Below, one piece after another: positions 1 to 64,000 of a stretch of DNA of 64,000 nucleotides. A model generated the notes under the pieces. It searched no databases, was not told where the DNA came from, and saw only the letters and a program-made list of their open reading frames with translations. Where the stretch lies: assembly GCA_046706745.1 (NCBI GenBank), contig JBJKPC010000003.1:1280-65279 (forward strand), given 5' to 3'. Made by a program: the position numbers and the translations under genes. Positions within the stretch are counted from its first letter, which is position 1. The number at the start of each line of letters is the position of its first letter. The DNA is from Candidatus Kryptoniota bacterium. Its GTDB lineage: Bacteria; Bacteroidota; Ignavibacteria; Kryptoniales; JAKASW01.

Positions 1-1099
1 GGTCTCTTCGGGGAAGAGCCACGGTCATATTCGAAAACTCATATCTGAAAACATAATTGCCTCTCAATTCCTTGAAATACGGACCGCGTTGATCCTGCTT
101 CACGTCTGCGATCTTCCGAAGAACGGCGTCGTCTTTAGCGACGTCGTAACATCTGCTGACGATTTGCGATATGACTTTCTCCGAATCGGAGTAGTCCGGA
201 TCGACGGTTATTATGGGATCCTTGGGCGGGGCGATCACAGAAGAAGCGTCCCAGGTTTGTGTCAAACCAAAGTGAGAACAAAAAGCCTCATATACCATCC
301 GGGTAGCGTTCACTTTGCCGTCTATGGAATAACCGGCGATGTGCTGCGTGCCGACCGCGCACATCGACAGAAGGTCGATGTCGATATCGGGTTCATTTTC
401 CCAGACATCAAGCACAGCCGTCGCGGGTCTTCCGGCAGACATTGCAGTCTTGAGCGCGTTGTTGTCGACAACTGGCCCGCGGGAGGAGTTAATCACAACC
501 GAACCGGGCTTCATCTTGTCCAGCCTGACGCCGTCAAACAGGTGATGTGTCGGATCATTGCCCGTCTTTGTGTAAGGAACGTGAATAGTGATAAAATCGG
601 ACCGCATGAGATCATCCAGGGGAAGAAAACGCGAATCGCCGGTCGCCCTCGCGAGCGGCGGATCGTTCTGCAGGACAATCATGTCAAGTTTTTGTCCCAC
701 GCGCACAATCTTGCTGCCAATGTGTCCGACACCGACGACCCCGAGGGTTTTGCCTTTAAGGGAGAGCCCGTTTCTCTCGGCAAGCGTAAACAGGGCCGAA
801 AAGACGTATTGAACGACCGCGTTGGAGTTGCAGCCGGGTGCGCTGGCAAAAGCGATGCCCTGCTTCTTCAGGTAGTCAACATCCACGTGATCGGTCCCGA
901 TGGTGGCGGTCCCCACAAATTTCACTCTGCTGCCGGCGAGAAGCTTCTCGGTCACCTTTGTCTCGGACCTAACAAGCAACGCGTCCGCTTCCTTCACTGC
1001 AGCACTGTCAATGGCCCGGCTGTCATGAGTGGCAATCTCCCCGAACGGGCCGAAAGCTTCACGGACAAACGGTATTCTCTGATCTGCCACGATTTTCAT
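1..1099 (-). CDS. pdxB: erythronate-4-phosphate dehydrogenase (PdxB-type D-2-hydroxyacid dehydrogenase); C-terminus runs off the left edge
   Basis: Absent from the ORF track because it has no stop inside the window. My translation from ATG 1099..1097 (GGGAG 7 nt upstream) reads MKIVADQRIPFVREAFGPFGE...FVGTATIGTDHVD...APGCNSNAVVQYVFSAL...LGVVGVGHIGSK...SSRGPVVDN...DVWENEP...HIAGYS. These motifs are co-linear with E. coli PdxB. The + ORF 89..1132 is its antisense shadow. Confidence 0.8.
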   Translation of the reverse strand, partial: MKIVADQRIPFVREAFGPFGEIATHDSRAIDSAAVKEADALLVRSETKVTEKLLAGSRVKFVGTATIGTDHVDVDYLKKQGIAFASAPGCNSNAVVQYVFSALFTLAERNGLSLKGKTLGVVGVGHIGSKIVRVGQKLDMIVLQNDPPLARATGDSRFLPLDDLMRSDFITIHVPYTKTGNDPTHHLFDGVRLDKMKPGSVVINSSRGPVVDNNALKTAMSAGRPATAVLDVWENEPDIDIDLLSMCAVGTQHIAGYSIDGKVNATRMVYEAFCSHFGLTQTWDASSVIAPPKDPIITVDPDYSDSEKVISQIVSRCYDVAKDDAVLRKIADVKQDQRGPYFKELRGNYVFRYEFSNMTVALPRRD

Positions 1100-1112
1100 G
1101 AAGTCACTCCCG

Positions 1113-1898
1113 TCAGATGGTCATCGCCGTGAATCCGCCGTCGACCGGAATAATCGTGCCCGTAACAAAAGACGAAGCTTTGTTCGAGGCGAGCCAGACG
1201 AAGGCACCGTTGAGTTCATCCGCCTCACCGTATCTCGCCATTGGAGTATGTCCGAATATCGACTTGCGCCGCTCCTCGGTCAGTATCTTTCTATTCTGTT
1301 CAGCGGGAAAAAAACCCGGCATGACGGCATTCACACGAATTCCGAATTGAGCCCATTCGCGTGCCAGGAAACGCGTCATATTGTTGACCCCCGCCTTCGA
1401 GATGGCGTAAGTGAAGACTTTTGATAGCGGGATCTCCGACGACACCGATGAAAAATTGATGATGCTTCCCTTCACCTTCGCATCCACCATATGCTTGCCG
1501 AAAACCTGGCATGCGAAGAACATCCCTTTCAGATTGACAGCTATAATTTTTTCCCATTCGTCCTCAGTGATGTCGAGAACCGGAGTGGTCGAGTTGACGC
1601 CCGGGGCGTTCACAAGTATGTCGACACGGTTCCATCTCGATACGATCTCGTCTTTTGCTTTTTCAAGATCGGATTTGACCCGGCCGTCGGCATGTACGGC
1701 CATGGCCTCACGCTTATTCGATTGAATGTTCTTCACCCGATGGTCCGCGGCTTCCTTTCCGTGATTATATATGATGGCAACGTTCGCGCCAGCTCTGGAA
1801 AGAGCCTCGGCGACACTTCCACCAAGCACTCCAGACCCTCCGATAACTGCCGCTACTCTACCTTTCAATCCAAAGATATCTTCCAGATAATTGCTCAT
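1113..1898 (-). CDS. SDR-family oxidoreductase, possibly a sugar-acid (mannonate/fructuronate, UxuB-like) reductase
   Basis: 261 aa with Rossmann GGSGVLG, catalytic YAISK, and PGFFPAEQNR and PVDGGF motifs of the gluconate-5-DH/UxuB SDR subgroup. The substrate is inferred only from these motifs and the adjacent kduD remnant. Confidence 0.85.
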   Translation of the reverse strand: MSNYLEDIFGLKGRVAAVIGGSGVLGGSVAEALSRAGANVAIIYNHGKEAADHRVKNIQSNKREAMAVHADGRVKSDLEKAKDEIVSRWNRVDILVNAPGVNSTTPVLDITEDEWEKIIAVNLKGMFFACQVFGKHMVDAKVKGSIINFSSVSSEIPLSKVFTYAISKAGVNNMTRFLAREWAQFGIRVNAVMPGFFPAEQNRKILTEERRKSIFGHTPMARYGEADELNGAFVWLASNKASSFVTGTIIPVDGGFTAMTI

Positions 1899-2033
1899 TC
1901 TGTTACTCCATGTTGAATCGATACAAGGGCCGCATTGGCGGCCGTTTTCTTGAATTTAAGCTATTGAAGCCATTCAAACCGCCGGGAAATCGGAATCAAT
2001 TCCGATGACCTTCTCGCCCGATCAATCCCGCTT

Positions 2034-2300
2034 TCACCTGCCCATCCGTCCACCATCGACCGTCAAGATGCTGCCATTCATATACGCTGATGCATCCGAA
2101 CATAAGAACGCAATCGCGCCCATCAGATCATCCGGTTCTCCCCAGTGGCCAACAGGTATCCTGTCGAGTATGCCCTTCGACCTGACGGGATCTTCTCGAA
2201 GCGGCTACGCGCTGCCGGTTGCGATGTAACAGGGCGTAATCGCATTCACCGTGACTCCTTTCGAGGCCCATTCATTCGTCCGGAGACGTTCATTTGAGCA
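2034..2300 (-). pseudogene. kduD: 5'-truncated, stop-interrupted remnant of a KduD-type 2-deoxy-D-gluconate 3-dehydrogenase gene
   Basis: My minus-strand translation reads ERLRTNEWASKGVTVNAITPCYIATGSA*PLREDPVRSKGILDRIPVGHWGEPDDLMGAIAFLCSDASAYMNGSILTVDGGRMGR*. There is an in-frame TAG at 2207..2205 and a stop at 2036..2034. It matches only the C-terminal third of KduD (NEWA..VNAI.PGY..ILDRIP.GRWG..DL.G...FL.S.AS.Y.NG....VDGGW). No Rossmann N-terminus lies upstream, because the cupin gene stops at 2317. Confidence 0.6.
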
Positions 2301-2316
2301 GGACTGAACACCTCTG

Positions 2317-2634
2317 TCAAAAGCCGTTTCGAAGAGTCCCCATGATGTGCTTTAATACCGAGCAAATGATGAAAGAGTTGCCCGCGGCGATATGGCTCAC
2401 TCTCACGTAGTTTCCTGCTTCAAACCCGTCCCCTGCCGGGCAAACAACGTGACGATGAGGATGCGCGTGGGCATTATCGGCCATGCCATAATTGAATTCC
2501 GCGCGCACAAGGATTATTTGCTTTGAGTATCCTGGTCCCTTCTGCAGCGCACCGTGCATCTCCCCTTCCCATTCGTTTTCGGCCGGGTCAAGAAACAATT
2601 GCGCCTTGAATTTAGCGCTCAACTGCTCTTTCAA
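2317..2634 (-). CDS. small cupin protein, KdgF-like candidate
   Basis: 105 aa with cupin motif 1, G-x5-H-x-H (GMADNAHAHPHRH). The N-terminal EWEGEMHGALQ...ILVRAEFNYG resembles the KdgF pattern PW.DMGGGI....MMVEVRF..G. It sits next to the kduD remnant. Confidence 0.55.
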   Translation of the reverse strand: MKEQLSAKFKAQLFLDPAENEWEGEMHGALQKGPGYSKQIILVRAEFNYGMADNAHAHPHRHVVCPAGDGFEAGNYVRVSHIAAGNSFIICSVLKHIMGTLRNGF

Positions 2635-2904
2635 AATGACTTTCCCGCAACATTACCTATCTCGGATACAGCTAACGCCACAATATAATAAAAGAGAGCA
2701 AGCGATCGCACATCCTGGATACGGAGGCAAGTCTTTCTCCCGATCTATACAAAAAAATCTCTGAAGGGCAGCCTGCTTCGTCTGGACAAGTAATACAAAG
2801 TTTCTTATCATAAATACAGTTCAAGGCATTGCGGCCTTTATCGCCGGACACGGACATCACGCTCCGGAGAGGATCGCGAGGCTTCCACCAAGAAGGAGAA
2901 CGTG

Positions 2905-3312
2905 ATGGCGTTGTTTGACTGGAGCGATGAATACAGTGTCCGTGTAACCGAAATGGACGAACAGCATAGAAAGCTTGTCGCGTTGATCAACGAGCTGAGC
3001 GAGTCTATTGGGAATGGGAACGAACATGAGGTCATTAAGCAGACACTCGACAAACTGCTGGATTACACGGCGTACCACTTCTTAACAGAAGAGCGTCTCC
3101 TCGAGAAGAACGGGTACCCGGGGTTGCGCAAGCAGAAAGAAGAGCACGATACACTGTCATGGCGGGTCCTCGATATGAGAAGCAGATATTACAGCGGTGA
3201 GGGTGTGGAGCCGAATGAAGTGCTGGTTTTTCTCACGGGTTGGCTGAAGAATCACCTTCTCTTCTCCGACAAGCAATACGCTGCTTATCTCAACTCTAAG
3301 GGAGTATTTTGA
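2905..3312 (+). CDS. bacteriohemerythrin (hemerythrin-like metal-binding protein)
   Basis: MALFDWSDEYSVRVTEMDEQHRKLVALINEL... and the later YTAYHFLTEERLL and EEH motifs are the classic hemerythrin His/Glu ligand pattern. AAGGAG lies 6 nt upstream of ATG 2905 (the ORF track starts at GTG 2902). Confidence 0.9.
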   Translation: MALFDWSDEYSVRVTEMDEQHRKLVALINELSESIGNGNEHEVIKQTLDKLLDYTAYHFLTEERLLEKNGYPGLRKQKEEHDTLSWRVLDMRSRYYSGEGVEPNEVLVFLTGWLKNHLLFSDKQYAAYLNSKGVF

Positions 3313-3479
3313 TCCATTGCACGGCCGCGCAAACCGTAATGCAGGCGAAGGACCTATTGCCCACCATGCGCCGACGGGATGCTGACGTAAGCACCGGAGA
3401 AATCGAGAATATATAGTGAAGCCTCCCTTGGGCGGATATGTCTGCCGACTCTCAGGGATTTCAGGATTCTCTCGCCCCT

Positions 3480-4979
3480 CTATCTGATCGTCATTACCTG
3501 TTCTTCGAAGATCTTCCGAAAATGGAATCCGTATATCGCGAAGGTAATTGCGAGTGGGAATAGTTTCGGCCTCGTAAACAGTGACCAGAAGAACAGGCGC
3601 CAGTAATAGACCCGCTCTTTCGCGATGACCCCGAGCAGAAGCGTGGATTTCAGAAAAGCCTTGATGTCGGCGGCGCTGACTCTGAATACTTTAGCTTGAG
3701 GCGGTTTGAAATCGCGCATAAAATTCTTCACCCGGTGATAATACTCTTTCGGCGAGTAGATTCTGCCGACGATGCTTTTGTAACCGTCTATAAGAATCTC
3801 GCGGTTCATCTTCGGGATGAAGTTCATTGATAAATCGGTATTGTTTCCCGAAAAAACGTGAAGGAGCCTCCCCTCGCTCATGAGCCTCTTGTACAGTTTG
3901 GTCCCTTTTGGAGCGTTCAGAAGTCCGACCATTGCAGTCACGATGCCCGTGTCCTGAATAAATTCGGTCAGCCGATCGAAAATCTGAACGGGGTCGACAT
4001 CGAACCCGACTATGAAACCGCCCTGAACCTGCATACCAAACCGCTGGATCTTCCTGACACTCTCGGCGAGGTCCCTGCTCTTGTTCGGGATCTTCTTGCA
4101 TTCCTGCAGGCTTTCCTCATTTGGGGATTCAATCCCGACGAACACTGCGTTGAATCCGGCCCGGACCATCAGTGTCATCAACTCTTCGTCGTCAGCGGAA
4201 TTCAGAGATACCTCGGTATTGAAATAAAACGGATGTCTGTTCCTGTCCATCCATTGAATGACCGAAGGAAGGATCTCCTTCTTGAGCTTGTTTCTATTCC
4301 CGATAAAGTTGTCGTCGACGAAAAACACGCTCCCTTTCCAGCCCTGGTTACGCAAGCTGTCGAGTTCTGCGATCACCTGTTGATTCGTCTTTGTCCGCGG
4401 AACTCGGCCGTAAAGCACCGTTATGTCGCAGAATTCACAATCGTACGGACAACCCCTCGAATACTGGAGATTCATGGAGGCATAATTCTTGAGTTTGATC
4501 AGGTCCCACTTCGGCACAGGTGTGGAGGACACGTCAGCAAAGTCGGAGGATGAATAGAAGTGTTTCGGAGTGCCGAGGGCGAGATCATCGAGGAACGGCT
4601 TCAGCGTGATTTCCGCCTCGTTCAGCACGAGATGATCGACCTCATCGAACTCATCGTAATAAGAGGTGAACAGCGGGCCGCCCGCTACGGTCTTGCGTCC
4701 GAGCTTTCTGCATCGCGTTATCACCGCTTTAGCGGACTCCCTTTGCACCGTCATCGCACTTATGAAAACGTAGTCCGCCCATTCTATTTCTTCGTCGGAC
4801 AGTGAGTCCACATTGAGATCGACGAGCTTCTTTTCCCATTCATCGGGCACCATCGATGCAACGGTTAGGAGGCCGAGCGGCGGGAATGCCGCCTTCTTCG
4901 AAATGAATTTCAACGCGTGGCGAAAACTCCAGAACGTATCGGGGTAACGCGGATAGACGAAAAGAATCTTCATTGGCAT
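3480..4979 (-). CDS. B12-binding-domain radical SAM protein with DUF4070-type C-terminal tail
   Basis: 499 aa. The N-terminal KILFVYPRYPDTFWSF...PLGLLTVASM is a cobalamin-binding-domain pattern. The CxxxCxxC cluster is SRGCPYDCEFCD. The C-terminal hydrophobic tail (YYWRLFFWSLFTRPKLFPLAITFAIYGFHFRKIF) is typical of this subfamily. Confidence 0.9.
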   Translation of the reverse strand: MPMKILFVYPRYPDTFWSFRHALKFISKKAAFPPLGLLTVASMVPDEWEKKLVDLNVDSLSDEEIEWADYVFISAMTVQRESAKAVITRCRKLGRKTVAGGPLFTSYYDEFDEVDHLVLNEAEITLKPFLDDLALGTPKHFYSSSDFADVSSTPVPKWDLIKLKNYASMNLQYSRGCPYDCEFCDITVLYGRVPRTKTNQQVIAELDSLRNQGWKGSVFFVDDNFIGNRNKLKKEILPSVIQWMDRNRHPFYFNTEVSLNSADDEELMTLMVRAGFNAVFVGIESPNEESLQECKKIPNKSRDLAESVRKIQRFGMQVQGGFIVGFDVDPVQIFDRLTEFIQDTGIVTAMVGLLNAPKGTKLYKRLMSEGRLLHVFSGNNTDLSMNFIPKMNREILIDGYKSIVGRIYSPKEYYHRVKNFMRDFKPPQAKVFRVSAADIKAFLKSTLLLGVIAKERVYYWRLFFWSLFTRPKLFPLAITFAIYGFHFRKIFEEQVMTIR

Positions 4980-5076
4980 CCCATCTTTATCGTCTAAAAG
5001 TAATCAATCGCAAATCAGCTGTCAAATACGATTCACACATGTGTTTCATCCGACGGGCGGTCCTCTCCGATTTCAC

Positions 5077-5105
5077 TTGACAGCATCGGAATCGTGTGTT
5101 AGTTT
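5077..5105 (+). promoter_or_regulatory. sigma70-like promoter of the tetR/ABC operon (-35 TTGACA, 17-nt spacer, -10 TAGTTT)
   Basis: Perfect TTGACA at 5077..5082, a 17-nt spacer, then TAGTTT at 5100..5105. It lies 56 nt upstream of the first tetR ATG candidate (5161) and 71 nt upstream of the annotated start (5176). The -10 box is weak. Confidence 0.45.
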
Positions 5106-5110
5106 ATTCC

Positions 5111-5130
5111 TAAACCGACCGGTCGGTTTA
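5111..5130. promoter_or_regulatory. perfect 20-bp palindrome TAAACCGACC|GGTCGGTTTA, candidate TetR operator
   Basis: I verified the reverse complement as identical over all 20 nt. It lies 6 nt downstream of the putative -10 box, the classic position for an autorepressing TetR operator. Confidence 0.55.
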
Positions 5131-5175
5131 TTTATAAACTTGTACGTGACGAAATGCCGGATGGAGAGGCGGCGT

Positions 5176-5781
5176 ATGCCGAGAAGAGTAAGCGTGGAAA
5201 ACATTGCCAAACGGAAGGAACAGATCCTGCGAGCTGCCATAAAAGCCTTTGCCCGCAACGGCCTGAAGGGAACGAGCATGAACGATATCGTACTTGAGTC
5301 CGGCATGAGCAAAGGTGCAATCTATTGGTACTACAACAGCAAGGACGAGATAATTTCCGAGCTGGTCAACTTCTTCTTCGACCCAAAGGAAATGAAAATG
5401 CTGGACCGGTTATTGTCCGAAGGCACTGCGATCGAGAGGATCAAGAAGCTCGCCGATTACACCGCCGAGGCGATGGACAAAATGAAACCTTTCCAGCCCG
5501 TCATCCAGGAATTGTATGTAATCGCGTTCAGGGATGCACAAACGAAGAAGATGGCTACAAAGAGCTTTCAGGAGTCGACATCCCTGCTCGAAAGAATCAT
5601 CGATTACGGAGTGAAGAAAAAGGAATTCAAGCGTGTCGATGCTCATCAGGTATCCGTCTCGATTATCGAGATGATGGAAGGGGCCGCAATGCTCTGGTTC
5701 CTCAACACAAAAGGTTTCGATTATGTCGCACATGTTCGTTTTGGTATAGACTTAATAATAGATGCAATCAAGGTGAATTAA
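5176..5781 (+). CDS. TetR/AcrR-family transcriptional regulator
   Basis: The N-terminal HTH reads RKEQILRAAIKAFARNGLKGTSMNDIVLESGMSKGAIYWYYNSKDEI. GGAGAGG lies 5 nt upstream of ATG 5176 (alternative ATG at 5161). The ORF-track start at 5041 is an upstream extension. Confidence 0.9.
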   Translation: MPRRVSVENIAKRKEQILRAAIKAFARNGLKGTSMNDIVLESGMSKGAIYWYYNSKDEIISELVNFFFDPKEMKMLDRLLSEGTAIERIKKLADYTAEAMDKMKPFQPVIQELYVIAFRDAQTKKMATKSFQESTSLLERIIDYGVKKKEFKRVDAHQVSVSIIEMMEGAAMLWFLNTKGFDYVAHVRFGIDLIIDAIKVN

Positions 5782-6617
5782 TGAGGGCTCTGAAGATGAC
5801 TATGCTGAGAAATACAATCCATTCCTTCGATGGGAAATCGAGCCGGGGATTCTTCCGCTCTTGGATTCCGGTGGAGACGTTTCTCCTGTTGGTGACTTTA
5901 TCTCTAGGCGGGGAAATCTACTCGAACGCTTACGCCCAAACCCCGAAGGAGATCATTCAACGGGCGGAAGACGCCATCAAAGGCAAGATCTCGAGCCATT
6001 CTATCATGGAGATGATCATCAAGACTCCCGACTATACGCGCTCCATGAAGATGGAAAGCTGGACGAGCGGAACGTCGAAGGCGCTCGTAAAAATTCTTTC
6101 GCCGGTACGCGAAGCCGGCAACCGCACTCTCAAGCTCGGAAACGATATCTGGATGTACCTGCGCAACACCGAAACCACGATCCGCATCCCCCCTTCCATG
6201 ATGCTTCAGTCCTGGAACGGTTCGGATTATACATACGACGACATGGTCAGGGAGGAGACACTTTCGAAGGACTACGACATAACGATCGTCGGAACCGAGA
6301 AAATTGGCGGTGTGGAATGCTGGAAGCTCCAGCTTCTCCCGAAGCCGAACGCACCCGTGGTATGGGGAAAGATCCTCTACTGGGTGCGCAAAGCGGACTC
6401 CTTGCCTCAGCAGGTCGAGTACTTCGACGAAAGGGGTAAGCTGATGCGTACAATGGTGATGAGCGCTTTCAGGGTCATGGGCGGTAGACTGATACCGACT
6501 GACTGGACGATGTACAATGCCGACAAGACGCATTCCACCGAGATAAAAATTGAAAAGGCGTCGTTCGATCAGAGAATACCGAGCAGCATTTTTTCGCTGA
6601 GAGAACTGGAGAGGTGA
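5781..6617 (+). CDS. LolA-like outer-membrane lipoprotein-sorting (periplasmic carrier-like) protein
   Basis: The start ATG overlaps the tetR stop (TAATG). A signal peptide ends ...SNAYAQTP. The body (KISSHSIMEMIIKTPDYTRSMKMESW...LKLGNDIWMYL...SDYTYDDM) matches my recollection of the LolA_like family that accompanies FtsX-type ABC exporters. The 5325 start in the ORF track overlaps tetR in another frame. Confidence 0.7.
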   Translation: MRALKMTMLRNTIHSFDGKSSRGFFRSWIPVETFLLLVTLSLGGEIYSNAYAQTPKEIIQRAEDAIKGKISSHSIMEMIIKTPDYTRSMKMESWTSGTSKALVKILSPVREAGNRTLKLGNDIWMYLRNTETTIRIPPSMMLQSWNGSDYTYDDMVREETLSKDYDITIVGTEKIGGVECWKLQLLPKPNAPVVWGKILYWVRKADSLPQQVEYFDERGKLMRTMVMSAFRVMGGRLIPTDWTMYNADKTHSTEIKIEKASFDQRIPSSIFSLRELER

Positions 6618-6636
6618 TGAAGAAAGCTCCGAACCA

Positions 6637-6757
6637 CAAATACCAAATTCCAAACAGAACCCAATTTCGAAACTCCAATCCACAAAGGAAACGAAGCGAG
6701 CTCTGTCTCCGGAAGTCAGGGTTTGTTATTTGGAGCTTGTTTGGAGCTTGGTATTTG
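6637..6757 (+). repeat. long-range inverted repeat in the lolA-like/permease spacer (arms 6637..6656 and 6738..6757)
   Basis: I paired it by hand base by base, giving 18 Watson-Crick pairs, 1 G-U and 1 A-C mismatch over 20 positions. The left arm is CCAA/TCC-rich and the right arm carries the TTGGA repeats. The 3' arm ends 35 nt before the permease A1 start codon. Confidence 0.6.
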
Positions 6758-6792
6758 GAACTTGGAACTTCCCCTGTGCGAGCAACGACTCC

Positions 6793-8022
6793 ATGAAACT
6801 CCTCATTCGAATTGCCTGGCGCAGTCTCTGGCGAAATCGGAGACGCTCCATCCTCGCCATTTCGGCGATCGCATTTGCCGTGGCTTTGGCTATTGTCAGG
6901 CTCGGCTTCGACGACGGCGTATTCGCTCTCTCGCTGAGGACCGCGGTCAGATCATCTACGGGCTATCTGCAGATCCAGAAGACCGGTTACAACGAAAACC
7001 CGACCCTTCAAAAAAGCTTCACCGTAGGTCCACGCATCGAGTCCGTATTGGAGTCCGATCCCGCGCTCAACGGCAGCTCCCCTAGGATCCAGGCGGGCGC
7101 GCTTATCAGCTACCGCAATCAATCACTCGGAGTAATGATAACGGGGGTCGATCCGAAAACGGAGGACCTCATCACCGATTTCCCCAAGAAGGTGATCGAC
7201 GGGAGATTTCTTGCGAGCGATTCGACTCCCGACATCGTGGTTGGATACAAGCTCCTTAGAAATCTTCGGGCTCAAGTCGGCGATTCGGTCGTTGTTCTTG
7301 CGCAGGGATTCGATGGCGTTCTCGACAATATGTTTGTACGAATAGTCGGGACCTTCAGGACCGGTTCCGACGAGTTCGACCGCACCGGTGCTTTCATGAG
7401 CATCCCGGTTCTGCAGAATTTCCTCTCTATGGGCAAGAGGATCAATGCCCTGGCGCTGTCGGTGAAGGATCCCTCGGACGCGGAAAGGATCGCCGGTTCA
7501 CTCGATCCGGTTCTCAAACCACTTGGACTTGTGGCGGTACCCTGGGAAAGACTTCTTCCGCAGCTAAGGCAAACCATGAGTTTCAGCCATGCCGCTCATT
7601 TGATCTTTCTGATACTTTTATTCATAGTGGTCGGCTTCGGTATACTCAACGCCCTGCTGATGTCGGTCACCGAGCGCTTCCGGGAGTTCGGCGTAATGCT
7701 TTCAGTTGGCATGTCCAACCTGAAGCTAGCCGCGACTGTAGCCATAGAAATAGTATTCATGATCCTGATAGGTTTCGTGGTCGGCAACGTCGTCGGAGGG
7801 GGGCTTAATTACTACTTTGCCGTCCATCCGATCGTTATGGGAGGCAACATAGCAGCGTATGTTCACGAGTGGGGGTTTCAGCCGATTGTCCCCTCTTCCC
7901 TTTCTCCCGGAATCTTCGTCACCGCAGGTCTGATCGTGGCCGCAATATCGGTGCTCGCAGCAGTGTATCCGCTGTGGCGTGTAGCAAAGCTGGAGCCGTT
8001 GAAAGGCATAAGGTACACTTGA
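6793..8022 (+). CDS. ABC transporter permease, FtsX/MacB family (paralog A1)
   Basis: The N-terminus MKLLIRIAWRSLWRNRRRS is the FtsX-family signature. A large periplasmic domain follows, then the C-terminal FtsX TM bundle (ILNALLMSVTERFREFGVMLSVGMS). The start is taken at ATG 6793, M22 of the track ORF. Confidence 0.9.
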   Translation: MKLLIRIAWRSLWRNRRRSILAISAIAFAVALAIVRLGFDDGVFALSLRTAVRSSTGYLQIQKTGYNENPTLQKSFTVGPRIESVLESDPALNGSSPRIQAGALISYRNQSLGVMITGVDPKTEDLITDFPKKVIDGRFLASDSTPDIVVGYKLLRNLRAQVGDSVVVLAQGFDGVLDNMFVRIVGTFRTGSDEFDRTGAFMSIPVLQNFLSMGKRINALALSVKDPSDAERIAGSLDPVLKPLGLVAVPWERLLPQLRQTMSFSHAAHLIFLILLFIVVGFGILNALLMSVTERFREFGVMLSVGMSNLKLAATVAIEIVFMILIGFVVGNVVGGGLNYYFAVHPIVMGGNIAAYVHEWGFQPIVPSSLSPGIFVTAGLIVAAISVLAAVYPLWRVAKLEPLKGIRYT

Positions 8023-8250
8023 AATGAAATTCGCAATCATAAATTCTGAACTCGAAACAAATGCTAATTCCAAAATATCATATTCCTGTCCAAACTCGTC
8101 TCTCGGTTGTTTCGGAATTTCGACTTTTGGATTTTGGACTTGTCCCGCTCAATTATCGTATATGGGAATGCGGGATACTGTAAGCCGGAATTTAGGATTT
8201 GGAGTCTCGTGTTTAGGCTTTTTGAATGGGATGACAAGGGGGACTTTAAA
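8023..8250 (+). other. conserved inter-permease spacer element, copy 1 (non-coding; candidate structured leader or internal regulatory element)
   Basis: Over the 231 nt of 8024..8254, which span this spacer, there are 40 mismatches and no indel against 10875..11105 (manual alignment). It is richer in TCC in the 5' half and GGA in the 3' half. It ends in AAGGGGGA-N7-GTG, the start of permease B1. Confidence 0.6.
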
Positions 8251-9480
8251 GTGATCGGCATAATTGCCTGGCGCAACATACTCAGAAACAAACGACGGTC
8301 CCTGATCCTGATCGCGTCCATAGTGGTCGGGGTTGTCGCCCTGGTCCTGACGGAAGGATTTGCCGTCGGGATGCTGCACCAGATGCTGACGAACCAGATC
8401 GGTGCCGATGCGGGATATATCCAGATTCACAGGAACGGGTACCAGTCGGATCCGACGCTCGATAATTCAATGAGCGATCCGCAGGCAATTCGGAAAATAC
8501 TGCGGAAAGAATCCGGCACGCTGAACTACGCCGAGCGTCTCAGGGTGTTCGGACTCGTCAGCAGCGCTTACAACTCGTATGGAGTGTCGATCGTGGGGAT
8601 TATCCCTAAAGAGGAGAAAAAGATCTCTACAATTTCGAAATATGTCCTCAAGGGAGCGTATCTCTCGGGAGAACCGGGGCAGATACTGATAAGCGCTTCC
8701 ATTGCGGAGAAGCTTAGGGTCGGACTCGGCGACAAGATTGTGATCATGGCGTCCCGGGAAGACGGCAGCATCGGCTCAGAGGCATGCAGGATAACGGGCA
8801 TTTACGAAACCTACAACTCAGGTTTCGACCAGTCCCATGTTTATATTCCCATGCAGACTGCCGTACAGATGCTCGATGCGAAAGGACTCGTTTCCGAGTT
8901 CGTAGTGAACCCTCTCGACCCCCAAAAAACCGACCTTGTTGCAGAAACCATCCGGCACGAGGTGGTAGAGTTGCGAGGTCCGAACCACTACGAGGTTCTT
9001 ACCTACGAGCAAATGCTCCCGTTGCTGGTCTCGCAGCTGGCGCTTTACAAGGAGGCTCTTTATCTTATCTCGGTTATCATCGCAATAGCTCTCGTCTTTG
9101 GAATAGTCGACAGTATGATGATGGCAGTTATGGAACGGACACATGAATTCGGCGTGTCGATGGCCATAGGAATGGCAAGTAACAAGATTTTCACAATGGT
9201 GATGACCGAGGCTTTTTTTGTCGCAGTCATAGGAACCGCAATAGGCGTCGCCGCTTCTTATGGAATCATGATCCCACTTTCGCACACAGGCTGGAATCTA
9301 TCGATGTTCTCAGACAGCATGAGATCAGTCGGCGTAGGAAGCGTCATTTATCCCGCGTTCAATGCCTCGGTACTGATGCAAAGCGTCGTCATAATCCCGA
9401 TCGTGACGCTCCTCGGGGCGATTTATCCGGCGTTGAAAGCGATCAAGCTGCAGCCTGTAGACGCGATAAGAGCAGTCTAA
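8251..9480 (+). CDS. ABC transporter permease, FtsX/MacB family (paralog B1)
   Basis: GTG 8251 is preceded by AAGGGGGA. The N-terminus (V/M)IGIIAWRNILRNKRRS is followed by a periplasmic domain and then the FtsX bundle (VDSMMMAVMERTHEFGVSMAIGMA). The track ORF starts further upstream at TTG 8107, inside the spacer. Confidence 0.85.
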   Translation: MIGIIAWRNILRNKRRSLILIASIVVGVVALVLTEGFAVGMLHQMLTNQIGADAGYIQIHRNGYQSDPTLDNSMSDPQAIRKILRKESGTLNYAERLRVFGLVSSAYNSYGVSIVGIIPKEEKKISTISKYVLKGAYLSGEPGQILISASIAEKLRVGLGDKIVIMASREDGSIGSEACRITGIYETYNSGFDQSHVYIPMQTAVQMLDAKGLVSEFVVNPLDPQKTDLVAETIRHEVVELRGPNHYEVLTYEQMLPLLVSQLALYKEALYLISVIIAIALVFGIVDSMMMAVMERTHEFGVSMAIGMASNKIFTMVMTEAFFVAVIGTAIGVAASYGIMIPLSHTGWNLSMFSDSMRSVGVGSVIYPAFNASVLMQSVVIIPIVTLLGAIYPALKAIKLQPVDAIRAV

Positions 9481-9482
9481 AC

Positions 9483-9510
9483 TGGAATATTAGAATTATG
9501 GAATATTGTC
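9483..9510 (+). repeat. 8-nt phased repeat TGGAATAT-TAGAATTA-TGGAATAT starting 3 nt after the B1 stop
   Basis: Read directly. The unit-initial T falls at 9483, 9491 and 9499. A second doublet, TGGATTGA-TGGATCAT, lies at 9585..9600. Confidence 0.7.
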
Positions 9511-9628
9511 CGAAGGACGCTTCGGGGACTAATGTTGAGACACGCAGAACGCGTATCGAAATCCCACACTTCGCGGGAGATTCCTGGATTGATGGATCAT
9601 ACGGCGACGGCAAGCTGAAGGAGCTGAC

Positions 9629-10873
9629 ATGCTGCTGATTCGACTGGCGTGGCGGAGCTTGTGGCGAAACTGGAGGCGATCGATCATAGCGATGGCGGCG
9701 GTTATTTTTGCCATTGCCTTGTCTATAATTCAACGAGGCATGCAGTATGGAACCTACGCCGAGACGATCAGTACCGCGGTCCGCGCATCAACCGGTTATC
9801 TACAAATCCAAAAAGAGGGCTACAACAAGAGTCCGACGCTCGAGAAGAGTTTCGTTATGACGCCCGCCATAGAGAAAGCCATAGAGGATTCACATTCCAT
9901 CGACGGAAGCTCACCCAGAATCGAAACGGAGGCTCTTCTGAGCTACCATGACCAGTCGCTCGGCGCCATGATAATGGGAGTGGCGCCAAAGACGGAGGGG
10001 GAGGTGACCGATTTCCCGAGCAAAGTAGTGCAGGGACGCTTCCTCTCCGTCGATTCATCGGCCGCCGAAAGCAACGTGGCCCAAATCGTCGTGGGCGACA
10101 AACTACTGCAGAATCTGGGCGCGCAGGTCGGGGACTCCGTGGTTGTGCTCGCACAGGGATTCGACGGAATGCTGGGCAACATGTTTGCCAGGATAGTGGG
10201 CACTTTCAGGACCGGTTCAACCGAGTTCGACCGGATGGGCGTCTTCATGAACATCCATTCTCTCCAGGATTTCCTAAATATGGGAAACAGGATAAATGCG
10301 ATCGCGATATCTGTAAGGGATCCCAATGATATTCAACGACTCTCCGAGAAGCTGAGCAGGACGCTCAAGACCCGGGGACTGGTCGCACTCCCCTGGCAGG
10401 ATCTTCTGCCGCAACTTAAGCAGATGATAGAGCTTGACGACTCAAGCGGCGTGCTATATATAATAATACTTCTTTTCGTCGTGGGCTTCGGAATCCTCAA
10501 TACCGTGCTTATGTCGATCACCGAGCGTTTCAGGGAATACGGCGTAATGCTTTCACTCGGCATGTCGCAGGAAAAGTTAGTGCTGGCCGTTGCGCTGGAA
10601 GTTTTCTTCATGCTGGTAATCGGGTTCATCGTCGGGAACGGCATCGGTGTAGCCGTTAACTACTACTGGGTTCACCATCCTATTGTGATCGGCGGAGATA
10701 TGGCAAAGCTATATCAGGAGTACGGATTCGCTCCCGTCTTCGTGTCTTCCCTTTCGTTCAAGGTATTTCTCGATTCGACTCTGACGATCCTCGGGATCTC
10801 TGTAGTAGCCGCCGTTTACCCGCTCTGGCGTGTCCTGCGTCTGGAACCGCTGAAAGGTATAAGGTACACTTGA
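9629..10873 (+). CDS. ABC transporter permease, FtsX/MacB family (paralog A2)
   Basis: MLLIRLAWRSLWRNWRRS..., with GAAGGAG 6 nt upstream of the ATG. It is co-linear with A1 throughout. Confidence 0.9.
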   Translation: MLLIRLAWRSLWRNWRRSIIAMAAVIFAIALSIIQRGMQYGTYAETISTAVRASTGYLQIQKEGYNKSPTLEKSFVMTPAIEKAIEDSHSIDGSSPRIETEALLSYHDQSLGAMIMGVAPKTEGEVTDFPSKVVQGRFLSVDSSAAESNVAQIVVGDKLLQNLGAQVGDSVVVLAQGFDGMLGNMFARIVGTFRTGSTEFDRMGVFMNIHSLQDFLNMGNRINAIAISVRDPNDIQRLSEKLSRTLKTRGLVALPWQDLLPQLKQMIELDDSSGVLYIIILLFVVGFGILNTVLMSITERFREYGVMLSLGMSQEKLVLAVALEVFFMLVIGFIVGNGIGVAVNYYWVHHPIVIGGDMAKLYQEYGFAPVFVSSLSFKVFLDSTLTILGISVVAAVYPLWRVLRLEPLKGIRYT

Positions 10874-11101
10874 AATGAAATTCGACGTTCTAAATTCGAA
10901 ACTCGAAACAAATATTAATTCCACAATTTCATGTTCCTCTCAAAGCTCATCTCTTAATTGTTTCGGAATTTCGACTCTTGGATTTTTGATTCGTCCCGCT
11001 CAATTATCGTATACGGGCATGCGGCATGCCGCAAGGCGGCATTTAGGATTTAGAGTTTCGTGTTTGGACTCTTTGAACGGGATGAAAAGGGGGACTTTCG
11101 A
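10874..11101 (+). other. conserved inter-permease spacer element, copy 2
   Basis: Same length and boundaries as 8023..8250 (TGA-A-ATG at the 5' end, GTGA overlap at the 3' end), at about 83% nt identity. Confidence 0.6.
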
Positions 11102-12316
11102 GTGATCGGCACAATTGCCTGGCGAAACATACTTCGCAACAGGAGGAGGTCGTTCATCCTCATACTTTCGATCATGGTCGGCGTTATCGCAATGATACTC
11201 ACCGATGCGCTGTCGATAGGCATGGTCCGTCAGATGCTGGTGAACCAGATCGGGGCGGACGCCGGTTATATACAGATACACAAGCTAGGTTATTTTACCG
11301 ACCCTGCACTCAAGAACTCAATCGTCTACACCGCCCCTGTTCGCACCGCACTCGCCCCGGACAGTGCCGGATGCAATATATCCGAACGCCTTAGGACATT
11401 CGGCCTGATCAGCAGTGCCTACAATTCGTCAGGCGTCTCGATCGTCGGTATAATTCCGCATGAAGAAAAACGAGTGACTACGGTGCACAGCTACATTGTG
11501 AATGGAACATATCTCACAAATACTCCCGGTAGTATAATCATCAGTACGACTACGGCGGAGAAATTGAAAGTGGGGCTCGGCGACAAAGTAGTTATTATGG
11601 CCTCACGCATCGGAGGAAGCATCGGGTCGGAGGCATGCCGCGTGGTCGGGCTCTTCGAAACTTTCGATTCCGGATTCGACCAGACGCATGTTTATATTCC
11701 GCTTCAGACCGCACAGCAGATGCTCGGCGCTCCGGGAAGAGTATCCGAATTCGTGGTCAATCCGGTCGATGCCCAGAAGACAGACGCAATTGCTGCCCGC
11801 CTCAGAAACGATCTTCCGTCGGGTTTTGAAGTATTGACTTACAAACAGATGCTTCCACTTCTGGTTATGCAGACCCAGCTGTACGACGAGATGATCTATT
11901 TCTTTTATGCAATCATAGCCATTGCCCTCATCTTCGGCATAATCAACACCATGTTGATGGCAGTGATGGAAAGGACGCACGAGTTGGGAATCGATATGGC
12001 GATCGGCATGTCTCACAGGCGAATTTTCGCGATGATACTGATCGAAGCATTTTACCTGGGTCTCGCCGGCACCGCGGTCGGGCTTGCGATCTCCTTCGCT
12101 ATTTATATTCCGCTCGCACACAGCGGATGGAACCTGGCTGCGTTCTCCGAGAGTCTGAAATCGATAGGAGTCGGGACGACTATTTACCCCGTCCTTACGG
12201 CATCGTCGCTGATCAACACGATAGTGATTATCCCCTTTGCTGCCGTATTGGGGGCGATCTACCCGGCAATACGCGCGATAAAGCTGCAACCGGTTGACGC
12301 GATCAGAGCGAGTTAG
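11102..12316 (+). CDS. ABC transporter permease, FtsX/MacB family (paralog B2)
   Basis: GTG 11102 is homologous to the B1 start. The sequence reads (V/M)IGTIAWRNILRNRRRS...INTMLMAVMERTHELGIDMAIGMS. The track ORF begins at GTG 11060. Confidence 0.85.
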   Translation: MIGTIAWRNILRNRRRSFILILSIMVGVIAMILTDALSIGMVRQMLVNQIGADAGYIQIHKLGYFTDPALKNSIVYTAPVRTALAPDSAGCNISERLRTFGLISSAYNSSGVSIVGIIPHEEKRVTTVHSYIVNGTYLTNTPGSIIISTTTAEKLKVGLGDKVVIMASRIGGSIGSEACRVVGLFETFDSGFDQTHVYIPLQTAQQMLGAPGRVSEFVVNPVDAQKTDAIAARLRNDLPSGFEVLTYKQMLPLLVMQTQLYDEMIYFFYAIIAIALIFGIINTMLMAVMERTHELGIDMAIGMSHRRIFAMILIEAFYLGLAGTAVGLAISFAIYIPLAHSGWNLAAFSESLKSIGVGTTIYPVLTASSLINTIVIIPFAAVLGAIYPAIRAIKLQPVDAIRAS

Positions 12317-12356
12317 TGGAATGATGGAACAATGGAATGTCGGAATAATGGGAACT
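12317..12356 (+). repeat. five phase-locked 8-nt units TGGAATGA-TGGAACAA-TGGAATGT-CGGAATAA-TGGGAACT
   Basis: Read directly. The first unit starts on the base after the B2 stop codon (TAG 12314..12316), and units begin at 12317, 12325, 12333, 12341 and 12349. Confidence 0.8.
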
Positions 12357-12517
12357 CTGATTTTAGGATCGACGGGTTTATACGTTAAAGAGGGATGTCT
12401 CAACCGGTGGTCTCGACTAGTCCGCTTTTTTTATCCGGGAAATAAGCGAGAATTTGAACGCACGAAGCTGAGCGGTAACCGGCCACAGCTGACTGCGAGG
12501 CAAGGAGCAACTTAAGC

Positions 12518-13222
12518 ATGAACTCAAGGAACACAAATGAAATCGTCCGCGTCGAAGGCGTGAGAAAAGTTTATCAAGATAACGGAGTACCGGTGGACGC
12601 ACTGCGCGGGATCAATCTCACCGTTTCATCGGGTGACTTCTCGGTTATTGCTGGTCCGTCGGGGTCGGGAAAGACAACTCTCCTGAACATTGTCGGCACG
12701 CTCGACAAGCCTTCCGAAGGGAAGGTGTTTCTCGATGGAGAGGACGTGGCATCGAAGTCCAGACGAGAACTCGCCGATATAAGGTTGAGGAAGATCGGTT
12801 TCGTCTTCCAGGCCTACAACCTCAACCCCGTTCTGAGCGCTCTGGAAAACGTGGAGTTTACGATGATGCTTCGCGGTATCGATTCCGCGGAGAGGAAACG
12901 TAAGGGTCTTGCCCTGCTCGAGGAGCTCGGCATTGGTGAACTCGCCCACAAGCGCCCAAACGAAATGAGCGGCGGCCAGCAGCAGCGTGTCGCCATCGCG
13001 CGCGCAATCTCCAACGATCCGCGGCTCGTCCTAGCCGACGAGCCTACTGCCAACCTCGACTCCGAAACGTCGGACAGGCTTCTGGACCTCATGGAAAAGC
13101 TCAACCATGAAGACGGGATAACGTTTGTATTTTCGTCCCACGACCCGCAGGTCATCGAGCGTGCGCACAGGCTGCTCATACTTAAAGACGGCCAGATAGT
13201 GACTGACAAGGTCAACGCGTGA
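12518..13222 (+). CDS. ABC transporter ATP-binding protein (LolD/MacB-type)
   Basis: Walker A GPSGSGKTTLLN, signature LSGGQQQRVAIARA, Walker B LVLADEPTANLD and an H-loop SSHD. Confidence 0.95.
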   Translation: MNSRNTNEIVRVEGVRKVYQDNGVPVDALRGINLTVSSGDFSVIAGPSGSGKTTLLNIVGTLDKPSEGKVFLDGEDVASKSRRELADIRLRKIGFVFQAYNLNPVLSALENVEFTMMLRGIDSAERKRKGLALLEELGIGELAHKRPNEMSGGQQQRVAIARAISNDPRLVLADEPTANLDSETSDRLLDLMEKLNHEDGITFVFSSHDPQVIERAHRLLILKDGQIVTDKVNA

Positions 13223-13224
13223 CG

Positions 13225-13300
13225 GATGAAGATGGGATAGTGGAAGAGTGGAATATTGGAACGGTGGAATGATGGATTGCGGGTTTGATGGAGTGCAGGT
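13225..13300 (+). repeat. about nine phase-locked 8-nt units of consensus TGGAANNN
   Basis: GATGAAGA-TGGGATAG-TGGAAGAG-TGGAATAT-TGGAACGG-TGGAATGA-TGGATTGC-GGGTTTGA-TGGAGTGC. The unit-initial T falls at 13233, 41, 49, 57, 65, 73 and 89. The array begins 3 nt after the ATPase stop (TGA 13220..13222). Confidence 0.8.
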
Positions 13301-14580
13301 TGCGCATTTGTCGGCATAAGCAAAAAGAAATAAGGCGGTTGTTTCGCCGTCCATTCCCAGTATGCCGTGATCGCGCGCCGAAGTGCGGCGTTTCGTCACG
13401 CAGGCGAGTTCCGTTCTCCTTTTTCCTTTTCCCGGTTCTCTGTCTCTTCGGAGTCTCCTCCGCCTTCGCGCAAACGCCGCTTTTCCCTGGAACCGAACTG
13501 AATTTCTCCGGCTATGTCATGGAAATGCCGGTGTATGAAAACATCCAACAGACGTTGGCCCAGCTGACAAACACATCGAGTTCCGGATTTGAGAATCTCG
13601 CCAGATTAAGACTCCGGCCAACCCTGCACATCGGCGACAATACGAAGATTGGTCTCGAATACGAGATCGACGGACTGTATCACTCCGAGAATGTCTCATT
13701 CGGTTTGATCGCAACGACTCCCCTACGGCAGGTAGTCAGCCTGCGCTGGAGCCCTGTCGACACCAGACATGTAACAGTTTCCGACTATGTCGACAGACTC
13801 TACCTTGACGAGGAATTCTCTTTCGGAAAGTTTGTCCTCGGAAGACAACGTATAAGCTGGGGAGTCGGGCGCGTATGGCAGCCGACCGATATTTTCAATC
13901 CAATAAATCCCGCCAACTTCGGCAAAATCGAAAAAGACGGAGCCGACGCTGCCTCGATGAAATTCTACCTCGGACAGCTCACCGATCTTCAACTTGTCTA
14001 CAATGCGGAATATCATTTCAGCTCTTCGAATTACGCAGCAAGATTCAGGACCAATGTCTTGGGATACGATCTGGCCGTCCTGGGCGGATCGGTTGACCGG
14101 AGGCTCATCGGTGGAGGAGATTTTGCAGGCAATGTCTGGACCGCAGGGATACGTGGGGAAGCGCTTATATCGCAGGATCCTTCGAAGTCGCACGACTATT
14201 ACATAAGATGGATACTAGGAATGGATTACCAGTTCACGGACAAACTCTATGCACTATTCGAGTACTATCACAACGGACAGGGTACTCTCAACCGTTTTGC
14301 ATACGATTTAACCGGCCTTTATGAAGGAAGGATCCTCAACGTCGCGAAAGATTACCTCGCGTTGAGCGGGACGTACCAGCTGACGTCCCTGGTTACCGTG
14401 ATGCTGTCATCCATTTCAAATTTCAATGACGGAAGCGGTTATATCTCCGGTACCGTCAGCTATTCGGCAAGCGACAACGCGTCGCTTGCTATCGGTTCGC
14501 TTTATGCTTTCGGAAAAACATTCACCGAATACTGGTACTATCCTCAGGCCTACTACATAAAACTTGAAACTTATTTCTGA
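13288..14580 (+). CDS. outer-membrane beta-barrel (porin-like) protein of unknown function
   Basis: A signal-like segment RRRVPFSFFLFPVLCLFGVSSAFAQ is followed by alternating beta-strand-like sequence, a GRQRISWGVGRVWQPTDIFNPINP motif and a C-terminus ...YYIKLETYF (terminal Phe). The start codon is uncertain (ATG 13288 or TTG 13339), and the N-terminal extension overlaps the repeat array. Confidence 0.7.
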   Translation: MECRLRICRHKQKEIRRLFRRPFPVCRDRAPKCGVSSRRRVPFSFFLFPVLCLFGVSSAFAQTPLFPGTELNFSGYVMEMPVYENIQQTLAQLTNTSSSGFENLARLRLRPTLHIGDNTKIGLEYEIDGLYHSENVSFGLIATTPLRQVVSLRWSPVDTRHVTVSDYVDRLYLDEEFSFGKFVLGRQRISWGVGRVWQPTDIFNPINPANFGKIEKDGADAASMKFYLGQLTDLQLVYNAEYHFSSSNYAARFRTNVLGYDLAVLGGSVDRRLIGGGDFAGNVWTAGIRGEALISQDPSKSHDYYIRWILGMDYQFTDKLYALFEYYHNGQGTLNRFAYDLTGLYEGRILNVAKDYLALSGTYQLTSLVTVMLSSISNFNDGSGYISGTVSYSASDNASLAIGSLYAFGKTFTEYWYYPQAYYIKLETYF

Positions 14581-14638
14581 CAGGTGATCCGGTTGACTGC
14601 CGATCCGACCTAAAGAAGCCAGCCCCGCTCAAGCCGGC

Positions 14639-15766
14639 TCAAAAAGGCAGGCGCCAGACGCTCCCGTCACTCATCTGAATGAAAATGTAGTTGCCGGCCT
14701 GGCTGAAGGCGTAGACCCCGGCATTGGGCAAATTCCCAACTATATCTGCCCAGCTTCCGCCGTCGTTCCTGGAAAGAAAGATACCGTTGTCATCGATCAC
14801 AACCAGACTCGAATCCGAAGCTGCGATGCCGATCCCCGACTGTGCACTGCCGGGCAGGTTGCCGCTTATGTCCGTCCAGCTCAAGCCGTTGTTTTGGGAA
14901 AGATAAACCTGCGTCCCGAGAGCTGCGGCGTACAATTTCCCGTTATGGAGGAGCAAAGAAGCGACTGTCGGAGACCCGGAGAAGTAGGGGCTCTGGTTCA
15001 CCAGCCCGCTGTCGTTTGCTATCCAACTCTGACCTCCGTCGCTCGAGAGAAACGTACCGTTCTGGGTACCCGTGATGATGTTCGGGCCCGCAGAGACGAT
15101 GCTGTACGCGCTGCTCCCATAGCTTATCCCGTCATTCGTGGCGTGCCATGTTCTACCGCCATCGGTCGATTTGAAGATTCCGTTCGAAGATGTGCCGGCA
15201 AAGATCGTGGAATCGACCGATGCCATACAGAGTATAGTCTGATAGAAACCGGCGTAGGACGTACTCAATCCGGAGTCCGCTGCCACCCATGTAGAACCGC
15301 TGTCGCTTGAAATGAAAATGCCGTTTCCGCTGCTGTAGTCCCCGATGAAAAGTTTCCCGTTAATGGCAGCAATCGTATATCCGCCTGAAGGAAGGGCTGT
15401 GTCAACCTCTGTCCAGCTGCTGCCGTTGTCGATGGAGCGGAAAATGCCATAGTTGCCGGCTGCGTACATCACTGATCCGAGCATCGCTATATTGTAGAAC
15501 CCGGTCAGACCGGTCACCTGAGTCCAGCTTGTGGAGCCCGTGTTCGCCGGCGGTCCGACTACACTGGTGGCTTGGTTGCATCCTGCCAGAGCAAAAATTG
15601 AAACAAGGGAAAGCAACGCCAGCAGACGGCGCTTCCCGGATCTGCCGGAAAGACCAGTTGCGAATTCAAGGGAAGTGGCGCGAACGGCCCCAGATATCAA
15701 TTCTCTACCACTCTCAGTTGCACCCTCCGAATCCATTATCGATCTTAACTCCCTTTTGAACATCAT
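14639..15766 (-). CDS. BNR/Asp-box repeat beta-propeller lipoprotein
   Basis: Lipobox LVSIFALAGC, plus six SxDxGxxW-type repeats (SIDNGSSW, SSDSGSTW, STDGGRTW, SSDGGQSW, SQNNGLSW, SRNDGGSW). The start may be the internal Met at 15736. Confidence 0.85.
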   Translation of the reverse strand: MMFKRELRSIMDSEGATESGRELISGAVRATSLEFATGLSGRSGKRRLLALLSLVSIFALAGCNQATSVVGPPANTGSTSWTQVTGLTGFYNIAMLGSVMYAAGNYGIFRSIDNGSSWTEVDTALPSGGYTIAAINGKLFIGDYSSGNGIFISSDSGSTWVAADSGLSTSYAGFYQTILCMASVDSTIFAGTSSNGIFKSTDGGRTWHATNDGISYGSSAYSIVSAGPNIITGTQNGTFLSSDGGQSWIANDSGLVNQSPYFSGSPTVASLLLHNGKLYAAALGTQVYLSQNNGLSWTDISGNLPGSAQSGIGIAASDSSLVVIDDNGIFLSRNDGGSWADIVGNLPNAGVYAFSQAGNYIFIQMSDGSVWRLPF

Positions 15767-15979
15767 TTCTTATCTCCTGTACCGGCAGAAAATACTCTCC
15801 ATCGTCCTAACATACAATCCCATATGAATCACGTGCCTCGCGAAGCACAAGATTCATCGGCGGCTCAGACTACTTTTGAATTCTTTCCTATATAGTAGGA
15901 TTTTGTACAGTTGTACACGAAGCGGGATGTTGAAATCTGGAAGCCGGCAGCAGAGTATTCTTCCATTCAGAATCGGTAC

Positions 15980-16711
15980 CTATGCTCCGACCGGTAGGAG
16001 ATCACAGAACCAGAACCCTGTTTCAAACGGATCTTCGGAGTCGGCTGAAGGCATGTCGCCCGTCCCCTGCTTCTGCCGCGAGTATTTTCTGTGGACAACT
16101 TCGCCGGTCCTGAAGTCCAGCGGCTTTTGAAATATCGGCCCGTCGTAAACGAACGAGTGAAATTCCCCATTTTCGCCGCACGGATCGACGTCCGGCGGAA
16201 GATCCTGGAGAAACGACTCATCTAACTCCCTGCCGACGAAACTTCTATCAAGGTGTTTCTCATCGACGCAGACGGTGATCGCCCTGAAGCCGAGTTCGAT
16301 GAATTCGAGGACCAATTGACTCGTAGATATTTTCCAGATGGGAAAGCGACACCTTACACCGATGGCTGCAAGATTCTCTTCCCGGTATTTGCGGAGGTCT
16401 TCGAGAAATATATCGCCGAATACTGCGGCCTCTATTCCATCCGCTTTCAGCCTGCGCAATTGCTGCTCCATGATTCTCTCATAGGTCTGCATGTCCGGCA
16501 TTTCGGGGAGCATGACCTTTAGGAGCGGGATGCCTATACTTTCGGCTTGTCTCTCAAGAAGCTCGGTCCTGACCCCATGCATTGAAATCCGGTTGAAGGT
16601 CTCGTTGACCGTCGTAAGGAGGCACGTTACCTGAAGATCGCCGGCCTGCAGAACTTTGTACAGGGCGAGCGCTGAATCCTTCCCACCGCTCCAGTTGAAA
16701 ACGGCGTTCAT
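15980..16711 (-). CDS. Dph6-related ATP pyrophosphatase (MJ0570/diphthine-ammonia-ligase-like PP-loop protein)
   Basis: The N-terminal PP-loop WSGGKDSALA is followed by GDI.LEDLR.YRE and PLW-like (FPIWK) motifs and CGENGEFHSFV, as in the MJ0570 family. Confidence 0.8.
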   Translation of the reverse strand: MNAVFNWSGGKDSALALYKVLQAGDLQVTCLLTTVNETFNRISMHGVRTELLERQAESIGIPLLKVMLPEMPDMQTYERIMEQQLRRLKADGIEAAVFGDIFLEDLRKYREENLAAIGVRCRFPIWKISTSQLVLEFIELGFRAITVCVDEKHLDRSFVGRELDESFLQDLPPDVDPCGENGEFHSFVYDGPIFQKPLDFRTGEVVHRKYSRQKQGTGDMPSADSEDPFETGFWFCDLLPVGA

Positions 16712-16721
16712 CTAGGATACC

Positions 16722-16761
16722 TTGCGAAGCTGGTTCGTGAGCGCATCAGGTAGCTTCGCAA
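16722..16761 (-). terminator. 10-bp perfect stem-loop between gltD and the dph6-like gene (possible terminator/attenuator, no U-tract)
   Basis: TTGCGAAGCT (16722..16731) pairs with AGCTTCGCAA (16752..16761) around a 20-nt loop. It lies 11 nt downstream of the gltD stop and 10 nt upstream of the next ATG. Confidence 0.4.
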
Positions 16762-16771
16762 AGTACCTCAC

Positions 16772-18232
16772 CTAGAACGTGTTTTCTTCGACAGCGGCTT
16801 CTTGAGTGAGGTAGCTGTGTACGGCGGCGGCACATTTTCTTCCTTCAGCAATTGCCCAGACTATCAACGACTGTCCGCGTCTCATGTCACCGCAAGCGAA
16901 TACTTTTTTCAGACTTGTAGCGTGAGCGTTCTCGGAGTCACCGAACTCGGCTTTTACATTGCCGCGTTTATCGAGTTCCAGCCCCGCTTCCTTCAACTCG
17001 TTGATCATTCCCTCGTGGACGGGATGAACAAAACCGGCCGCTATCAGTACAAGGTCTGCTTTCAGCTCGAATTCAGTATCGGGAATTTCGACGAACTTCC
17101 CGCCCTCGATCTTCACCTCGACGCATTCGAGTGCTCTGACCGCGCCTTTGTCGTCACCTTTGAACGACTTCGTGTTGACGCTCCATTTTCTGGTTACCCC
17201 TTCCTCATGACTCGACGAAGTACGAAGTGTCATTGGCCAGTAAGGCCATGGCGTACTCGGGGGACGTTCCAGAGGGGGCTTTGGAAGAACTTCGAGCTGA
17301 GTGACGGATTTCGCTCCCTGCCTGTTCGATGTACCGAGACAATCAGAACCTGTGTCGCCGCCGCCGATGATGACGACGTCTTTACCCCTGGCAGTAATCT
17401 GGTTTTTCACCGTGTCTCCGGCATTAATGCGGTTCTGCTGCGGCAGGAATTCCATCGCGAAGTAAATCCCCTTCAGTTCCCTTCCGGGTATCGAGATGTC
17501 TCTCGGCTTTTCTGAACCGCCTGCAAGTACGACGGCGTCAAATTTCTCGATGAGCTCCGCCGCGGAGATATCGACGCCTACATGAACGCTTGTTCTGAAC
17601 TCGACACCCTCTATAGTCATTTGTTCGACGCGACGGTCTATCACGAATTTCTCCAATTTGAAGTCGGGGATCCCGTACCGCAACAATCCGCCGACGCGGT
17701 CGTTCTTCTCAAAGACCGTTACGACGTGCCCTGCACGGCAAAGTTGCTGCGCCGCGGCGAGCCCGGATGGGCCTGAACCAACGATCGCAATCTTTTTCCC
17801 GCTCATGACGTAGGGCATCCGCGGCTTGACCCACCCCTCTTCCCAGCCTTTGTCTATTATAGTCCGTTCGATCCCTTTTATCGTGACGGGCTCTTCATGT
17901 ATTCCGAGTGTACAGGCTGTCTCGCACGGCGCGGGGCAAAGCCTTCCCGTAAACTCAGGAAAATTGTTCGTGGACAAGAGGTTATCGAGCGCTTCACGCC
18001 AATGATTCTTATAAATCAGGTCATTCCACTCCGGGATATAGTTTTGAACCGGGCAGCCCGTGTCGCCGTGACAAAACGGTATGCCGCAATCCATGCAGCG
18101 AGCGGCCTGAATCTTTGCATCCGCACTATGGAATCTTCTCTCGAATTCCTTGAAGTTCTTCACACGTTCATCGGGTGGCTTATGCTCCGTTTCGACCCTA
18201 CTGTATTCCATAAATCCCGTCGGCTTACCCAT
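16772..18232 (-). CDS. gltD: glutamate synthase small subunit (NADPH-dependent)
   Basis: [12 protein letters not shown]...[11 protein letters not shown]...CPAPCE..C plus the FAD/NAD motif [15 protein letters not shown]. The start overlaps the gltB stop by 8 nt. Confidence 0.95.
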
Positions 18233-21200
18233 TGACGACCGCTCCTTCTACGACTTCGCCGCTCGTGCCGACAGCAGTTTGCCGTTCCTTCGCCATCTGA
18301 ACGAGCGCTTTTTGGTACTCTTCCGGAATGATCTTCCAGAAATTATCTTTCTCCGTGCTCCAGTTGTTCAATATAAACTCGGCTCTTTTAGATCCGGTAT
18401 ATTCGAAATGCTTCTGAACCATTGAATGAAGCTCGGCGATGTCGTCTTCGTATATCAGATATTCGACCGATACCATTCCGTGGTTGATATATTTCTCCGC
18501 GATCTTGTTCGGATCCCAGACATAGGCAATGCCGCCGGACATACCCGCCGCGAAATTGCGGCCGATCTTACCGAGCACGGCGACTCTTCCTCCGGTCATG
18601 TATTCGCATCCATGGTCACCCACTCCTTCGATCACCGCGTATGCACCCGAGTTGCGCACGCCAAATCGCTCGCCGGCGACACCGTTGAAATAGGCTTCGC
18701 CGCTGGTCGCGCCGTACAGGCAGGTATTCCCGATAATGATGTTTTCTGAAGGATCGAAAGTAACCTCGGGCGGTACTTTCACTATCAGCCTGCCGCCGGA
18801 GAGCCCTTTTCCGGTATAGTCGTTCGACTCCCCCGTCAGGTCGAGCTCGACCCCTCTTGCAAGAAAGGCTCCGAGACTCTGCCCGGCGGTTCCTCTCATC
18901 TCGATTTTTATCGTGGCGTCCGGCAGGCCTTCGTCTCCGTACTTTTTTGCAATCTCGCCTGAAAGCATCGCACCGACCGTGCGATTGATATTCCTAATCC
19001 TTCTCTTGATATGAACAGGCGTACCGTTTTCAAGAGCCGGTCTCGCGAGCTCGATAAATTCGTGGTCGAGCTGGTTCTCAAGTTCGTGATCCTGTCCTCG
19101 CGTCCGGTACGGGTTCGTCTCGTGAAGAGGTATCGGCTTGAACAGCGGTTTGGTGAGATCGAGTCCGCGAGCCTTCCAATGGTCGTTTAGGCGGACGGGT
19201 ATGATCTTCTCGGTCTTTCCAATCATATCGGTGAATTTCCTGAACCCCATTTCCGCCATAAGTTCTCTGACTTCTTCCGCAATGTAAAACATGAAGTTCA
19301 CAACGTACTCGGGCTTGCCTATAAACTTCTTCCTAAGTTCCGGATTTTGCGTCGCGACTCCGGTCGGGCAGGTGTTGAGATGACACTTCCTCATCATTAT
19401 ACATCCCTGCGTTACGAGCGGAGCGGTCGCAAATCCGAACTCTTCCGCGCCGAGAAGCGCTGCGATGACGACGTCTCTCCCCGTTTTCAATTGCCCGTCG
19501 GCAGCCAGATACACCCGGTCTCTGAGGCCGTTCAGCATGAGAGTCTGGTGAGCTTCGCTCAGTCCGAGCTCCCACGGCGTACCGGCGTATTGGATTGACG
19601 AGATGGGGCTCGCACCGGTGCCGCCGTCGTGACCGCATATAAGTATATGGTCCGCGTGAGCCTTGGCTACCCCTGCGGCGATGGTGCCTACGCCTGCTTC
19701 GGAAACCAGCTTCACGCTTATCCGTGCCTTCGGGTTTATGTTCTTCAGATCGAAGATAAGCTGCTTCAGATCTTCGATGGAGTAAATATCATGATGGGGC
19801 GGCGGGCTTATCAGGGTAACGCCCGGAATGCTGTGACGTATCCTTGCGATTATCCTGTCCACTTTGAATCCGGGGAGCTGACCGCCTTCGCCGGGCTTTG
19901 CTCCCTGAGCCATCTTGATCTGGAGTTCGTCGGCATTGACAAGATACTCCGCCGTGACCCCGAATCGCGCGGATGCAACCTGCTTAATTGCAGATCTCAT
20001 GAAATCGCCGTTGGCGAGGGGCTTAAACCGGATCGAGTCCTCGCCACCTTCACCGGTGTTCGATTTGCCGCCGATCCTGTTCATGGCAATGGCAAGAGAT
20101 GTGTGGGCCTCCCACGAAATTGACCCGAAGCTCATTGCGCCGGTGGAGAATCGCTTCACGATTTCTTCCGCCGGTTCAACTTCCCCGATAGGTAGGCTCG
20201 CACCGGAAGTATCGAGTTCGTAAATGCTGCGAAGCGTGACTCTTTTCTTGTTCTGGTTATTGATCAGTTCGGTGTATTCCTTGAAAGTCTTGTAGTCTCC
20301 GCGGCTCGTGCTCAATTGAAGTTTCGATATCGTAAGCGGATTCCAGAGATGGTGCTCGCCGTCTCTTCTATAGTGGTAAAGGCCGCCGACATCGAGCGTG
20401 CTCTGGTCGACCTGCGGATCGAGAGCGATCCGGTGCCGCCTGATCGTTTCCTCTTCAAGCATCTCCAGGCTTAGCCCTTCGATCTTCGTAGGAGTCCCGC
20501 TGAAATAGTTTTCGACTATCTCGCTGTCCAGTCCAACGGCTTCGAATATCTGAGCTCCGCAATACGATTGAAGCGTGCTGATTCCCATCTTGCTGAAAAT
20601 CTTGAATAATCCTTTGCTGACAGCTTTGACGAAGTTCTTCTTGGCAGTCTTGTAGTCTTTGATGTCTGGAAGGAACCCCTTTTCGACCAGGTATGCAAGG
20701 GTCTCATATGCGACATATGGATTGATGGCGTTTGCGCCATAACCGCAGAGCAGAGCGAAATGATGCACTTCCCTCGGTTCTCCCGTTTCGACGACGATGC
20801 CGGTTTTCGTTCTCAAGCCGGCTCTCAAGAGGGCATGGTGGACACCGGATGTCGCAAGCAGGCTCGGGATAGCTGCAAGGTTCTGGTCGACGCCTTTGTC
20901 GGAAAGGATAATAAGCGAAATGCCCGATCTAACCGCCTCTACAGCTTCGTTGCAGATCTGGTCCATTCGTTCCCGCATATTGTGTCGCACGCCGGGATTG
21001 AAAAGGAGTGGAATCGTTATCGACTTGAAATGTCCCTTCGCGATATTCCTGATCTTCTCCATCTGGGAATTAGACAGGAGTGGATGTTCAAGCTCGAGCC
21101 TGTGTGCATGCAGAGGGGTCTCAGCGAGAAGATTTTGTTCCGGGCCGACGTATGTCGTAAGCTCCATTACGAGTTCCTCACGAATCGAATCTATAGGTGG

Positions 21201-22823
21201 ATTCGTGACCTGTGCGAAGAGCTGCTTGAAATACCGGAACAGCATCTGCGGGCGTTCGGACAACACTGCTAGAGCCGCATCGCTTCCCATCGAGCCGACC
21301 GCCTCCTGTCCGTTCAGGGCCATGGGGAGGATCACTTGAAACAGATCTTCCTTCGTATAACCAAATATCCGCTGCCTCATGTGAAGGGTCTCGAAGTCCG
21401 CATTATAAATGGAATCCGGCGTCGGCAGGTGAGTAAGGTTGATCATGTTATCCTTTACCCACTTGCGATAGGGTTTCTTCGTCACTATTTCCTTTTTGAC
21501 TTCTTCATCTTCTATGATCCTTCCCTGCTTCAAGTCGAGTATGAACATGCGGCCAGGCTGGAGTTTCCCTTTTCTCTCGACGTTATCCGCATCCACGCTG
21601 AAAGTCCCGGCTTCCGATGTCAGCACCACAAGACCGTCTTTGGTTACGACGTACCTCGAAGGGCGCAGACCGTTGCGATCAAGTGTAGCGCCTATGATGT
21701 TCCCGTCGGTAAACACGACCGCGGCCGGCCCGTCCCACGGTTCCATCATAGTTGCGTGATACTCGTAGAACGCCTTCCTATCTGGGTCCATCAAGTCGTT
21801 CTTGGACCATGCCTCGGGAATCATCATCATCATCGCATGCGGCAGACTCCTGCCGCTGAGGGTGAGAAGCTCAAGCACCGAATCAAAGGTTGCTGAGTCG
21901 CTCTGCCCTTCCATTATGATTGGAAGCATTCTCTTCAGGTCCTTGCCGAAGTAAGGCGACTCCATTACGTGCTGGCGCGCCGCCATCCAGTTCTTGTTGC
22001 CGCGTAAAGTATTTATTTCGCCGTTGTGCGCGATCATTCTGAACGGGTGGGCAAGATCCCATGTGGGGAAGGTATTCGTTGAAAACCGGAGATGGAGCAT
22101 CGTCATCGCGGATTTCATGTCCTTGTCGTTCAAATCCCTGTAAAACGCAGTGAGCTGCGGCGCCAGAAGCATTCCTTTATATACCAGCGTCTTGCATGAG
22201 AACGAAGGGACGTAATATTCGCTGCGGTCGCAATCCAGCTCGGCTCTGACGCGATGGTCTATTATCCTTCTTATGGCATAGAGCTTCCTCTCGAACTCGT
22301 CCCGATCCGTCATGTTTCTGGCAGCCCCTATGAAGCATTGTCTTATGAATGGCTGTGTCGCGCGCGCACCCTTTCCGGGGACCGTAGGATCCACGGGTAC
22401 GTCTCTCCAGCCGAGAAACTTCTGATTTTCGTCGATGACTATTTTCTCGACTATATTTTCGACGGCCTTCCTTCTTATCGGATCCTGAGGAAGGAACATC
22501 ATACCCACTCCGTATTTTCCTTCGGCAGGGAGTTTGATTTTCTTTTCGGCAGCGACCTTACGGATGAACTCGTCGGGCATTTGAATCAGGATTCCCGAAC
22601 CGTCGCCCGTTTCCGGATCTGCACCGACGGCGCCCCTATGTTGGAGGTTCTTCAGAATATCGAGCCCCTTATCTATGATGGAACGCGACTTCCTCCCCTT
22701 CACGTCCGCAACGAATCCCATTCCGCAAGCGTCGTGCTCCCAAGCCGGATCATACATTCCCTTGCTCATCGTCTCCATTTTCTTATCATCCTTGTCCTTC
22801 TGGTGCCTTTTCTCGTCAGCCAT
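18225..22823 (-). CDS. gltB: glutamate synthase large subunit
   Basis: The N-terminal amidotransferase Cys is in [11 protein letters not shown], and the sequence is co-linear with GltB through the FMN and GXGXG domains. I take the start at ATG 22823 (M22 of the track ORF) because AGGAG lies 9 nt upstream. Confidence 0.95.
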
Positions 22824-23121
22824 TTTACCACTCCTGAAAAAAATTTTTCTCATTATATTAATAACTCCGCGGGAGGTTGTTTGCAAGCAAATTTTCGATC
22901 CCTCTCAACTTTTGGCCTTACAAATTAAAGTTTTGGGGCAAAAATTTGCAATTAGTAAGGGGAAATCGGCCGCGAGCGTTCTATGAGGATACTTTTTCAG
23001 CTTTCCGGCGACTGACGGCCGGAGATCCAAAACGCGGGCCGGTGGATCGGGCCCAGACAACCACCCTTATCGTCCACCCCGGTATTAAGACCCGGGGAGA
23101 TGAAGAAGGATCGAATAATGG

Positions 23122-24675
23122 TTACTTCCAATCCTTGAATGGTTCGAGGTGCCTATGGAAATGCTTGATCAAAAGCTCGTAGTGCAGATTTTCGTTTTGA
23201 TCAAGACATTCGTAAATCCGGTTTCTGAAAACATATTGGGATGTCCTGTTCTTTTCCGTCAGTACCCTGCCGTACGTCACGTGGAGCACCTGGCGAACAT
23301 CCTCAGATGAGAAGAGCCCTTCGAGTTCAGAGTCTTTGTAGTCTTTGCCCGCCTTGATCTTTCTCATGTCAGCCGAGACGAAGTAACTCTTCCTCTCTGT
23401 GTCATAGAGACTGACGGAAAAATCTAGTATCCTTCTGAACAGTTCCGGCTCGCGCATCGCCACAACTTTCAGCGCTTCGAGATAGCTTGTGCCGGCAGTC
23501 TTCACGTGGATCAGGGCTTGCGGAAGAGATCCGACCGCTTCGTACACCCTGAACTTGTCACTGCCTGAGTGAAAGCTGATCTTGTACGTTCCGAAATATT
23601 TCGCTATTGCGACATGCTTCAGATAGTGATCCTTAAAAAGCTCAATGTCCCCTTTGTATTCGATCCCCTTTTCGAAATCTCCGACGAAACGCGGTGCGAG
23701 GCTGACGAAGGCCACCCCCATTCTCTTCAGCTCGCTCGCAATGAAGTAATGTTCGAACGGCGTGGTGACCGTGTCAGTCTCATCTATGGATACTTCTATT
23801 TCACAGGAATAATCCGAGTGGTTCGTCCTCAAGTGTGTGTGTATTCTTCTGATATTCACGATTGCGGCCATATATTTCAGGCAAGCTTCCCTGACTTCTC
23901 TCTCCGTAGCCGTTATCGAGTGAGATCCGTCCAGCTTTGTTGTCCTGTTCTTGTATCTCCCAAGCAGAGTTTCAAAAGTATCGCCAAATTCCTCCCACGG
24001 CAGGGTGCTGACTCTCTTCGAAAGCTCATCGTCGTTCAGCTCGGTCACACCGTTCACGACATGATCGCTCGGATCTATAGTGAACATGGTATAGCCTGCC
24101 TTTACGAGTCGATCGACATCTTCGGTGGTCTTAAGATGATCCGCGTCGGCACCGAAACCGTCCTTGTAGCCTTCCTGAAAGACAGCCCAAACGGCCGCGT
24201 CCATCACGTCCTCGGGGGTGCGCACAGTACGCGTCAATTCGCGTATCGATTGCTGTGCCATTATCGGCCTGAAGTTGTATCCCCTCAATGCCCTGAGGTG
24301 CCCCGCGTTTGCCAAGCCGAGTCTGTCTCCAAATCCGTACGAGTTGTGAAGACCTATCGCCACGGGCCTCGTGAACTGAAACAATCCCTGCAACGCCAGA
24401 ACGTTGTTATGGCTCAGAGCGCACCTCTTCAGGCTCACAGTCTTCCCGTTCGACGCAAGTTTACCCATATCTTCCCCATCAAATTTCGAAATTATCGCGC
24501 CGGGATTTCCCGTCGACACCAGATAAAGGTGCTTCTTCCCCTTTTCGCGCCCCATGAACACCCTCGTCCCTCCTATCTCATTCACCGAGTTCGGATAAGC
24601 TTCGATTGAGAAACCGTTTCCGAAGGCCATTGTCGAAAGCCCGTTTGATGTGGCCGCATTAATATCGCTTTTCAT
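23122..24675 (-). CDS. uxaE: tagaturonate/fructuronate epimerase (UxaE family)
   Basis: 517 aa. GFGDRLG...QQSIRELTRT...GFGADADHLKTTEDVDRLVKAGYTMFTIDPSDHV...HSGSDKF...HVKTAGTSYLEALKV is co-linear with my recollection of Thermotoga maritima UxaE. Confidence 0.8.
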   Translation of the reverse strand: MKSDINAATSNGLSTMAFGNGFSIEAYPNSVNEIGGTRVFMGREKGKKHLYLVSTGNPGAIISKFDGEDMGKLASNGKTVSLKRCALSHNNVLALQGLFQFTRPVAIGLHNSYGFGDRLGLANAGHLRALRGYNFRPIMAQQSIRELTRTVRTPEDVMDAAVWAVFQEGYKDGFGADADHLKTTEDVDRLVKAGYTMFTIDPSDHVVNGVTELNDDELSKRVSTLPWEEFGDTFETLLGRYKNRTTKLDGSHSITATEREVREACLKYMAAIVNIRRIHTHLRTNHSDYSCEIEVSIDETDTVTTPFEHYFIASELKRMGVAFVSLAPRFVGDFEKGIEYKGDIELFKDHYLKHVAIAKYFGTYKISFHSGSDKFRVYEAVGSLPQALIHVKTAGTSYLEALKVVAMREPELFRRILDFSVSLYDTERKSYFVSADMRKIKAGKDYKDSELEGLFSSEDVRQVLHVTYGRVLTEKNRTSQYVFRNRIYECLDQNENLHYELLIKHFHRHLEPFKDWK

Positions 24676-24717
24676 CTTAGTCCCTCGATCAATTTGTTTC
24701 GATTTAATGCATAAGTC

Positions 24718-25042
24718 CTACAAATTTGTAACAGGCCTGTGCCGCTGCACAGAAGCCTTCATTATCGCCCATGCCACCAGGCAACTCAGCCCACAAATCA
24801 CGAACGTGATCATGTAAGCGTGCTGCGGATCGGCTTTGAACATGTCGATAAGGTATCCGGCCAGAAGCTGTATGATGACGCCGCCGATTCCACCCGCAGT
24901 CGTACCTATGCCGATTATTGAAGCATTGGCTTTTCGGGGAAACATATCCGATACAGGCGTAAAAAGATTAGCCCACCACGCCTGATGAGCGGTCGTTCCT
25001 ATGCAGATCATGGCGACAGCGAGCATGATCCATGGCGGTCTT
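24718..25042 (-). pseudogene. 5'-truncated remnant of an MFS hexuronate (ExuT-like) transporter
   Basis: Only about 105 C-terminal codons remain (MLAVAMICIGTTAHQAWWANLFTPVSDMFPRKANASIIGIGTTAGGIGGVIIQLLAGYLID...), corresponding to the last 3 TM helices of a roughly 430-aa MFS protein. The upstream sequence is the 3' end of kdgK in another frame. Confidence 0.6.
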
Positions 25043-26077
25043 CTATCTCTCGACTCTGCCCGAGCCGCTCCCCTTGGCAAGCTTGTCCACCTCTTCAACG
25101 GAGACGAGGTTGAAATCTCCCGGGATAGAGTGTTTCAAACAGGATGCAGCCGTGGCAAACTCAAGCGCATCACGGGAGTTCTCTTTGGTGAGCAGGCCGT
25201 ATATGAGCCCGGCGGAAAAGGAATCGCCTCCGCCGACCCTGTCAACGACCTGAATATCGTATCTTCTGGAACGGTAAGGCACGTTGCAGTCTGCATCGTC
25301 GTGCAGAAGTGCGCTCCATCCGTTCCGCGAAGCCGAGTGGCTCTCGCGCAACGTGATGGCTACCGATTTGAACTCGAACTTCTCTTTGAGTTTCCTTGAC
25401 AGTTCGAAGAAACCTTCTTCGTCAAGTTCCCCTCCCTCGACGTCGGTCGATCCAGCCCTGAATCCGAGGCTCTTCTCCGCATCTTCTTCATTCCCGATGC
25501 ACACGTCCACATATTCCATTAGCGGCACCATTACCGACTGCGCCTCCTTCGTGGTCCAGAGTTTCGCTCTGAAGTTCAAGTCGGCACTCACAGTCACGCC
25601 ATTCTTCTTCGCCGCGAGACAGGCCGTCTTTAATGCTTCACGGACTTTCGCGCCGAGCGCAGGAGTGATCCCTGTCCAGTGAAACCACTTCGCTCCGCCG
25701 AAGACCGCGTTCCAATCCAGGTCGTCTTTCCCGAGTTGGGTAACAGCCGAGTCTGCCCTGTCATAAATGACTTTTGAAGCCCTCTGACTCGCACCGCTCT
25801 CGAGGAAGTAAATGCCCAGCCTAGCTCCTCCGCGAACAACATAGTCCGTTCTTACGCCGAAGCGGCGGAGGCTGTTCAACGCCGATTGGCCGATCTCGTG
25901 AGTCGGGAGTTTGGAAACGAAATAGCTTTCGAGTCCGTAGTTGGCAAGCGACACAGCTACGTTAGCTTCGCCACCGCCGTAGTTGACGTCGAACTGCTGC
26001 GATTGTACGAACCGGGTGTAGCCCGGGGTGGAGAGACGAAGCATTATCTCTCCCATGGTTACTACCTTATCTGCCAT
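25043..26077 (-). CDS. kdgK: 2-dehydro-3-deoxygluconokinase (PfkB family)
   Basis: MADKVVTMGEIMLRLSTPG...NYGGGEANVAVSLA...GASQRASKVIYDR...GGGDSF motifs. The start is taken at ATG 26077 (M10 of the track ORF). Confidence 0.85.
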   Translation of the reverse strand: MADKVVTMGEIMLRLSTPGYTRFVQSQQFDVNYGGGEANVAVSLANYGLESYFVSKLPTHEIGQSALNSLRRFGVRTDYVVRGGARLGIYFLESGASQRASKVIYDRADSAVTQLGKDDLDWNAVFGGAKWFHWTGITPALGAKVREALKTACLAAKKNGVTVSADLNFRAKLWTTKEAQSVMVPLMEYVDVCIGNEEDAEKSLGFRAGSTDVEGGELDEEGFFELSRKLKEKFEFKSVAITLRESHSASRNGWSALLHDDADCNVPYRSRRYDIQVVDRVGGGDSFSAGLIYGLLTKENSRDALEFATAASCLKHSIPGDFNLVSVEEVDKLAKGSGSGRVER

Positions 26078-26253
26078 ATGAATTCCTTTTTTCCTTGCCG
26101 GCATGGCCGGGCTCCAAAATTATCTGCCGAAAAATGCAAATATGATTGGCTAGCGGACAAAGTCCGCCGCACAGCGTAACCGGGAAAAAGGCGAAAACCG
26201 GCATGTCTAAATCGAGGATGTGAACCTCTCGCGTGAAGAGGCAATCGCACAGA

Positions 26254-26913
26254 TTAGGCAGATTTCATTTCCTGTCTCGCCCTGATAATACTTTCCATGA
26301 GCCGCTTGGCATTCTCCGTCAGCACTCCGTATTTTTCCGATGCTATTGCCTTTTTATCAAGCAGTGCAGATCCAACACCTACTGCACACGCACCCGACTT
26401 CAACCATTCCCCTGCGTTTGTGAGAGACACTCCACCCGTCGGCATGAGTTTCAGGTGAGGCATCGGAGCGAGAACGCCTTTGAAGAATGCCATCCCAACC
26501 ACGTCTGCGGGAAAGACCTTCACAATGTCGGCGCCGGCTTCAAAAGCGGTCTGAATCTCTGTCGGTGTAAACGCCCCCGGCATTGCCGGAACGTCGTTTC
26601 GGTGAGCCGCCTCCACTATCTCCCTCTTGAAGATCGGGCTCACGACATATCTTGCACCCGCATCGATGGCCTTCTGCGCAGTCACGGCATCGAGCACCGA
26701 GCCGACTCCGACATTCATGTAACTCCCGATTTCCCTGCTAGCCTTTTCGATCACGCTTATCGCATTGGGAACTGTCATAGTAATTTCTATTCCGGATACA
26801 CCGCCATTGTAAATAGCTTCCGCTACTCTGATTAGCTTATTCGAATCGGCAAGCCTGATCACCGCAACTGCTCCCGCTTCGATAACTCTATTGAGGGTTT
26901 CCTGTTTGTTCAT
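26254..26913 (-). CDS. eda: KDPG / 4-hydroxy-2-oxoglutarate aldolase
   Basis: AVAVIRL...GGVSGIEITMTVPNA...VGVGSVLD...PGAFTPTEI..A.EAGADIVKVFPA..., the typical Eda pattern. Confidence 0.9.
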   Translation of the reverse strand: MNKQETLNRVIEAGAVAVIRLADSNKLIRVAEAIYNGGVSGIEITMTVPNAISVIEKASREIGSYMNVGVGSVLDAVTAQKAIDAGARYVVSPIFKREIVEAAHRNDVPAMPGAFTPTEIQTAFEAGADIVKVFPADVVGMAFFKGVLAPMPHLKLMPTGGVSLTNAGEWLKSGACAVGVGSALLDKKAIASEKYGVLTENAKRLMESIIRARQEMKSA

Positions 26914-27082
26914 TTCAATTCCTCTGCAGGTTCATGTAAGTCATGCGCACCCTTACTTCCGTACGGGAGAATGCTCGTCGGGCCACTGCTAAGATAACAA
27001 ATCCGGAGGAGACGACATCGTTCGTCCTGTACTGATGCAGGGGGTAAATCTCTGCTTATTTCGCGACGGAGCCCAGTGCGGT

Positions 27083-28105
27083 CTATTTTTTGACGCAAGT
27101 ATCGCGTATCACGAGTTCAGTCGGTATTTCTATGTGTTTGGGAAGACATTCATCCGATTCGCGAATCTGTTCGACGGCCAGATCGACTGCCGCTTTACCG
27201 ATAGCTGCAGTGGGTTGGTCGACATAGCTAAGCGCAGGTTTCAGGAATTTGTTGATGCTCGCGCTTCCAAAACAAATCAAGTCTATATCGTCTGGGATCT
27301 TCATTCCGACCTCCGCAGCCGCAGCATATATGCCCAGGGCGACGGGATACGTAACCGCTAGAATGAACTCGGGAATTCTCCCGCTCTTATAGAGCTTCAT
27401 GAAGCCGTCATAGCCGTCATCCTCCCCAAAGCCGCCGTACACGACCCAATCCGGATCTATTGGGAGTACGTGTCGGGTCATGGCTTCGGCGTACCCATCA
27501 TAACGTCTCCTGCCGATGTTGCTCTCGCGGTATCCCCCGATGTATGCTATCTTCGTATAGCCGTTGTCTATCGCGAGCTCGATTGCCTTAAAAGCTCCAC
27601 CTTTATCATCGACAGTAACCTGACTGGTCCCTTCAATCTCCATCACCCTGTCCATAAAAACCAGCGGCACATTCCGGCTAACGACTTTTTCGAAAATGGC
27701 TTTGTCCCTCGTCTGCTGACTGATAGAGATGATAAGTCCATCGACTCTCATTGCCATCAAAGTTTCGATATGCTTTCGCTCCCTTTCGTAATTCTCCTGA
27801 GAAACTGTCAGAGCGATATCGAAATTGTTGTAAAAGGCATTATCGTAGATAGATTCAATGATCGAACTGAAAAAGAAGTGTGCAATCTTCGGCACCACGA
27901 CACCGATCGTATTGGATTTCCTCGATGAAAGGTTTCTCGCCGCGAAGTTCGGAGTGTAGCCGAGCACCTCGGCGACTTTCTCAACACGTTTTGTTGTCTC
28001 GCGCGAAATATCCGGGTGTCCCCTGAGCGCCTTCGAAACCGTTACCTTCGAGACGTTAAGCTGTTTCGCAATGTCATTCAACGTGACATGAGGTTTCCTG
28101 TTCAA
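27083..28105 (-). CDS. LacI-family transcriptional regulator
   Basis: The N-terminal HTH is VTLNDIAKQLNVSKVTVSKALRGHPDISRETTKRV, followed by a periplasmic-binding-protein-like sugar domain. Confidence 0.9.
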   Translation of the reverse strand: MNRKPHVTLNDIAKQLNVSKVTVSKALRGHPDISRETTKRVEKVAEVLGYTPNFAARNLSSRKSNTIGVVVPKIAHFFFSSIIESIYDNAFYNNFDIALTVSQENYERERKHIETLMAMRVDGLIISISQQTRDKAIFEKVVSRNVPLVFMDRVMEIEGTSQVTVDDKGGAFKAIELAIDNGYTKIAYIGGYRESNIGRRRYDGYAEAMTRHVLPIDPDWVVYGGFGEDDGYDGFMKLYKSGRIPEFILAVTYPVALGIYAAAAEVGMKIPDDIDLICFGSASINKFLKPALSYVDQPTAAIGKAAVDLAVEQIRESDECLPKHIEIPTELVIRDTCVKK

Positions 28106-28183
28106 GGTAAAGCTCCTTTAGTCATCACCCACAACTTGACCGGCTACCGTGTGATATTACGAAATGCACGCACTATTTCATAG

Positions 28184-28211
28184 GCCTGCCCGCCGTCTGA
28201 AAGAGGCAGGC
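28184..28211 (-). terminator. 7-bp GC stem-loop just downstream of uxaC (weak terminator candidate)
   Basis: GCCTGCC (28184..28190) pairs with GGCAGGC (28205..28211), 6 nt after the uxaC stop. There is no clear U-tract. Confidence 0.35.
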
Positions 28212-28216
28212 TCCCG

Positions 28217-29641
28217 TCACAGCTTGTATGCTTTCTTCGCCAGTCCGTATGCCAGTGCCTTGCTCATCGAACTCGCATCATCCATATCAATTATGTGCCT
28301 GACCACCAATCCCGCAAGGAAATTCGAATCCATCCTTCTTGCCAGATCATGTCGGGCGGGGATAGACAGGAACGCTCGGGTGTCGTCGGTGAATCCAACC
28401 GTGTTGTAAATGCCCGCAGTCTCGGTGACGCTCTGTCTATACCTCGTCATGCCCTGGATACTATCGTGGAACCACCACGATGCCCCCAGCTTCACTGCCG
28501 GATAATGCCCTGCGATCGGCGCAAGTTCACGAGAATAAACCGTCTCATCGAGCGTGAACAAAACCAAGGTGAACTTCATGTCGTTGCCGAATTCGTTTAG
28601 CAACTCCTGCATGTTTATCGTGTACTCCGATCGAATCGGAATATCCCCGCCCTTGTCGAGACCGAACCTGTCGAACACAGGCTTGTTGTGATTCCTGAGC
28701 GCTCCCGAATGTATCTGCATGACAAGACCGTCGTCGACGCTCATCCGAGCCATCTCCATGAGCATATTTGCAGTAAACGCTGCCGAATCTTTCACGGTCG
28801 CTTGTCCTTTGAAGGCACGCTGGAATATAGCGTCTGCTTCGGCTTCCGACAGTCTGTGAGCATACGGACTCTCGACTCCCTGGTCGGTCGACACCGCACC
28901 GAATTTTTTGAAATATTCCCTCCGATTCTCGATAGCTCTTATATAGCTTCTGTAATCATTTATCTCTATACCGGATACCTTGCTCACGGCCTCAATTTCT
29001 TTTTTCCACGTTTTCGAAGCGATGTTAACAACCGAATCCGGCCTGAGACACGGGATCACCCGTCTCTTCCAGCCCGACTCCTTCAGCTTGCCGTGATATG
29101 TTAGAGGATCGGACGGACTATCGGTAGTGGTGAGAACCTCTATGTTGAACTTTTCGAACAAAGTCTTGGGGAGGAAGTCTTTGGTTTTCAGCTTCTCAAC
29201 TATCCTGTCATAGATTTCCATGGCGGATTTCGAATCGAGCTTCTCATCAATTCCAAAGATCTCGGCAAGCTCGTGGTTGAGCCACACGCCTGTCGGAGTT
29301 CCGGCGAAGAGATAGAAGTTATCGGCAAATATCTGCCATATCTTTCGGTGATCCTTCTCCACCGGTGTGCCGTCGACTGTAGGAATCCCCAGCGATTCCA
29401 GGGGTATACCCTGTGAGTAGAGCATCCGAAATATGTAATGATCGGGAATGATGATAAGTTCGGTCGGATCGGGAAAAGGCTGATTGTCCGCCAGGAGTTT
29501 GGCCTCGACGTGACCGTGAGGACTGATTATGGGCAGATCCTTCACATTCGAGTAAAGCTCATATGCGGTTTTCCTGATCGCCTCGTCGGGATCGAAGAAA
29601 CGATATTCGTCAAGTAAGTTATTCTTCATTTTAGACTGCAC
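28217..29641 (-). CDS. uxaC: glucuronate (uronate) isomerase
   Basis: FFDPDEAIRKTAYELYSNVKDLPIISPHGHV... and the overall length are typical of UxaC. The start could be Met5 (29629). Confidence 0.9.
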   Translation of the reverse strand: MQSKMKNNLLDEYRFFDPDEAIRKTAYELYSNVKDLPIISPHGHVEAKLLADNQPFPDPTELIIIPDHYIFRMLYSQGIPLESLGIPTVDGTPVEKDHRKIWQIFADNFYLFAGTPTGVWLNHELAEIFGIDEKLDSKSAMEIYDRIVEKLKTKDFLPKTLFEKFNIEVLTTTDSPSDPLTYHGKLKESGWKRRVIPCLRPDSVVNIASKTWKKEIEAVSKVSGIEINDYRSYIRAIENRREYFKKFGAVSTDQGVESPYAHRLSEAEADAIFQRAFKGQATVKDSAAFTANMLMEMARMSVDDGLVMQIHSGALRNHNKPVFDRFGLDKGGDIPIRSEYTINMQELLNEFGNDMKFTLVLFTLDETVYSRELAPIAGHYPAVKLGASWWFHDSIQGMTRYRQSVTETAGIYNTVGFTDDTRAFLSIPARHDLARRMDSNFLAGLVVRHIIDMDDASSMSKALAYGLAKKAYKL

Positions 29642-29669
29642 TCTCTTTCAGACTTTATAATAACAGAAG

Positions 29670-29906
29670 TCAGACAATTTCACGGCTCAACGGACCAATG
29701 CATCCATCATTTGCCTGCGACGGGCGCCGCAAGGATGAAAGCGCGGCGGCCCTGAAGTATTTGCCGGACAGATAGCCATCATCAGCGCGTTTTGCAAACG
29801 CGTAAACAAACCTCGCGGAAGTCGCAGGTTCGATATGACTACCCTTTTTGCCCGCTTCATCGATGACCTGATACCACAAATTAGTCCGCATGTCCTGATA
29901 TTTCAA
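29670..29906 (-). pseudogene. fragment of a GH105-type unsaturated rhamnogalacturonyl hydrolase (YteR-like) gene
   Basis: The 78-codon ORF KYQDMRTNLWYQVIDEAGKKGSHIEPATSARFVYAFAKRADDGYLSGKY matches the GH105 block KYQD..TGLWYQVLD....N..E.S.S..FVYAL.KG...GYL...Y. A full enzyme is about 370 aa. Upstream (29907..30300) I find only broken frames. Confidence 0.45.
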
Positions 29907-30446
29907 TAAAGTGGACTTAATTTCCGCCTAAGAATTCCTCCACCTCGGGTCTTTCAAAGTATTTCGGGCGCGACAAAGTGGAGCTGTCTTCGATTCCTCG
30001 GCGCGATCCCCCATAAGTGCGAACTGCTTCACGACGAGTACGATGGGGGAATGATATTTTCTCAAGTTCGCTGGGTACCCGTCTTTCTTCTGGAACGACA
30101 CGACGACGGAAGACTAGTGACTCTCGAAGCAGCAAGCTAACCGTCGGCTGGACCGGTAAGCGCTCCGAATGTCTTCTACTGCTGCCGGGTCTTCTTCCTA
30201 GGGTAATTTCGATGAAAGTGTCGACGGCAACCAGCCTTCAAAGAAATGGTTTCTCACCGTTTTTCGGCCTACGGATCCCTACAGACAAAAAAAAGCGGAG
30301 AACCTGAAAGCGTGTAGGATCACCTCAGGAACTCCGCGTTTATGGCATATGAGATGTATCTTAGGGAGAAGCATTCTCTGCCAAACTTGAAAGAACAAGT
30401 AATCAATCGGGAAAAACGGTAAATGAGCAAGCAGCTCCGCTTTTCA

Positions 30447-31862
30447 TTACCGTCCTCGAAAAAAGATGAACCATGTCGCGAACAGAACCGGAAGTAGAAT
30501 AGGCAGAGCATACTTCAATATGTATGACACGAATGACGGGCACTCGACTCCCGCCTGTTCGGAAATACTCTTTACCAGAAAGTTGGGTCCGTTTCCGATA
30601 TACGTCATCGCACCGAAGAACACTGCCCCTATGGAAACGGCCTGCACGATGATCGCCCTGGTGCCGAGAAGGTAAGCTGTCGAGACCTGATTCATCGTGA
30701 CATTGCCTGTGGCCATGCTTGAAGCGTGATACTTCATCATGACTGCAACGGTGCTCCGCGCTGCCCCGCCGGAGCCGCCGTGCAGTACCGCAGGTCCGTG
30801 AACGCGTATCGCATCATAGATGTGCTGGACCACTCCATGGTTCACGAATACTCCGAAGGCCGCACTTAGGAAATTCAGATACGTCGGAGTGTTGTCGAGA
30901 ACCGACGACAGCGACCCGGTTGCCCAGTAGAACTGCCCCGCGTTCTCGAGGCCGAATCTCGCGGCATTCTGGCTTATCCATTCGAGGGCGGGAACCATAG
31001 TCATGAAGATGCCGATGAATAATATCGCGACTTCCTTTATCGGTACGAAATTGAAGTCGTTCTTCCGGTGAATATCCGAGCTCGTGGTGAAGTACGAGCC
31101 CGCGGCCGCCGCGATCATTATTAATTCCCTAAGAAAGAGCGGATGCTGAATAAAAACCGCGACAAGTACGATCAGGAGGAAGACGATGTTATGCAGACCG
31201 GTTATTTCACCCTCTTCTCCCATCTCCTCAGCAAATTCCCTTTGTACCTTGTTCAGCCTCGCAAATTCTCTGCGGTCGATAACATAAAATACTGCAAGAA
31301 TGGCTGCAACTGCGAACATCCACATATACCAAAGATTCGCAACAGACCAGAAGAACGGTATTCCTTTTAGGTAACCGATAAAGAGCGGGGGATCACCGAT
31401 CGGGGTGACCGCACCGCCGATATTGCTGACGATGAATATGAAGAATATCACGTGGTATGGTTTAATGCGGTACTTGTTTACTCTTACGAACGGTCGAATC
31501 ATAATGATCGATGCTCCGGTCGTGCCGACAAGATTCGCTACCAGAGCCCCTATGGCCAGGAAAATCACGTTAGTCGCCGGTCTGGACCTGCCGCGAAGAC
31601 GTATGTGAATTCCACCCGCTATGACGAACAGCGAACCGATCAGGGCAATGAAGCTTATGTATTCGAATCCCGACTCCAGCAGCGGCGCAGTTCTATGAAG
31701 AAAGAACAGATAGTATACCACCGTCACGATTGCCAATCCGACTGAAACCGCCGGGTAATACTTCTCCCACCAGTCTCTCTTGAGAAGAGGGAGCGCGGCT
31801 ATGCAAACGAGAAGGATAACGAACGGGATAGCCGCCCAGGCAGGAATCGCGGCGGACTGCAC
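30447..31862 (-). CDS. polytopic ion transporter (ArsB/NhaD-superfamily, usually annotated sodium:proton antiporter)
   Basis: 471 aa and highly hydrophobic. IPFVILLVCIAALPLL...WWEKYYP and GDPPLFIGYL are motifs I associate with this family. The exact substrate is unknown. Confidence 0.75.
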   Translation of the reverse strand: MQSAAIPAWAAIPFVILLVCIAALPLLKRDWWEKYYPAVSVGLAIVTVVYYLFFLHRTAPLLESGFEYISFIALIGSLFVIAGGIHIRLRGRSRPATNVIFLAIGALVANLVGTTGASIIMIRPFVRVNKYRIKPYHVIFFIFIVSNIGGAVTPIGDPPLFIGYLKGIPFFWSVANLWYMWMFAVAAILAVFYVIDRREFARLNKVQREFAEEMGEEGEITGLHNIVFLLIVLVAVFIQHPLFLRELIMIAAAAGSYFTTSSDIHRKNDFNFVPIKEVAILFIGIFMTMVPALEWISQNAARFGLENAGQFYWATGSLSSVLDNTPTYLNFLSAAFGVFVNHGVVQHIYDAIRVHGPAVLHGGSGGAARSTVAVMMKYHASSMATGNVTMNQVSTAYLLGTRAIIVQAVSIGAVFFGAMTYIGNGPNFLVKSISEQAGVECPSFVSYILKYALPILLPVLFATWFIFFRGR

Positions 31863-31929
31863 TACGCGGCCTCCATCGGATAGAATGGAAGAAAGAGGCG
31901 GCTAGCGGTTTCCACAGTGGACGAATTCA

Positions 31930-32268
31930 TCATACATTCCCCTCGGCACGATGGCGAAGCCGCCTGACGAAAGATGAGCCGTAGCCGAGCAGAACACCGG
32001 CCGATACGAGCCATTCGACGTTGCCGCGGAAGAACAGCGGACACAACACCTGTATTGCGACAAGCACTACAAGCAATACCGCCACCCTGCTCATCGAACC
32101 GGGCATCGCCGCCCAGCCTGTCCCCAGATTTCCTCTTTCACTTCGCTTCTCATTTTTTGCCAGAGCGACATTCTGGAACGTACCGAACACAAAACCGATC
32201 GCTCCTCCTACCACAATCGCCGCCAGAGTTATTATCGGATCCATCATTTCATCGATCTCCCTATTCAT
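31930..32268 (-). CDS. small membrane protein, unknown function
   Basis: 112 aa with three hydrophobic segments (IITLAAIVVGGAIGFVFG, VAVLLVVLVAIQVLCPLFF, LVSAGVLLGYG). It is co-directional, between amt and the antiporter. Confidence 0.5.
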   Translation of the reverse strand: MNREIDEMMDPIITLAAIVVGGAIGFVFGTFQNVALAKNEKRSERGNLGTGWAAMPGSMSRVAVLLVVLVAIQVLCPLFFRGNVEWLVSAGVLLGYGSSFVRRLRHRAEGNV

Positions 32269-32327
32269 TAAAACGGTCTGCTGCGCGCAGGGATTCCTTC
32301 CTCACGCAGCAGGCCGCCCTTTACAAT

Positions 32328-33896
32328 TTATGATTTCTTCGGATGTGTTGTTTCCGAAAACTTGTCCATACTGAAACCGTTATATCCCAGTACTCCCATT
32401 TCGGGAATATCGAGTCCGTCGATCTCCTCTTCTATCGGCACCCGGTTGCCGACGATCTTGTCGGCCAGCTTATAGACGGCGTATGCCAGGACCGAAAGGG
32501 TGATGAAGCAGGTTACGACCCCTATCAGCTCCGCCCAGAACTGGCCGAGACCGCCGCCGTAGAAAAGGCCTTTCACATTTCCTGCGACTCCGTTCCAACC
32601 GTCGCCGTAGGTGCCGTCGGCAAAGAGACCGATCGACAGGCATCCCCACGCACCGTTCACACCGTGGACGGATATCGCACCGACCGGATCGTCTATCTTG
32701 ATTCGGTCGAAGAAGAAAACCGATTCCACAACCAGAACTCCGGCAATCAGACCGATTATCGCCGCGCCGCCGGCACTCACAAATGCCGAAGGGCCGGTGA
32801 TAGCGACCAGGCCCGCCAACATACCGTTTGCCATCATGGAAGGATCGGGCTTCTTCGTCCGGAACCACCACATCCATAACGTCGCCGCAAGCGCCCCGGT
32901 TGCACTCGCAAGCATGGTATTGACGGCGACTACGCTGATTCTCAAATCCGTACCTGCCAGGGTCGACCCCGGATTGAAACCGAACCATCCGAATGCCAGT
33001 ATGAAGGTTCCGATCACGGCCATAGGGATGCTGTGCGGCTGGACCGGGTTGATCGAACCGTCATCATTGTACTTGCCGTACCGCGGACCGATCAACCAGG
33101 CAAAGATCAGCCCGATCACGCCGCCCTGCATGTGGACAACCGACGATCCCGCAAAATCCACATAGCCGTTACCGAGACCGAAATTCACGCCAAGCTGAGA
33201 AAGCCACCCTCCTCCCCACACCCAGTTGCCGAAAATCGGATACATTATAGTACCCACGCAGGCTCCGTATATCATGAACGCGGAGAACTTCCACCGCTCG
33301 GCGGCGGCTCCCGTCGGGATTGTGGCCGTCGTGTCCATGAACACCATCTGGAACAGGAACAGGGCGAACGCCGCGACGTCATAACCTTTTCCCTGCAGAA
33401 GAAAGCCGCTCCAGCCGAGAAGCCCGAAGGACTTGCCGAACAGGTTCAGGGTTATCTCGTGACTGAGACCGGAATAACCGCCCAGGGTTCCTATAGGGCC
33501 TATTCCTCCGAACATGAAGGCGAAGCCGACGACATAGAAGCCCAGCATGCCCATCGGGTAAATCATGAAGTTCATCGCCATAGTGTGGGCAACGTTCTTG
33601 GCGCGCGTCAGTCCTGCTTCGACCATGGCAAAGCCCGCCTGCATGAACATGACGAGAAATCCGGTGATGAGCGTCCACACGAAGTTAATTGCCACGTGGT
33701 TGTGCCCGACAGCGTTACCGAGCTCCAGGAATGTTGGTGAACCCGGCTTCGCGGCAGGTACGTCCATAATGGTGCCCGTTTTCGTCCCGGACGGGTCTGG
33801 TTGGTCCGAAGCATATGCGATCGACGAAGCGGCTGCGAAGGTCATCGCGAACACGGCGGTCCAGACCAGGAACTTGCTCCTGAAAAATGACATCAT
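32328..33896 (-). CDS. amt: ammonium transporter
   Basis: 522 aa with a signal peptide, then Amt signatures (FMQAGFAMVEAG, VDFAGSSVVHMQGG, ISVHGVNGAWG). Confidence 0.95.
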   Translation of the reverse strand: MMSFFRSKFLVWTAVFAMTFAAASSIAYASDQPDPSGTKTGTIMDVPAAKPGSPTFLELGNAVGHNHVAINFVWTLITGFLVMFMQAGFAMVEAGLTRAKNVAHTMAMNFMIYPMGMLGFYVVGFAFMFGGIGPIGTLGGYSGLSHEITLNLFGKSFGLLGWSGFLLQGKGYDVAAFALFLFQMVFMDTTATIPTGAAAERWKFSAFMIYGACVGTIMYPIFGNWVWGGGWLSQLGVNFGLGNGYVDFAGSSVVHMQGGVIGLIFAWLIGPRYGKYNDDGSINPVQPHSIPMAVIGTFILAFGWFGFNPGSTLAGTDLRISVVAVNTMLASATGALAATLWMWWFRTKKPDPSMMANGMLAGLVAITGPSAFVSAGGAAIIGLIAGVLVVESVFFFDRIKIDDPVGAISVHGVNGAWGCLSIGLFADGTYGDGWNGVAGNVKGLFYGGGLGQFWAELIGVVTCFITLSVLAYAVYKLADKIVGNRVPIEEEIDGLDIPEMGVLGYNGFSMDKFSETTHPKKS

Positions 33897-33946
33897 AAAA
33901 GATCTCCTCGATGATTTTAATTTTTGAGTGAATTGAACCGGTGGCT

Positions 33947-35059
33947 CTAGAAAGTTGCCACTGCACCGATGAGCAGCGTGGGCTGCGAGGTTTTCGATAT
34001 CACGCCGTCCGACGACATGAACATCGGTCCGTTAGCGAAGTCGTCGCGAAACTCTCCGCGGAGCATCAGATTAGCGAACAGATCGTATTCGTACGTCAGA
34101 GTCACTTCTTTGAAGGTGGCGTTCGGAAACGCAGCCCCCGTGGTATAATCGTTCGGATCGAAGTATATCTCGCCGCGCAGGGCCAGATCCGACTTGCCGG
34201 TAAGTGAATATCGTCCGTATATCGCGACTCCCTTCCACGTGTTCAGGAACCCGAACACACGCTCTTCGCCGTAGTCTGCGTTCAGAGCCATGGCAAAGTT
34301 CGAGCTCAGCTGCTGAGTGACGACAAGATTGATGACATTCTTCTTGCCGTAAGGGACCGGGCCCGGCACACCTATCGTGGTCTGCTCGAAGCCGCTGATG
34401 CCGTTGAGCAATATGTCGGTAGAGGTGGCCGGTGTGTAGTTGAGAGTGAAGCCGAGTGTCTTGGATTTGTTGTTGTCTACGACTTCATTCCAGCCATTCA
34501 GTATATCGATCGTGGCGGAGAAACTACTCGAGAACGGGTAGGTGATCCGCATGCCGGTGTGGTAGAACGGAATGGCATAAGTAAACAGGAATCCCCGGGA
34601 ATAATTCCAGTTTCCGTTCGATTCGATGACTTCGTACCCCATGTGGGTGACGAACTTACCGATGTCAATGGTCAGTCCGGATCCAAGCGGAAGGATAAAT
34701 GTGAGGTATGCCTGCTCCACGTTCGAGAGTGTGCTGTAAGAGTTGTTTCCAAAAGGCGCGATTCCCTGGACGAAATCGTTTGTCGTCCCGAACGCCATGT
34801 CCATTGTCAATCCCACCGGAGAAGCCTGCTTTTTTAGGTCGATCTCCGCAAGGCTCAACCCGAACTGGTTGTCGTATATGTCGAAGTTTCTCATTCCGTT
34901 TATCTGATCGGAAGGGTGATTGAAGTTTTCGCTGTAGTACACATCGACAAGTCCGCTCCATGTGATGCCGGACGTGATACTGGAATCTGCCGCGAAGGCG
35001 CTTGCCCAAATGAGCAGCGAGGCGGCGAGCAGTGAAATAGTGTAGACGGTTCCCTTCAT
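33947..35059 (-). CDS. outer-membrane porin encoded between glnK and amt
   Basis: The signal peptide MKGTVYTISLLAASLLIWASAFAAD is followed by beta-strand-like alternation and a C-terminus LLIGAVATF. The start is taken at M61 of the track ORF, whose upstream part overlaps glnK. Confidence 0.8.
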   Translation of the reverse strand: MKGTVYTISLLAASLLIWASAFAADSSITSGITWSGLVDVYYSENFNHPSDQINGMRNFDIYDNQFGLSLAEIDLKKQASPVGLTMDMAFGTTNDFVQGIAPFGNNSYSTLSNVEQAYLTFILPLGSGLTIDIGKFVTHMGYEVIESNGNWNYSRGFLFTYAIPFYHTGMRITYPFSSSFSATIDILNGWNEVVDNNKSKTLGFTLNYTPATSTDILLNGISGFEQTTIGVPGPVPYGKKNVINLVVTQQLSSNFAMALNADYGEERVFGFLNTWKGVAIYGRYSLTGKSDLALRGEIYFDPNDYTTGAAFPNATFKEVTLTYEYDLFANLMLRGEFRDDFANGPMFMSSDGVISKTSQPTLLIGAVATF

Positions 35060-35087
35060 ATGTGCTCCTCGATTTATGGATAAATAA

Positions 35088-35492
<405 letters not shown>

Positions 35493-35965
35493 TTAACATA
35501 TGCGCCCATTTTGTATTAGTAAATAATCAAAACGCACCACATTTGTCAAGTAAATTAAATAAAACTTCGGATAGGCTTTAATTATTAACGTTACGTTGGA
35601 CTTGCACCCCTCGTATGAACGGAGATTTTGACCGGAAATCTAACGAGGGAGTTTCAGGTAAATTCTTGGCAGGTCTGCAAAGGGAGGAATTTGATCTCTT
35701 GATGAGATACAAATACACTTTAATAATTACGGCCAATATCTTCAGGAGCCGTCTCAGTCCAGGTCTAAGAAAGTGCTCCGAGCGCGGGAGAAGATCGACG
35801 GCGCAAACAAATGGTTGCGGAAGTGGACCAGCGGGCGGACCGATGCTTCATCGCGGCATGGCACAATTGAGTGTCGCACAATGGGGACACGATGACGGCT
35901 TCCATCGGAAGTCCGTAGCCGGAGTCGAGAATTATCGAAGTCGCCTTAGGAGGGAAGGTCGCCAC

Positions 35966-35994
35966 CCCCGGCACGATCGCTGGTCGTGCCGGGG
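35966..35994 (-). terminator. 11-bp perfect GC-rich stem-loop 26 nt downstream of the tricorn-like protease gene
   Basis: CCCCGGCACGA (35966..35976) pairs with TCGTGCCGGGG (35984..35994) around a 7-nt loop. On the minus strand the T-run is 5' of the stem, not 3', so it is an atypical terminator. Confidence 0.4.
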
Positions 35995-36019
35995 AAAAGC
36001 GATTACAAGCTCAAGGAGG

Positions 36020-39000
36020 TTAGTTGCCCGAGCTTCCGCCTATGTCCGGTAGCGGAGGAAGCTGCGGATGATAATTCCGATACGGAGGTATTTCATACTT
36101 TGGGAGCGGATGCTCCTTCAGCTCCTTCATTGCGATCTTTACTGCAGCTTCTAGTTGCGGGTCATGCCCTTCTCTCACCAGTTCAGGATTCTGCCAGACC
36201 TTCACGTCAGGCTTGATCCCGTGGTTCTCGACTGGGAAAGTTCCGTTCAATCCTTCCACGGCTATGCGGGGGGCGGTGACTGAACCTCCATCCATTAGCG
36301 AAGGATATCCGCCGATTCCGACAAGCCCGCCCCAAGTCCTTTCGCCGACAAGCGGGCCGATCTTGTCCATCTTGAAGTACCAGGGCAGCGCATCGCCCCC
36401 CGAGCCGGCGAACTGGTTGATGATCATTACCTTAGGTCCAAAGATCGCCATCGGCGGACATATCGCCATCTTGCCGTAGCGGGTGACGTTCATGCTCATC
36501 GGCTTGCGCATCAGGTAGTCGATAATATAATCGGAGATATAGCCGCCGTGATTGAACCGCTCGTCGATTACAACTCCCTTCTTGTCCACCTGAGAGAAGA
36601 AATATCGGTTGAAATCATTGAAGCCTTCACCGGCCGTATTAGGAAGATAGACGTAACCGATTTTACCATCGCTCAAACTGTCGACGATCTTCATATTGTG
36701 GTCGATCCACGCCTGGTGACGCAACGCAAATTCGCTCGGGATTGTTTTCACGGTTATCTGGCGGGAGTCTTTCATTTCGGGATTGGGGCCTACCGTGAGC
36801 GTTACGGTCTTACTGGCAAGGTCCTGGAACGCCTCGTAGATGTTCATGCTACCGTTGATCGGGACGCCGTTAACAGCAAGAATGTAATCCCCGACTTTCA
36901 CTTTGAGACCGGGTCGATCGAGCGGAGCATACAATCCCGGATTCCACTTGCCCGGTCCGAATATTCTTGTAATCCTGTAACGGCCGTGTTCGACACTGTA
37001 ATTGGCGCCGAGCAGTCCTACTTTCACCTCGCTCATCTTCGGTTCCGTGCCGCCGCGAATGAACATGTGACCGACCGACATGTAACTGAGCATCTCTTCA
37101 AAGAGGAAAGTAAGGCCGTCGCGACTGGCCACTCCTGGCAGAAATGCGGCAAACTCCTTCTCGGCAGCGTTGATGTTCAGTCCGTCATAATTCGGGTTGT
37201 AGAAGAAAGCCCTTTCTATTCGCCACGCATCATGGTACATCTCATCCCACTGTTCGCGCGGGTTGACGAAGACCTTCATGTCGCCGGTACGGAGCTTCTC
37301 AGGGCTGTCGACGCCGGGTGCGGAGGTCGCAGAGATGTACCAGCTTCCCCCTTCTTTGTACAGCATATGACTTCCGTTCGATGAAAGTGCGAACTGCGAA
37401 ATTCCGTCGATCAGCGTCTTGACCTTCTTTGACTTCATATCGAATTTGACGAGGCTCGCCGTTCCCTGACCGCTTCCCGGCACGTTCACGAGAGCAGCCC
37501 GGAGCATGAAAATTGTTCCTGCTTCACCCGCTTCGAGCCACTGATAATTTGCAGGAGGAATCGGAAGTGCCACAATCCTCGATGCGATATCTTTGAAATC
37601 AATTCTTACGTTTTTGGGGCTGTTACCCTTCGCGGAGGCAGATGTGTCCGCAGCAGTTTTGCGGTGACCGGAAGTATCTTCTTTTTCAAATCCTCCTTTG
37701 GGAGCCAGCGGCGACCCAACTTTGCTCGTGAGAAGGACGGCGTATACGTGGCGGACTACAGGACGTTCCAGCTGAGTCATATCAAGCCAGCCTTCCGCCA
37801 GGCCTGTGTTGGTACTCGATGTGAAGTATAGATACTTCCCGCTCGCGTCGAAAGACGGATAAAGACAGTCGCTTGCACCATAGGTTATCTGATGGATCTT
37901 GTGGCTCTTAGTGGAATAGACGAAGATGCCGTGCAGATAATTCGGAAGGACCTTGGTGTAAGCTATCCATTTGCTGTCCGGCGACCAACTCTGATCGAAT
38001 TCATGAAGCTCGGAATAGTTGTCGGTGTCGATTTTTATCGGCCTGGGATTCTTCATCGATAGATCCACATACCACAGATTCAGTTTCTGGTCGCTGAACG
38101 CGAGCTTTTTGCTGTCGGGCGACCATGAAAGCTGATAGTAGAACGCTCCTTTTTGGCCGAGAGTGATTTTGCGGGCTTTGCCCACCCCGTCCTGACTTCG
38201 GATATACAGATCATACTCACCGTCCCTGTCGGAAAAATACGCGATCCATTTGCCGTTCGGAGACCAGGCAGGATCGCGGTCTTCTACGCCGGGACTATGC
38301 GTCAGGTTCTCTATGCTCCCGTGCTTTGTGGGGACTGTCAGGAGATCCCCGTGCGCCTCAAAAACGGCCCGGATTCCGTTCGGGGAAACGTCGTAGTTTG
38401 AAATCGCGTTCGCTACCTTCATGAAATGCGGCCTCAGCTGGGGGAGATCGCCCGCCACTTTTACGTGAACGGCATGAGATCTCTTCGTCGCGAAATCATA
38501 AATATGCAACTGGCCGAACTGCGAATAGATAATTCCTCCCGGGCCTGCGGATGCGGAAGTAATGTCGAAACCTTCGTTGTTGATCAGCTTAGAAATCTTC
38601 TTAGTATCGACATTGTAAGAGAAGAGGGTAATCGGTCCGTCCTGATCCGACAGATAATATACTTTGTTTCCCACCCACATCGGGTCGTTATAATTGGCGC
38701 CCTGCCGCGGTATTTTGACGACACTGGAATTGGACAACTTCGCAATCCAGATCGGCGTTGTCTGTCCTCCGCGATATCCTTTCCAATAAGGCTCCCACTG
38801 AAATGATGGGACGTATGCAATCATTTTGCCGTTCGACGAGTACGAGCCCGTCTCCGCCATCGATAAAGGAAGTTCCTTGGGAAAGCCTCCGGTCACCGGG
38901 ACGGTATAGAGCTGATCAGGATCGGAGTAGCTGTACCGATGCGAGCGGAACAGGACGTCTTTTCCGTCGGGAGTCCACCCGACCGCAATATCGTAGCTCG

Positions 39001-39373
39001 GATTGTAAGTCAACCTGGTCGGCTCACCGCCGTCGGCCGAGACCACGTATACGTCCATGTTGTGCTCGTACGTGCCGGTATAAGCTATCATGGAACCGTC
39101 GGGCGAGAAGATAGGCTTGGTGAGCACATCTGTCCCGGTGACGAGCCTGTGGGCAGTTCCTCCTTTTCGATTCACGATCCATATTTCGCCGCCGTACTCG
39201 AAAGCTATTTTCGTTTGGGACATTGTGGGAAAGCGAAGCAGCAGCAGCTTGTTCGGCGGGGCCTGAACTCTGGCTTGCGATCTCATCGCCCCCGGCTCCC
39301 CTTTGACGACAAGCGCCTGACTCAAAAGAAAGCAGAGCGCTAATGCCTGGGAAAGCAGGATTTTTCGTTTCAT
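36020..39373 (-). CDS. tricorn-like protease (S41 peptidase with TolB-like beta-propellers and PDZ)
   Basis: 1117 aa with a signal peptide. The N-terminal LLRFPTMSQTKIAFEYGGEIWIV is followed by repeated propeller WSPDGK/WSPDSK motifs, a PDZ-like segment (GDYILAVNGVPI) and the S41 catalytic region (VMIINQFAGSGGDALP). Confidence 0.9.
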   Translation of the reverse strand: MKRKILLSQALALCFLLSQALVVKGEPGAMRSQARVQAPPNKLLLLRFPTMSQTKIAFEYGGEIWIVNRKGGTAHRLVTGTDVLTKPIFSPDGSMIAYTGTYEHNMDVYVVSADGGEPTRLTYNPSYDIAVGWTPDGKDVLFRSHRYSYSDPDQLYTVPVTGGFPKELPLSMAETGSYSSNGKMIAYVPSFQWEPYWKGYRGGQTTPIWIAKLSNSSVVKIPRQGANYNDPMWVGNKVYYLSDQDGPITLFSYNVDTKKISKLINNEGFDITSASAGPGGIIYSQFGQLHIYDFATKRSHAVHVKVAGDLPQLRPHFMKVANAISNYDVSPNGIRAVFEAHGDLLTVPTKHGSIENLTHSPGVEDRDPAWSPNGKWIAYFSDRDGEYDLYIRSQDGVGKARKITLGQKGAFYYQLSWSPDSKKLAFSDQKLNLWYVDLSMKNPRPIKIDTDNYSELHEFDQSWSPDSKWIAYTKVLPNYLHGIFVYSTKSHKIHQITYGASDCLYPSFDASGKYLYFTSSTNTGLAEGWLDMTQLERPVVRHVYAVLLTSKVGSPLAPKGGFEKEDTSGHRKTAADTSASAKGNSPKNVRIDFKDIASRIVALPIPPANYQWLEAGEAGTIFMLRAALVNVPGSGQGTASLVKFDMKSKKVKTLIDGISQFALSSNGSHMLYKEGGSWYISATSAPGVDSPEKLRTGDMKVFVNPREQWDEMYHDAWRIERAFFYNPNYDGLNINAAEKEFAAFLPGVASRDGLTFLFEEMLSYMSVGHMFIRGGTEPKMSEVKVGLLGANYSVEHGRYRITRIFGPGKWNPGLYAPLDRPGLKVKVGDYILAVNGVPINGSMNIYEAFQDLASKTVTLTVGPNPEMKDSRQITVKTIPSEFALRHQAWIDHNMKIVDSLSDGKIGYVYLPNTAGEGFNDFNRYFFSQVDKKGVVIDERFNHGGYISDYIIDYLMRKPMSMNVTRYGKMAICPPMAIFGPKVMIINQFAGSGGDALPWYFKMDKIGPLVGERTWGGLVGIGGYPSLMDGGSVTAPRIAVEGLNGTFPVENHGIKPDVKVWQNPELVREGHDPQLEAAVKIAMKELKEHPLPKYEIPPYRNYHPQLPPLPDIGGSSGN

Positions 39374-40128
39374 TGAAGTACTCCTCTAGCTAGACTGATA
39401 TAATATGATTTTCAAGTTGAAGTCCCGGGTAATCGGCATTTAGTGGCTGAAGGAACCAAAGGTCCAGCAGCCCTTCGCCGCGTTGATTAGCCGGCTGACT
39501 GTCACTCGATTTGGTTGCATGCACGGGCTGCCGCTCCACTACTACAGTCCGTTGAATACCTGAAATGCTCTCAGTTAAATCACTCAATTGACCCGCGCCG
39601 CCTCTCCACCACAAGCACGGCTCTTATGGCAAACGCCCGTAAAAGGCGCCATGCCTTCTTTTCCGTCAAAGCGAAATTCACGAAGGGTATCAGTTCGAGA
39701 AAGAAAGGGACACAAACGTCGCTTACTCATTCTCGTCTGTCTGCTGAGAAACAGGAGATTGCGGTCCTTCGTCGCTCCCGCAATAGCAAACCATCTTTGG
39801 AGCGAGTATTTCCAAACGGGCCGTGTGAAATCCAAGGAGGACAATTTATGTCTCAATGATTCAGTCATGATGGTTATGCGTGCAGGCAAAGAATGACAAA
39901 CTCTGGCTCCGGCGGCGGATAGCGAGCCGGATCATCTTTGTTTCGCAGCCCAGCGCTTATCTACTGTACGCAGGGCTCCAGGTACAAAAGTAAGAACAGA
40001 AGTCCATTTAGAAAAGAATGGAAAGCTTCGAGAACAGTGAAGGCCCGGCAGCGCAAGTGAGATCCATTCTGATCTCAAGCTGCGGCCGCGCGATTCGCCG
40101 GATGCGGACAGCTTCGACTTTGAGTAGA

Positions 40129-40758
40129 TTATCGGGTCAGCAGGTCCATGACTTTATATGTGATATCATAATAGGGATCGGCGTAGAGAACCACCGCTGT
40201 TTCATCGTTCTTGTCGAGAACATACTGTAACCCGTCTTGCCTCGCGACGCGGGCAATAGCAGCATATAATCTTGTCGTGACCGGCTTCAGTAGCTGCGCG
40301 CGTACTTTGTCGAGTTCTCCGCCCTGTCCCACCCTTGCTTGCCGATAGGAGATTATTTCCTGCTCAAGATCGCTTATTTGATTCTGCGCCCGCTGCTTTG
40401 CCTGAGGTGACATTAAATCCGACTGGCGCTCATAATTGTCGACGTCTTTCTGATATTTCTTTGACATCTGATCGATCGTGTCGCTCCAGTCCTGGACTAG
40501 AGTATCAAGCTTCGCCTGAACTGACTGCGCGGCCGGCAAGAGATTCAGAATCGTGGCTGAATCGACGTAACCTATCTTCATCTCCGAACTCGCCGGAGCG
40601 GTCGCAAACATGAAGCCGAGTGTCAGGATGATAATCCCCGTCGAGGCAAAGATGGTCAGCCATCGCTTAACACCGACACCACTAACGTCGGATAGTCGAG
40701 CAGCCGAGGTACGAAGCAAAGAATCTTCTGACAACGTGGGTGACTCCTTACTGTTCAT
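40129..40758 (-). CDS. OmpH/Skp-family periplasmic chaperone
   Basis: KIGYVDSATILNLLPAAQSVQAKL... is followed by a long coiled-coil-like Q/K/D-rich segment and a C-terminal ...YVLDKN...VLYADPYYDITYKVMDLL. Confidence 0.85.
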   Translation of the reverse strand: MNSKESPTLSEDSLLRTSAARLSDVSGVGVKRWLTIFASTGIIILTLGFMFATAPASSEMKIGYVDSATILNLLPAAQSVQAKLDTLVQDWSDTIDQMSKKYQKDVDNYERQSDLMSPQAKQRAQNQISDLEQEIISYRQARVGQGGELDKVRAQLLKPVTTRLYAAIARVARQDGLQYVLDKNDETAVVLYADPYYDITYKVMDLLTR

Positions 40759-41112
40759 CGGAATTATTGTTTGAACATAGTAAATGGGAAGATCAGATTA
40801 AAGGCAGCTGACGACTCGCAAACCTCAGGTAATTGCGACTCTGCCGGAACGGGATTCCTTTCGCATTCGATAGACGTCAACTGTCATTTCAGTAATCCTG
40901 TAAATAAATTACCACGACAACTCTTTGGAGTTCTCGGACTCCATCTTGTAAAATGGAACGTATATGTCTCCGGATTGGTTCCAAAAGGGGAATGTTACGC
41001 TCGGCAAAGCTGGAACCACGCCGGATATGAAGCGTCTATATCGTACGGACTTCCCGGTCCATGACGGAGCTTCTCCGAAATCAAAAGCACATGAAAAAGT
41101 AAGGAGTCAAAC

Positions 41113-41892
41113 ATGAAAAGAATGATAACGTTGCTATCGCTGACTTTAGTTCTCCTTCTTACAACCCGGACATCTCATGCCCAGATACGTATCGGCGTCC
41201 ATGGCGGACTGAGCATCCCCGATCTGCGCGGCGGAAACAACGTGATCAGCGAAGGATACACTTCCCGGCTTGCTCCGAATTTCGGCCTTTCTGTCGAGTT
41301 CCCCGTTGGAGGACATTTCTCGATTGAGCCGCAGGTTAATTTTGACGGCCAAGGCGGGCAGAGAACCGGGATGCAGCCCATCACCTCAGCTTCAACTTCA
41401 CTTCCGCCGCTTGCATCCGGAGGTTATTACTACGCAAATTTCAATAATACTTCCATATTGAATTACTTAGAAATTCCAGTACTCGCAAAATATACCTTCG
41501 GACTAGGCTTGATCTCTTTCAATATCGACGCCGGCCCTTACGTCGGTTTTCTCCTGAACGCGACGCAGAAGACCAGCGGATCCAGCGTAATATATGTCGA
41601 CAGCAAAGGTGATCCTCTTGTCATCCCCAATGGAAGCGGTGGATACATACCGTTGCCAGCTCAATCCTTCGACGCAAGCAGCAACGTCACCAGTAGCTTA
41701 CATACGGCGAATTTCGGCATCGACGGCGGTATCGGCATCATGCTCCCAGTAGGTAGTTTATCGGACATCTCGTTGAATGTCCATGGCCTTTACGGTATCA
41801 CGGTTATCCAGAAATCCGCAGCAGACGGAACAAGTCATACAGGCAATCTGATCATCTCTATAGGTTATTCTTACAAGCTGCCGATTATATAG
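41113..41892 (+). CDS. small outer-membrane beta-barrel protein
   Basis: The signal peptide MKRMITLLSLTLVLLLTTRTSHAQ is followed by IRIGVHGGLSIP and alternating strands. 259 aa. Confidence 0.8.
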   Translation: MKRMITLLSLTLVLLLTTRTSHAQIRIGVHGGLSIPDLRGGNNVISEGYTSRLAPNFGLSVEFPVGGHFSIEPQVNFDGQGGQRTGMQPITSASTSLPPLASGGYYYANFNNTSILNYLEIPVLAKYTFGLGLISFNIDAGPYVGFLLNATQKTSGSSVIYVDSKGDPLVIPNGSGGYIPLPAQSFDASSNVTSSLHTANFGIDGGIGIMLPVGSLSDISLNVHGLYGITVIQKSAADGTSHTGNLIISIGYSYKLPII

Positions 41893-42137
41893 CATTAAAG
41901 AAGGACAGCACTAACCTTTATCCGGCGAATGGCATTGGGATGTGTGCCTAATCCAAGGGCCCTATCCCCCGGAGTCTGGGAAAAGGCCGTCCGGGCATTT
42001 GCTCGGGAGGAAACCGGTGAGGCCCTGTAGTAGGAGTCCTGCTTGGACCGGGGGCTGAAGAGGCATAAGAGCGCGATCCTCGGGTCGAAATTCAGACTGA
42101 TCTAGTTTTCATAATCTCAGGCACCACCGGTCATTCT

Positions 42138-44270
42138 TCATTTGATTTTGAGCCCCAGCTCGTGCGCAAAGAATGTGTATTCGGCGGCGGCGTTGCTGAC
42201 ACGCTGGCTGAACGAAGCAGTCACTCCATGTCCTTCGTCCATCCTTGTCAGCAGCAGGATCGGGTTATCCGACGAATTGGCGTGCTGAAGAGCTGCGGCA
42301 AACTTCCTCGACTGCCATGGCGCAACGCGAGGATCGTTCACACCAGTTTCCAGAAGTGTTGCGGGATAACGTGTGCCCCGCTTGATATTGTAGTACGGAG
42401 AATACGCATACAACCACCGGAAATCCTGCTTCATTGTGGAAGTACCGTACTCGCTGACGTTGTACTGCCCATTCGGGAACAGCTCAGCTCTCAGCATATC
42501 GTAGATGCCGACGAAGCTGACGACTGCTTTGAAGGCAGCCGGGTGCTGAGTCAGCTCAGCGCCCATCAGCAAACCGCCGTTCGATCCGCCTACGATTCCG
42601 AGGTGGGCCGAGTCAGTCCAATGATCATTTACCAGTAGTTCCGACGCCGCATACATATCGTCAAACACATTCTGTTTTTTGCCGAGCATTCCTGCTTCGT
42701 GCCAGCCTTCACCAAACTCGCCTCCACCGCGGATATTGGCAAACGCCAGAACCCCTCCGTTCTCCAGCCATAACAGCGACGAGCCGATGAAATGCGGAGC
42801 TGTCGGGATTCCGAATCCGCCATATCCCGTCACGATGGCAGGACGGCTTCCGTCTGGGGTAACCCCTGCCATGCTGAGAATAGTAACCGGGATTTTCGTA
42901 CCGTCCCTCGAGACGGCGTTTGTAATCTCAAATCTGACTTTCGAGTAATCCCCTCTCGGTTTCACCCGGAAGATTTCTTTCAACATGCCATTCGACAAAT
43001 TATACTCGACCCAGGTTTCCGGCATATTCCACCCCGAGAAGGTGATCAGTGCCTGATCGGATCGCCCGGATGACGCAATAGTATTTACACCGATCCCGGT
43101 TGACGGGAGTCCGACTCTTCTTACCATCCTCCCCCGGTCGTCATACTGGTTTACCTTCCAATCCGGACCGAGTACTTTCTTTATTAAAAAGCCCCCTTTG
43201 ACCTCCGACACTCCGTTCATCGCCCATTTTCCCTGCGGCACGAGGACAGACGCTTTTCCGTCAAGGGCAACCGCGAGAAGCTTACCTCTGGGAGCGTTCT
43301 CATAGGATACCACCAGCAGGCGGTCTCCCATCCATGAAGCACCCCTGTTCACCTCGGAAGCAACCCGGACATTGGCTTCAGGACCAAGGACTTTTCTCCA
43401 GCTGCCGTCGCCTCTTCTCACGTATACAAAGTCCGGATTGCCGTCCCCGAAGTGCACAAACATTGCCGCATATTCTCCATCTGCTGACGGAATGAAAGTA
43501 TACTCTGCAACTTTCGATAATCCTTTGCCGAAGACAAGCTTGTCGTCTGTCTGTGGGCTTCCAAGTCTATGGTGGTACAGAGCTGCATAGAACTGCAGGT
43601 CGCTATCCGGCACCGATCCCGGCAAGGGAAGTCTCACATAGGTGAATCCCTGCTCGTCAGGGTCCCACACAATGCCGGGAGCCGTTGTACCACCACCCGC
43701 ATGGGGGAGAGAATCCGACAACACATCGCCGGTCTTCACGTTCACCACGTGGATGGTAGCTGCCTCGCTGCCTCCCACAGCGGTAGTGTAAGCAACATAG
43801 TTCCCTTTTGGTGACGGCCAAAATCCTGTAATAGCCGTACTCTTATCATTATTCAGATTAACCAGTATCTTTATCTTTCCATTTGGCCAGATCTCGTAAG
43901 CTAAGACGGGCTGCGACTGCGGCGGTGTCCATCTGAAAAAGAAGAGCAAGCCCGCAGTCATTTTCGGAGAGAATTGTTGCGGAGAAGTTATGGAAAGATT
44001 TTTGATCCGCTTTACGACCAATTTCCCTTCTTGGAAGCTTGAGAGGACTCTGTCGGTGAAGTCATTCTGTTCGTCAATCCATTCCTTCACTTTCGGCGAT
44101 GCTCCATCTTCGAGCCATCGGTACGGATCGTGCACAACAGTACCGAAGTAATCGGTGGTGACATTGTCTCGCGCAGTTTTTGGTACGCCTGAGTTCGGAT
44201 TCATCCCGCATCCTGCAACAAAACTCAGCATGAGACACGAGGCAAACAAAATTCCCGCTTTTTGCTTCAT
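42138..44270 (-). CDS. prolyl oligopeptidase-family serine peptidase (S9A)
   Basis: Lipoprotein-type signal (SFVAGC), DPYRWLED...KEWIDEQN, a catalytic GGSNGGLL serine motif, and C-terminal Asp/His regions (GVNDPRV, DEGHG). Confidence 0.9.
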   Translation of the reverse strand: MKQKAGILFASCLMLSFVAGCGMNPNSGVPKTARDNVTTDYFGTVVHDPYRWLEDGASPKVKEWIDEQNDFTDRVLSSFQEGKLVVKRIKNLSITSPQQFSPKMTAGLLFFFRWTPPQSQPVLAYEIWPNGKIKILVNLNNDKSTAITGFWPSPKGNYVAYTTAVGGSEAATIHVVNVKTGDVLSDSLPHAGGGTTAPGIVWDPDEQGFTYVRLPLPGSVPDSDLQFYAALYHHRLGSPQTDDKLVFGKGLSKVAEYTFIPSADGEYAAMFVHFGDGNPDFVYVRRGDGSWRKVLGPEANVRVASEVNRGASWMGDRLLVVSYENAPRGKLLAVALDGKASVLVPQGKWAMNGVSEVKGGFLIKKVLGPDWKVNQYDDRGRMVRRVGLPSTGIGVNTIASSGRSDQALITFSGWNMPETWVEYNLSNGMLKEIFRVKPRGDYSKVRFEITNAVSRDGTKIPVTILSMAGVTPDGSRPAIVTGYGGFGIPTAPHFIGSSLLWLENGGVLAFANIRGGGEFGEGWHEAGMLGKKQNVFDDMYAASELLVNDHWTDSAHLGIVGGSNGGLLMGAELTQHPAAFKAVVSFVGIYDMLRAELFPNGQYNVSEYGTSTMKQDFRWLYAYSPYYNIKRGTRYPATLLETGVNDPRVAPWQSRKFAAALQHANSSDNPILLLTRMDEGHGVTASFSQRVSNAAAEYTFFAHELGLKIK

Positions 44271-44590
44271 GACAGGCTCCTCAGAAAGATAAGAATTGGT
44301 GCTTCAGCCGATAATATCCGCATCGTTCGTGTAGTGTTCAATAGCTCCGGGGGGTGTTCGTAGAAAAAAACACGTTCGAGTGTCTTCAGCGCCCGAAGAT
44401 GATCCGACCGGTAATCATGCTGATGTCTCGTCAATTCTTAATGATGGCTCAATCACTTTCAGCTTGTCGATATTGAGGCATGCTCCGCGGCATACGGTAC
44501 CTGACCGCTATCTTGTTACGGACCTTCTGCCGTCATTTCCTTCGGGGTGCCTAGCCCTTCGGATGGAAAGCCCGGCATAGTGAGGTGGTT

Positions 44591-45997
44591 TCAATAGAAA
44601 AAGAGTTCTCTGTGTACCCTCCACGACGGGACGCCGAACGTGTCTTTCAGGACCTTGAGCACAGTCGCCTGCATCGCGGGAGGACCGCACATATAAAATG
44701 AAGCTTCCGGCGAGGTGATATGTTTAGATATGATTGCTCCGGTCAAACGCCCCTTTTCGAATTCAACACGATCGGCAGCGGCCGGCAAATCTTCACTCCC
44801 GGATTTGCTAAGGACATGGACTACCTTCATGTTAAGTTGAGCAGCAGCGGCACTCAGCTCTTCCCTCGCGATAATATCATCGTAAGTCTTGTTACAGCAG
44901 AAGAGAACGATGTTCGATTCGGCAGAGACGGCGAGCGCATGCCTGATATTGCTCAGGAACGGCGTGATTCCTACTCCGCCGCTGATCATGACAACCTCCC
45001 GCTCCTTCCTGTAATCTATTGTGAAGATTCCATATGGCCCTTCACACAGCACGTGGGACCCGCGTTCCAGCATAGGAACTGAGGATGTAAATTTTCCTGC
45101 AGCTTTTATGGTAAAGTGAAGCTTCTCGGAGTGCGGAGGGGCCGAGATGGTAAAAGGGTGAGGCTCGCTCCATCGGTTCCCATTCCGGACCCTGATGATA
45201 GCAAACTGTCCGGCGCGGCGGCTGCCGAACGCACCCGGCCCTTCAGGACGTTCGAGGACCAGGGTGGCCGTATCGCACGTTTCCTTCACGACATCGGCAA
45301 CCTTCCAGGGAGCCTGCCGTCTGAGACGAGACACGATCATTGCCCTGTATATCGAGATTGAAATTAGAATCGCGACCACGGGTATGAATAGCGCAAGGTT
45401 TGAAATGCTGGCGAAACGGTTCCCCTGTTCCATCCAGGCGTGCATGACACCGACTGCAATCGCAGGGTAAACAAGCAAATGACTGTTCTTCCAGAGCCAG
45501 TACGAGATATGGTGTCTTCCCCAGAACGCGAGTGGAATGACGAGGATGAGTACGTAAAGCGCTATATGCCCAAGCAACAGCGGAACGTTTTTGGTGCTGA
45601 AGTAGAACAAGAAATTCCAAGCCCATCCGTTTCCCCGGTGCAGCGAGTAAGCGAGGGTCCGCAGGAGGGCATGCCCAAGGAAGATGAAAAGGACCGTAAT
45701 CCCCAGGATTCTGTGAATGTGATACACCCGGTCGAGCCCCATGACCTTTTCGATCAGAGGCAGACGGGTGCCGAGTGCAACCATGACAACAAGCAAGACA
45801 AGTCCTATGAGCGCCAGCATGTTCCCAATACTACCCGCCAGAACTAGCCACGATAAATGTCCCCGGAACTTTTCTATGTAGACGAATGCAGCACCCCCGG
45901 CGGCTATAATGACGAATGGAAAAGCTAACATCGCGATTCTTCTCGTATACTTCACGGTAAAAGGACACTCCTCTCGGGTGTTTTGGGTGAGACGCAA
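44591..45997 (-). CDS. ferric-reductase-domain membrane flavoprotein (NOX/FRE-like)
   Basis: A six-TM N-terminal half has paired His residues (HIHRILG, FLGHALL, LLGHIAL, VGVMHAW). It is followed by the FAD motif HPFTIS, the NAD motif GGVGITPF and a C-terminal CGPPAM. The true start may be the internal Met at 45931. Confidence 0.85.
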   Translation of the reverse strand: MRLTQNTREECPFTVKYTRRIAMLAFPFVIIAAGGAAFVYIEKFRGHLSWLVLAGSIGNMLALIGLVLLVVMVALGTRLPLIEKVMGLDRVYHIHRILGITVLFIFLGHALLRTLAYSLHRGNGWAWNFLFYFSTKNVPLLLGHIALYVLILVIPLAFWGRHHISYWLWKNSHLLVYPAIAVGVMHAWMEQGNRFASISNLALFIPVVAILISISIYRAMIVSRLRRQAPWKVADVVKETCDTATLVLERPEGPGAFGSRRAGQFAIIRVRNGNRWSEPHPFTISAPPHSEKLHFTIKAAGKFTSSVPMLERGSHVLCEGPYGIFTIDYRKEREVVMISGGVGITPFLSNIRHALAVSAESNIVLFCCNKTYDDIIAREELSAAAAQLNMKVVHVLSKSGSEDLPAAADRVEFEKGRLTGAIISKHITSPEASFYMCGPPAMQATVLKVLKDTFGVPSWRVHRELFFY

Positions 45998-46021
45998 ATT
46001 TGGATTATCATTTATGCGAAG

Positions 46022-46321
46022 TCAGCGGCCCCTGTAGAACCTTATCCGGCGGAAGTGCCCTTCACTATTATTCCCTATACGACCTGTTCTGACGATGAAA
46101 TCGTTATGAGTGCCGTCCCTCATCGCCTGCCCCCCTGAAACAATTCGTTCCGATTCGACATAACTTTGGACATAAGCGTTTAAGGTGGGTCCAAAGTATA
46201 TTTTCATCCCTGCGGCTTTTCTTTTCTTCTGAAGAATCAGAGCCACAGAGGATAATTTCATTTGAATCTTCATTCTGCCAAGTGTCTCTCTGCGAAACCT
46301 ATTACCTTGCCAATCATACAC
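46022..46321 (-). CDS. hypothetical small protein upstream of the ferric-reductase gene
   Basis: The ORF ends 24 nt before the ferric-reductase start and is co-directional with it. I recognise no motif, and the start is uncertain (Met39 MKIYFGPT... is possible). Confidence 0.3.
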   Translation of the reverse strand: MYDWQGNRFRRETLGRMKIQMKLSSVALILQKKRKAAGMKIYFGPTLNAYVQSYVESERIVSGGQAMRDGTHNDFIVRTGRIGNNSEGHFRRIRFYRGR

Positions 46322-46459
46322 TTAGTTAAGACGACGTTCTCAGGATTCCGCTTCTCCAATTGCGATAAGTGGACTCCGGTAGCCCGAGTTATCCTTACTA
46401 ACACAAGAATTCACGATATGGTTCGGCGGCGGCGGGACAATAATTCCGGAAAAAATCTC

Positions 46460-47230
46460 TCAGACTTTCATTTTCTCGAACGAATACGTTCCCAGGATGA
46501 TCACGAGAACAGTGAAACCGATCATTATTCCGAAATCGATAGCAAGCCCGAACTGTGACGCCCCGAGGATAACGTTCCTCAAAGCGTCGACCGAGTAAGT
46601 GAGAGGGTCGATGAGAGTAAGCGAACTCAGCCATGCAGGGAGTTTGTCGAGAGGGAACAGGGCACCGGAAAGGAAGAATATCGGGAAGAGGAGGAAACTG
46701 GTGATCAGCTGGAATCCCTCAGGGCTTTCCATCCGCGAGCCGATTATCAGTCCGATACTGACCATCGAGGTCGTCGTGATGAAAAGGATAATAAGCGAAG
46801 CGAGTATCGAGACCACGGTGAGGCTGAGGCCCGGGATAAGTCCGAACTTCTCGAGGAGAAGTCCCAGAGCAAGCAGGATAACCGATTGAATGATCGAGTC
46901 CGTGGCACCGCCGATAATCTTTCCAATAAAAATTGCCGTTCTGGATATAGGCGCAACCAATACTTCCTTCAGGAAATCAATCTTCCTGTCCCAGACGATA
47001 TATACCCCGAAGAACACGGAGGAAAAGAGAACGGCCTGAATCAATATTCCCGGGAATATGAATGTCTGGTAGTTGATGCCGGAAATGGATATGCTGGCCC
47101 CAAGCCCGCCGCCGAAAATCAACAGCCAAAGTATTGGGTTGACTATCGAAGCCACAATTCTCGATTTCTCCCGTTGAAAAACTTTGAATTCTCTGTACCA
47201 GATTGCGATTATTCCGTTTAGCTCGTTCAT
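46460..47230 (-). CDS. ABC-2-type transporter permease
   Basis: 256 aa with six hydrophobic segments and the N-terminal IWYREFKVFQREKSRIV typical of the ABC-2 family. It overlaps the upstream ATPase gene by 4 nt. Confidence 0.9.
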   Translation of the reverse strand: MNELNGIIAIWYREFKVFQREKSRIVASIVNPILWLLIFGGGLGASISISGINYQTFIFPGILIQAVLFSSVFFGVYIVWDRKIDFLKEVLVAPISRTAIFIGKIIGGATDSIIQSVILLALGLLLEKFGLIPGLSLTVVSILASLIILFITTTSMVSIGLIIGSRMESPEGFQLITSFLLFPIFFLSGALFPLDKLPAWLSSLTLIDPLTYSVDALRNVILGASQFGLAIDFGIMIGFTVLVIILGTYSFEKMKV

Positions 47231-48201
47231 TTACTTGCCCTGTAATTCATTGCTCTTTGTCCCCATCCGCCTTCGGCCGCTTCGTCGCGTATTTCCCTCC
47301 CCGTGTAGTGCAGGAACACATCGTTCAAGGTAGGCGAATGAATCTCGACCGATTCCACGTTCCCGGTTTTCTGCAGTATTTCCGGCAAATGCTGGTTCGC
47401 ATTGACGACAGTTAAAGAAATCAAGCCGTCTTTCCTCTCGAGTTTTTTCACGTATTCCAGTTCACGGAGTGCATCGACGTCAGGCGAAGACGTCCTCATT
47501 ACGACGACTTCTCCGCCGATTATTCGCTTGAGCTCGGTCGGCGACCCGAGCGCGACGACTTTCCCTCTATCTATTATCGCGAGGCGGTCACAGAGCCTGT
47601 CTACCTCCTCCATGTAATGAGTAGTAAGGATAAGGCTGATATGCTCTTCCCTCGAGAGGTTCTCGATGTACTGCCAGATGTTTTCGCGGGACTGTGGATC
47701 CAGACCGAGAGTCGGTTCGTCCAGAAAGAGAACCTTGGGGTGGTGCATAAGTCCGCGCGCGATCTCAAGTCGCCGGCGCATTCCGCCGGAATATTTCTTT
47801 ACGAGTTCGTTTTTTCTGTCTGTGAGGTCCACCAGCGCGAGCACTTCTCTTATCCGCTCCTCCCTTAAGGGAACCGGCATCCCGTAAAGCATACCGTGGA
47901 GTTTCAGGTTCTCATAGCCCGTGAGCGTATCGTCTGAGCTGGGATCCTGGAAAACGATGCCGATCGACTTCCGGACCTGAGAAGGCTGTCCTACGATGTC
48001 GAACCCTCCCACCGTCGCCCGTCCGGAAGTCGGCTTCAGAATCGTGGTCAGTGTGAGGAGTGTCGTGGACTTGCCGGCGCCGTTGGGGCCTAGAAGGCCG
48101 AAGAGCTCACCTTCTCCAATGGCAAGGTTGAGCCTGTCGACCGCAACGAGACTTTCATATTGCTTCGTCAGGTTTTCAGTTTCAATAATGTAATTATTCA
48201 T
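47227..48201 (-). CDS. ABC transporter ATP-binding protein (DrrA/ABC-2 type)
   Basis: Walker A GPNGAGKST, signature YSGGMRRRLEIA and Walker B LFLDEPTLGLD. The start is taken at M13 (MNNYIIETENL). Confidence 0.9.
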   Translation of the reverse strand: MNNYIIETENLTKQYESLVAVDRLNLAIGEGELFGLLGPNGAGKSTTLLTLTTILKPTSGRATVGGFDIVGQPSQVRKSIGIVFQDPSSDDTLTGYENLKLHGMLYGMPVPLREERIREVLALVDLTDRKNELVKKYSGGMRRRLEIARGLMHHPKVLFLDEPTLGLDPQSRENIWQYIENLSREEHISLILTTHYMEEVDRLCDRLAIIDRGKVVALGSPTELKRIIGGEVVVMRTSSPDVDALRELEYVKKLERKDGLISLTVVNANQHLPEILQKTGNVESVEIHSPTLNDVFLHYTGREIRDEAAEGGWGQRAMNYRASK

Positions 48202-48411
48202 AGATCCTTGGAGATTTTTTTCCTCACATTCGACCACCGGGAGTTACTTGGATAAAGCAGCTCAAGGAGGACACAGCAGAGTTGGCCGGCCAATCGACTT
48301 GCGAAGCCTTTTCACAAGAGAAGGCCGGATGGCCGCCGGATCACACCGGTTCAAGGGACCATTTCAGCGTCGGACTATCTGGGGCTTCCTTTTCCCAGGC
48401 TTCCCTTCTCC

Positions 48412-49488
48412 CTACTTCCTTCCCCGGAGATCCTGCCATACTTCACGGCTCGTATATCGCTCGGGATGTAGGACCTTCGGACGCGGGTCCTCAGCCTCGT
48501 TCAACTGAAGTACCATCCATCTCGGGTAAGGCACTCCAGGATCGGAGGCTTTATCGAGTTCATTGATATCCTCAGCGGTCAACTTTAAATCCACCGCCGA
48601 TATGTTGTCTTCCAAATGGGGCAGGGTTCGGGCGGCAATGATCACGCTGCTTATCGCAGGACGAGAAAGCGTCCAAGCGATTGCAACTCGTGCGGGCGTG
48701 GCATCATGGCGCCCGGCCACTTTACGAAGCGCTTCCAGAATCTCTTCTCCTCTTATCTCATCCACCGGCACGAATTTGCCCGCCTCTCCGAAGCGGGTGC
48801 CCGCGGGAGCGGTCTGACCTCGTTTGTACTTACCGCTGAGATATCCGCCTGCAAGCGTGCTCCACACAAGTATACCAATGTCGGCATACGCTGCAAAGTC
48901 GATCCAGTCGTTCTCGAGGCCGCGCCCGACGAGGCTATAGTAGAGTTGAGCCGTGACGAACCTTTCCAGGTGCTCTTCATGTTGAATTCCCAATGCAACC
49001 GCAGCCTGCCAAGCAAAGTAATTGCTGAGCCCGATATATCTAACTTTGCCCTCCCTGACAACATCGTCCAGCGTCCGGAGGGTCTCTTCAATCGGAGTCT
49101 CCTTGTCCCAGCCGTGAACCTGATACAGATCGATGTAGTCGGTTTGCAGCCTGCGGAGGCTGTCTTCGATCTCGCGTCGGATGTTGACGCGGGTTGCCCC
49201 GCTGTGATTGAAATGATGATCGCTCATGGGTAGACGCACCTTCGTGGCAAGCACCATTTCCTGCCGGATTCCTTTCAACGCGTTTCCGACTAGAGTCTCG
49301 CTCTCACCGCGGCTGTAGACATCGGCCGTGTCCACGAAGTTTATGCCCCGGTCAACCGCGAATCCCACCATCTCGTCGGTAGCCTTCTGGTCCAGATTTC
49401 CAAGATTCATTCCGCTACCGAACTGCATCGTGCCCAGTGAAACGGAACTCACTATCAGTCCAGAGTGCCCCAATTTTCGATATTCCAT
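48412..49488 (-). CDS. aldo/keto reductase
   Basis: MEYRKLGHSGLIVSSVSLGTMQFG...FVDTADVYS.GESE...LATK...IDLYQVHGWD, the canonical AKR pattern. Confidence 0.9.
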   Translation of the reverse strand: MEYRKLGHSGLIVSSVSLGTMQFGSGMNLGNLDQKATDEMVGFAVDRGINFVDTADVYSRGESETLVGNALKGIRQEMVLATKVRLPMSDHHFNHSGATRVNIRREIEDSLRRLQTDYIDLYQVHGWDKETPIEETLRTLDDVVREGKVRYIGLSNYFAWQAAVALGIQHEEHLERFVTAQLYYSLVGRGLENDWIDFAAYADIGILVWSTLAGGYLSGKYKRGQTAPAGTRFGEAGKFVPVDEIRGEEILEALRKVAGRHDATPARVAIAWTLSRPAISSVIIAARTLPHLEDNISAVDLKLTAEDINELDKASDPGVPYPRWMVLQLNEAEDPRPKVLHPERYTSREVWQDLRGRK

Positions 49489-49580
49489 GCTAGTACTCCT
49501 GTATTTTCTTTCGATCTTTTTCTAAGAGTCTCTTCCGACATAATTGTCGCAGGACGAATACTCAGCGCGCCCCGTTGATC

Positions 49581-50549
49581 TCATGGGAGAAGGAGAAGCT
49601 TGCCTGTAGTTTTCCTTCCCTCCAGATCCCTGTGGGCTTGTGCGGCTGCGATCAAAGTGTATGTGTTTCCGATCCTCAGCTTCAGTTTTCCGGATAGAAT
49701 CATATCAAGAACCGCCTCCGAGCGAGAGAGGAGCTCCTTGCGTGTCGAGATGTAGTTGGCAAGGCTCGGCCGCGTAACAAACAAAGACCCCTTCTGCGCA
49801 AGAACGCCCAAATCCAAAGGCGGTACATTGCCGCTCGAAGCGCCGAAAAGGACCATCATACCGCGCGGGGCGAGAAGGTTCAGTCCCTTGCCAAAGGTCG
49901 TGAGACCCACCGAATCGTAGACAACCTGAACGCCGGCGTTAGCCGTCAGTCTTCTCGTTTCGGCCTCGAAATCCGTCCGCGTGTACAGTATGATTTCATC
50001 CGCTCCCGCGTCTCGTGCGAGTCTGGCTTTGGCTTCTGTGGACACCGTTCCGATGACACGTGCACCGAGAGAGTGTGCCATTTGGACCAACAACAGACCT
50101 ACTCCGCCGGCGGCGGCGTGCACCAGTGCGGTGTCGCCATCCGTCAATCGGTATGTATCATGGGTCAGGTAATGTGCCGTCATGCCCTGCAGCATCGCGG
50201 CGGCCGCCTGCCGTATGGGGAGACCCGAAGGTATGCGTACGGCTCTTTCCGCCGGAACTTTCACGTACTCTGCGTACGAGCCCATAATCCCTGTCCAGGC
50301 GACACGATCGCCGGCTTTCAAATCGTTCACGTTCCTTCCAACCGCATCGACAGTTCCGGCCCCTTCCTGGCCAAGAGTGAACGGAGTGCTGACAGCATAT
50401 CTTCCGTCTCTGTGATATACGTCCACGTAGTTGACGCCCGCCGCTTCGACCTTAACAATAACTTCGCCATCTCCCGGTTCAGGAATAGGAAGTTCTTTCG
50501 CTTCGAGCACTTCCGCGCTGCCGGTGCGGCTCACTTGTATCGCAATCAT
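49581..50549 (-). CDS. NADPH:quinone oxidoreductase (zeta-crystallin/MDR family)
   Basis: GEVIVKVEAAGVNYVDVY.R.G.Y...PFTLGQEGAG...AAGGVGLLLVQ...GKLLL, the typical Qor pattern. Confidence 0.9.
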   Translation of the reverse strand: MIAIQVSRTGSAEVLEAKELPIPEPGDGEVIVKVEAAGVNYVDVYHRDGRYAVSTPFTLGQEGAGTVDAVGRNVNDLKAGDRVAWTGIMGSYAEYVKVPAERAVRIPSGLPIRQAAAAMLQGMTAHYLTHDTYRLTDGDTALVHAAAGGVGLLLVQMAHSLGARVIGTVSTEAKARLARDAGADEIILYTRTDFEAETRRLTANAGVQVVYDSVGLTTFGKGLNLLAPRGMMVLFGASSGNVPPLDLGVLAQKGSLFVTRPSLANYISTRKELLSRSEAVLDMILSGKLKLRIGNTYTLIAAAQAHRDLEGRKTTGKLLLLP

Positions 50550-51263
50550 AATTTGGATGCCTCCTTAAATTCCTTAATTACTGAATTCTTTTGAATGTGA
50601 ATAATTCTCTTCCCGCTTAACCTGATGGATAGCATCACGAAAACAAAACGTGTAGCAGACCCGCCAATTTCCGGTCTTGTCTCAGAGGAACCCTTTTCCT
50701 CCAGTCTCCTCTGTGAACATGCACTCAATGTGTTTCATACTGATTGAAGCAATCCAAATCGATTGACCCGGTGAAGTGGCGATTCCAATCGGATAAGCGC
50801 CGGGATCTCGCAACTGGTCCGCTGCTCCGGACGATGCGAATGTCACTTACGAATTCAACTCTGCGGTTGTGAGATAGGTTCCGATCCTCTTCTTTCATTC
50901 GAGGATGATATTTCGCCCAACATTCCATGAGGCAATCGAAGATCCCGGACCGCTCTTTCACCACGATTTCTCGGTAGAGTAACAGGAGGAGAACAAATTA
51001 CTCGATTAAAGAAGATACCTTTCTGTCGTTCGTGCATGATTGCAAGAACAGTAAAGCGAGTTGACGACATCATTTAACCGGCATCCAGGCGCCGATGAGT
51101 CAGAGAGAGAGCGTGTTTCCCTGCTCCCTTCACGGACAATCTAATTCTCCATCCTTTCGTATAAAGAGAATGGGGGGGCATCCACAGTACGCCGCACATA
51201 AGCCCCGGTCCCGATCACCGGGTTGAAGGTTCCAGGTGCACATTTGTTAACAAACTGAACACA

Positions 51264-53252
51264 TCACTCGGAGGACTTTCCGAATCGAAGGCTCGTCTCA
51301 GCGTACCCTGAACGGGCAACGTTCCAATAGACTGTGTAATGCTGATGGTTTATCTCGTAAAGCGGTGCCAACTCCACGTCGTCCGGCCGACCTACTCCGA
51401 CAGTCTTGAAATGCAGCGGGTCTCCTTTCACCGGCTTCAGCCATTCATTAACGGGCTTCCCCGAGATCGCCAGCTCGGGGACACTTACAGTCGGCATTTC
51501 GAAGAAATCGTTATTGTTCTTAGCGTAAGGAAGAGGGACATACCCTCCGAGCTCTCCCGCAAGCACAATCGGGCCGTACATGATGGCCACTTTGTTGCTG
51601 TCGTTTGCCATCGGTTGGACACTAAGGCGCATCGGAAGAGATATCTCGATGCTGTCTCCGTCATGCCACTCGCGCGTCACCTGCTCATAGCTTCCGGGTT
51701 TCCCCGTTATCCCCACGGCCTTTCCGTTTACTCTTATCTCAAATCCGGATCCGGCCCAATAGGGGTGCCTGATTTCAAGGCTGAGCCGCTCGCTGTGATC
51801 CAATTTCAGATGCAGGATGCTTTTCTCTGAATTCGGGAAGTGGGTATCCTGAGTAACCGTCATCCCTTTTTCTTTCCATTGCAATACCGAAGGGATATAC
51901 AGATTCACGTAAAGGCTGTGGTCGTTGTGCATATAGATGAACTTGCCGTACTTGGAATGGTTTTCCATTCCGGTTCCCACACAGCACCAGAATGAGTTAA
52001 ACGGTGTACTGAATGTCTTGAAAAAGCCGGGTTGCAGCGAAATGAAGTATGTCATCATTCCGGTTTTCGGATCCTGAGATGCAAGGATATCGTTATACAG
52101 GGCGCGTTCGTAATAGTCGGCGTATTCGGCCCTTGGATCCCATTCCATGAGATGACGCGTCAGTTTAAGCATGTTGTAAACATTACATGTCTCTCCGGAC
52201 GCCTTATTTATCCGGTGCGGAAGCTCCCCGAGTTTCCCGAAATACTCGTAATCGCCCATCTCACCGTTTATGTAAATGCGTTTGGTGGTAACTTCCTTCC
52301 AAAAATAGTCGGCCACGTCCTTCATCCTCGTACTTCCGTCCAGCTCATATTCCTTTGCGGCTCCGATTATTTTGGGAATCTGCATGTTCACGTGATTGCC
52401 CGCCAGTGAATCGACATCGTCTGCAAGCGGCGTAAAGAGCTTCTGATCGTTGAATCGCTTTGCGACGTCGAGATATTTCTCTTTGCCGGTCATCTGGTAT
52501 AGATCGGCCATGACCTCGTTCATTCCGCCGTATTCACAATGAAGCATTTTTGTAAATTGAGCATCACTTAGATGACGGGAAAAATCCACAACCCAGTCCC
52601 CGAACTTCTCCATTACTTCCTCAGCCTGCTTGTTGCCGGTGTATCTATAGGCGTCGCGAAGTCCGGCAAATGCCTTGTGCAGGTTGTACCATGGCGACCA
52701 TACGCTGTCAAGACTGAAACTCTGCGCAACGATCTCTCCGTTTTCAACCTTGTGCCACAAAGCGATGCCGTCCGGAATACCTCCGATGTAGCCGGTTCCG
52801 ACCGCCGCCTGGCATTTAGCCAGCTCAGCTACGATGTAATCAACGTTCTCTTTCAGCTTCTCAATTCCCGTCGACGCATACATCATGGAAGCGGCAGACA
52901 GGTAATGTCCGAGTATCGCACCCGACAACTGGGTGGATTCCCAACCTTTGTACTGCGGCGCTTTTGGCTTAAGGCCGGCCGTTTTGAAATACGGAGCCAG
53001 CAGTCTGTCAGGGCTCAGTTCAAGGAGGTAATTTGCGTCCATTTCCATAGCATGTCTGAAAGGTCCGTTAAGCAAACGAACATCGCTGAGTGGGAAAACC
53101 TGTACTTCAGTACTTGCTTCCTCTTTGTCCGGTTTTGCGAAAGCGGACGATGATGATCCGATTGCCAGGGTGAATGTAACCATTAGAAACACGCTCCTGA
53201 CTGTTAACCGCCTAATGCTGCCGGTCGGCAGGCTTTTCGCGTCCTTGTTCAT
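51264..53252 (-). CDS. glycoside hydrolase family 127-like (DUF1680, beta-L-arabinofuranosidase family)
   Basis: A signal peptide is followed by VRLLNGPFRHAMEMDANYLLELSPDRLLAPYFKTAGL...YKGWES...GHYLSAASMMYASTG, the conserved N-terminal block of DUF1680/GH127. The start is taken at M31 (MNKDAKS). Confidence 0.8.
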   Translation of the reverse strand: MNKDAKSLPTGSIRRLTVRSVFLMVTFTLAIGSSSSAFAKPDKEEASTEVQVFPLSDVRLLNGPFRHAMEMDANYLLELSPDRLLAPYFKTAGLKPKAPQYKGWESTQLSGAILGHYLSAASMMYASTGIEKLKENVDYIVAELAKCQAAVGTGYIGGIPDGIALWHKVENGEIVAQSFSLDSVWSPWYNLHKAFAGLRDAYRYTGNKQAEEVMEKFGDWVVDFSRHLSDAQFTKMLHCEYGGMNEVMADLYQMTGKEKYLDVAKRFNDQKLFTPLADDVDSLAGNHVNMQIPKIIGAAKEYELDGSTRMKDVADYFWKEVTTKRIYINGEMGDYEYFGKLGELPHRINKASGETCNVYNMLKLTRHLMEWDPRAEYADYYERALYNDILASQDPKTGMMTYFISLQPGFFKTFSTPFNSFWCCVGTGMENHSKYGKFIYMHNDHSLYVNLYIPSVLQWKEKGMTVTQDTHFPNSEKSILHLKLDHSERLSLEIRHPYWAGSGFEIRVNGKAVGITGKPGSYEQVTREWHDGDSIEISLPMRLSVQPMANDSNKVAIMYGPIVLAGELGGYVPLPYAKNNNDFFEMPTVSVPELAISGKPVNEWLKPVKGDPLHFKTVGVGRPDDVELAPLYEINHQHYTVYWNVARSGYAETSLRFGKSSE

Positions 53253-53580
53253 TATTTGGTACCTCCTGAGGTTTCCAGTTGTTTGCTTCCGGTCTTCCCG
53301 GATCATTCCACTCGGCGTTGAAATTCTTCCTCGCGTTATCAACTAGATTACTTCAAGGAGGTCTTCAAATCAAGCTTGATCACCCCGTCCGGACCCTTGA
53401 CAATTCACGACATGTAAAGGGGCCTTTGCGCTGGCTCACAGCCAGATTCGGAACTAATGTTTACTATTATGCTGAGGTTTCAGTCCTCAACAGCTCGTCA
53501 TAGAAATTTGAAATGACGACCGGTGAGAGCGGTTGGTGAGTGACGAAACGTCCAGTTGGTTTCTGAGGAAAAGGAGGAGA

Positions 53581-53937
53581 ATGAGTTACCGCATTCATTT
53601 CGACGAAGAGGACGGAATAGTCGAGATCAAGCTTTCGGGAAAGTGGACAAAAGAAAATCTGGAGACACTCACCTGCAACGGGATAGGCTTGCCGAAGCCC
53701 GAGGCCACCAGAATACTAATCGATATCCGGGATATAGACGAACGTCTCGGGATGGCCGATGCATTCAACAGCGTCTCGAAGTTTCCGATGGAGCAGCGAT
53801 GCCGAAAGACAGCCCTGCTCGATCGCAAGCAGAGCGTGAAGGTCGTTACACTTTTCGAGATCGCTGCGCAGAACAGAGGCATACCTGTCAAGTGGTTCAG
53901 AGCGAAGGAGGATGCACTCCTCTGGCTGAGAAGCTGA
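53581..53937 (+). CDS. SpoIIAA/STAS-like small protein (hypothetical)
   Basis: 118 aa from MSYRIHFDEEDGIVEIKLSGKWTKENL... to ...VKWFRAKEDALLWLRS. The pattern resembles STAS/SEC14-like DUF proteins. Weak call. Confidence 0.5.
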   Translation: MSYRIHFDEEDGIVEIKLSGKWTKENLETLTCNGIGLPKPEATRILIDIRDIDERLGMADAFNSVSKFPMEQRCRKTALLDRKQSVKVVTLFEIAAQNRGIPVKWFRAKEDALLWLRS

Positions 53938-54023
53938 CAGGTGTCTCAGCTTCGGGATATCTTCCACACCGAGCATTCCGGGACGATTCACTTCAGCTAA
54001 ATTCAACCAACCGGCAATAGAGA

Positions 54024-54068
54024 GACCCGCCCCTCGCAAGTCGTCTGACGAGGGACGGGTCTTTCAAA
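54024..54068 (+). terminator. rho-independent-type terminator candidate after the STAS-like gene
   Basis: GACCCGCCCCTCG (54024..54036) pairs with CGAGGGACGGGTC (54049..54061), giving 12 of 13 pairs and a 12-nt loop. It is followed by TTTCAAAT. Confidence 0.45.
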
Positions 54069-54576
54069 TAGGTAAGGATTGCTTCATTCGCCTACTCGAG
54101 GCGGGCTAATCTCTCTCAGATGTGCACGTACTGCCCTGAGTTGGCATAAATATACTACACCGGGCAGAACTCTCGCGTCAAACTTGACTATCTAATCGCC
54201 GGGGCTCTTCTTTCCGAAGACGAAGGCTCTCACCACCCTTCCGAACGCATCTTAGTCACTCAGATTCACAAACTGCGCCCGAGCGCCATAAGGCACTCCG
54301 GCGTCCAGGCCCGTAATTATGCATCGTCATCCACGTGATAACCTGTAGGGGGCATCCGCCAAGCCAATAGCGGATCTGCTCTTCTTCATGGTAGAATCCC
54401 GACATCAACAGATTAGTTCAGCAGGCGGAAGGGCTCATCTTAGTCGCAGAATCCGGATTGGCCTTAAAGGTGAATTCGACGGCATGATGTATTGCCGGCG
54501 AGGATTGAGGCAAAAGGGGGGTACCCGATATAGACCACGCTACCTTCAATTTCATAGCCACGTTTCGTTTCAGGAA

Positions 54577-54607
54577 GGAGAGGGCACCACTTTCGCGGGC
54601 CCTCTCC
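54577..54607 (-). terminator. 9-bp GC stem-loop 18 nt downstream of the lipoprotein gene
   Basis: GGAGAGGGC (54577..54585) pairs with GCCCTCTCC (54599..54607). The minus-strand tail TTCCTGAAAC is only weakly U-rich. Confidence 0.45.
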
Positions 54608-54624
54608 GGAACAGATTGGCTATT

Positions 54625-55437
54625 TCAACTTCCGAAAATAGCGTCAAGGTTATCGATATTGATCGGCTGATACAGGCAGTAGTAATCCCACGTACCGCCA
54701 TAATCTCCGTAAGTCGTCAGATACACATGAAGCTCACCTTGTCCGGCGTCTACGGCGTTCATGTGCATGTAATGAGAATAAGGGTTCAGGCTGTTAATAT
54801 CACCGCCGTCGTACCAATCGTAAAGTCCTGCTCCCGTCTCGGGATCGCAATTGGTGAATTCCACCCGAAAGTGGTCACCCGTATTGGTGTCCGAGTAATT
54901 GCTGTTGGAATGGACCTGGATATCGTAGTAACCCGTCAAGAGCCCATTATCGTTTCGTGCACACTTGAATTCGAGCGTGTATGAATATGAGCCGTCGGTC
55001 CCGCTGTAGGAGACAGACATCTTGTATTCGAGCGTTTTGTTCTGATAACGAACTTTCTCAGTGTACATGTAGGAGCCGCCATATCCGCCAGAATACGTGC
55101 GCGTGTACCAGCCCTGGTTGTCGGGCCCGGCAAAGTCATAAAGACCGGCAACTTTCTTAACATCCCCGGTTTTATCCTTGGGTGCAGCGATCGGCGGCTC
55201 GGGTGTCGGCGGCATATCGAACGAGCCGCTGTCACTTGGCGATGACAGTATCCCCATCAAGGAACTTATTATGCTTGAAGGTATCTCGTTGGAAGCCGTT
55301 ACCTTGGTTTGAATTTGTTCAGTAGTCAATGTTGCAGTGTCGCCCGGACTCGTAGAGCTTCCGTGGCATCCGGCAGCAAATGTCGTTATCACAAATAGGA
55401 ACAGCGCGCGTAGGAACAGTTTCGGTTCCGTGCCCAT
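54625..55437 (-). CDS. hypothetical lipoprotein
   Basis: Lipobox FVITTFAAGC, then a Gly/Tyr/Ser-rich beta-type sequence. I recognise no family. Confidence 0.7.
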   Translation of the reverse strand: MGTEPKLFLRALFLFVITTFAAGCHGSSTSPGDTATLTTEQIQTKVTASNEIPSSIISSLMGILSSPSDSGSFDMPPTPEPPIAAPKDKTGDVKKVAGLYDFAGPDNQGWYTRTYSGGYGGSYMYTEKVRYQNKTLEYKMSVSYSGTDGSYSYTLEFKCARNDNGLLTGYYDIQVHSNSNYSDTNTGDHFRVEFTNCDPETGAGLYDWYDGGDINSLNPYSHYMHMNAVDAGQGELHVYLTTYGDYGGTWDYYCLYQPINIDNLDAIFGS

Positions 55438-55551
55438 AAAGTATGCCTCCTGACTTATTGTTTTGGTTTATCTACCTACATGATCCTCTACTTCGTTTAG
55501 CGACTCACCCCTATAAAATCAGGTCAGGTGAGTCTGTGGAATTCGCGACAT

Positions 55552-58500
55552 TCATTTCAAAATCATGAATTTTTTCGCCGCCGAGTAGCTCCCCGCCTGA
55601 AGTCGGTAGAAGTATACTCCGCTGGCGTACCGCGAACCGTCGAAGTGGATCTTGTGCATGCCCGATGATTGTCTTTCGTTTACCAAAGTCGCCACTACCC
55701 TTCCGAGTATATCGTACACAGTCAGGGTTACATGGCCGGGGACCGCAATTTGGTACTTGATCTCCGTAGTTGGATTGAAGGGGTTCGGATAGTTCTGCAT
55801 AAGCTGGTATGATCTTATTTCGTTTACAGGATTATGAACAACTGTCGGGCCGGTGCCCAGAATTGTAATCCGGTTCCATCCGACGTTGTTGTTCTCCTTA
55901 AGCTCATCGATATTGTTGTTCGGATCGATCACGGCATACAACACAGAATCGGAGGAGGACAAGCCGGTGGGAACGCGCCATTTGAATTGTAGCACCTGAT
56001 CGCTCCTGGCCCCGACCGGACTTGAGGTCGTGAACACCGTATCCCCATTCAAGTCCGATACGGTGATACCGCCGTCGTCCGAATTCCCCAGATGGAAGCG
56101 CACCTTGACGGGGCTCTTCGTTGCACACAAGCTGTAGTTGTGAATCTCGGCAATAACTGTAACTGTGTCGCCCTGTTCCGGGTTTTCAGGGAATATTGCA
56201 ATTTCCTTGGTCCAATTTGCCAGTTCTGGCGAAAGACCACCCAAACCCTTTTCGCCGAAATATCGATAATAGCAGTTAAAAGTAAGATCTGGCTCACTGG
56301 AATAGTTCGCTTTCCAGAACGACGCGATTCCGTTGGTGTCCAAACCGCCGACGAGGTAGTCGAGAACCAGCGCACCGTTCACGGACCAGTATGCGTACGG
56401 CTGGACATTGTACCCGGCGGAAGCATACTGCTGGAAGATTGTCCCGAAGTTCGCCGTCATCCCGATGCTGTGAGTGACGGCGGTTCTGTGAGTATTTACC
56501 GCTCCATGATCGTAGTTAGCCTCGGTTTCGAGACTCACTCCCCAACCCTCTACCGAAGCCTTGGCAGAGATTCCGTAATTAACTGTCGTATCTTTCTGCT
56601 GCTCGCTAAGAGTAGTCCAGTCGATGGTCCAGGGATTCGGCGAACTGGTAGGGCTCAGGTCGTAAGAGTCCTTGCTATATATGAGCTGACGCACATCCGG
56701 ATTATTGCTCGGGTCGCCATAATCGGGATAACTCAGAAGGTTCCCGGGCTCGTGATCGAGTATGATGTTCTTTCCAAGCATCGTAGTTACATCATTGCTC
56801 TGGAACCAATGAGGAGCTCGCGGATGGGCAATAGCGGCCATGACGTTTCCCTTCCGCACCCCGTCAACAAGAACGGGATATTCCCAGATATCGTAATCAG
56901 TTACCGTGGCATATATCCGGTCGTCCCATTGGGCCGTGTTGGACTCGGTGACTGTGAAAGTGCTGTCGTTTCGTTGAGTATTCTTAAAATCCTTGCCATA
57001 CTTTGCGGTCAGAGATGTCTTCACTCCGATTCCCAGGAATGTGCCCCCCGCGCTGAGCGTCGAAGAAACTCCCCATGAGCTGTGGGTTTCGGTGGTGAGA
57101 TCAGCCTCGTTCGATATGGTCTGGACGAGTTGTGAGGAAAACATATCTGAACTTCCGCCTATTGGATATGCTTTACATATGTCGAGGCATGAATCATTAA
57201 GCATATCGAAATGAACCGGAGGAGCGTTGATGATGATTACGGGCTCGACAAGATGATTCACCGCTTCTCTGCGCGGCTTCCCCAGTTTTATTGCGTTTCC
57301 CCGGAAATATCCCAGGAGTATGCCTCCGTCCGTCATCTGATTCGGAGGGACTGCACCTGGGTAATTCTCCGTGAAATTTCCGACATTTGATATCGTGAAC
57401 GGTTGCGTATTGGTCACCTTGTACACCCGGATATGAGGAGTGTTGTTCGATTCGTTCGTGGGATCGTTTGTCGGGCTCCAACTGAAATCTGTGCAGACGA
57501 TCTCGGGATACCAGTTGGAACTGGCAGAATCTGCAAAGGTTGTGTCGCCATCGATGTCTGCGATCGCAATTGCATTATGACTTAAGTAGCCGATCTTTGA
57601 ATAAAGGCCTACGTTTGCAATGTTGGACGGGTTCAAAGTGTTGCCGAATTTATAAACATGGAAGTAAAGCATTCCATTTACTACCAGTTCATCTTTACCA
57701 TCCTTATCCAGGTCACCGGAAGCCGCCGTCATCTGAGCATTTGATAATGAGCTCGAAGTTCCCATGTAAAGTCCGGTGCTCTCGACTTCAGTCATATTGT
57801 TATCGTTGAAGACGAAGCTTCTCAGATCAGTGCTGAGGGAAAATGGCGAAACATAATAATACATGTATGGGAACTTGAGGCCATAAATAGAAAATGTATA
57901 ATAGGCATAAACGGCGAAACCGAATGCGCATTCGGCGCGGCCGTCTCCGTTGAAATCACCTGAGGATACGACAAGCTGCGTTAACGGATATTGTTCGGGT
58001 CCGCCGCCCACATAACTATATCCCCCGAGCGTCCACGATCTTCTTGTAATGCCCTTGGATACGAGCCGATTTGTCGTCCAGTCGAAGTCGTAGGAATGAA
58101 AGCTCATCGAGACAATGCAGCTTGATCCCGAAAGAAAGGTCGGCGCATTGTTCCTGACCAGCACGAGCTCGTCGAGTCCATCGCCGTCATAGTCTCCGGC
58201 AGTGATGTCAAAGAATGCCTGAGTCCCGAGGCTGGCAGGAAGAGTGTCATCACGTACCGGCGCACCTATCTCGACCGGGTTGCCCGACACGCTGTCCAAT
58301 TTGAAGACCCTGATAGTAATCGATTGCGAACTGTCGGGGACGTTATATGCGACTACGAATTCTTTCTCCGGTCCGCCGTCGAAATAACCTGAAGTCATCC
58401 GTACCTGCAGCCTTTGCCTGGCTGTTTTAGGCGAGACCATAAACCAGCCGAGCGGCACTTCGGCGATGCCGAAGGTGCCGTTGATCCACCGCATGACGGT

Positions 58501-58854
58501 CAACTCCACCTGGATAGATGTATCTCCCACCGAGGCCATTGTCGCGCAGACAGCTTCATCACGGGATTGGTCCGAGGGAGACCCCATCATGAAGTTTCCG
58601 GATACCCCGTCGGACGATATTACTTTGCTGTTCGTGCCCTCGATCATCGACGGCTGAAGTGGAACGTCGTTGTTAAAAAGACCATATCCAAATTCCTGGC
58701 CTGAATCAGGATGAGAATTGAACCACACAAGATCGGCGCGTCCTCCGAGGGTATAGCTTCCGAGAAACGGATCGATATCGTTGTACTTCGATTGTGCAAT
58801 TGAAAGACCGGACACTAATAGGAGTGATGCTGCAACAGCAAGGTGGGCTTTCAT
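55552..58854 (-). CDS. 1100-aa secreted FG-GAP-repeat protein with central unknown domain, CARDB-like domain and T9SS C-terminal sorting domain
   Basis: A signal peptide ends ...SIAQS. Four Ca-binding FG-GAP-like loops are present (DYDGDGLDELVL, GDFNGDGRAECAF, GDLDKDGKDELVV, ADIDGDTTFA). The CARDB-like segment is GDTVTVIAEIHNYS...VIDPNNNIDELKENNN. The CTD reads QNYPNPFNPTTEIKY...GVYFYRLQAGSYSAAKKFMILK. Confidence 0.85.
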   Translation of the reverse strand: MKAHLAVAASLLLVSGLSIAQSKYNDIDPFLGSYTLGGRADLVWFNSHPDSGQEFGYGLFNNDVPLQPSMIEGTNSKVISSDGVSGNFMMGSPSDQSRDEAVCATMASVGDTSIQVELTVMRWINGTFGIAEVPLGWFMVSPKTARQRLQVRMTSGYFDGGPEKEFVVAYNVPDSSQSITIRVFKLDSVSGNPVEIGAPVRDDTLPASLGTQAFFDITAGDYDGDGLDELVLVRNNAPTFLSGSSCIVSMSFHSYDFDWTTNRLVSKGITRRSWTLGGYSYVGGGPEQYPLTQLVVSSGDFNGDGRAECAFGFAVYAYYTFSIYGLKFPYMYYYVSPFSLSTDLRSFVFNDNNMTEVESTGLYMGTSSSLSNAQMTAASGDLDKDGKDELVVNGMLYFHVYKFGNTLNPSNIANVGLYSKIGYLSHNAIAIADIDGDTTFADSASSNWYPEIVCTDFSWSPTNDPTNESNNTPHIRVYKVTNTQPFTISNVGNFTENYPGAVPPNQMTDGGILLGYFRGNAIKLGKPRREAVNHLVEPVIIINAPPVHFDMLNDSCLDICKAYPIGGSSDMFSSQLVQTISNEADLTTETHSSWGVSSTLSAGGTFLGIGVKTSLTAKYGKDFKNTQRNDSTFTVTESNTAQWDDRIYATVTDYDIWEYPVLVDGVRKGNVMAAIAHPRAPHWFQSNDVTTMLGKNIILDHEPGNLLSYPDYGDPSNNPDVRQLIYSKDSYDLSPTSSPNPWTIDWTTLSEQQKDTTVNYGISAKASVEGWGVSLETEANYDHGAVNTHRTAVTHSIGMTANFGTIFQQYASAGYNVQPYAYWSVNGALVLDYLVGGLDTNGIASFWKANYSSEPDLTFNCYYRYFGEKGLGGLSPELANWTKEIAIFPENPEQGDTVTVIAEIHNYSLCATKSPVKVRFHLGNSDDGGITVSDLNGDTVFTTSSPVGARSDQVLQFKWRVPTGLSSSDSVLYAVIDPNNNIDELKENNNVGWNRITILGTGPTVVHNPVNEIRSYQLMQNYPNPFNPTTEIKYQIAVPGHVTLTVYDILGRVVATLVNERQSSGMHKIHFDGSRYASGVYFYRLQAGSYSAAKKFMILK

Positions 58855-59257
58855 CTTGTGTTCCTTTCAGGTTACCGAGCAAGTTTTCCTGTTTTGGGTT
58901 ATCTCTTCACCCCCTGACAAGCGGGTGCGTCGCTACGATAATGAAAGGTGCTTGGGAATTTCTTGTGCGAGAAATTAAGAACTGGAAATTTATCAAACAA
59001 GTACGGGGGACATGGTTTTGAGACCGCATTTGTTTCTGTGCAGGACCTCCCGGGCGAATCGGTAATCCATTATGGTTGGGTGATGATGGATTTCCGGGGA
59101 CACACTATCCACTTATCCGACAGCTATGGGCGACCCACCGGGAAGATTGTTGGATATCTACTGAAATGACACCGTCATTTCAATGTTACCCCGCCAAAAA
59201 GATCAGCGGCATATCCCTCCTACGAAAGGCCCCTTCGGGGCTGACCAAATGACAAAG

Positions 59258-61432
59258 TTACTTGATCAGCAGCATCTTCTTTGCAGACACAAAGGTACCC
59301 GCCGTCAGTCTGTAAAAATACACTCCGCTTGGCAATCCACTTGCATCGAACGTGACTTCATATCCTCCCGCCTTCTCAACTTCATTTACGAGTGTCTTCA
59401 CTTCCCTGCCAAGCATGTCGTAGACCTTCAGGCTGACGAAGCAGTTGGCTGATAGCTCATAGCCGATAGTTGTTGTTGGATTGAAGGGGTTCGGATAGTT
59501 CTGGTGAAGGTGGAAATTTTCGGGGAGAATCACGGTGCGTTTCCCTCCATCACTGACCGGGACGACGCCTCCTTCTTTGAAGACAGCTAGCCCACCTTTC
59601 GTGCCTATCCACTTATTGCCGATACCGTCTAAAGCAATGCTCAGGATCGAGTTTGAAGGCAGACCCGAATTGCTCATATCAAACACGACCCAGTCAGTCC
59701 CGTTGAACTTTGCCAGACCTGCGTCGACAGTCCCGACCCATTTGTTACCGAGGTCGTCAATTGAGATACAAGAGACCAGGTTAGAAGGTATTCCGGAGTT
59801 CCCGGTGTTGTAGAAGGTCCAGTCGGCACCGTCGAACATCCCGAGACCGCTGCAAGTACCGGTCCATACGCGGCCGTCCTTGTCTGCAGCCAGGCAAAAC
59901 ATGCTGTCCATCGGGAAGGCAATTGGAAGAGGATGTACGCGCCAGGAGCTCCCGTCGAACTCGACCAAACCGCCTCCATGCGTGCCGATCCATTTCTTTC
60001 CATCGTCGCCGATGGCAAGGCAGCTTGCGGGAGGATCATAAGGCCCCAGGTCCGGTAGGTTGTAGATGGTGTAACCGCTGCTGTCATATCGGTAGAGAGA
60101 ATGCAATTGCAGCGACCAGTAACCCCCATTTCCATCCACGGCAAGACAATAGGCACCGTAGAACAATGAAGTATTCAAATCGGTCCAGGTCGTGTCTGCC
60201 AGCCTGGTAAGACCTGCGGGAGTGCCTATCAGCTTAGATCCGTCGCGGTCGATCACGACACAAAAAATACGATCCGACGACAAATGTGAATTGGAAGTGC
60301 TGTAAATGGACCAATTGATTCCATCGAAACTTGCCAGACCTCCGTCGTCGGTCCCTATCCAAGTTTCTCCACTCTCGTCGATAGCTATGCTTGATACCAT
60401 GTTTGAAGGCAGCGGCGCCGTCTTGATGACGGAGGACCAGCCCACGCCATCAAACTTGAGCAACCCGTTGCCGGTACCAATCCACTTACGGTCTTCGCCG
60501 TCAATGATGAAACAAGAGACGTCACGCGACCAAAGGGCCGATGCCGGAGGATAAAAGGTAGTCCAGTCAGTTCCATCGAATTTTGCCAGACCTCCTTCGA
60601 TCGAGGCAATCCACTTATTTCCACTTTTATCAATGCCGATACATGATATGTTGCTCAGTCCCGAAGGGGAAATGCTGAAGACGGTGCACGCCATCTCGTC
60701 GAATTTCTCAAGACGGTTCGTGGCTCCCGTCCATACGCTGCCGTTACAATCGACGGCCAAATTGCGGACGTCATTATCCAGCAATCCGCTATTGTAAGAA
60801 TCGAAGAAAGTATATGTGGTGTCCTCGAACTTCACCAAACCCCAAGAGGTTCCGATCCAAGCGCACCCGCCTCCGTCGAAGACGATGCAATGGACAGGTA
60901 CCGAAGGAAGGATGACATAGAGACTATCGGATTGAGACTCTGCAACCTCCTCGAGCCTTGCAAGCCCCTGATCGGTCCCAATCCATATGCCCCCGTTTGC
61001 GTCCGAAGCGATACAGGTGATGTAGTCCGAAGGTAATGGGAAATCAGACATCGTGTAGCGGATCCAATTAGTCCCGTCGTATTTAACCAAGCCTTCCCCT
61101 ACAAAGTACGGGCCGTAGAAGTACCCGGTCTGCATTGTACCCGTACCAAACCACTTGTTGCCGCTACTGTCGACGGCCAGGCACGAGATCGAATGAAGTG
61201 GAAATCCGGAAGCGGCAGTTAAGTAGGAAGTTGAGGTCCCGGTCTCCTTTTCTATTTTGACCAATCCCCGAGAAGTACCTAGCCAGATGTTCTCTCCATC
61301 TTCGGCCAGCGAAGTCACTTTGTCTCCCTTCGTGTATGTTATCCATTCCGGTGTCTGGCCCATAATGATTGAACTCTTCCCGATCACAATCAATAATGAG
61401 AACACAAATATCAGTACCTTCTTCTTTTGCAT
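59258..61432 (-). CDS. secreted protein with two-component-regulator-propeller-type repeats and T9SS C-terminal domain
   Basis: There are many repeats of the form G.(I/K)W(I/F)GT..GL.(K/R)(F/L). The CTD reads QNYPNPFNPTTTIGY...GVYFYRLTAGTFVSAKKMLLIK. The start is taken at M18 (MQKKKVLIFVF). Confidence 0.85.
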   Translation of the reverse strand: MQKKKVLIFVFSLLIVIGKSSIIMGQTPEWITYTKGDKVTSLAEDGENIWLGTSRGLVKIEKETGTSTSYLTAASGFPLHSISCLAVDSSGNKWFGTGTMQTGYFYGPYFVGEGLVKYDGTNWIRYTMSDFPLPSDYITCIASDANGGIWIGTDQGLARLEEVAESQSDSLYVILPSVPVHCIVFDGGGCAWIGTSWGLVKFEDTTYTFFDSYNSGLLDNDVRNLAVDCNGSVWTGATNRLEKFDEMACTVFSISPSGLSNISCIGIDKSGNKWIASIEGGLAKFDGTDWTTFYPPASALWSRDVSCFIIDGEDRKWIGTGNGLLKFDGVGWSSVIKTAPLPSNMVSSIAIDESGETWIGTDDGGLASFDGINWSIYSTSNSHLSSDRIFCVVIDRDGSKLIGTPAGLTRLADTTWTDLNTSLFYGAYCLAVDGNGGYWSLQLHSLYRYDSSGYTIYNLPDLGPYDPPASCLAIGDDGKKWIGTHGGGLVEFDGSSWRVHPLPIAFPMDSMFCLAADKDGRVWTGTCSGLGMFDGADWTFYNTGNSGIPSNLVSCISIDDLGNKWVGTVDAGLAKFNGTDWVVFDMSNSGLPSNSILSIALDGIGNKWIGTKGGLAVFKEGGVVPVSDGGKRTVILPENFHLHQNYPNPFNPTTTIGYELSANCFVSLKVYDMLGREVKTLVNEVEKAGGYEVTFDASGLPSGVYFYRLTAGTFVSAKKMLLIK

Positions 61433-61528
61433 ATCACGCCTCCTTTGAAAGTTCGTCTTGAAACCAGTGGGGGCCTTGAACAACCTTGGAGCATCGAATG
61501 CCCGCGGACTTCACCTGCGAGCAGCAGG

Positions 61529-63655
61529 TCATTTGATGACGGCCATCTTCTTAACTGCTGTGTACCCGTTTGCTGTAATTCGGTAGAAGTACACACCGCT
61601 AGGCAAATTGCTTGCATCGAACTTCACTTCGTAAGAACCGGGGTTCTTCTTCTCATTCACCAGCGTTATTGCTTCCCTTCCCAGGACGTCGTACACCTTC
61701 AGCTCCACGAACCCAGAACTACGAACCACGAACCGTATACTTGTGACAGGGTTGAAAGGATTGGGGTAATTCTGAGATAGTGAACACCTGTCGGGCAAGG
61801 CATCCCGGGTCTCTTCCTCTCTGACTCCCACCAACGAACCGCCGTTCGTAGTATGTAGAATCGTTCCCCCTTCGCCAACGATCCATCCGGTGTTTGTATC
61901 GATCATGCAAACCGACATCAGGGTGTTGGATGCAACACCGCTAAATTGGTCCTTCCACGTACGTCCTCCGTCCCGGCTTCGCAATATAGTCCCTCCTCCT
62001 CCGACCGCCCAACCGTTGTAGTTGTCTGTAAAACGGATCGACATCAAACTCTCAAGTCCCGGTGTTTCCAATTGCTGCCAGTTATCGCCTCCGTCCGTGG
62101 TAAGGAAGATTCTTCCGTAAGCGGAGGACACCCACCCGTGCGACTTATCGATGAAATAGACAGAAGTAAGGCGGAAATTCTGTGACGCATTCGCATCCTG
62201 TTCAAGCCAGGTTTCTCCACCGTTTGTTGTGTAGAGGATCGTTGAGAATTCTCCCACCGCCCAGCCGTTGGTCTCGTTTGCAAAATGAACCCCGTACAGC
62301 CAGCTTTGCGTTGGACTCGATTGTCTCGTCCAATCGACACCGCGGTTCGTCGTGTGAATTATTTCGCCGTAATCTCCGACTGCCCATCCGTTATACTCAT
62401 CGATGAAACAAAGCGCATTCAGATTGGAAGTAATCGGGGAAGTTTGTCGATGCCAGTTAACTCCGTTCATTGTGCGGAGCACCATCCCGTGCTGCCCGAC
62501 GGCCCAACCATGCGACCCGTCTATGAAATCTACGGCATTAAGCAGTGTGTCGACGCGGCGCTCTGTCCAGGAGGTGCCTCCGTCAGTTGTACGCAAAATG
62601 ATTCCATTGTGAGTTCCGGCTTCCGTCAGATCGCCGCCAGCAGCCCATCCTGTGTCTTTACTTGTGAATTCGACGGACTCGATAAAGAGGCGGGTCCCAA
62701 CGTTTTGTATTTGGAAGTCGGTTCCGATCCCCGAATTCTTCAAAATCAATCCATAGTGACCGACGACCCACATATTGTCTGTTCCCCATTGATCTTCCAC
62801 ATCGTATAAAGTCGTGTTTGTTCCAGATTTCCTCTGAATCCACGGTTCGCCAACATCGGTGGTTTCAAGAATTGTTCCCTCAGTTCCTACTGCATATGCC
62901 CTCGAATAACCGACGTTCAGAATATCGTTGAGATGTGAGTCGGTCCCGGATTCTTCGGCAACCCAGTTATTGCCTCCGTCGGTTGTGATAAGAATAGTTC
63001 CTGAGTTTCCCACCGCACGGACATGCTCAAATGTCCCGATATTGACGGCGAGAAGGTGGCCGGTTGCCGGAGGATATTGTCTTGTCCAGGTGATGCCCCA
63101 GTCGGTGGTGTGCATGATGAAGCCGTCTAGACCAACTGCCCAGGCAGTAGTGCATTCGATGTTATGAATCGAATAGAGATTGTTATCGTACCTCACATTC
63201 TGCTTGTTCCATGTTCTGCCCATATCCGTAGACCTGAGAACGGTTCCGTTTTCGCCTGCAATCCAGAGGCACCCGTTCGTGTGGGAGGTGATAGATCGAA
63301 GGTCCTCTGTAGTACCGCCGTCCTGCTGGGTGACATCAAGATTGGCTCCGTCATAATACAAATACAGAATCAGCCCGTTGTCCCCGACGACGAAGATTTG
63401 GGTTTCGCTGTGCATGAAGACGCAGTTCAGATTCTCCGTCGTGCCGAGGTCCACTTTCTCCCAGCTTGCACCGGCATCCGAGGTATGGACAGCCGTCCCG
63501 AGCGGCCCGACTGCCCATCCTTCGTTTACCACGATGCTCAGACTGTAAAGCGCGTTCCCTTGAGGAAGAGGATTCTGCCACTGCCATCCCGTCTGCGCAG
63601 GACCACTATCCACCAGAAGAAGAAAGGCTATGCTGAAAAATGCAACCTTTTCCAC
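61529..63655 (-). CDS. secreted BNR/Ycf48-like multi-propeller protein with T9SS C-terminal domain
   Basis: A signal peptide is followed by at least 10 repeats of the (S/T)TDxGxxW type (TSDAGASW, STDMGRTW, TTDWGITW, TTDGGNNW, TTDVGEPW, TTDGGTSW...). The CTD reads QNYPNPFNPVTSIRF...GVYFYRITANGYTAVKKMAVIK. Confidence 0.9.
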   Translation of the reverse strand: MEKVAFFSIAFLLLVDSGPAQTGWQWQNPLPQGNALYSLSIVVNEGWAVGPLGTAVHTSDAGASWEKVDLGTTENLNCVFMHSETQIFVVGDNGLILYLYYDGANLDVTQQDGGTTEDLRSITSHTNGCLWIAGENGTVLRSTDMGRTWNKQNVRYDNNLYSIHNIECTTAWAVGLDGFIMHTTDWGITWTRQYPPATGHLLAVNIGTFEHVRAVGNSGTILITTDGGNNWVAEESGTDSHLNDILNVGYSRAYAVGTEGTILETTDVGEPWIQRKSGTNTTLYDVEDQWGTDNMWVVGHYGLILKNSGIGTDFQIQNVGTRLFIESVEFTSKDTGWAAGGDLTEAGTHNGIILRTTDGGTSWTERRVDTLLNAVDFIDGSHGWAVGQHGMVLRTMNGVNWHRQTSPITSNLNALCFIDEYNGWAVGDYGEIIHTTNRGVDWTRQSSPTQSWLYGVHFANETNGWAVGEFSTILYTTNGGETWLEQDANASQNFRLTSVYFIDKSHGWVSSAYGRIFLTTDGGDNWQQLETPGLESLMSIRFTDNYNGWAVGGGGTILRSRDGGRTWKDQFSGVASNTLMSVCMIDTNTGWIVGEGGTILHTTNGGSLVGVREEETRDALPDRCSLSQNYPNPFNPVTSIRFVVRSSGFVELKVYDVLGREAITLVNEKKNPGSYEVKFDASNLPSGVYFYRITANGYTAVKKMAVIK

Positions 63656-63670
63656 TGCAGCCTCCAGTAC

Positions 63671-64000
63671 TTACTTCATCAATACGAGTTTCCTAACCTG
63701 CGAATAAGAACCGGCCGTGATTCGATAGAAATAGATCCCGCTTGCGAGGCCGCTTCCGTCGAAGATCACCGTGTGTGTACCTGCGCTCATGCGCGCGTCT
63801 ACAAGTGCTATGACTTCCCTGCCGAGTATATCGTACACCTTCAGACTTACTGTCTCCAAACCTGGAATTACGAACCTGATAACCGTCGATGGATTGAACG
63901 GATTCGGGTAATTCTGAAACAGTGCAAAGTGATCCGGCTTGTGCGGCCCACTCTGGACGGGCGTAGCTGTCCCCGACGGCCCGCCCGCATCTGCAATGAG
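63671..64000 (-). CDS. C-terminal part of another T9SS-sorted protein (N-terminus beyond the right edge)
   Basis: My translation to the window edge reads ...GPHKPDHFALFQNYPNPFNPSTVIRFVIPGLETVSLKVYDILGREVIALVDARMSAGTHTVIFDGSGLASGIYFYRITAGSYSQVRKLVLMK. The track lists only the last 62 codons. Confidence 0.85.
   Translation of the reverse strand, partial: LIADAGGPSGTATPVQSGPHKPDHFALFQNYPNPFNPSTVIRFVIPGLETVSLKVYDILGREVIALVDARMSAGTHTVIFDGSGLASGIYFYRITAGSYSQVRKLVLMK

Follow-up and report, generated by a model that had tools for sequence, protein, structure and literature searches.

A repressor-controlled operon coding for a LolA-like carrier, a type VII ABC transporter and an outer-membrane beta-barrel, and its proposed role in the export of hydrophobic cargo

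The region between positions 5077 and 14580 of the window (the whole 64-kb stretch of DNA that was analysed) is a single repressor-controlled operon, which codes for a TetR-family regulator, a LolA-like periplasmic protein, four ABC permeases, one ATPase and an outer-membrane barrel. The system would probably serve as an inducible, chaperone-mediated route, by which hydrophobic non-protein cargo leaves the inner membrane and is brought to or through the outer membrane. A complete inner-membrane-to-outer-membrane route for a hydrophobic cargo had been suggested in the sequence-only reading. Its architecture was confirmed, while the function, the cargo and the direction included, we still infer from homology and context. 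In the literature searched no study testing the cargo of this gene set was found.

Layout and control of the locus

All nine elements lie on the + strand where the sequence-only reading had placed them, in the order promoter and palindrome, tetR, the PF17131 LolA-like gene, four MacB_PCD+FtsX permease genes, the LolD-like ATPase gene and the 430-aa open reading frame. The features are as follows.

5077..5105, +, sigma-70-type promoter: -35 TTGACA (5077-5082), 17-nt spacer, -10 TAGTTT (5100-5105)
5111..5130, no strand, putative TetR operator: perfect 20-bp palindrome TAAACCGACCGGTCGGTTTA, starting 6 nt past the -10 hexamer
5176..5781, +, tetR-family repressor, 201 aa: ATG at 5176, preceded by GGAGAGG; TetR_N and TetR_C_17 domains
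5781..6617, +, periplasmic LolA-like carrier, 278 aa: PF17131, 190.6 bits; signal peptide ...SNAYA/QTPKEI
6624..6770, +, long imperfect hairpin in the LolA-like/A1 spacer, a TCCAAA-type arm pairing with a TTTGGA-type arm
6793..8022, +, permease A1, 409 aa: type VII ABC; MacB_PCD and FtsX (Pfam)
8209..9480, +, permease B1, 423 aa: MacB_PCD and FtsX (Pfam); GTG start deduced from the B2 alignment
9483..9508, +, period-8 TGGAAnnn repeat directly 3' of the B1 stop codon
9629..10873, +, permease A2, 414 aa: MacB_PCD and FtsX (Pfam)
11060..12316, +, permease B2, 418 aa, GTG start: MacB_PCD and FtsX (Pfam)
12317..12353, +, period-8 TGGAAnnn repeat directly 3' of the B2 stop codon
12518..13222, +, ABC ATPase, 234 aa: ABC_tran (Pfam), 116 bits
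13226..13290, +, period-8 TGGAnnnn repeat from the ATPase stop to the barrel-gene start
13288..14580, +, 18-stranded outer-membrane beta-barrel (from the model), 430-aa precursor: signal peptide ...SSAFA/QTP

In 12 related loci the TTGAC of the -35 box and the T-A...T of the -10 hexamer were invariant, and the spacer was variable. Since the -10 hexamer matches in only three of its six positions, the promoter was not listed by a generic promoter scan. The TAAACCGACCGGTCGGTTTA palindrome is unique in the window, even when up to three mismatches are allowed, and none like it appeared in shuffled sequence. Eleven close loci retain it ahead of tetR, where most of the variation falls on the central two bases; five loci have single changes in an outer arm. 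A distinct palindrome, TTGACTGAACGTTTAGTCAA, is kept in at least 13 distant loci, where it lies between the LolA-like gene and a divergent tetR. The start of the TetR protein agrees with the MPR... starts of its orthologs; it scored 57.2 bits against TetR_N (cut-off 24) and 30.7 bits against TetR_C_17 of Pfam, and no NCBIfam equivalog was reached at cut-off. The gating by TetR that had been claimed is supported by this promoter and putative operator footprint, conserved in related loci.

The genes had been described as packed tightly. This holds for tetR and the LolA-like gene, whose stop and start codons overlap (TAATG at 5779-5783), but not for the remaining ones, which are separated by spacers of 175, 186, 148, 186, 201 and 65 nt. 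No + strand terminator-like site was detected between the genes by scanning, and in relatives the same genes abut or overlap. The repeat-bearing spacers could conceal internal promoters or processing sites. The same kind of period-8 repeat occurs in the equivalent spacers of close relatives. In case of the barrel gene, the final ATG of the TGGAnnnn repeat is the sole usable start codon; between 13291 and the signal-peptide core, no ATG, GTG or TTG stands in frame. The minimum free energy of the hairpin is -54.5 kcal/mol, compared with -41.0 +/- 4.1 for shuffled sequences (z = -3.3), and none of 200 shuffles folded equally well.

The transport components and their distribution

The 278-aa protein, whose public gene call gives an identical product, proved to be LolA-like as proposed: besides its PF17131 score, it matches solved structures of the LolA superfamily by sequence (9tp6 with 7e-19, 3buu, 4z48 and 3bk5). 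It gave no match to the Pfam LolA family, PF03548, and it has no lipobox; a lipobox-like motif is absent in 56 of 58 orthologs.

The four permeases make up two heterodimer pairs, A1B1 and A2B2, which arose by one old tandem duplication with a period of 2851 nt and have since diverged; this duplication does not figure in the sequence-only reading. A1 and A2 are 60% identical, B1 and B2 62%, and A and B 26%. The copy-2 B genes make up one clade in a neighbour-joining tree, and in most of the distant loci with two permeases, A2 gives the A gene a higher score than A1 does. The nearest solved relatives are LolF, MacB, LolC and LolE in case of A1, and LolF, LolE and MacB in case of B1. The ATPase translation contains the Walker A (GPSGSGKT), signature (MSGGQQQR), Walker B (LVLADEPT) and H-loop (SHD) motifs. 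The top NCBIfam matches were lolCE for the permeases (105-116 bits, cut-off 362) and LolD for the ATPase (222 bits, cut-off 307.75).

That the 430-aa protein, with its C-terminus ...YYIKLETYF, is an outer-membrane barrel was borne out by a deep-alignment model with 18 strands, pLDDT 95.8 and pTM 0.91. At E<=1e-3 the model matched 229 PDB entries, and each of the 50 listed ones is an outer-membrane barrel or a design based on such a barrel; the best TM-scores among the matches listed were those of AlgE (0.60), OccAB1 (0.57) and MOMP (0.54). AlgE and OccAB1 have been reported as hits of DUF1302 by ECLIPSE (PMC13499233). The window protein itself stays under every Pfam threshold, and the link to DUF1302 is made at the profile level: sub-threshold PF06980 matches were found in 21 of 117 representatives of the barrel family, and the family profile aligned with a Pfam-passing DUF1302 protein over 266 columns (hhalign probability 95.6%, E 1.3e-8). 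The barrel belongs to an unnamed protein family of 4115 clusters, which these profile comparisons suggest to be a remote relative of DUF1302.

Hundreds of bacterial species have this gene set, and its synteny was upheld in nearly every relative examined. In 58 related loci (Kryptoniota, Ignavibacteria, Calditrichota) the upstream sequence extends over 5.5 kb or more, and about 55 of them keep the order LolA-like>A>B>ATPase>barrel. Of the 58, 41 have exactly this arrangement and 10 a doubled permease pair; in 3 others the A gene is split or there is an additional one, and a single locus is rearranged. The same order is found in Vibrio campbellii and Persicobacter and, with the ATPase preceding a fused permease, on Burkholderia and Ralstonia plasmids. 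In Haliovirga, the LolA-like gene and either this barrel or a DUF1302 barrel stand beside an MMPL pump instead of the ABC engine; thus the inner-membrane engine is interchangeable. The earlier statement that the locus has no flanking biosynthetic genes should be toned down, since a divergent B12-binding radical-SAM gene (3480-4979) adjoins tetR here and in three relatives. A BNR gene adjoins the module only here and in the related locus L011.

Proteobacteria carry the canonical LolABCDE. Since copies of the present module reside on Burkholderia and Ralstonia plasmids in such hosts, the system appears to be accessory there. It would be an inducible system distinct from the housekeeping Lol pathway; its accessory status follows from TetR control and patchy distribution together with these plasmid copies, and is backed by lolCE and LolD scores far below the cut-offs and by the absence of a PF03548 match.

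Proposed mechanism and alternatives

In the mechanism that we propose, the TetR-family repressor would occupy the palindrome just 3' of the -10 hexamer and leave the DNA on binding a ligand, presumably a hydrophobic one. The induced operon would supply a type VII (MacB/LolCDE-class) ABC machine, composed of a dimer of the LolD-like ATPase and a heterodimeric permease, the alternative pairs A1B1 and A2B2 sharing one ATPase. A hydrophobic, probably non-protein cargo (perhaps a lipid, a xenobiotic or a molecule resembling an isoprenoid) would be pulled out of the inner membrane's outer leaflet as ATP drives the motion of the permease periplasmic domains. The soluble LolA-like carrier would receive this cargo, traverse the periplasm and dock on the 18-stranded DUF1302-like barrel, which may either place it in the outer membrane or let it through.

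As a canonical LolCDE-LolA system the locus was rejected (equivalog scores under the cut-offs, no PF03548 match), and so it was as MacAB-TolC (no membrane-fusion adaptor, no TolC-type duct, a separate ATPase). A second, specialised Lol pathway, in which certain lipoproteins are extracted by the ABC machine, ferried by the LolA-like protein and taken over by the barrel as outer-membrane acceptor or insertase replacing LolB, seems rather unlikely. It would suit the solved Lol relatives of the permeases, the best NCBIfam matches and the LolA superfamily membership of the carrier; furthermore, several LolA paralogs are reported in Bacteroidota (PMC11885536) and a similar proposal exists for Borrelia BBJ23-29 (PMC13078400). 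However, the equivalog shortfall, the PF17131 instead of PF03548 carrier and the lack of a lipoprotein gene conserved among the loci compared argue against it, and ligand-type TetR control better suits a small-molecule system. The carrier-barrel pair of Haliovirga, driven by an MMPL pump, also opposes it, since transport of lipoproteins is not known for MMPL pumps.

Uptake of a hydrophobic nutrient, admitted by the barrel, bound by the LolA-like protein in the periplasm and imported by the ABC machine, is quite improbable. DUF1302/DUF1329 genes have been linked with growth on hydrophobic substrates as well: those of P. putida matter when fatty esters are the growth substrate, and an esterase role was proposed for them (bioRxiv 10.1101/2020.07.04.188060). 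This phenotype counts against export and would fit uptake, and substrate-inducible TetR control would suit catabolism as well. On the other hand, the characterised MacB/FtsX-class transporters are periplasmic-side extruders or mechanotransducers without a transmembrane import path (PMC5985334, PMC12646458), and no catabolic gene is conserved beside the module across 80 loci.

FtsEX-EnvC-like mechanotransduction, where nothing is transported and the ABC complex switches a LolA-fold protein that regulates an envelope enzyme or the barrel, is very unlikely. FtsEX is of this ABC class too (PMC7668044), and the LolA-fold GerS is an allosteric enzyme activator, not a carrier (bioRxiv 10.1101/2025.01.13.632879), but among related loci the module has no conserved gene for a hydrolase or any other enzyme, and the strict linkage of the 18-strand barrel and the MMPL swap point to transport. 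A grouping by chance, or a division of the genes among several unrelated transcription units, for which the 65-201 nt spacers might speak, is hardly credible, being contradicted by the synteny across several phyla, by the abutting or overlapping genes of relatives and by the lack of + strand terminator-like sites between the genes.

Comparison with known systems

The system is best read as an ABC-driven counterpart of the uncharacterised DUF1302/DUF1329/BNR(Ycf48-like)/RND clusters, exemplified by AmeABCD of Castellaniella defragrans, Sama_1588-1591 and PP_0765/0766. Both comprise an 18-strand outer-membrane barrel (here the remote DUF1302 homolog, with AlgE and OccAB1 nearest among the matches listed, as reported for DUF1302), a LolA-superfamily periplasmic protein and an energised inner-membrane exporter. 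AmeABCD is tied to monoterpene efflux and tolerance (PMC6394551), and an export role was proposed by Price et al. from the cofitness of DUF1302, DUF1329, BNR and RND genes (bioRxiv 10.1101/072470); for the present locus we infer such a tie to hydrophobic compounds. They differ in the engine (RND/MMPL there, type VII ABC here), in the carrier (DUF1329 of ~450 aa there, PF17131 of ~250 aa here), in the BNR partner, which is not conserved here, and in the regulator, a LuxR-type one being reported in Pseudomonas instead of TetR. AmeA has ~600 aa, whereas the mature barrel here has ~365 aa and is below the PF06980 threshold.

With LolCDE-LolA-LolB the system shares heterodimeric 4-TM permeases with MacB-type periplasmic domains, a separate LolD-like ATPase, a soluble LolA-fold carrier and, presumably, the logic of extraction from the inner membrane to a periplasmic chaperone. 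Unlike that pathway, it scores below the equivalog thresholds, its carrier is not PF03548, its outer-membrane partner is an integral barrel in place of the lipoprotein LolB, and it is TetR-controlled, patchy and in some Proteobacteria plasmid-borne. MacAB-TolC belongs to the same permease superfamily (MacB_PCD and FtsX) and likewise captures its substrate on the periplasmic side, but the locus has neither a membrane-fusion adaptor nor a TolC-type duct, and its ATPase is a separate polypeptide.

In the bioinformatic proposal for Borrelia BBJ23-29, a MacB-like ABC transporter and a LolA-like protein are combined with an Omp85-family barrel (PMC13078400). That barrel is of the BamA-TamA type and not of the AlgE/DUF1302 class, the permease is homodimeric instead of heterodimeric, and TPR proteins are present without TetR. 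The TetR-controlled MMPL and LolA-like operons of Porphyromonas and Prevotella (PG1175-81), strongly induced under iron limitation (PMC10434189), resemble our locus in the TetR regulator, the inner-membrane exporter, the adjacent hypothetical proteins and the annotation 'outer membrane lipoprotein-sorting protein', which PF17131 genes carry in plasmid records. Their engine is MMPL with ABC ATPases and without FtsX permeases, and Haliovirga shows that the barrel family found here also accompanies MMPL versions.

Layout of the locus and its putative TetR-type control

All the elements that the sequence-only reading had placed in this region were found on the + strand between 5077 and 14580, their families being assigned by Pfam. 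Together with the uniqueness of the palindrome, these assignments mean that the earlier observation was correct.

Features of the locus and its flanks in the window
2902-3312, +, hemerythrin gene
3480-4979, -, B12-binding radical-SAM/DUF4070 gene, divergent, between the hemerythrin gene and tetR
5077-5082, +, TTGACA box, seen in the sequence
5111-5130, 20-bp perfect palindrome TAAACCGACCGGTCGGTTTA, putative TetR operator
5176-5781, +, tetR (TetR_N, 57.2 bits in Pfam)
5781-6617, +, gene of the LolA-like carrier, 278 aa (PF17131)
6793-8022, 8209-9480, 9629-10873 and 11060-12316, +, permease genes A1, B1, A2 and B2, about 410-420 aa each (MacB_PCD and FtsX)
12518-13222, +, ATPase gene, 234 aa (ABC_tran, 116 bits)
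13288-14580, +, barrel ORF, 430 aa, C-terminus ...YYIKLETYF, no Pfam match
14639-15766, -, BNR/Ycf48-like beta-propeller gene (PSII_BNR 32.3 bits, Sortilin-Vps10 40.4 bits)

The description of the genes as tightly packed was right for tetR and the carrier gene, where the carrier ATG overlaps the tetR stop codon (TAATG, 5779-5783), but not beyond this overlap, where the spacers measure 65-201 nt. No terminator-like sites were seen between the genes on the + strand in a promoter/terminator scan, which itself performed no better than on shuffles and overlooked the conserved promoter. An Rfam search of 4900-14800 gave no match.

The region 5' of tetR was aligned across 12 close loci. The TTGAC of the -35 box and the T, A and final T of the -10 hexamer were invariant in all of them, the two boxes being 17 nt apart with a spacer of variable sequence. 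The palindrome begins 6 nt past the -10 hexamer and is kept in 11-12 of the loci; differences fall mostly on the central two bases, and five loci have single changes in an outer arm. It occurs once in the 64-kb window even when three mismatches are allowed, and never in shuffles. By its sequence, this arrangement of promoter and putative operator is the footprint expected of a TetR repressor blocking the promoter of its own operon, which agrees with the gating proposed earlier. Distant loci with a divergent tetR carry a different palindrome, TTGACTGAACGTTTAGTCAA, directly 5' of the LolA-like gene (at least 13 loci). Each of the two TetR lineages has a putative operator of its own.

Repeats, junctions and palindromes in the window and in related loci (L numbers)
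Window 9483-9508, 12317-12353 and 13226-13290, sense, period-8 (A)TGGAnnn repeats directly past the stop codons of B1, B2 and the ATPase gene
L009 9123-9149; L010 8955-8997 and 9914-9948; L011 6387-6421; L016 9909-9959; L020 9962-9988, period-8 repeats
Window 7990-8289 and 10841-11140; L007 5163-5300 and 7766-7900; L010 4817-4930 and 7552-7665, A-B junctions, first and second copy
L005 5065-5084; L024 5568-5587; L027 5924-5943; L036 6016-6035; others, palindrome TTGACTGAACGTTTAGTCAA

The spacers have features of their own. Close relatives have period-8 repeats in the corresponding spacers, often extending to the start codon of the following gene. Every unit holds a Shine-Dalgarno-like GGA and often an ATG plus TAA or TGA in rotating frames. 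Within the window the three-unit pattern is confined to the locus (10 matches against 0.2 expected). The repeats might serve as a translation re-initiation or standby element, and these operon-specific GGA repeats could represent a new cis element which sets the relative translation of the subunits. Across the A-B junction, from the 3' end of A through the spacer to the 5' end of B, the two copies share 84% identity, compared with about 72% for the adjoining coding DNA. By eye, L007 and L010 each have two junctions that resemble one another more than those of other genomes. This pattern suggests either gene conversion or a constrained element at this position. The spacer between the carrier gene and A1 (6624-6770) was predicted to form a long imperfect hairpin, in which TCCAAA-type segments pair with TTTGGA-type repeats (MFE -54.5 kcal/mol, z = -3.3). 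Similar pairing was not significant in the A-B spacers (z = -1.4 and -0.8) or in the ATPase-barrel region (z = -0.9, +0.4 and -1.35).

Components of the predicted transport route

The assignment of the 278-aa protein as LolA-like was borne out at the sequence level. It scored 190.6 bits against PF17131 (cut-off 30), a LolA_like family now also named TP_0789-like, over profile positions 1-184 of 184, and matched the sequences of LolA-superfamily structures in the PDB (9tp6, 7e-19; 3buu, 8.6e-13; 4z48, 2.4e-11; 3bk5, 4.2e-9). A weak MucB_RseB match was also obtained, and a search with PF03548, the LolA family proper, gave no match at E<=0.01. Since the protein has a signal peptide (...SNAYA|QTPKEI) without a lipobox, it is probably a soluble periplasmic protein; a lipobox-like motif was likewise absent in 56 of 58 orthologs. 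The possibility that the carrier of the Vibrio module is the ortholog of 3bk5 was considered and rejected.

Each of the four permeases matched both PF12704 (52-63 bits, cut-off 27) and PF02687 (49-66 bits, cut-off 25.5), in keeping with the N-terminal TM helix, the MacB-type periplasmic core and the C-terminal FtsX module of three TM helices by which type VII ABC transporters are recognized; their nearest solved relatives are LolF, LolE, LolC and MacB. The translated ATPase contains Walker A, the signature, Walker B with the catalytic Glu and the H-loop. By these sequence features the permeases and the ATPase are a type VII (MacB/FtsX-class) ABC transporter. A direct repeat of 2851 nt spans the four permease genes, and identity is 60% between A1 and A2, 62% between B1 and B2 and only 26% between A and B. 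Thus A1-B1-A2-B2 is a tandem duplication of a LolC/LolE-like heterodimer, both pairs being served by one ATPase gene. Neighbour-joining trees split the B genes from a dozen related genomes into two sister clades, copy 1 and copy 2, which indicates that the duplication is old in the lineage and that both pairs were retained. One related locus (L014) keeps the copy-1 pair alone. In most close relatives the second pair outscored the first against the copies of the window, and in most distant loci the lone A gene scored best against A2.

Neither the 430-aa protein nor 46 close relatives matched any Pfam model, and its identification as an outer-membrane barrel relied on structure prediction and profile comparison. 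A first model, built from 47 close homologs with the long N-terminus included, reached a pLDDT of 72.6 and TM-scores to porins of only 0.30. It was superseded by a model of the mature barrel based on an alignment of 117 diverse members (pLDDT 95.8, pTM 0.91), in which 18 long antiparallel strands are predicted. The segment of the model that holds the motif GRQRISWGxGRxW.PTD.FNP.NP, the most conserved one, has no regular secondary structure. A Foldseek search of the PDB with this model gave 229 matches at E<=1e-3; the 50 matches listed consisted entirely of outer-membrane barrels and designs derived from such barrels, and TM-scores among these were highest for AlgE (0.60), OccAB1 (0.57) and C. 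jejuni MOMP (0.54). The barrel anticipated from the C-terminus was therefore recovered in the model, with an AlgE/Occ-like shape. The family profile gave only spurious Cas12i matches among PDB sequences.

Profile comparisons placed the family near DUF1302 (PF06980). Among the 117 wider members, 21 matched PF06980 below or near threshold (best E 6.9e-6), and a few matched Wzi, Alginate_exp or porin families. The Burkholderia homolog reached 21.2 bits, the gathering score being 23.2, and a protein from Haliovirga passed this threshold with 31.1 bits; hhalign aligned the family profile with the latter at a probability of 95.6% (E 1.3e-8, 266 columns). DUF1302 proteins have been described as 18-strand barrels with AlgE and an Acinetobacter Occ channel as closest PDB matches (PMC13499233). 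Taken together, the model, the Foldseek and hhalign results and this description point to an outer-membrane barrel that is a remote, shorter relative of DUF1302: judged by profile and model it is homologous and of the same fold class, yet it stays below the PF06980 gathering score. A profile search of 1.84 billion representatives returned 4115 clusters of the family at E<=1e-3, of which 670 passed E<=1e-30. The analysis defines a large outer-membrane barrel family without a Pfam model.

The public gene call of the barrel (P0001, 353 aa) begins at an internal Met and has no signal peptide. In the stretch 13288-13480 there is no ATG, GTG or TTG in frame from 13291 to the core of the signal peptide, so a basic extension of about 40 aa seems to be part of the precursor. 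Its conservation is poor, but an R-S-P-F-S-like motif recurs in close homologs; the true start is uncertain.

Conservation, variants and neighbouring genes

In three initial homolog look-ups the same neighbour genes were found. A scan of one genome per species then revealed at least 480 genomes with a barrel relative; the best 80 loci were examined, and gene order was scored in the 58 which had at least 5.5 kb of upstream sequence. The order LolA-like, A, B, ATPase, barrel was present in 41/58 loci, and a further 10 had the doubled permease pair, so the expected synteny among relatives was found. The A gene was split or accompanied by an extra one in three loci, a clear LolA-like ORF was missing in three (fragmented in one of them), and the order was rearranged in one. 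These loci come from Kryptoniota-like 'Bacteroidetes' MAGs, Ignavibacteria, Melioribacteraceae and Calditrichota; only the close clade (barrel identity 63-82%) has four permeases together with a co-directional tetR.

Outside the FCB group, the five-gene order is shared by Vibrio campbellii and a Persicobacter plasmid. Plasmids of Burkholderia thailandensis and Ralstonia carry a LolA-like gene, an ATPase gene, a fused permease of 830 aa and a barrel homolog (30-35% identity, E 7e-39 to 2e-39), in this order. On plasmid pHIC of Haliovirga abyssi there are two versions driven by MMPL, an inner-membrane pump (L090 2363-8801 and 12971-16738; L092 2465-3703): one is TetR-MMPL-LolA-like-ferredoxin-barrel homolog, the other DUF1302-MMPL-LolA-like. 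The two Haliovirga modules show both barrel types in equivalent positions, and the ABC and MMPL versions together indicate that the carrier-barrel pair is constant and the inner-membrane engine interchangeable.

Nine close loci share with the window the hemerythrin gene upstream of tetR, and the radical-SAM/DUF4070 gene is equally placed in L010, L011 and L015 (about 970-985 bits). None of the NCBIfam equivalogs, including the lipid and hopanoid radical-SAM models, reached its cut-off. These neighbours might be linked to the sensing of oxygen or iron, or else to the modification of lipids. The BNR/Ycf48-like gene converges on the barrel gene only here and in L011, and is absent from the other loci. 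A gene for a UbiB/ABC1-family kinase stands directly 3' of the barrel homolog on the plasmids of Burkholderia thailandensis and Ralstonia pickettii (L087 10114-11814, L088 9835-11532), in wider surroundings with FtsH, ppk2, VTT/DedA-like, isoprenylcysteine carboxyl methyltransferase and metal P-type ATPase genes. In Porphyromonas and Prevotella, TetR-MMPL-LolA-like operons showed some of the strongest induction under iron limitation (PMC10434189). Neither this parallel nor any of the neighbour-gene hints (hemerythrin, radical-SAM, BNR, UbiB) is decisive.

Proposed transport and comparison with known systems

From the established parts list, conserved order, barrel fold, LolA-superfamily membership and promoter/operator footprint, a route across the envelope can be proposed. 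A hydrophobic substrate would be extracted from the periplasmic face of the inner membrane at the expense of ATP, as is established for the type VII ABC transporters LolCDE, MacB and YbbAP (PMC8333309, PMC5985334, PMC12646458). It would then be passed to the carrier, which would dock on the barrel, by analogy with LolA and with a predicted DUF1302-DUF1329 complex (PMC13499233). The trans-envelope route of the sequence-only reading is thereby supported as far as computation goes. Its direction is probably outward, because transporters of this ABC class act outward. Uptake is a serious alternative, genes of the DUF1302/DUF1329 kind being important for growth on fatty esters and on monoterpenes (bioRxiv 10.1101/2020.07.04.188060; PMC6394551). 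The ABC-driven variant argues for export.

The general logic of the module is unsurprising to a specialist. Little is understood of how the periplasm is crossed by hydrophobic molecules, apart from LPS, lipoproteins and bulk phospholipids. At this locus the carrier-plus-barrel logic of the DUF1302/DUF1329 pairs is coupled with an ABC extractor resembling LolCDE. The coupling was found in hundreds of Kryptoniota, Ignavibacteria and Calditrichota species and also in Vibrio, Burkholderia, Ralstonia and Persicobacter. A tentative reading, plausible while somewhat short of probable, is that the module could be a widespread, undescribed, 'Lol-like' chaperone-mediated export pathway for non-protein hydrophobic molecules. 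Interchangeable engines (type VII ABC or MMPL/RND) would load LolA-fold carriers of the PF17131/DUF1329 kind, whose docking partners would be the DUF1302-like 18-strand barrels, a large superfamily with more than 4000 clusters at 50% identity, mostly outside any Pfam family. If so, an outward direction would follow from the ABC-driven form, giving the long-unexplained DUF1302/DUF1329 systems an export role. Vibrio campbellii and Burkholderia thailandensis are genetically tractable hosts in which the cargo might be found, and the conserved putative operators offer a direct handle on the inducer. A literature search returned no paper describing the module and no experimental study of it.

Among known systems, MacAB-TolC is readily set aside. 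No adaptor (MacA/HlyD) or OEP (TolC-type) family was found by Pfam among the eight gene products, and the barrel is nearest by TM-score, among the matches listed, to the monomeric AlgE/Occ class; lacking a membrane-fusion adaptor and a TolC-type factor, the module is not such a pump. The Legionella Lit system is of the MacAB-TolC type. The YbbAP-TesA paper makes no mention of LolA-like partners.

Canonical Lol membership was rejected on the tested features. The best NCBIfam names for the permeases and the ATPase are lolCE and LolD, but the scores stay far below equivalog level: 105-116 bits against TIGR02212 (cut-off 362), 26-69 bits against the LolE/LolC models (cut-offs 439-540) and 222.4 bits for the ATPase against the LolD model TIGR02211 (cut-off 307.75). 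The carrier belongs to PF17131 and not to PF03548, and the sole outer-membrane component of the operon is an integral barrel, predicted to have 18 strands, instead of a LolB-type lipoprotein. Proteobacteria have the canonical LolABCDE, and Burkholderia and Ralstonia carry homologous modules on plasmids. Given these plasmid modules, the low Lol scores, the lack of PF03548 and LolB and the repressor control, this is not a housekeeping Lol system; the likeness to LolCDE-LolA is one of mechanism and not of family membership.

Among the nearest described systems are Borrelia BBJ23-29, a bioinformatic proposal with a different barrel class (PMC13078400), and the DUF1302/DUF1329/RND clusters. The latter typically include a BNR protein, and export of an envelope component was proposed for them by Price et al. 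(bioRxiv 10.1101/072470). The DUF1302-DUF1329 pair, for which the complex was predicted with high confidence, is conserved across many Proteobacteria and present in nearly all P. aeruginosa strains (PMC13499233). AupA/AupB are not counted as members here, since their paper compares AupA with FadL only. The locus differs from these clusters in that the RND/MMPL (COG1033) gene is absent and the engine is an ABC transporter; their BNR partner is echoed by the BNR/Ycf48-like gene, which is not conserved. The module is thus best filed as an ABC-driven member of the systems that combine a carrier with a DUF1302-like barrel.

Follow-up and report, generated by a model that had tools for sequence, protein, structure and literature searches.

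The two permease pairs of a transporter operon in the Kryptoniota bacterium studied here are each joined by a spacer of 228 nt, and on balance this spacer is read, with somewhat more confidence than doubt, as a hairpin-prone intercistronic insert with a relay ORF that preserves the coupling of the upstream permease gene (A) to the downstream one (B), and that was converted between the two junctions and has been constrained since. The evidence comes from the window, which is the whole stretch of 64,000 nucleotides that was analysed, and from the corresponding operons of related genomes.

The operon and its two spacer copies

The operon has the gene order TetR, LolA-like, A1, B1, A2, B2, ATPase and OMP, with all genes on the + strand, and this synteny is kept in about a dozen genomes. 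The genes that flank the spacer are permeases of the MacB_PCD and FtsX type according to Pfam, and one copy of the spacer lies at each of the two A-to-B junctions, A1 to B1 (j1) and A2 to B2 (j2; Table 1). The public annotation over-calls B1 from a GTG at 8209 (P0001, 423 aa), and in the public annotations of these genomes generally the start of the B permease is wrong by 14 codons and the relay ORFs are missed. The Shine-Dalgarno-like AAGGGGGA of B1 is invariant in window j1, window j2 and j1 of L010, the locus of the closest relative (B1 81% identical). As B has a good Shine-Dalgarno sequence of its own, an independent initiation of B is possible. The operator of TetR is likely a separate palindrome at 5101-5140 that is dissimilar to the spacer, and GGA, a CsrA-type site, is frequent in every gap of the operon.

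Table 1. Positions of genes, spacer copies and spacer elements in the window
Feature	Position	Strand	Details
Related element in the gap LolA-like to A1 (6618-6792)	6617..6796	+	CA-rich and GT-rich arms, TTTGGAGCTTG tandem repeats
Permease A1 (MacB_PCD + FtsX)	6793..8022	+	stop TGA 8020-8022; Pfam PF12704, PF02687; 74-85% identity to orthologues of relatives
Spacer copy 1, junction A1 to B1	8023..8250	+	228 nt; 79-80% identical to L010 junction-1 spacer, one 1-nt indel
Relay ORF 1 (putative)	8024..8254	+	76 codons; ATG 1 nt past A1 stop (TGAaATG); TGA overlaps B1 start (GTGA, -4)
A/C-rich 5' arm	8026..8086	+	heptamer-like units AAAyTCn; inverted repeats I7, I1
G/T-rich 3' arm region	8114..8230	+	nGArTTT units
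Shine-Dalgarno-like AAGGGGGA for B1	8236..8243	+	inside relay ORF, 7 nt before GTG
Permease B1	8251..9480	+	GTG start at 8251; N-terminus VIGIIAWRNILRN aligns with residue 1 of orthologues
Permease A2	9629..10873	+	from ORF list and comparison with relatives
Approximate gene-conversion tract, junction 2	10847..11131	+	spacer with up to 27 nt from the A2 end and 7-30 nt from the B2 start
Spacer copy 2, junction A2 to B2	10874..11101	+	228 nt; L010 equivalent junction spacer-free (TGAgATG)
Relay ORF 2 (putative)	10875..11105	+	76 codons; spacing as relay ORF 1; block-shuffle P about 0.02-0.03
Permease B2	11102..12316	+	GTG start at 11102

A sequence-only reading had pointed out that two segments of this operon have equal length and align without indels at about 83% identity, and the exact comparison confirms it: 8024..8254 and 10875..11105 both measure 231 nt, and their gapless alignment has 40 mismatches (25 transitions and 15 transversions), i.e. 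82.7% identity. When the two A-spacer-B units are compared along a sliding window, as that reading had proposed, identity reaches a plateau of 0.78-0.90 over about 7981-8310, whereas it is mostly 0.40-0.78 in the gene bodies. Its estimate of about 60% protein identity for the flanking paralogs was likewise accurate (61% for A1/A2, 62% for B1/B2), and so was the remark that the DNA diverges again within about 30 nt on either side, which is seen both in the sliding window and in the four-taxon site patterns described below. At fourfold degenerate sites the paralogs are saturated, with identities of 0.33 (A1/A2) and 0.27 (B1/B2). Less remains of the best-conserved core that had been quoted. Both of its strings occur in the window only at the two spacer sites, with about zero matches expected, but among the three long homologues the core is statistically no better conserved than the remaining spacer; substitutions are uniform along the spacer (chi-square p 0.47), and the longest invariant run is 15 nt where 13.3 are expected (p 0.29).

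The putative relay ORF

Each of the two similar segments coincides precisely with a 76-codon ORF that runs from ATG to TGA, and the spacer is therefore more than plain non-coding DNA. This bridging ORF, with spacing of the coupling type at either end, is the main feature of the anatomy, and the sequence-only reading had passed over it. In relay ORF 1 the frame has no stop codon, whereas the two alternative frames contain 8 and 2 (block-shuffle P about 0.012-0.015). The peptide itself is under no selection: mismatches between the spacer copies fall on the three codon phases as 12/15/13, pN/pS is 0.54-0.84 and equal to that of the off-frames, and the nominally synonymous sites of the relay ORF are far less diverged than the flanking fourfold sites. 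The relay peptide has no homologue among 5.8 billion proteins, matches no Pfam family and contains no hydrophobic segment (maximum 19-residue hydropathy below 1.6). In L010 the frame at j1 is open for 69 codons and ends 20 nt before B, and relay peptides from other genomes show no relationship in either sequence or length. That the frame stays open between j1 and j2, which differ by no indel, is unsurprising by itself (P 0.2-0.34).

A related element lies in front of A1, in the gap that follows the LolA-like gene. It carries a relay ORF of 59 codons, the ATG of which overlaps the LolA stop (TGATG, -1) while its own stop overlaps the A1 start (ATGA, -4). With a profile built from the long spacer copies, nhmmer finds this element on the minus strand (6658-6771, E 3.7e-6). 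The element is 76% identical to its counterpart in L010, and the two differ by two indels that are each 21 nt long, so that the frame is kept.

Bridging ORFs in related operons

Related operons were found with the permease B1 sequence as query, and they come from Kryptoniota-like/'Bacteroidetes' MAGs; a metagenome scan with B1 gave at least one fragment, of 1.3 kb, among the matches listed. Orthologues of A1, B1, A2 and B2 are 71-91% identical across the genomes, but the paralogs are about 60% identical in every genome, and the duplication that gave rise to A1B1 and A2B2 is therefore older than these lineages. The A-to-B gap varies widely between them. It measures -4 to +1 nt in L005, L008, L017, L020 and at junction 2 of L010, and in these spacer-free relatives the A stop and the B start overlap or stand 1 nt apart. 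The gap is 42 nt long in L001, L002 and L004, 76/84 nt in L006, 139/199 in L018, 160/176 in L022, 177 in L016, 181/188 in L003, 227 nt at junction 1 of L010 and 228/228 in the window. The spacer length, which thus ranges from 42 to 228 nt between genomes, does not change by whole-unit copy number, and according to TRF the operon gaps show only periodicities of 7-16 nt and the A-B spacers no array. A block A-ATGAAATTC... opens most spacers, a G/T-rich 3' block TTTAGGAyTTrGAGTyTCGTGyTTAG is common to the long spacers of the window, L003, L006, L010 and L022, and the profile of the long copies detects the spacers of L003, L022, L018 and L006 at E values of 1e-3 to 1e-6.

All intra-operon gaps of the 13 loci that were kept have been surveyed for bridging ORFs. 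An ORF was taken as bridging if its start lay no more than a few bases from the upstream stop and its end fell on or beside the downstream start; the counts are for gaps of at least 60 nt, and the bridging criteria were set after the first cases had been seen; in the null model, bases were shuffled within blocks of 12 nt, by which the local composition is preserved. For LolA to A (3-6 or 123-306 nt) and for A to B (-4 to +1, 42 and 76-228 nt) the gap sizes are bimodal, and they are sizeable in all cases for B to A and B to ATPase (26-232 nt). A bridging ORF is found in 5/5 LolA-to-A and 8/11 A-to-B gaps, hence in 13 of 16 where 1.2 are expected (P 1.8e-14), and if only one gap per homology family is counted, 7 of 9 are bridged with 0.7 expected (P 9e-8). 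The B-to-A and B-to-ATPase gaps served as controls and contain bridging ORFs in 2 of 14 cases (0.6 expected, P 0.11). The spacings of the bridging ORFs are the canonical ones of coupling, -4, -1 and +1, and stop codons are depleted in the forward frames (combined p about 0.006) but not in the reverse frames (about 0.6). Among the bridged gaps are also the mutually unalignable ones of L016 and L018 and the REP-like LolA-to-A1 gap of L006, which has an ORF of 108 codons. Bridging is not universal, as three long A-to-B spacers fail the strict test (L010_j1, L003_j1 and L022_j2). Judged by these counts and spacings, formerly coupled junctions share the bridging ORF as a property of the whole family.

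History of the spacer

In L010, a spacer homologue of 227 nt is present at j1 only; its identity to each of the window copies is about 79%, with one indel of 1 nt, and j2 reads TGAgATG. Four-taxon site patterns group the A and B genes by ortholog nearly throughout (e.g. 21:2, 38:2 and 25:0 per 120 nt), and this ortholog signal holds except over the final ~27 nt of A and the first 7-30 nt of B. The first four codons of B2 in the window, GTG ATC GGC ACA, match those of B1 in the window (GTG ATC GGC ATA), unlike those of B2 in L010 (ATG ATC AGC AGG), and it is from about codon 11 onward that B2 groups with its L010 ortholog. These patterns indicate that the spacer is younger than the gene duplication and was copied between the junctions by gene conversion through short conserved flanks. 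The distances among the three copies are 0.175, 0.206 and 0.21, and as the copies are roughly equidistant, the copying took place at about the time of the split between the window lineage and L010 and is hence not recent. A recent gene conversion confined to the spacer, which had been one of the explanations offered at the outset, is therefore correct as to conversion, with a tract that adds at most about 30 nt per flank, and incorrect as to its age, given that the copies differ from each other by 17.5% and from L010 by about as much.

In four of the five genomes that have two long spacers (window, L003, L006 and L018), the spacers cluster by genome. Within-genome identity is 0.80 in L003, 0.82 in L006 and 0.62 with gaps counted in L018, and 0.38 in L022, where the spacers are not homogenised. 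The two junctions have thus been homogenised independently in L003, L006 and L018 as well.

Constraint and structure

The spacer is clearly conserved beyond its surroundings. The identity between window and L010 at j1 is 0.80, compared with 0.50-0.51 at the fourfold sites of A1/B1 and with 0.61 in the B1-to-A2 gap that served as control (15% gap columns). Purifying selection on the spacer, the other explanation that had been offered, is borne out by this comparison, and the objection that the spacer might be no more conserved than the synonymous sites of its neighbours does not hold. By Jukes-Cantor distances, the ratio of the spacer rate to that of fourfold sites is 0.29, and the two spacers are more alike than the neighbouring genes because the spacer was copied after the duplication and has since changed only about 0.29 times as fast as synonymous sites. 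The constraint is diffuse and spread evenly over the 228 nt. An open frame by itself would remove just a few percent of the substitutions, and since an open frame together with an approximate hairpin cannot yield a ratio of 0.29, some additional constraint remains.

The putative hairpin would be formed by the spacer arms, which consist of degenerate, mutually complementary heptamers, A/C-rich in the 5' half and G/T-rich in the 3' half. Inverted repeats connect 8026-8046 with 8188-8208 (I7) and 8057-8086 with 8114-8143 (I1), equivalent ones exist in spacer copy 2 and in the LolA-to-A1 gap (I2, I10), and the 3' arm region contains an inner GC hairpin (GTCCCGC 8142-8148 / GCGGGAT 8170-8176). At other loci, the 5' arm of the profile hits 3' arms on their reverse strand. 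The constant orientation of the arms was considered as a sign of an RNA-level role and rejected, as the reverse complement of a palindrome made of a CA-arm and a GT-arm has the same layout.

When whole spacers are folded, the two window copies reach z-scores of -0.2 and about -1.1 and are no better than shuffles, and z-scores of -2 to -3.3 are found for L003_j1, L010_j1, L018 and L006_j2. For the three long homologues, RNAalifold predicts a closing helix between the last codons of A with the stop and the GUG of B, and a CUUUUU/GGGGGA helix that covers the Shine-Dalgarno sequence of B. Covariation, which had been suggested as a check, does not go beyond shuffles in these three homologues: compensatory changes affect 1 of 76 pairs and the shuffle control is equally good. 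Paired columns are less variable than unpaired ones (22% vs 39%, p 0.007), a comparison that is biased, since these sequences also served to derive the structure. According to arm-swap duplex energies, all 5' arms pair with all 3' arms, whether cognate or not. Partial compensatory changes are found in the LolA-to-A1 hairpin, where the window has CCAAATTCC/GGAGCTTGG and L022 has CCAGGCTCC/GTAGCCTGG. The comparison with Rfam, also proposed beforehand, gave no match in the spacers at gathering thresholds for the whole window or at E values up to 10 for 6400-12800. An RNA hairpin in the spacer is plausible but unproven. A small RNA and a leader structure, both named as candidates by the sequence-only reading, are not supported: no Rfam family is matched, the window folds equal shuffles, and covariation is absent. 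An internal promoter, its third candidate, fared no better, as a sigma-70 promoter and terminator scan gave 11 promoter-like matches compared with 8.7 +/- 2.5 in shuffles and no enrichment of terminators.

A probable relay between the permease genes and its alternatives

Going by the geometry of the junctions and the survey statistics, from which coupling is inferred, the relay ORF probably passes ribosomes between the permease genes. The insertion would have landed in a junction that was translationally coupled at first, with the relay ATG standing where B started ancestrally (TGAaATG). A ribosome that ends A may then re-initiate at the relay AUG, melt the hairpin while it crosses the spacer in translation, and terminate on top of the start of B, where B would be re-initiated. 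By this route the hand-over from A to B would be preserved, as it is with overlapping codons in the spacer-free relatives, and the 228 nt of intercistronic RNA, being kept translated, would be shielded from Rho-dependent polarity. The relay peptide itself would be irrelevant in this process. It is established knowledge, as summarised in a review (PMC12548453), that efficient coupling requires the spacing to be very short and that RNA left untranslated is open to Rho.

It is also conceivable, though unlikely, that the spacer is a structured cis-acting RNA, such as a processing site for RNase III/E, a stabiliser of the mRNA or a hairpin hiding the Shine-Dalgarno sequence and start of B until A is translated (coupling by RNA unfolding), and that the open frame is a by-product or a merely secondary requirement. 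The complementary arms and the stable folds of several relatives fit such an RNA, as do the two helices predicted by RNAalifold at the end of A and the start of B, the lower variability of paired columns and the partial compensatory changes of the LolA-to-A1 hairpin between the window and L022, and it could account for the constraint at the nucleotide level that the ORF leaves unexplained. On the other hand, the window copies are no more stable than their shuffles, covariation equals the control, the test of paired columns is biased by the origin of the structure, arm pairing is generic rather than cognate-specific, no Rfam family is matched, and a structured RNA leaves unexplained why bridging ORFs are restricted to formerly coupled junctions. 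A separate transcription or regulation of B from an internal promoter or a DNA-binding site is very unlikely. The spacer holds one weak sigma-70-like match (8052-8081, 9/12) and a stretch, GTCCCGCTCAATTATCGTATA, that is identical in j1 and j2, but the promoter-like matches are within the range of shuffles, the identical stretch is within chance length, and the likely TetR operator lies elsewhere and is unlike the spacer.

Rather more doubtful than an RNA element, yet with a number of observations in its favour, is a selfish or neutral palindromic DNA of the MITE/REP-like kind that spread recently to the relative as well as to the two junctions, in which case the likeness of the copies would reflect their youth and the open frame a survival filter. 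Its presence or absence differs by junction and by genome, the substitutions are uniform and the distances among the copies star-like, A/GTGA stands at both ends like a target duplication, related arms are found at different junctions (A to B in L018, LolA to A1 in the window), and REP-like units are present in the LolA-to-A1 gaps of L006 and L017. Against it, 283 kb of sequence, drawn from about a dozen genomes, contained no copies beyond the LolA-to-A1 and A-to-B gaps of the operon, and the plasmid and phage collections contained no match to the spacer; moreover, the copied tract includes the first codons of B, as homologous conversion would predict and transposition would not, and as the j1 site and its flanks are orthologous in the window and L010, independent insertions at the same site would be needed. 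A genuine small protein encoded by the 76 codons, e.g. an accessory subunit of the transporter, is highly improbable. Neither copy has its frame interrupted, the context of the ATG is good, and in L010 the frame is open over most of its length, but the flat codon phases and pN/pS values that equal those of the off-frames argue against a selected peptide, as do the lack of any homologue or Pfam match in the collections searched and the low hydropathy; in addition, relay peptides elsewhere are unrelated and the ORF is wholly absent from some relatives. The relay ORF as a means of preserving the coupling of A and B is thus the reading that is retained here.

Relation to known systems and meaning

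The description that fits the spacer best, by analogy, is that of a MIRU-like palindromic insert which preserves coupling and carries a relay ORF, the mycobacterial MIRU being its closest known analogue. MIRUs are units of 40-100 bp that often form tandem arrays and are dispersed over dozens of loci. The spacer, in contrast, is a single imperfect palindrome of 228 nt with a periodicity on the scale of 7 nt, and in 283 kb it is confined to the gaps of this operon. It also belongs to a different phylum, and no homology would be expected at such a distance. In layout, as far as the published summary describes MIRUs, both lie between co-oriented genes of an operon and contain a small ORF that runs in the direction of its neighbours and ends, at a spacing of -4, on the start of the downstream gene. 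According to that summary (PMC12548453, citing Supply 1997), MIRUs insert at start codons, their internal ORF is coupled at -4 and the effect on the host gene is minimal. Bicistronic designs and coupling by termination and re-initiation are similar in that the downstream Shine-Dalgarno sequence lies inside the upstream ORF and that the ribosome removes inhibitory structure (PMC12548453). Unlike the bicistronic design, which is an engineered leader at the 5' end, the spacer is a natural relay of 76 codons between genes and would involve two serial hand-overs, from A to the relay and from the relay to B.

The history of the spacer resembles the concerted evolution of tandem paralogs, as a short tract was homogenised that ends in short conserved flanks and the ortholog signal is kept elsewhere, but the converted segment is unusual in being a non-homologous insertion, and the process is seen again and again, in at least four lineages whose spacers all differ. 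Imperfect palindromes in transcribed intercistronic DNA are likewise known from intergenic palindromes of the REP/BIME and ERIC types in operons (e.g. malE-malF) and from the Rickettsia palindromic elements. As far as is known, the latter persist only where the reading frame is kept open. All these families are high-copy and dispersed, and REPs are untranslated 3' stabilisers, whereas the spacer is spanned by an ORF and showed no dispersal in the 283 kb.

A more far-reaching proposal, which is speculative and rather doubtful at present, is that Kryptoniota-like bacteria hold undescribed operon-internal modules, namely hairpin inserts with a relay ORF that are actively maintained at formerly overlapping gene junctions in a heteromeric transporter. 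The sequence of such modules would be selected for the translation ratio of A and B or for the fate of the transcript, and repeated conversion would keep the junctions alike, given that one setting is needed by both permease pairs.

The value of coupling between neighbouring bacterial genes is still debated, and this operon offers a natural comparative test of whether coupling is valuable enough for a coupled junction to tolerate an insertion of up to 306 nt only when an ORF ferries the ribosomes across. The contrast between formerly coupled junctions (13/16 bridged) and never-coupled ones (2/14) stands within one operon, where it would usually need engineered constructs. For the family of Kryptoniota-like operons, the finding also means that a 'conserved non-coding spacer' can come from conversion and diffuse constraint, with neither a riboswitch nor a small RNA being needed, and if the relay reading is right, it would extend the idea of the MIRU to bacteria outside the mycobacteria.

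Elements and reading frames in the other gaps of the operon

The gap between the LolA-like gene and the first permease gene, A1, contains a hairpin element (6618-6792) that is related to the spacer between permeases A and B and has tandem repeats (TTTGGAGCTTG). It is 76% identical to its counterpart in the closest relative, L010, and its 3' arm nearly matches the A-B spacer of another related locus, L018 (GTTTGGAGCTTGGTATTTGGAAC). The gap is spanned by a relay ORF, i.e. a frame that begins at or near the upstream stop codon and ends at or near the downstream start codon (see table). Such frames also cross the LolA-A1 gaps of L006 (108 codons) and L017 (44 codons, TTG start). In these two gaps (L006 4310-4618, L017 1251-1376), a short REP-like palindrome with no relation to the element of the window is repeated several times, as CACCCTTTCAGGGTG or variants of it. 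A bridging ORF is found in the gap between B2 and the ATPase gene as well, but, unlike in the window, this gap has none in 8 of the 9 other surveyed genomes. TGGAAy-rich 16-nt repeats (TGGAATGACGGAACAA; TGGAATAGTGGAACAG) occur in the gaps of the operon other than LolA-A1 and A-B (12317-12351 and 13228-13301, also 9481-9510), and GGA motifs are common throughout, being present in every gap.

Gap-spanning reading frames and publicly called permease B start codons in the window
Feature	Position	Length	Spacing, 5' end	Spacing, 3' end
Relay ORF, LolA-like to A1	6617..6796	59 codons	-1	-4
Bridging ORF, B2 to ATPase	12321..12515	64 codons		
B1 start as called	GTG 8209			
B2 start as called	GTG 11060			

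Upstream palindrome and permease gene content

Directly upstream of the TetR gene lies a near-perfect palindrome of 40 bp (5101-5140; AGTTTATTCCTAAACCGACC / GGTCGGTTTATTTATAAACT), the arms of which are 85% complementary with zero spacer, and which is likely to be an operator for the operon's own repressor. Among the relatives, L001 has a single permease pair (7001-9113), A1B1, with the ATPase gene directly behind it, so the A2B2 pair was either lost or never fixed in that genome. In L020, a 3.7-Mb ENA/NCBI contig, the first permease gene is broken into calls of 146 aa and 261 aa (2746-3991), owing either to a frameshift that made it a pseudogene or to a fault in the assembly; the Logan assembly of the same organism, L021, has an intact first permease of 414 aa (2747-3991).

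Start of permease B and end of permease A

The public calls for B1 (P0001, 423 aa) and B2 (P0052, 418 aa) are 14 codons too long at the 5' end and begin within the spacer; according to the orthologue alignment, translation starts at GTG 8251 and GTG 11102, respectively. GTG is used in the window and at the A1-B1 junction of L010, ATG in the remaining genomes.

Permease A ends with the conserved codons ATA AGG TAC ACn TGA (8008-8022 and equivalents in relatives). In L003 and L022, the Arg codon near this end is CGC, and the relay ATG overlaps the stop codon (ACATGA). The AAGG of the final codons lies about 10 nt upstream of the following start codon, which is the relay ATG in the window and the ATG of B in spacer-free relatives, and judging from this spacing, the codon choice at the 3' end of A may double as a Shine-Dalgarno element.

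Follow-up and report, generated by a model that had tools for sequence, protein, structure and literature searches.

In the TRAP/HutP systems of Bacillus, phased (G/U)AG or UAG triplets are bound by a ring-shaped RNA-binding protein. Another kind of repeated sequence is represented by the REP/BIME elements, repetitive extragenic sequences of E. coli transporter operons, which are imperfect palindromes that act as hairpins. At the DNA level, AbrB recognizes TGGNA half-sites that occur as tandem or palindromic pairs with A/T-rich linkers (PMC3025583). Paired arrays of three to five tandem hepta- or octanucleotide repeats, lying on opposite strands at a variable distance, have been described in Geobacter metallireducens, and the proposal there was that global regulators bind these repeats in the DNA (PMC2700814). 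RbpB, an RRM-1 protein of Bacteroides, has an in vitro KD of 5.1 uM for GUAGGAUA repeated three times in tandem and leaves a C/U motif unbound, and Bacteroidetes are without Hfq, ProQ and CsrA (10.1101/2021.04.27.441718). How genes are controlled post-transcriptionally in uncultured phyla and in the FCB group is poorly understood, since they lack the classical RNA chaperones.

The element considered here, a row of phased octamers at the boundary between two cistrons of an ABC-transporter operon, was picked out in a first-pass annotation of the locus. From the comparisons reported below we conclude that it is probably a docking strip, as yet putative, for a nucleic-acid-binding protein.

The operon and its octamer arrays

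The row of octamers (array B) lies in an ABC-transporter operon of the Lol/MacB type in a Candidatus Kryptonia bacterium, within a 64-kb window, which is the whole stretch of DNA that was analysed. The features of the locus are as follows.

5325..11059, + strand: upstream part of the operon, with four more FtsX/MacB_PCD permease paralogs (Pfam)
9483..9506, + strand: array A (weak), TGGAATAT TAGAATTA TGGAATAT, 3 nt past the TAA of the permease at 8107-9480
11060..12316, + strand: permease B2, of the FtsX/MacB ABC-transporter type (Pfam MacB_PCD and FtsX)
12317..12356, + strand: array B, five phased octamers read in the sequence
12357..12517, + strand: rest of the permease-ATPase spacer, containing the Shine-Dalgarno sequence AAGGAG at 12502-12507
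12518..13222, + strand: ABC-transporter ATPase (Pfam ABC_tran, E = 2.5e-33)
13224..13299, + strand: array C, about nine phased GG(A) octamers, beginning 1 nt past the TGA stop of the ATPase
13285-14580: exported protein of about 400 aa, found after the ATPase in every ortholog, with no Pfam family

The upstream permease paralogs, located at about 5325-6617, 6794-8022, 8107-9480 and 9629-10873, are separated by low-complexity spacers, and the five paralogs share a single ATPase gene, there being no other in the operon. The order TetR, LolA-like TP_0789, permeases, ATPase and unknown exported protein is kept across orthologous loci. The open reading frame of permease B2 is listed from a GTG at 11060, and a 418-aa NCBI protein matches it at 100%; its 404-aa orthologs, which share the C-terminal end ...AIRA(S/N)*, suggest that GTG 11102 is the real start. 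For the exported protein, which has a signal peptide ending in AFAQT and an invariant RLRLRPT..GDNTK motif, the start annotated in the window is probably too far upstream, and array C sits upstream of the conserved part of this protein.

The spacers at 6618-6793 and 10874-11059 carry low-complexity repeats different from those of array B, namely a CCAAA-type arm with a TTTGGA-type arm behind it, and AAAYTCG-type repeats that precede their own complement. Long hairpins are predicted for both spacers (z = -2.6 for 6612-6800), and orthologous loci have the same pattern of hairpin-type low-complexity spacers.

Array B opens on the first base past the TAG of permease B2 (12314-12316) and consists of an 8-base repeat, UGGAAUNN, present five times, with units starting at 12317 (TGGAATGA), 12325 (TGGAACAA), 12333 (TGGAATGT), 12341 (CGGAATAA) and 12349 (TGGGAACT). 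A uniform RNA of five such units would read (UGGAAUGA)5. Four of its GGA triplets stand at exact 8-nt spacing, and the fifth is one base out of register inside a GGGA. The ATPase ATG follows at 12518, 161 nt past the end of the array. The first-pass annotation had placed the units, the stop codon and the start of the array on the next base in just this way, and had put the ATPase start, with a Shine-Dalgarno sequence of its own, some 160 nt further on, all of which can be read directly in the sequence.

The pattern GGA-N5-GGA-N5-GGA-N5-GGA has three matches in the window (12318, 13242 and 13250), all on the + strand, against an expectation of 0.02 per window, and none of 100 dinucleotide-preserving shuffles reached three. 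On both strands of the window, period 8 is alone among periods 4 to 14 in having runs of at least four GGA, and Tandem Repeats Finder calls arrays B and C. With seven GGA among its roughly nine GG units, array C has the consensus and the strand of array B; the two arrays have the repeat in common and their flanks are unrelated. This agrees with what had been proposed earlier, namely that array B matches the array after the ATPase gene in consensus, period and strand, that the surrounding spacers are unrelated, and that the motif recurs independently rather than by duplication of a whole spacer. A short GC hairpin at 9509-9528 lies just 3′ of the weak array A.

The array at orthologous junctions

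We compared twelve orthologous operons, that of the window included, whose permease B2 shares 70-100% identity with the protein of the window. In eight of them (the window, L250, L001, L003, L005, L252, L129 and L253) a period-8 array of 3-7 units begins 0-6 nt past the same stop codon. The remaining four (L251, L126, L127 and L128) have no array at this junction, so array B is dispensable; the spacers of L126, L127 and L128 are only 26-59 nt long. The flanks of the orthologous arrays are unalignable, the permease-ATPase spacers range from 26 to 423 nt, and species differ in how the array is phased to the stop codon. The alignment of orthologous spacers that had been proposed as a check thus shows, in the eight array-bearing operons of the twelve, that the number of units changes between species whereas their phase and consensus persist. 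At the junction of array C, arrays are present in L001, L003, L126 and L253 and absent in L005, L252, L127 and L128, and at that of array A there are full five-unit arrays in L005 and L252. Contigs of different sources that encode an identical permease protein carry identical arrays (L001/L002, L003/L004 and L005/L006).

Two orthologs have short spacers of particular layout. In L250, the closest relative, the 31-nt spacer is nothing but four units, which run right up to the ATG of the ATPase. In the outgroup L128, the 26-nt spacer reads TGAATGA TGGAGTTA TGTGACA ATG, with the Shine-Dalgarno sequence in the octamer register, so that this octamer, with the ATPase Shine-Dalgarno sequence in it, may be what the array grew from.

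On this basis the units could be ribosome-directed, as a row of Shine-Dalgarno-like GGA boxes amplified from that octamer and serving as a re-initiation hold or as an unstructured loading pad. Besides the register seen in L128, the first unit is GGAG in several arrays, the array of L250 reaches the ATG, AUG codons are frequent in the units, and the first AUG lies 2-6 nt past the stop in four species. However, GGAG is found in only 4 of 62 units, and A or U follows GGA in 90% of them, so that pairing with the anti-Shine-Dalgarno sequence is weakened to 3 bp. In most species, moreover, the array is 90-380 nt away from the start codon and the ATPase has its own AAGGAG, and the open reading frames that start in the array are not conserved. 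We therefore regard a ribosome-directed role as very unlikely.

The lack of conservation of these reading frames also bears on the coding capacity of the array. A 64-aa ORF (12321-12515) begins at an AUG within array B and closes 2 nt short of the ATPase start codon, in a coupling-like arrangement. The longest array-initiated ORFs of the orthologs are 76, 37, 27 and 10 aa long and are alike only within the repeat. We rejected a small protein or leader peptide, since array-initiated ORFs are unconserved in both length and sequence, and likewise a coding array, since the 64-aa ORF is unconserved and the phase of the array to the stop varies among species. A function as fail-safe stop codons was rejected as well, because in-frame read-through of the TAG stays open for 23 codons.

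Some related repeats were found at neighbouring junctions and in a more distant group. Among the more distant relatives in Kryptonia, the second permease is followed by a junction with TGAAT-type repeats (TGAATTAT, TGAATTTT, TTGAAATA) in place of TGGAAT; they sit at 5709-5757 in L126, 5725-5775 in L128, 5653-5688 in L129 and 5533-5643 in L253, and are a variant of the TGGAAT theme that is one G shorter. The homologous operon of a Calditrichota genome has sense-strand GGA arrays directly past two stop codons, with a period of 7, not 8. In one of these contigs (L255, 6908-6990) the ATPase stop is followed by the period-7 array GGAATGC GGAGTTC GGAATGC GGAATGT, which is identical in three contigs. 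At another post-stop junction, near-identical Calditrichota strains with an identical permease carry different heptamer arrays, (GTCAGTT)3 in L254 (3215-3300) and (GGATGCT)5-6 in L255 (3036-3121) and L256 (3037-3122), and this junction is therefore a hot spot of tandem-repeat turnover.

Consensus and constraint

A logo of 62 units gave the consensus T-G-G-A-(A/T)-T-R-N, with T at 77%, G at 98%, G at 100%, A at 89%, A/T at 90% (A 63% or T 27%), T at 82%, a purine at 82% and any base at the last position. C makes up about 6% of the units overall, and its avoidance at the variable positions is confined to one strand. As the GG columns set the register, only the remaining columns count as independent evidence. 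The GGA motif of the first-pass annotation stands as the core of the unit, but what is conserved is longer than GGA.

At fourfold-degenerate sites of the adjacent permease gene, identity between the window and its array-bearing relatives is 0.30-0.43, where chance would give 0.27; these values are near chance, so neutral sequence has been randomised between the array-bearing species. A random decay of the unit consensus among relatives, which had been named as an outcome that would speak against the motif, was not seen, even though synonymous sites are saturated. Units of one array are no more alike than units of different arrays: identity at the variable positions is 0.467 within arrays and 0.483 between them (permutation p = 0.86), and adjacent units, at 0.494, show no excess. 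As similarity within arrays is not raised, a young or constantly re-amplified slippage repeat is unlikely. Across 200.5 kb of Kryptonia DNA, made up of the window and 11 loci, there are 13 arrays of four or more units, every one of them in sense orientation and at a junction of the transporter operon; shuffled windows gave 0.145 such arrays per 64 kb. Independent sense-strand events in the transporter operon family are few, about five. The retention of array B at the same junction beyond neutral saturation indicates that the element behaves as one under constraint.

These results bear most directly on the idea that the arrays are functionless low-complexity repeats of the STRR kind, turned over by slippage in intercistronic spacers that tolerate them. 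The variation between 3 and 7 units at the same junction in eight species is indeed a trait of VNTRs, and four relatives have no array there. Other low-complexity arrays occur in spacers of the same operon, many perfect octamer microsatellites are found among the genome-scan matches listed, and the Calditrichota junction with (GGATGCT)n in some strains and (GTCAGTT)n in another shows rapid turnover at that place. Yet the phase and a consensus of seven positions survive although neutral sites are saturated, the units of one array, adjacent ones included, show no extra likeness, arrays are identical in contigs that have an identical permease and come from different sources, and within 200 kb they are confined to the transporter operon. 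Adjacent units are not near-identical, as those of a recently amplified slippage microsatellite or VNTR would be, and we consider functionless turnover quite unlikely.

Predicted structure and known RNA classes

Array B taken alone is predicted to be essentially structureless (MFE -0.3 kcal/mol), and the whole permease-ATPase spacer folds less well than its shuffles (z = +2.1). Neither a REP/BIME-like element nor a terminator hairpin was retained as a candidate, the spacer having no stable stem, no partner for the array and no terminator-like site. No promoter-like site was found on the + strand of the spacer either, where the lone promoter-like match is on the - strand (12388-12360). The units do resemble an extended -10 element (TGnTATAAT), but a promoter role is unlikely because array pairs in other phyla are head-on. 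A G-quadruplex was rejected as well: none was predicted with quadruplex folding allowed, the model energy of two layers with 18 loop nt coming to +15 kcal/mol. A long-range pairing partner elsewhere in the operon was likewise dismissed, as the best duplex is weaker than those obtained for shuffled arrays. Predicted accessibility is above control in 3 of 15 arrays and some arrays are predicted to be paired; given this mixed picture across the orthologs, we make no claim of conserved accessibility.

Searches against Rfam 15 gave no match at gathering score in the whole window, none at E <= 5 in 5200-14700, and none at the arrays of 20 array-bearing loci from other phyla. No gene for an RRM protein was found by its RNP-1 signature in the sampled Kryptonia loci.

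Similar arrays in other phyla

Pattern scans of species-representative genomes and of metagenomes, which are samples and not a census, returned arrays of GGAAT-N2-T octamers in Bacteroidota, Desulfobacterota, Verrucomicrobiota, Nitrospinota, Gammaproteobacteria and others among the matches listed. At least 51 of these arrays have an inverted partner within 250 nt, and at least 49 of the pairs are ordered GGAAT...ATTCC. The intergenic regions that hold pairs are tandem or convergent, and rarely divergent, among the matches listed. Solo arrays between co-directional genes are sense in 26 cases and antisense in 22 (p = 0.67, matches listed); this lack of strand bias fits a DNA-level or orientation-neutral element better. 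Arrays right past stop codons outnumber their counterparts by 22 to 9 among the matches listed, an enrichment that is partly an artefact because sense arrays carry stops whereas antisense arrays are open in all frames. Inside ORFs, 16 solo arrays of the matches listed are on the opposite strand and 9 on the same strand. Exact-string and keyword searches of the literature found no paper describing GGAAT octamer arrays.

Two layouts among these loci are worth recording. In a Verrucomicrobiota pst-like ABC-transporter operon (L014, 4730-4894 and 6240-6373), two junctions have the order stop, GGAAU array, short spacer, AUUCC array, GGAGG and start, a layout that resembles REP elements in E. coli transporter operons. 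Arrays of the Desulfobacterales type share an outer flank, GAGAACTTAGTTCGCTTCGCTCACAATT (L049 at about 3530-3560, L106 at about 5984-6010 on the - strand, L194 at about 832-860 and L147 at about 1563-1590), and this shared flank suggests a repeated element family that includes the array.

The paired arrays raise the possibility that array B belongs to a REP-like hairpin between cistrons, acting as mRNA stabiliser or terminator, of which it is one arm while the other has been lost or lies elsewhere. The 49 GGAAT-then-ATTCC pairs among the matches listed are in keeping with such an arm, and the paired variable positions are complementary above chance in those matches (0.64 vs 0.53); the Verrucomicrobiota layout just described and the long hairpins of other spacers in the window's operon point the same way. 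Against it, no TTCC-type partner was found in any orthologous permease-ATPase spacer, and the weak operon duplex and poor folding of the spacer reported above, both worse than for the shuffled controls, speak against an arm as well. For array B a hairpin arm is highly improbable.

A better case can be made for action in DNA. Here the units would be phased half-sites for an oligomeric DNA-binding protein, for which an AbrB/MraZ-like swapped-hairpin protein, a ribbon-helix-helix protein or a nucleoid-associated 'global regulator' would be candidates, and the array would form a roadblock or a structural element inside the operon. Both TGGAA and TGGAT are versions of the AbrB half-site TGGNA, the ring of MraZ opens to bind four phased boxes (PMC12957436), and one of the tandem-repeat arrays of Geobacter metallireducens lies between the proBA genes (PMC2700814). 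The absence of strand bias in the GGAAT arrays of other phyla (26 vs 22 among the matches listed) is also in line with a DNA element, and opposite-strand pairs are common, 49 of 51 being in one relative order among the matches listed. The spacing does not agree, however, being 3 nt (period 8) and not the 4-6 nt (period 9-10) of AbrB and MraZ. Furthermore, the arrays are located in intercistronic spacers and at the 3′ ends of genes and are under-represented in divergent (promoter) regions, with 7 divergent against 13 convergent solo arrays among the matches listed, and in the transporter operon family they are all on the sense strand and avoid C on one strand only. Going by these sequence features, DNA-level half-sites are possible, if rather unlikely, and they are the main rival of the RNA reading given next.

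A possible role in RNA

The slippage, ribosome-directed and orphan-hairpin readings are less likely than an array that works at the RNA or the DNA level. Between these two we tentatively prefer RNA, at clearly less than an even chance: at the cistron boundary, array B may offer a small RNA-binding protein a multivalent platform of single-stranded RNA. We favour this because the array lies inside the operon transcript, is always sense here, avoids C, has no partner and can fill the region between the cistrons. That it acts in RNA and not in DNA, that it is bound by a protein, which protein this would be and what regulation would follow are all things that we infer.

On the RNA reading, the array, with the consensus U-G-G-A-(A/U)-U-R-N, would lie within the polycistronic operon transcript and offer one GGA(W)U site per unit. 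The 8-nt register would allow several small single-stranded-RNA-binding proteins, or the subunits of an oligomer, to sit side by side at the cistron boundary. The bound protein might shield the 3′ side of the permease cistron from decay or processing, or expose it to them. Alternatively, it might control the access of Rho to the untranslated spacer, or, where the two adjoin as they do in L250, it might cover the start codon of the following gene. Each of these routes would tune the amount of ATPase relative to the five permease paralogs, and the array could thereby account for the balance between a single ATPase gene and five permease paralogs.

Several observations count against an RNA platform. 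No candidate binder is encoded in the sampled loci, the array is dispensable (absent from 4 of the 12 operons), its predicted accessibility is mixed and independent events are few. The period of 7 in Calditrichota, the lack of strand bias in other phyla and the DNA precedents of TGGNA half-sites and four-box operators also weigh on the other side.

As to the protein, an RRM-1-type binder is only a lead. A bolder version would have the UGGAWU arrays at cistron boundaries be an undescribed class of natural multivalent sites. In lineages free of Hfq, ProQ and CsrA, small RNA chaperones of the RRM-1 or a similar type would bind them, and the arrays would set the stoichiometry of ABC-transporter subunits; we think this quite improbable. 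If it were true, the paired GGAAU...AUUCC versions would be protein-switchable hairpins whose protein-binding arm is always transcribed first. Whether its reader binds RNA or DNA, an element that is easily searched for and is held by selection would be a concrete bait for that protein.

Comparison with known systems

Like REP/BIME elements, array B is located between cistrons of an ABC-transporter operon and near a stop codon, but it has no palindrome and no partner. The clusters of CsrA/RsmA sites, in the CsrB/RsmZ sponges and in leaders of the pgaA type, resemble it in having several GGA close together, and in L250 alone there is a further CsrA-like trait, its final units extending over the region where ribosomes would bind for the gene that follows. 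Unlike CsrA sites, the GGA triplets of array B are outside hairpin loops, strictly periodic and 161 nt from the ATPase start. Moreover, Bacteroidetes, which belong to the FCB group as Kryptonia do, are without CsrA (10.1101/2021.04.27.441718).

The RbpB ligand of Bacteroides thetaiotaomicron, (GUAGGAUA)x3, is a synthetic probe and not a natural site, and CLIP peaks of RbpB point to other motifs. Its likeness to the arrays is that it is made of tandem 8-nt units of G, U and A that contain GGAU and are free of C.

With TRAP/HutP sites, array B as we read it would share short purine-rich cores, a fixed short spacing, variable spacer bases and multivalency. Those sites differ in having a (G/U)AG core and a period of 5-7 and in lying in a 5′ leader by a terminator, whereas the arrays described here have GGA(W)U, a period of 8 and a post-stop position. 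We rejected a TRAP/HutP-type array proper, in which 6-11 triplets are 2-4 nt apart, since the GGA triplets are 5 nt apart here. The number of units here, 5-9, is a further point of difference from both TRAP/HutP and AbrB/MraZ sites. AbrB and MraZ operators are phased direct repeats read by an oligomer, as the arrays may be, and the units do contain the TGGNA box; unlike these operators, the array has a period of 8 and not 9-10, is intercistronic and has no promoter-like site on the + strand.

The arrays of Geobacter metallireducens have other consensus sequences (GTTGCTYN, TCTCCGTS and MTYCTGA) and were read as sites for IHF/HU-like proteins; they are paired, while the arrays of the window are solo and all on the sense strand. 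Classes 1-3 of that species are nevertheless similar in form, with three to five degenerate tandem units of 7-8 nt in intergenic or intercistronic positions (proB-proA), and their paired architecture matches that of the GGAAT arrays of other phyla. Array B also draws attention to a wider group of degenerate octamers, arrayed at the ends of genes across many phyla, for which the descriptive note on G. metallireducens is the sole precedent that we found.

Follow-up and report, generated by a model that had tools for sequence, protein, structure and literature searches.

The exporter operon and its octamer arrays

The stretch of DNA analysed here (the window; 64 kb of a Candidatus Kryptoniota genome) carries an exporter operon, in which a TetR-family gene is followed by genes for a LolA-like protein, four MacB/FtsX-type permeases, an ABC ATPase and a porin-like outer-membrane beta-barrel protein (Table 1). 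The AlphaFold model of the last of these (pLDDT 63) consists entirely of beta structure and has OmpC/OmpF/MOMP porins as its matches, which agrees with the outer-membrane barrel proposed in an initial annotation of this DNA. The perfect palindrome ahead of the TetR gene is the likely operator of the whole exporter operon; TetR is the first gene in the related genome L002 as well. Spacers 8023-8106 and 10874-11059 are clearly homologous, the permease pair having been duplicated in tandem along with its intergenic hairpin, and degenerate GGA units (CGGAATTT and AGGATTTG) lie upstream of the permease 2 start. The spacer between the LolA-like gene and permease 1 (6620-6790) forms a long hairpin (fold z -2.8) with a CCAAA/ACTCCA-rich 5' arm and TTTGGAG/TTGGAAC repeats in the 3' arm (Tandem Repeats Finder periods 7, 11 and 14), an arm order opposite to that of the metagenomic octamer hairpins described below.

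Table 1. Features of the exporter operon and of its octamer arrays (positions in the window)
Feature	Position	Strand	Sequence or remark
Perfect 18-bp palindrome	5112-5129	+	AAACCGACCGGTCGGTTT; operon start, precedes TetR gene
TetR-family repressor gene	5176-5781	+	operon start
Four MacB/FtsX-type permease genes	6793-8022, 8107-9480, 9629-10873, 11060-12316	+	second pair duplicates first
Weak sister array	9483-9506	+	TGGAATAT TAGAATTA TGGAATAT; 2 nt past permease 2 stop TAA (9478-9480)
Sister array	12317-12356	+	TGGAATGA TGGAACAA TGGAATGT CGGAATAA TGGGAACT; abuts permease 4 stop TAG (12314-12316)
63-codon ORF	12324-12515	+	starts in the 12317 array (TGATG overlap), ends 2 nt before ATPase ATG
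Predicted ATPase ribosome-binding site	12504-12520	+	GGAG 12504-12507, 10-nt spacer, ATG 12518-12520
ABC ATPase gene	12518-13222	+	Pfam ABC_tran
ABC ATPase stop TGA	13220-13222	+	ends the ATPase gene; array begins 2 nt downstream
Array of 8-nt units	13225-13296	+	nine units, seven with TGG(A/G) core; consensus TGGAATNN
Unit 1	13225		GATGAAGA; degenerate
Unit 2	13233		TGGGATAG; near variant of TGGA(A/T) type
Unit 3	13241		TGGAAGAG
Unit 4	13249		TGGAATAT
Unit 5	13257		TGGAACGG
Unit 6	13265		TGGAATGA
Unit 7	13273		TGGATTGC
Unit 8	13281		GGGTTTGA; degenerate
Unit 9	13289		TGGAGTGC; near variant of TGGA(A/T) type
Porin-like outer-membrane beta-barrel gene	13285-14580	+	431-codon ORF, no Pfam match
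Pyrimidine (TTCC)-rich stretch	13396-13445	+	encodes signal-peptide core; tested as partner arm of the array

The spacer between the ATPase and barrel genes contains an array of short units, arranged head to tail in non-coding DNA as in simple sequence repeats, and the phase is exactly 8 across all nine of them. Five units are of the TGGA(A/T) type and two have TGGG or TGGAG instead; the first and the eighth are degenerate. The letters and the phase reported in the initial annotation match the sequence exactly; its count of nine holds for the 8-nt steps, but with two of them degenerate six to seven is the fair count of units. A three-unit pattern (TGGAANNNTGGAANNNTGGA, up to 2 mismatches) was matched 11 times in the 64-kb window versus 0.46 expected, and eight of these matches lie in three spacers of one operon. 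The density of TGGA over the whole window peaks at 13210-13289, and chains of four or more phased GGA units begin at just two places, 12317 and 13241, each on the + strand. Tandem Repeats Finder assigned to the array a period of 8 and a stronger period of 16. As first noted, similar arrays in the window are confined to this operon, where they are represented by the two sister arrays, one of them weak, past permeases 4 and 2.

The three array spacers of the window fold no better than their dinucleotide shuffles (z -0.9, +1.4 and -0.3), and the whole barrel junction gives z +0.86 in the window and an average of ~0 over 18 genomes. The minimum free energy structure of the window junction pairs the array with the TTCC-rich region that encodes the signal-peptide core. 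Against shuffled partners, this duplex gains nothing in the window (z -0.7) and stands out only in L002 (z -2.2), L004 (z -3.0) and L015 (z -1.9). For the arrays between permease 4 and the ATPase, which are better conserved, no pairing partner was found. The window array was rejected as a hairpin arm, since neither spacer folds nor downstream duplexes exceed the shuffles, and it is predicted to be unpaired and single-stranded.

No sigma-70-like promoter or intrinsic terminator was found in the three array spacers of the window, and transcriptional control of the operon is not attributed to the arrays, because TetR and the palindrome supply it at the operon start. Rfam searches (gathering and permissive thresholds for the window, gathering threshold for 18 metagenome loci) returned one chance-level miRNA match and two tRNAs, and a literature search by repeat sequence retrieved unrelated primers only. 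With no Rfam family or paper on the array found, the view that this is not a described arrangement stands.

Arrays at the cistron junctions of related genomes

Homologues of the barrel protein were detected in the hundreds, in MAGs labelled Kryptoniota, Kryptonia or Bacteroidota, and 80 genome loci were taken for comparison. The window and these loci (1.25 Mb) contain phased GGA triplets at period 8 in 18 cases on the operon sense strand and in 2 cases on the other strand; the remaining periods between 5 and 11 yielded 0-5 arrays. As a control, the 369 kb of DNA from 20 Kryptoniota genomes were scanned for each of the 64 trinucleotides at every period from 5 to 12. The sole period-8 signal was that of GGA (13 arrays) with the overlapping TGG (7) and GAA (4), none of them antisense; the scan otherwise picked up only coding repeats (period 12) and an A-run (period 7).

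With genes placed by tblastn, every Kryptoniota array proved to be located at a cistron junction of this operon: (i) between permease 4 and the ATPase in 13 of 19 genomes, (ii) between the ATPase and the barrel in 6 of 19 (the window, L002, L004, L011, L015 and L018), and (iii) between permeases 2 and 3 in two genomes. The number of units per array varies from 3 to 9 among species, and the arrays are kept at the same junctions among species-level genomes down to 64% barrel identity. No arrays were found in ~220 kb of DNA flanking the operon in the Kryptoniota loci, and none at the matching junctions of the orthologous operons of Ignavibacteria, Melioribacter and Calditrichia (L020-L030). C-type (antisense) arrays are likewise absent from the Kryptoniota loci. 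In L038, L049 and L058, phased chains are present elsewhere in the locus, outside these junctions.

The array at 13225 is a real, evolutionarily conserved and unannotated feature. The initial description of a phase-locked, non-coding, sense-strand element of a polycistronic operon was borne out across the relatives (13 sense versus 0 antisense arrays), as was the conservation in orthologous operons by which it had proposed to judge the element, in this case within Kryptoniota and at the two junctions next to the ATPase. A similar density on the antisense strand or elsewhere, which had been named as the mark of a plain microsatellite, was not observed in these strands and flanks.

A profile of the unit was built from 82 units of 17 Kryptoniota arrays (T76 G98 G100 A95 (A55 T33 G11) T79 (A48 G28) (A56 T21), in %; consensus TGGAATAA). 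Positions 5, 7 and 8 are at background, while the core and the phase are kept. Identity at these three positions is 0.43 between neighbouring units and 0.39 between units of different arrays, so that the units are not near-identical, as they are in repeats produced by recent slippage. Since neighbours are no more alike than units of different arrays, the comparison argues for arrays that are old rather than recently slipped, with core and phase probably under purifying selection; a core and phase retained while positions 5, 7 and 8 drifted speak against a plain microsatellite.

Translation signals within and around the arrays

Almost every junction array begins 0-25 nt after the native conserved stop codon of the upstream gene. 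L001 is an exception: its array adjoins the ATPase start and is separated from the stop by ~120 nt. Where the spacer is short (L001, L003, L009, L012, L015 and L017), the array fills the gap and its last unit gives the ATPase ATG, whereas array and gene are set apart in long spacers by unrelated insertions (100-400 nt). The long spacers of L002 (2584-2858), L004 (~7960-8140) and L018 (3358-3492) contain small GC-rich hairpins, e.g., GGGACGGTGTCCC and CCCTTCAGGGG, which look like inserted miniature elements splitting arrays from genes.

The ATPase start is preceded by GGAG at a distance of exactly 10 nt in 16 of the 19 Kryptoniota genomes. The consensus of this start site, ATGGAGTA ATGGAATA ATGGA, equals three phased units, and therefore the 8-nt period mirrors the Shine-Dalgarno (SD)-to-start geometry of the operon itself. 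The unit consensus (ATGGAATA) matches this ribosome-binding geometry, each NUG of an array having a GGA 10 nt upstream, and spells ATG-GAA-TAA with TAATG/TGATG stop-start overlaps. Overlaps of this kind are found in the window at 13219-22 (GTGA), 13238-42 (TAGTG), 13270-74 and 13286-90 (both TGATG), and stops and restarts thus overlap in the 13225 array as they do at sites of termination-reinitiation.

The array also reaches the start region of the barrel gene, as had been pointed out: ATG 13288 lies in units 8/9, and the GGAG of the array (13290-13293) is placed 6 nt before TTG 13300. Together with TTG 13285 and TTG 13339 these are the in-frame candidate starts of the barrel, whose signal-peptide core lies at ~13396-13470 (AFA|Q); the deposited protein (353 aa) begins at an internal Met and lacks the signal peptide. 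In relatives, gene callers start the barrel inside the arrays (MECWNNG..., MDKWIRK...; proteins P0001-P0015). Barrel N-termini with PFS(L/V)F-like repeats, for which the coding DNA is TTCC-rich, occur mainly in loci with an upstream array (including L008, in which the array is degenerate).

We further searched the junctions for ORF chains, i.e., ORFs linked by stop-start gaps of -4 to +10 nt, with the expectation taken from shuffled spacers. Such chains connect the permease 4 stop with the ATPase start in 11 of 19 genomes versus 2.9 expected (P ~7e-6) and cross the barrel junction in 13 of 19 versus 8.7 expected (P 0.007); both P values are optimistic, because the genomes are related. The window's own chain at the barrel junction (GTG 13219, TGA 13272, TTG 13277, TGATG 13286-90) is unremarkable (shuffle p 0.58). 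Of the chains from permease 4 to the ATPase, that of L006 is broken, whereas its close relative L005 has a complete one. The 201-nt spacer between permease 4 and the ATPase is spanned in the window by the 63-codon ORF, which counts among these chains, and comparable but unrelated bridging ORFs are present in L001, L005, L007, L014 and L018. This ORF was rejected as a real small protein, as the spacer ORFs of the relatives differ in length and lack evident sequence similarity.

Start and stop codons follow the unit profile. A stop is present in ~35% of units (29 of 82, versus a fraction of ~0.38 expected from the profile), and no stop enrichment beyond the profile was found in the 82 Kryptoniota units; ATG occurs in about half. 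Among the metagenome matches listed (see below), a preceding T-R does not raise the frequency of A at position 8. C is tolerated most at position 8, and a start codon at every unit is therefore not enforced. The idea that every unit is an SD sequence was also rejected, since units with G at position 5 are few (11%), the one located 10 nt ahead of the true start being the exception. The other units read GGAA or GGAU, and for pairing with the anti-SD, AGGA would be a better match than UGGA.

Candidate functions of the arrays

The interpretation that we tentatively prefer is that the arrays form a translational-coupling bridge made of iterated initiation modules, the copy between the ATPase and the barrel being one member of a small family of RNA arrays. 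Each 8-nt unit (A|UGGAAUA) would correspond to a single step in the module by which this operon initiates translation, in which (i) U6-R7-A8-U1-G2 would yield the UAAUG/UGAUG stop-start overlap, and (ii) G2-G3-A4 would act as an SD-like GGA, located 10 nt before the NUG two units on, as in the authentic ATPase spacing. An array situated near the upstream stop, without C or structure, would retain or recapture ribosomes that have just terminated and hand them to the next start via standby binding, a relay through very short ORFs, or both. Coupling would thereby span spacers too long for direct termination-reinitiation, and the output of ATPase and barrel would be set relative to the four permeases. 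Both the engagement of ribosomes on the array and any effect on expression are what we infer from these signals.

Coupling by termination-reinitiation is established for overlapping stop and start codons such as ATGA, TGATG and TAATG (Huber et al., PMC6728339, PMC10666635). The arrays share with it the TAATG/TGATG overlaps, an SD-like element before the restart codon and the location between cistrons of one complex. They differ in that known coupling uses a single overlap within less than ~20 nt, whereas the arrays would pass ribosomes along serial overlaps and short ORFs over 27-423 nt, an arrangement not known from earlier descriptions. Direct termination-reinitiation fails beyond ~20 nt (PMC10666635), which would give a bridge its purpose. 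The bridge is weakened by the fact that stops and ATGs occur only as the profile predicts, with no extra co-occurrence, by the tolerance of C at position 8, by units that read GGAA or GGAU, by the unremarkable ORF chain of the window array and the broken one of L006, and by the metagenome arrays, which often form hairpins or follow a last gene, leaving coupling without a target. The suggestion that the array could gate translation of the barrel gene remains plausible, but the evidence points to a hand-over of ribosomes and not to sponge-like sequestration.

The nearest described counterparts are the TAACTGA heptamers and the STRR heptamers of cyanobacteria. TAACTGA direct repeats are intergenic elements of Beggiatoaceae, cyanobacteria and some Bacteroidetes; they are forward-oriented and unstructured, adjoin start codons, and are suspected of an as yet unproven translational role, with S1, Csp or CsrA put forward as readers (MacGregor, 2015, PMC4679880). 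Like the Kryptoniota arrays, they place stops in every frame, are predicted to form no RNA structure and have a scattered phylogenetic distribution. Their period is 7 and their units are identical, whereas the Kryptoniota arrays have a period of 8 and are degenerate at three positions around the core. TAACTGA occupies ~170 sites per genome, whereas the Kryptoniota arrays are tied to an upstream stop and confined to one operon, and a two-armed hairpin form exists for octamers elsewhere, in metagenomes.

The main rival to the bridge, possible although we judge it less probable, is a periodic mRNA platform for an oligomeric or cooperative RNA-binding protein (TRAP/HutP-like, or CsrA-like as in the initial annotation) that would control translation or stability at the junctions. 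Of the eight positions in a unit, six to seven show constraint, among them U1 and U6, which SD pairing does not require, and exact phase, variable spacer positions, a tract predicted to be single-stranded and operon-specific occurrence (as for TRAP, HutP or PyrR targets) fit such a platform. The recurrence of the core UGGA(A/G/U)U(A/G) in unrelated lineages suggests a conserved reader. TRAP binds 11 G/UAG triplets separated by 2-3 nt, and HutP recognises UAG at a 7-nt period. Their targets resemble the arrays in being single-stranded, operon-specific, sense-strand tracts in which a short core recurs at a fixed interval with free spacers, but the arrays have a UGGAWU core, a period of 8 and a variable copy number. 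TRAP and HutP targets lie in a 5' leader, whereas the arrays are intercistronic, with no terminator/antiterminator or cognate protein found; their last units cover candidate start signals. Against a platform stand also the inconstant number of units between species and the gene content of the operon, which encodes only TetR, the LolA-like protein, permeases, ATPase and barrel, and hence offers no candidate protein. Moreover, stop, start and SD signals also explain all conserved positions.

The CsrA/RsmA variant of this platform, raised in the initial annotation, is not supported. CsrA sites have an A(N)GGA or ARGGAUG context, are presented in hairpin loops and are irregularly spaced. The array shares with such sites and with the sponges CsrB and RsmY/Z the presence of many GGAs on one RNA, seven of its units having GGA or GGG predicted to be single-stranded, and of one GGA near a ribosome-binding site. 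In contrast to them, it presents a U-GGA-W-U context (U before GGA in 76% and two bases after it in 79%) in an unstructured tract with exact 8-nt phasing, and no GGA is located in a hairpin loop. The accompanying proposal to look for csrA was followed with tblastn, which detected no CsrA, Hfq, TRAP or MetJ homologue in the window or the 80 comparison loci, which sample only a small fraction of each genome. No comparable motif for Bacteroides RbpB was found in the literature.

A search of the metagenome collection with a four-unit pattern retrieved at least 120 stretches (GC 0.35-0.63). Among the matches listed, unbiased positions of the units have the same profile as in Kryptoniota, and only 4 of 118 arrays are homogeneous. 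The elements are intergenic, mostly between co-directional genes and near stop codons, and are often hairpin-forming or placed after the last gene. Among the matches listed, ~40 arrays are followed within 250 nt by a complementary array, which creates long imperfect hairpins of the form (TGGAGTNN)n, loop, (NNACTCCA)n. The G-type arm is always 5' among these matches, the reverse order never being met. Examples from loci L081-L160 include L153 (1468-1545), L090 (1840-2019 and 6364-6502) and L155 (1169-1246), the last lying between pstC and pstA of a Verrucomicrobiota MAG. Octamer-built hairpins beside stop codons are thus widespread in uncultured bacteria, and no Rfam family reached the gathering score in the 18 loci scanned. 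A one-armed array of four units (TGGAGTAG TGGAGTAA TGGATGAA TGGAACCT) is present in L058 (3079-3117, - strand), a MAG labelled Deltaproteobacteria, and begins one degenerate unit past the TGA stop of an unrelated gene. The matches listed for viral contigs (L201-L280) are mostly perfect TGGAnTnn microsatellites (TGGATTGA, TGGATTTT, TGGAATCA and others), many of them from giant-virus MAGs, and appear separate from the heterogeneous bacterial arrays.

A broader and more speculative reading, which we consider doubtful, sees in the UGGA(A/G/U)U(A/G)N arrays the cis-code of a post-stop-codon system that would be widespread among PVC and FCB bacteria and has not been described before. Such a code would be read by the ribosome (standby or relay) or by an RNA-binding factor, the one-armed form bridging cistrons and the two-armed hairpin closing or insulating them.

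It is unlikely that the Kryptoniota arrays are arms or decayed copies of the metagenome octamer hairpin, i.e., of a REP/REPIN-like, mRNA-stabilising or terminating stem-loop just past stops. The shared units, the position of the hairpins near gene 3' ends, the pstC-pstA example and the three barrel-junction duplexes that beat shuffles lend this reading some weight. The metagenome octamers resemble REP/BIME/REPIN elements as imperfect palindromes just past stops of mostly co-directional genes, including ABC-transporter operons, although their arms are tandem octamers and REP arms are not. The window arrays, unlike REP, are one-armed and not dispersed. No stem-loop palindrome was found at the barrel junction of the window, where both the duplex and the junction fold are at the level of shuffles, as is the average over the 18 junctions, and no copy outside the operon was found in the ~220 kb of flanks. 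The partnerless permease 4-ATPase arrays, the missing antisense arm in Kryptoniota loci and spacers devoid of a terminator-like site likewise count against it.

Similarly improbable is a neutral 8-nt microsatellite, seeded by an internally periodic ribosome-binding site (GGAGTAATGGA) and grown by replication slippage. The authentic ATPase initiation region, itself periodic at 8 nt, could have served as the seed; the unit number varies between species, perfect TGGAnTnn microsatellites are common in viral and giant-virus contigs, and arrays in long spacers may be relics parted from a ribosome-binding site by insertions. Nevertheless, heterogeneous units keep core and phase, although neutral decay would erode the core equally fast, the strand bias is complete, the same junction is occupied in 13 of 19 species-level genomes with barrels as little as 64% identical, and homogeneous arrays are as rare as stated above among the metagenome matches listed.

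Least probable by far is a DNA operator consisting of tandem 8-bp sites for a ribbon-helix-helix type protein acting on transcription of the operon. MetJ metboxes and the tetramer (ACTC) boxes of ParG are tandem 8-bp DNA operators, an established arrangement which the array resembles in its unit length, and therefore period 8 alone is no bar to DNA binding, contrary to what had been assumed at the outset. The reverse complement of the commonest metagenome unit listed is ACTCCANN, with an ACTC box and a 4-bp spacer. Unlike these operators, the arrays are intra-operonic, right after stops, always in sense orientation in Kryptoniota and without a promoter-like site in the spacers; some fill a 27-45 nt spacer that leaves no promoter room, the operon has its control by TetR and palindrome, and tblastn revealed no MetJ-like gene in the loci searched. 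Position, strand and the lack of a promoter favour an RNA over a DNA reading.

The Kryptoniota arrays represent an undescribed variant of intergenic repeat arrays. As a translational-coupling bridge, the array would offer a tangible and readily tested model of a ribosome relay or standby platform, by which operons with long spacers might keep the stoichiometry of their subunits. If this proves true, it would provide a function for short intergenic tandem repeats, such as TAACTGA and STRR, that have been without one for decades.
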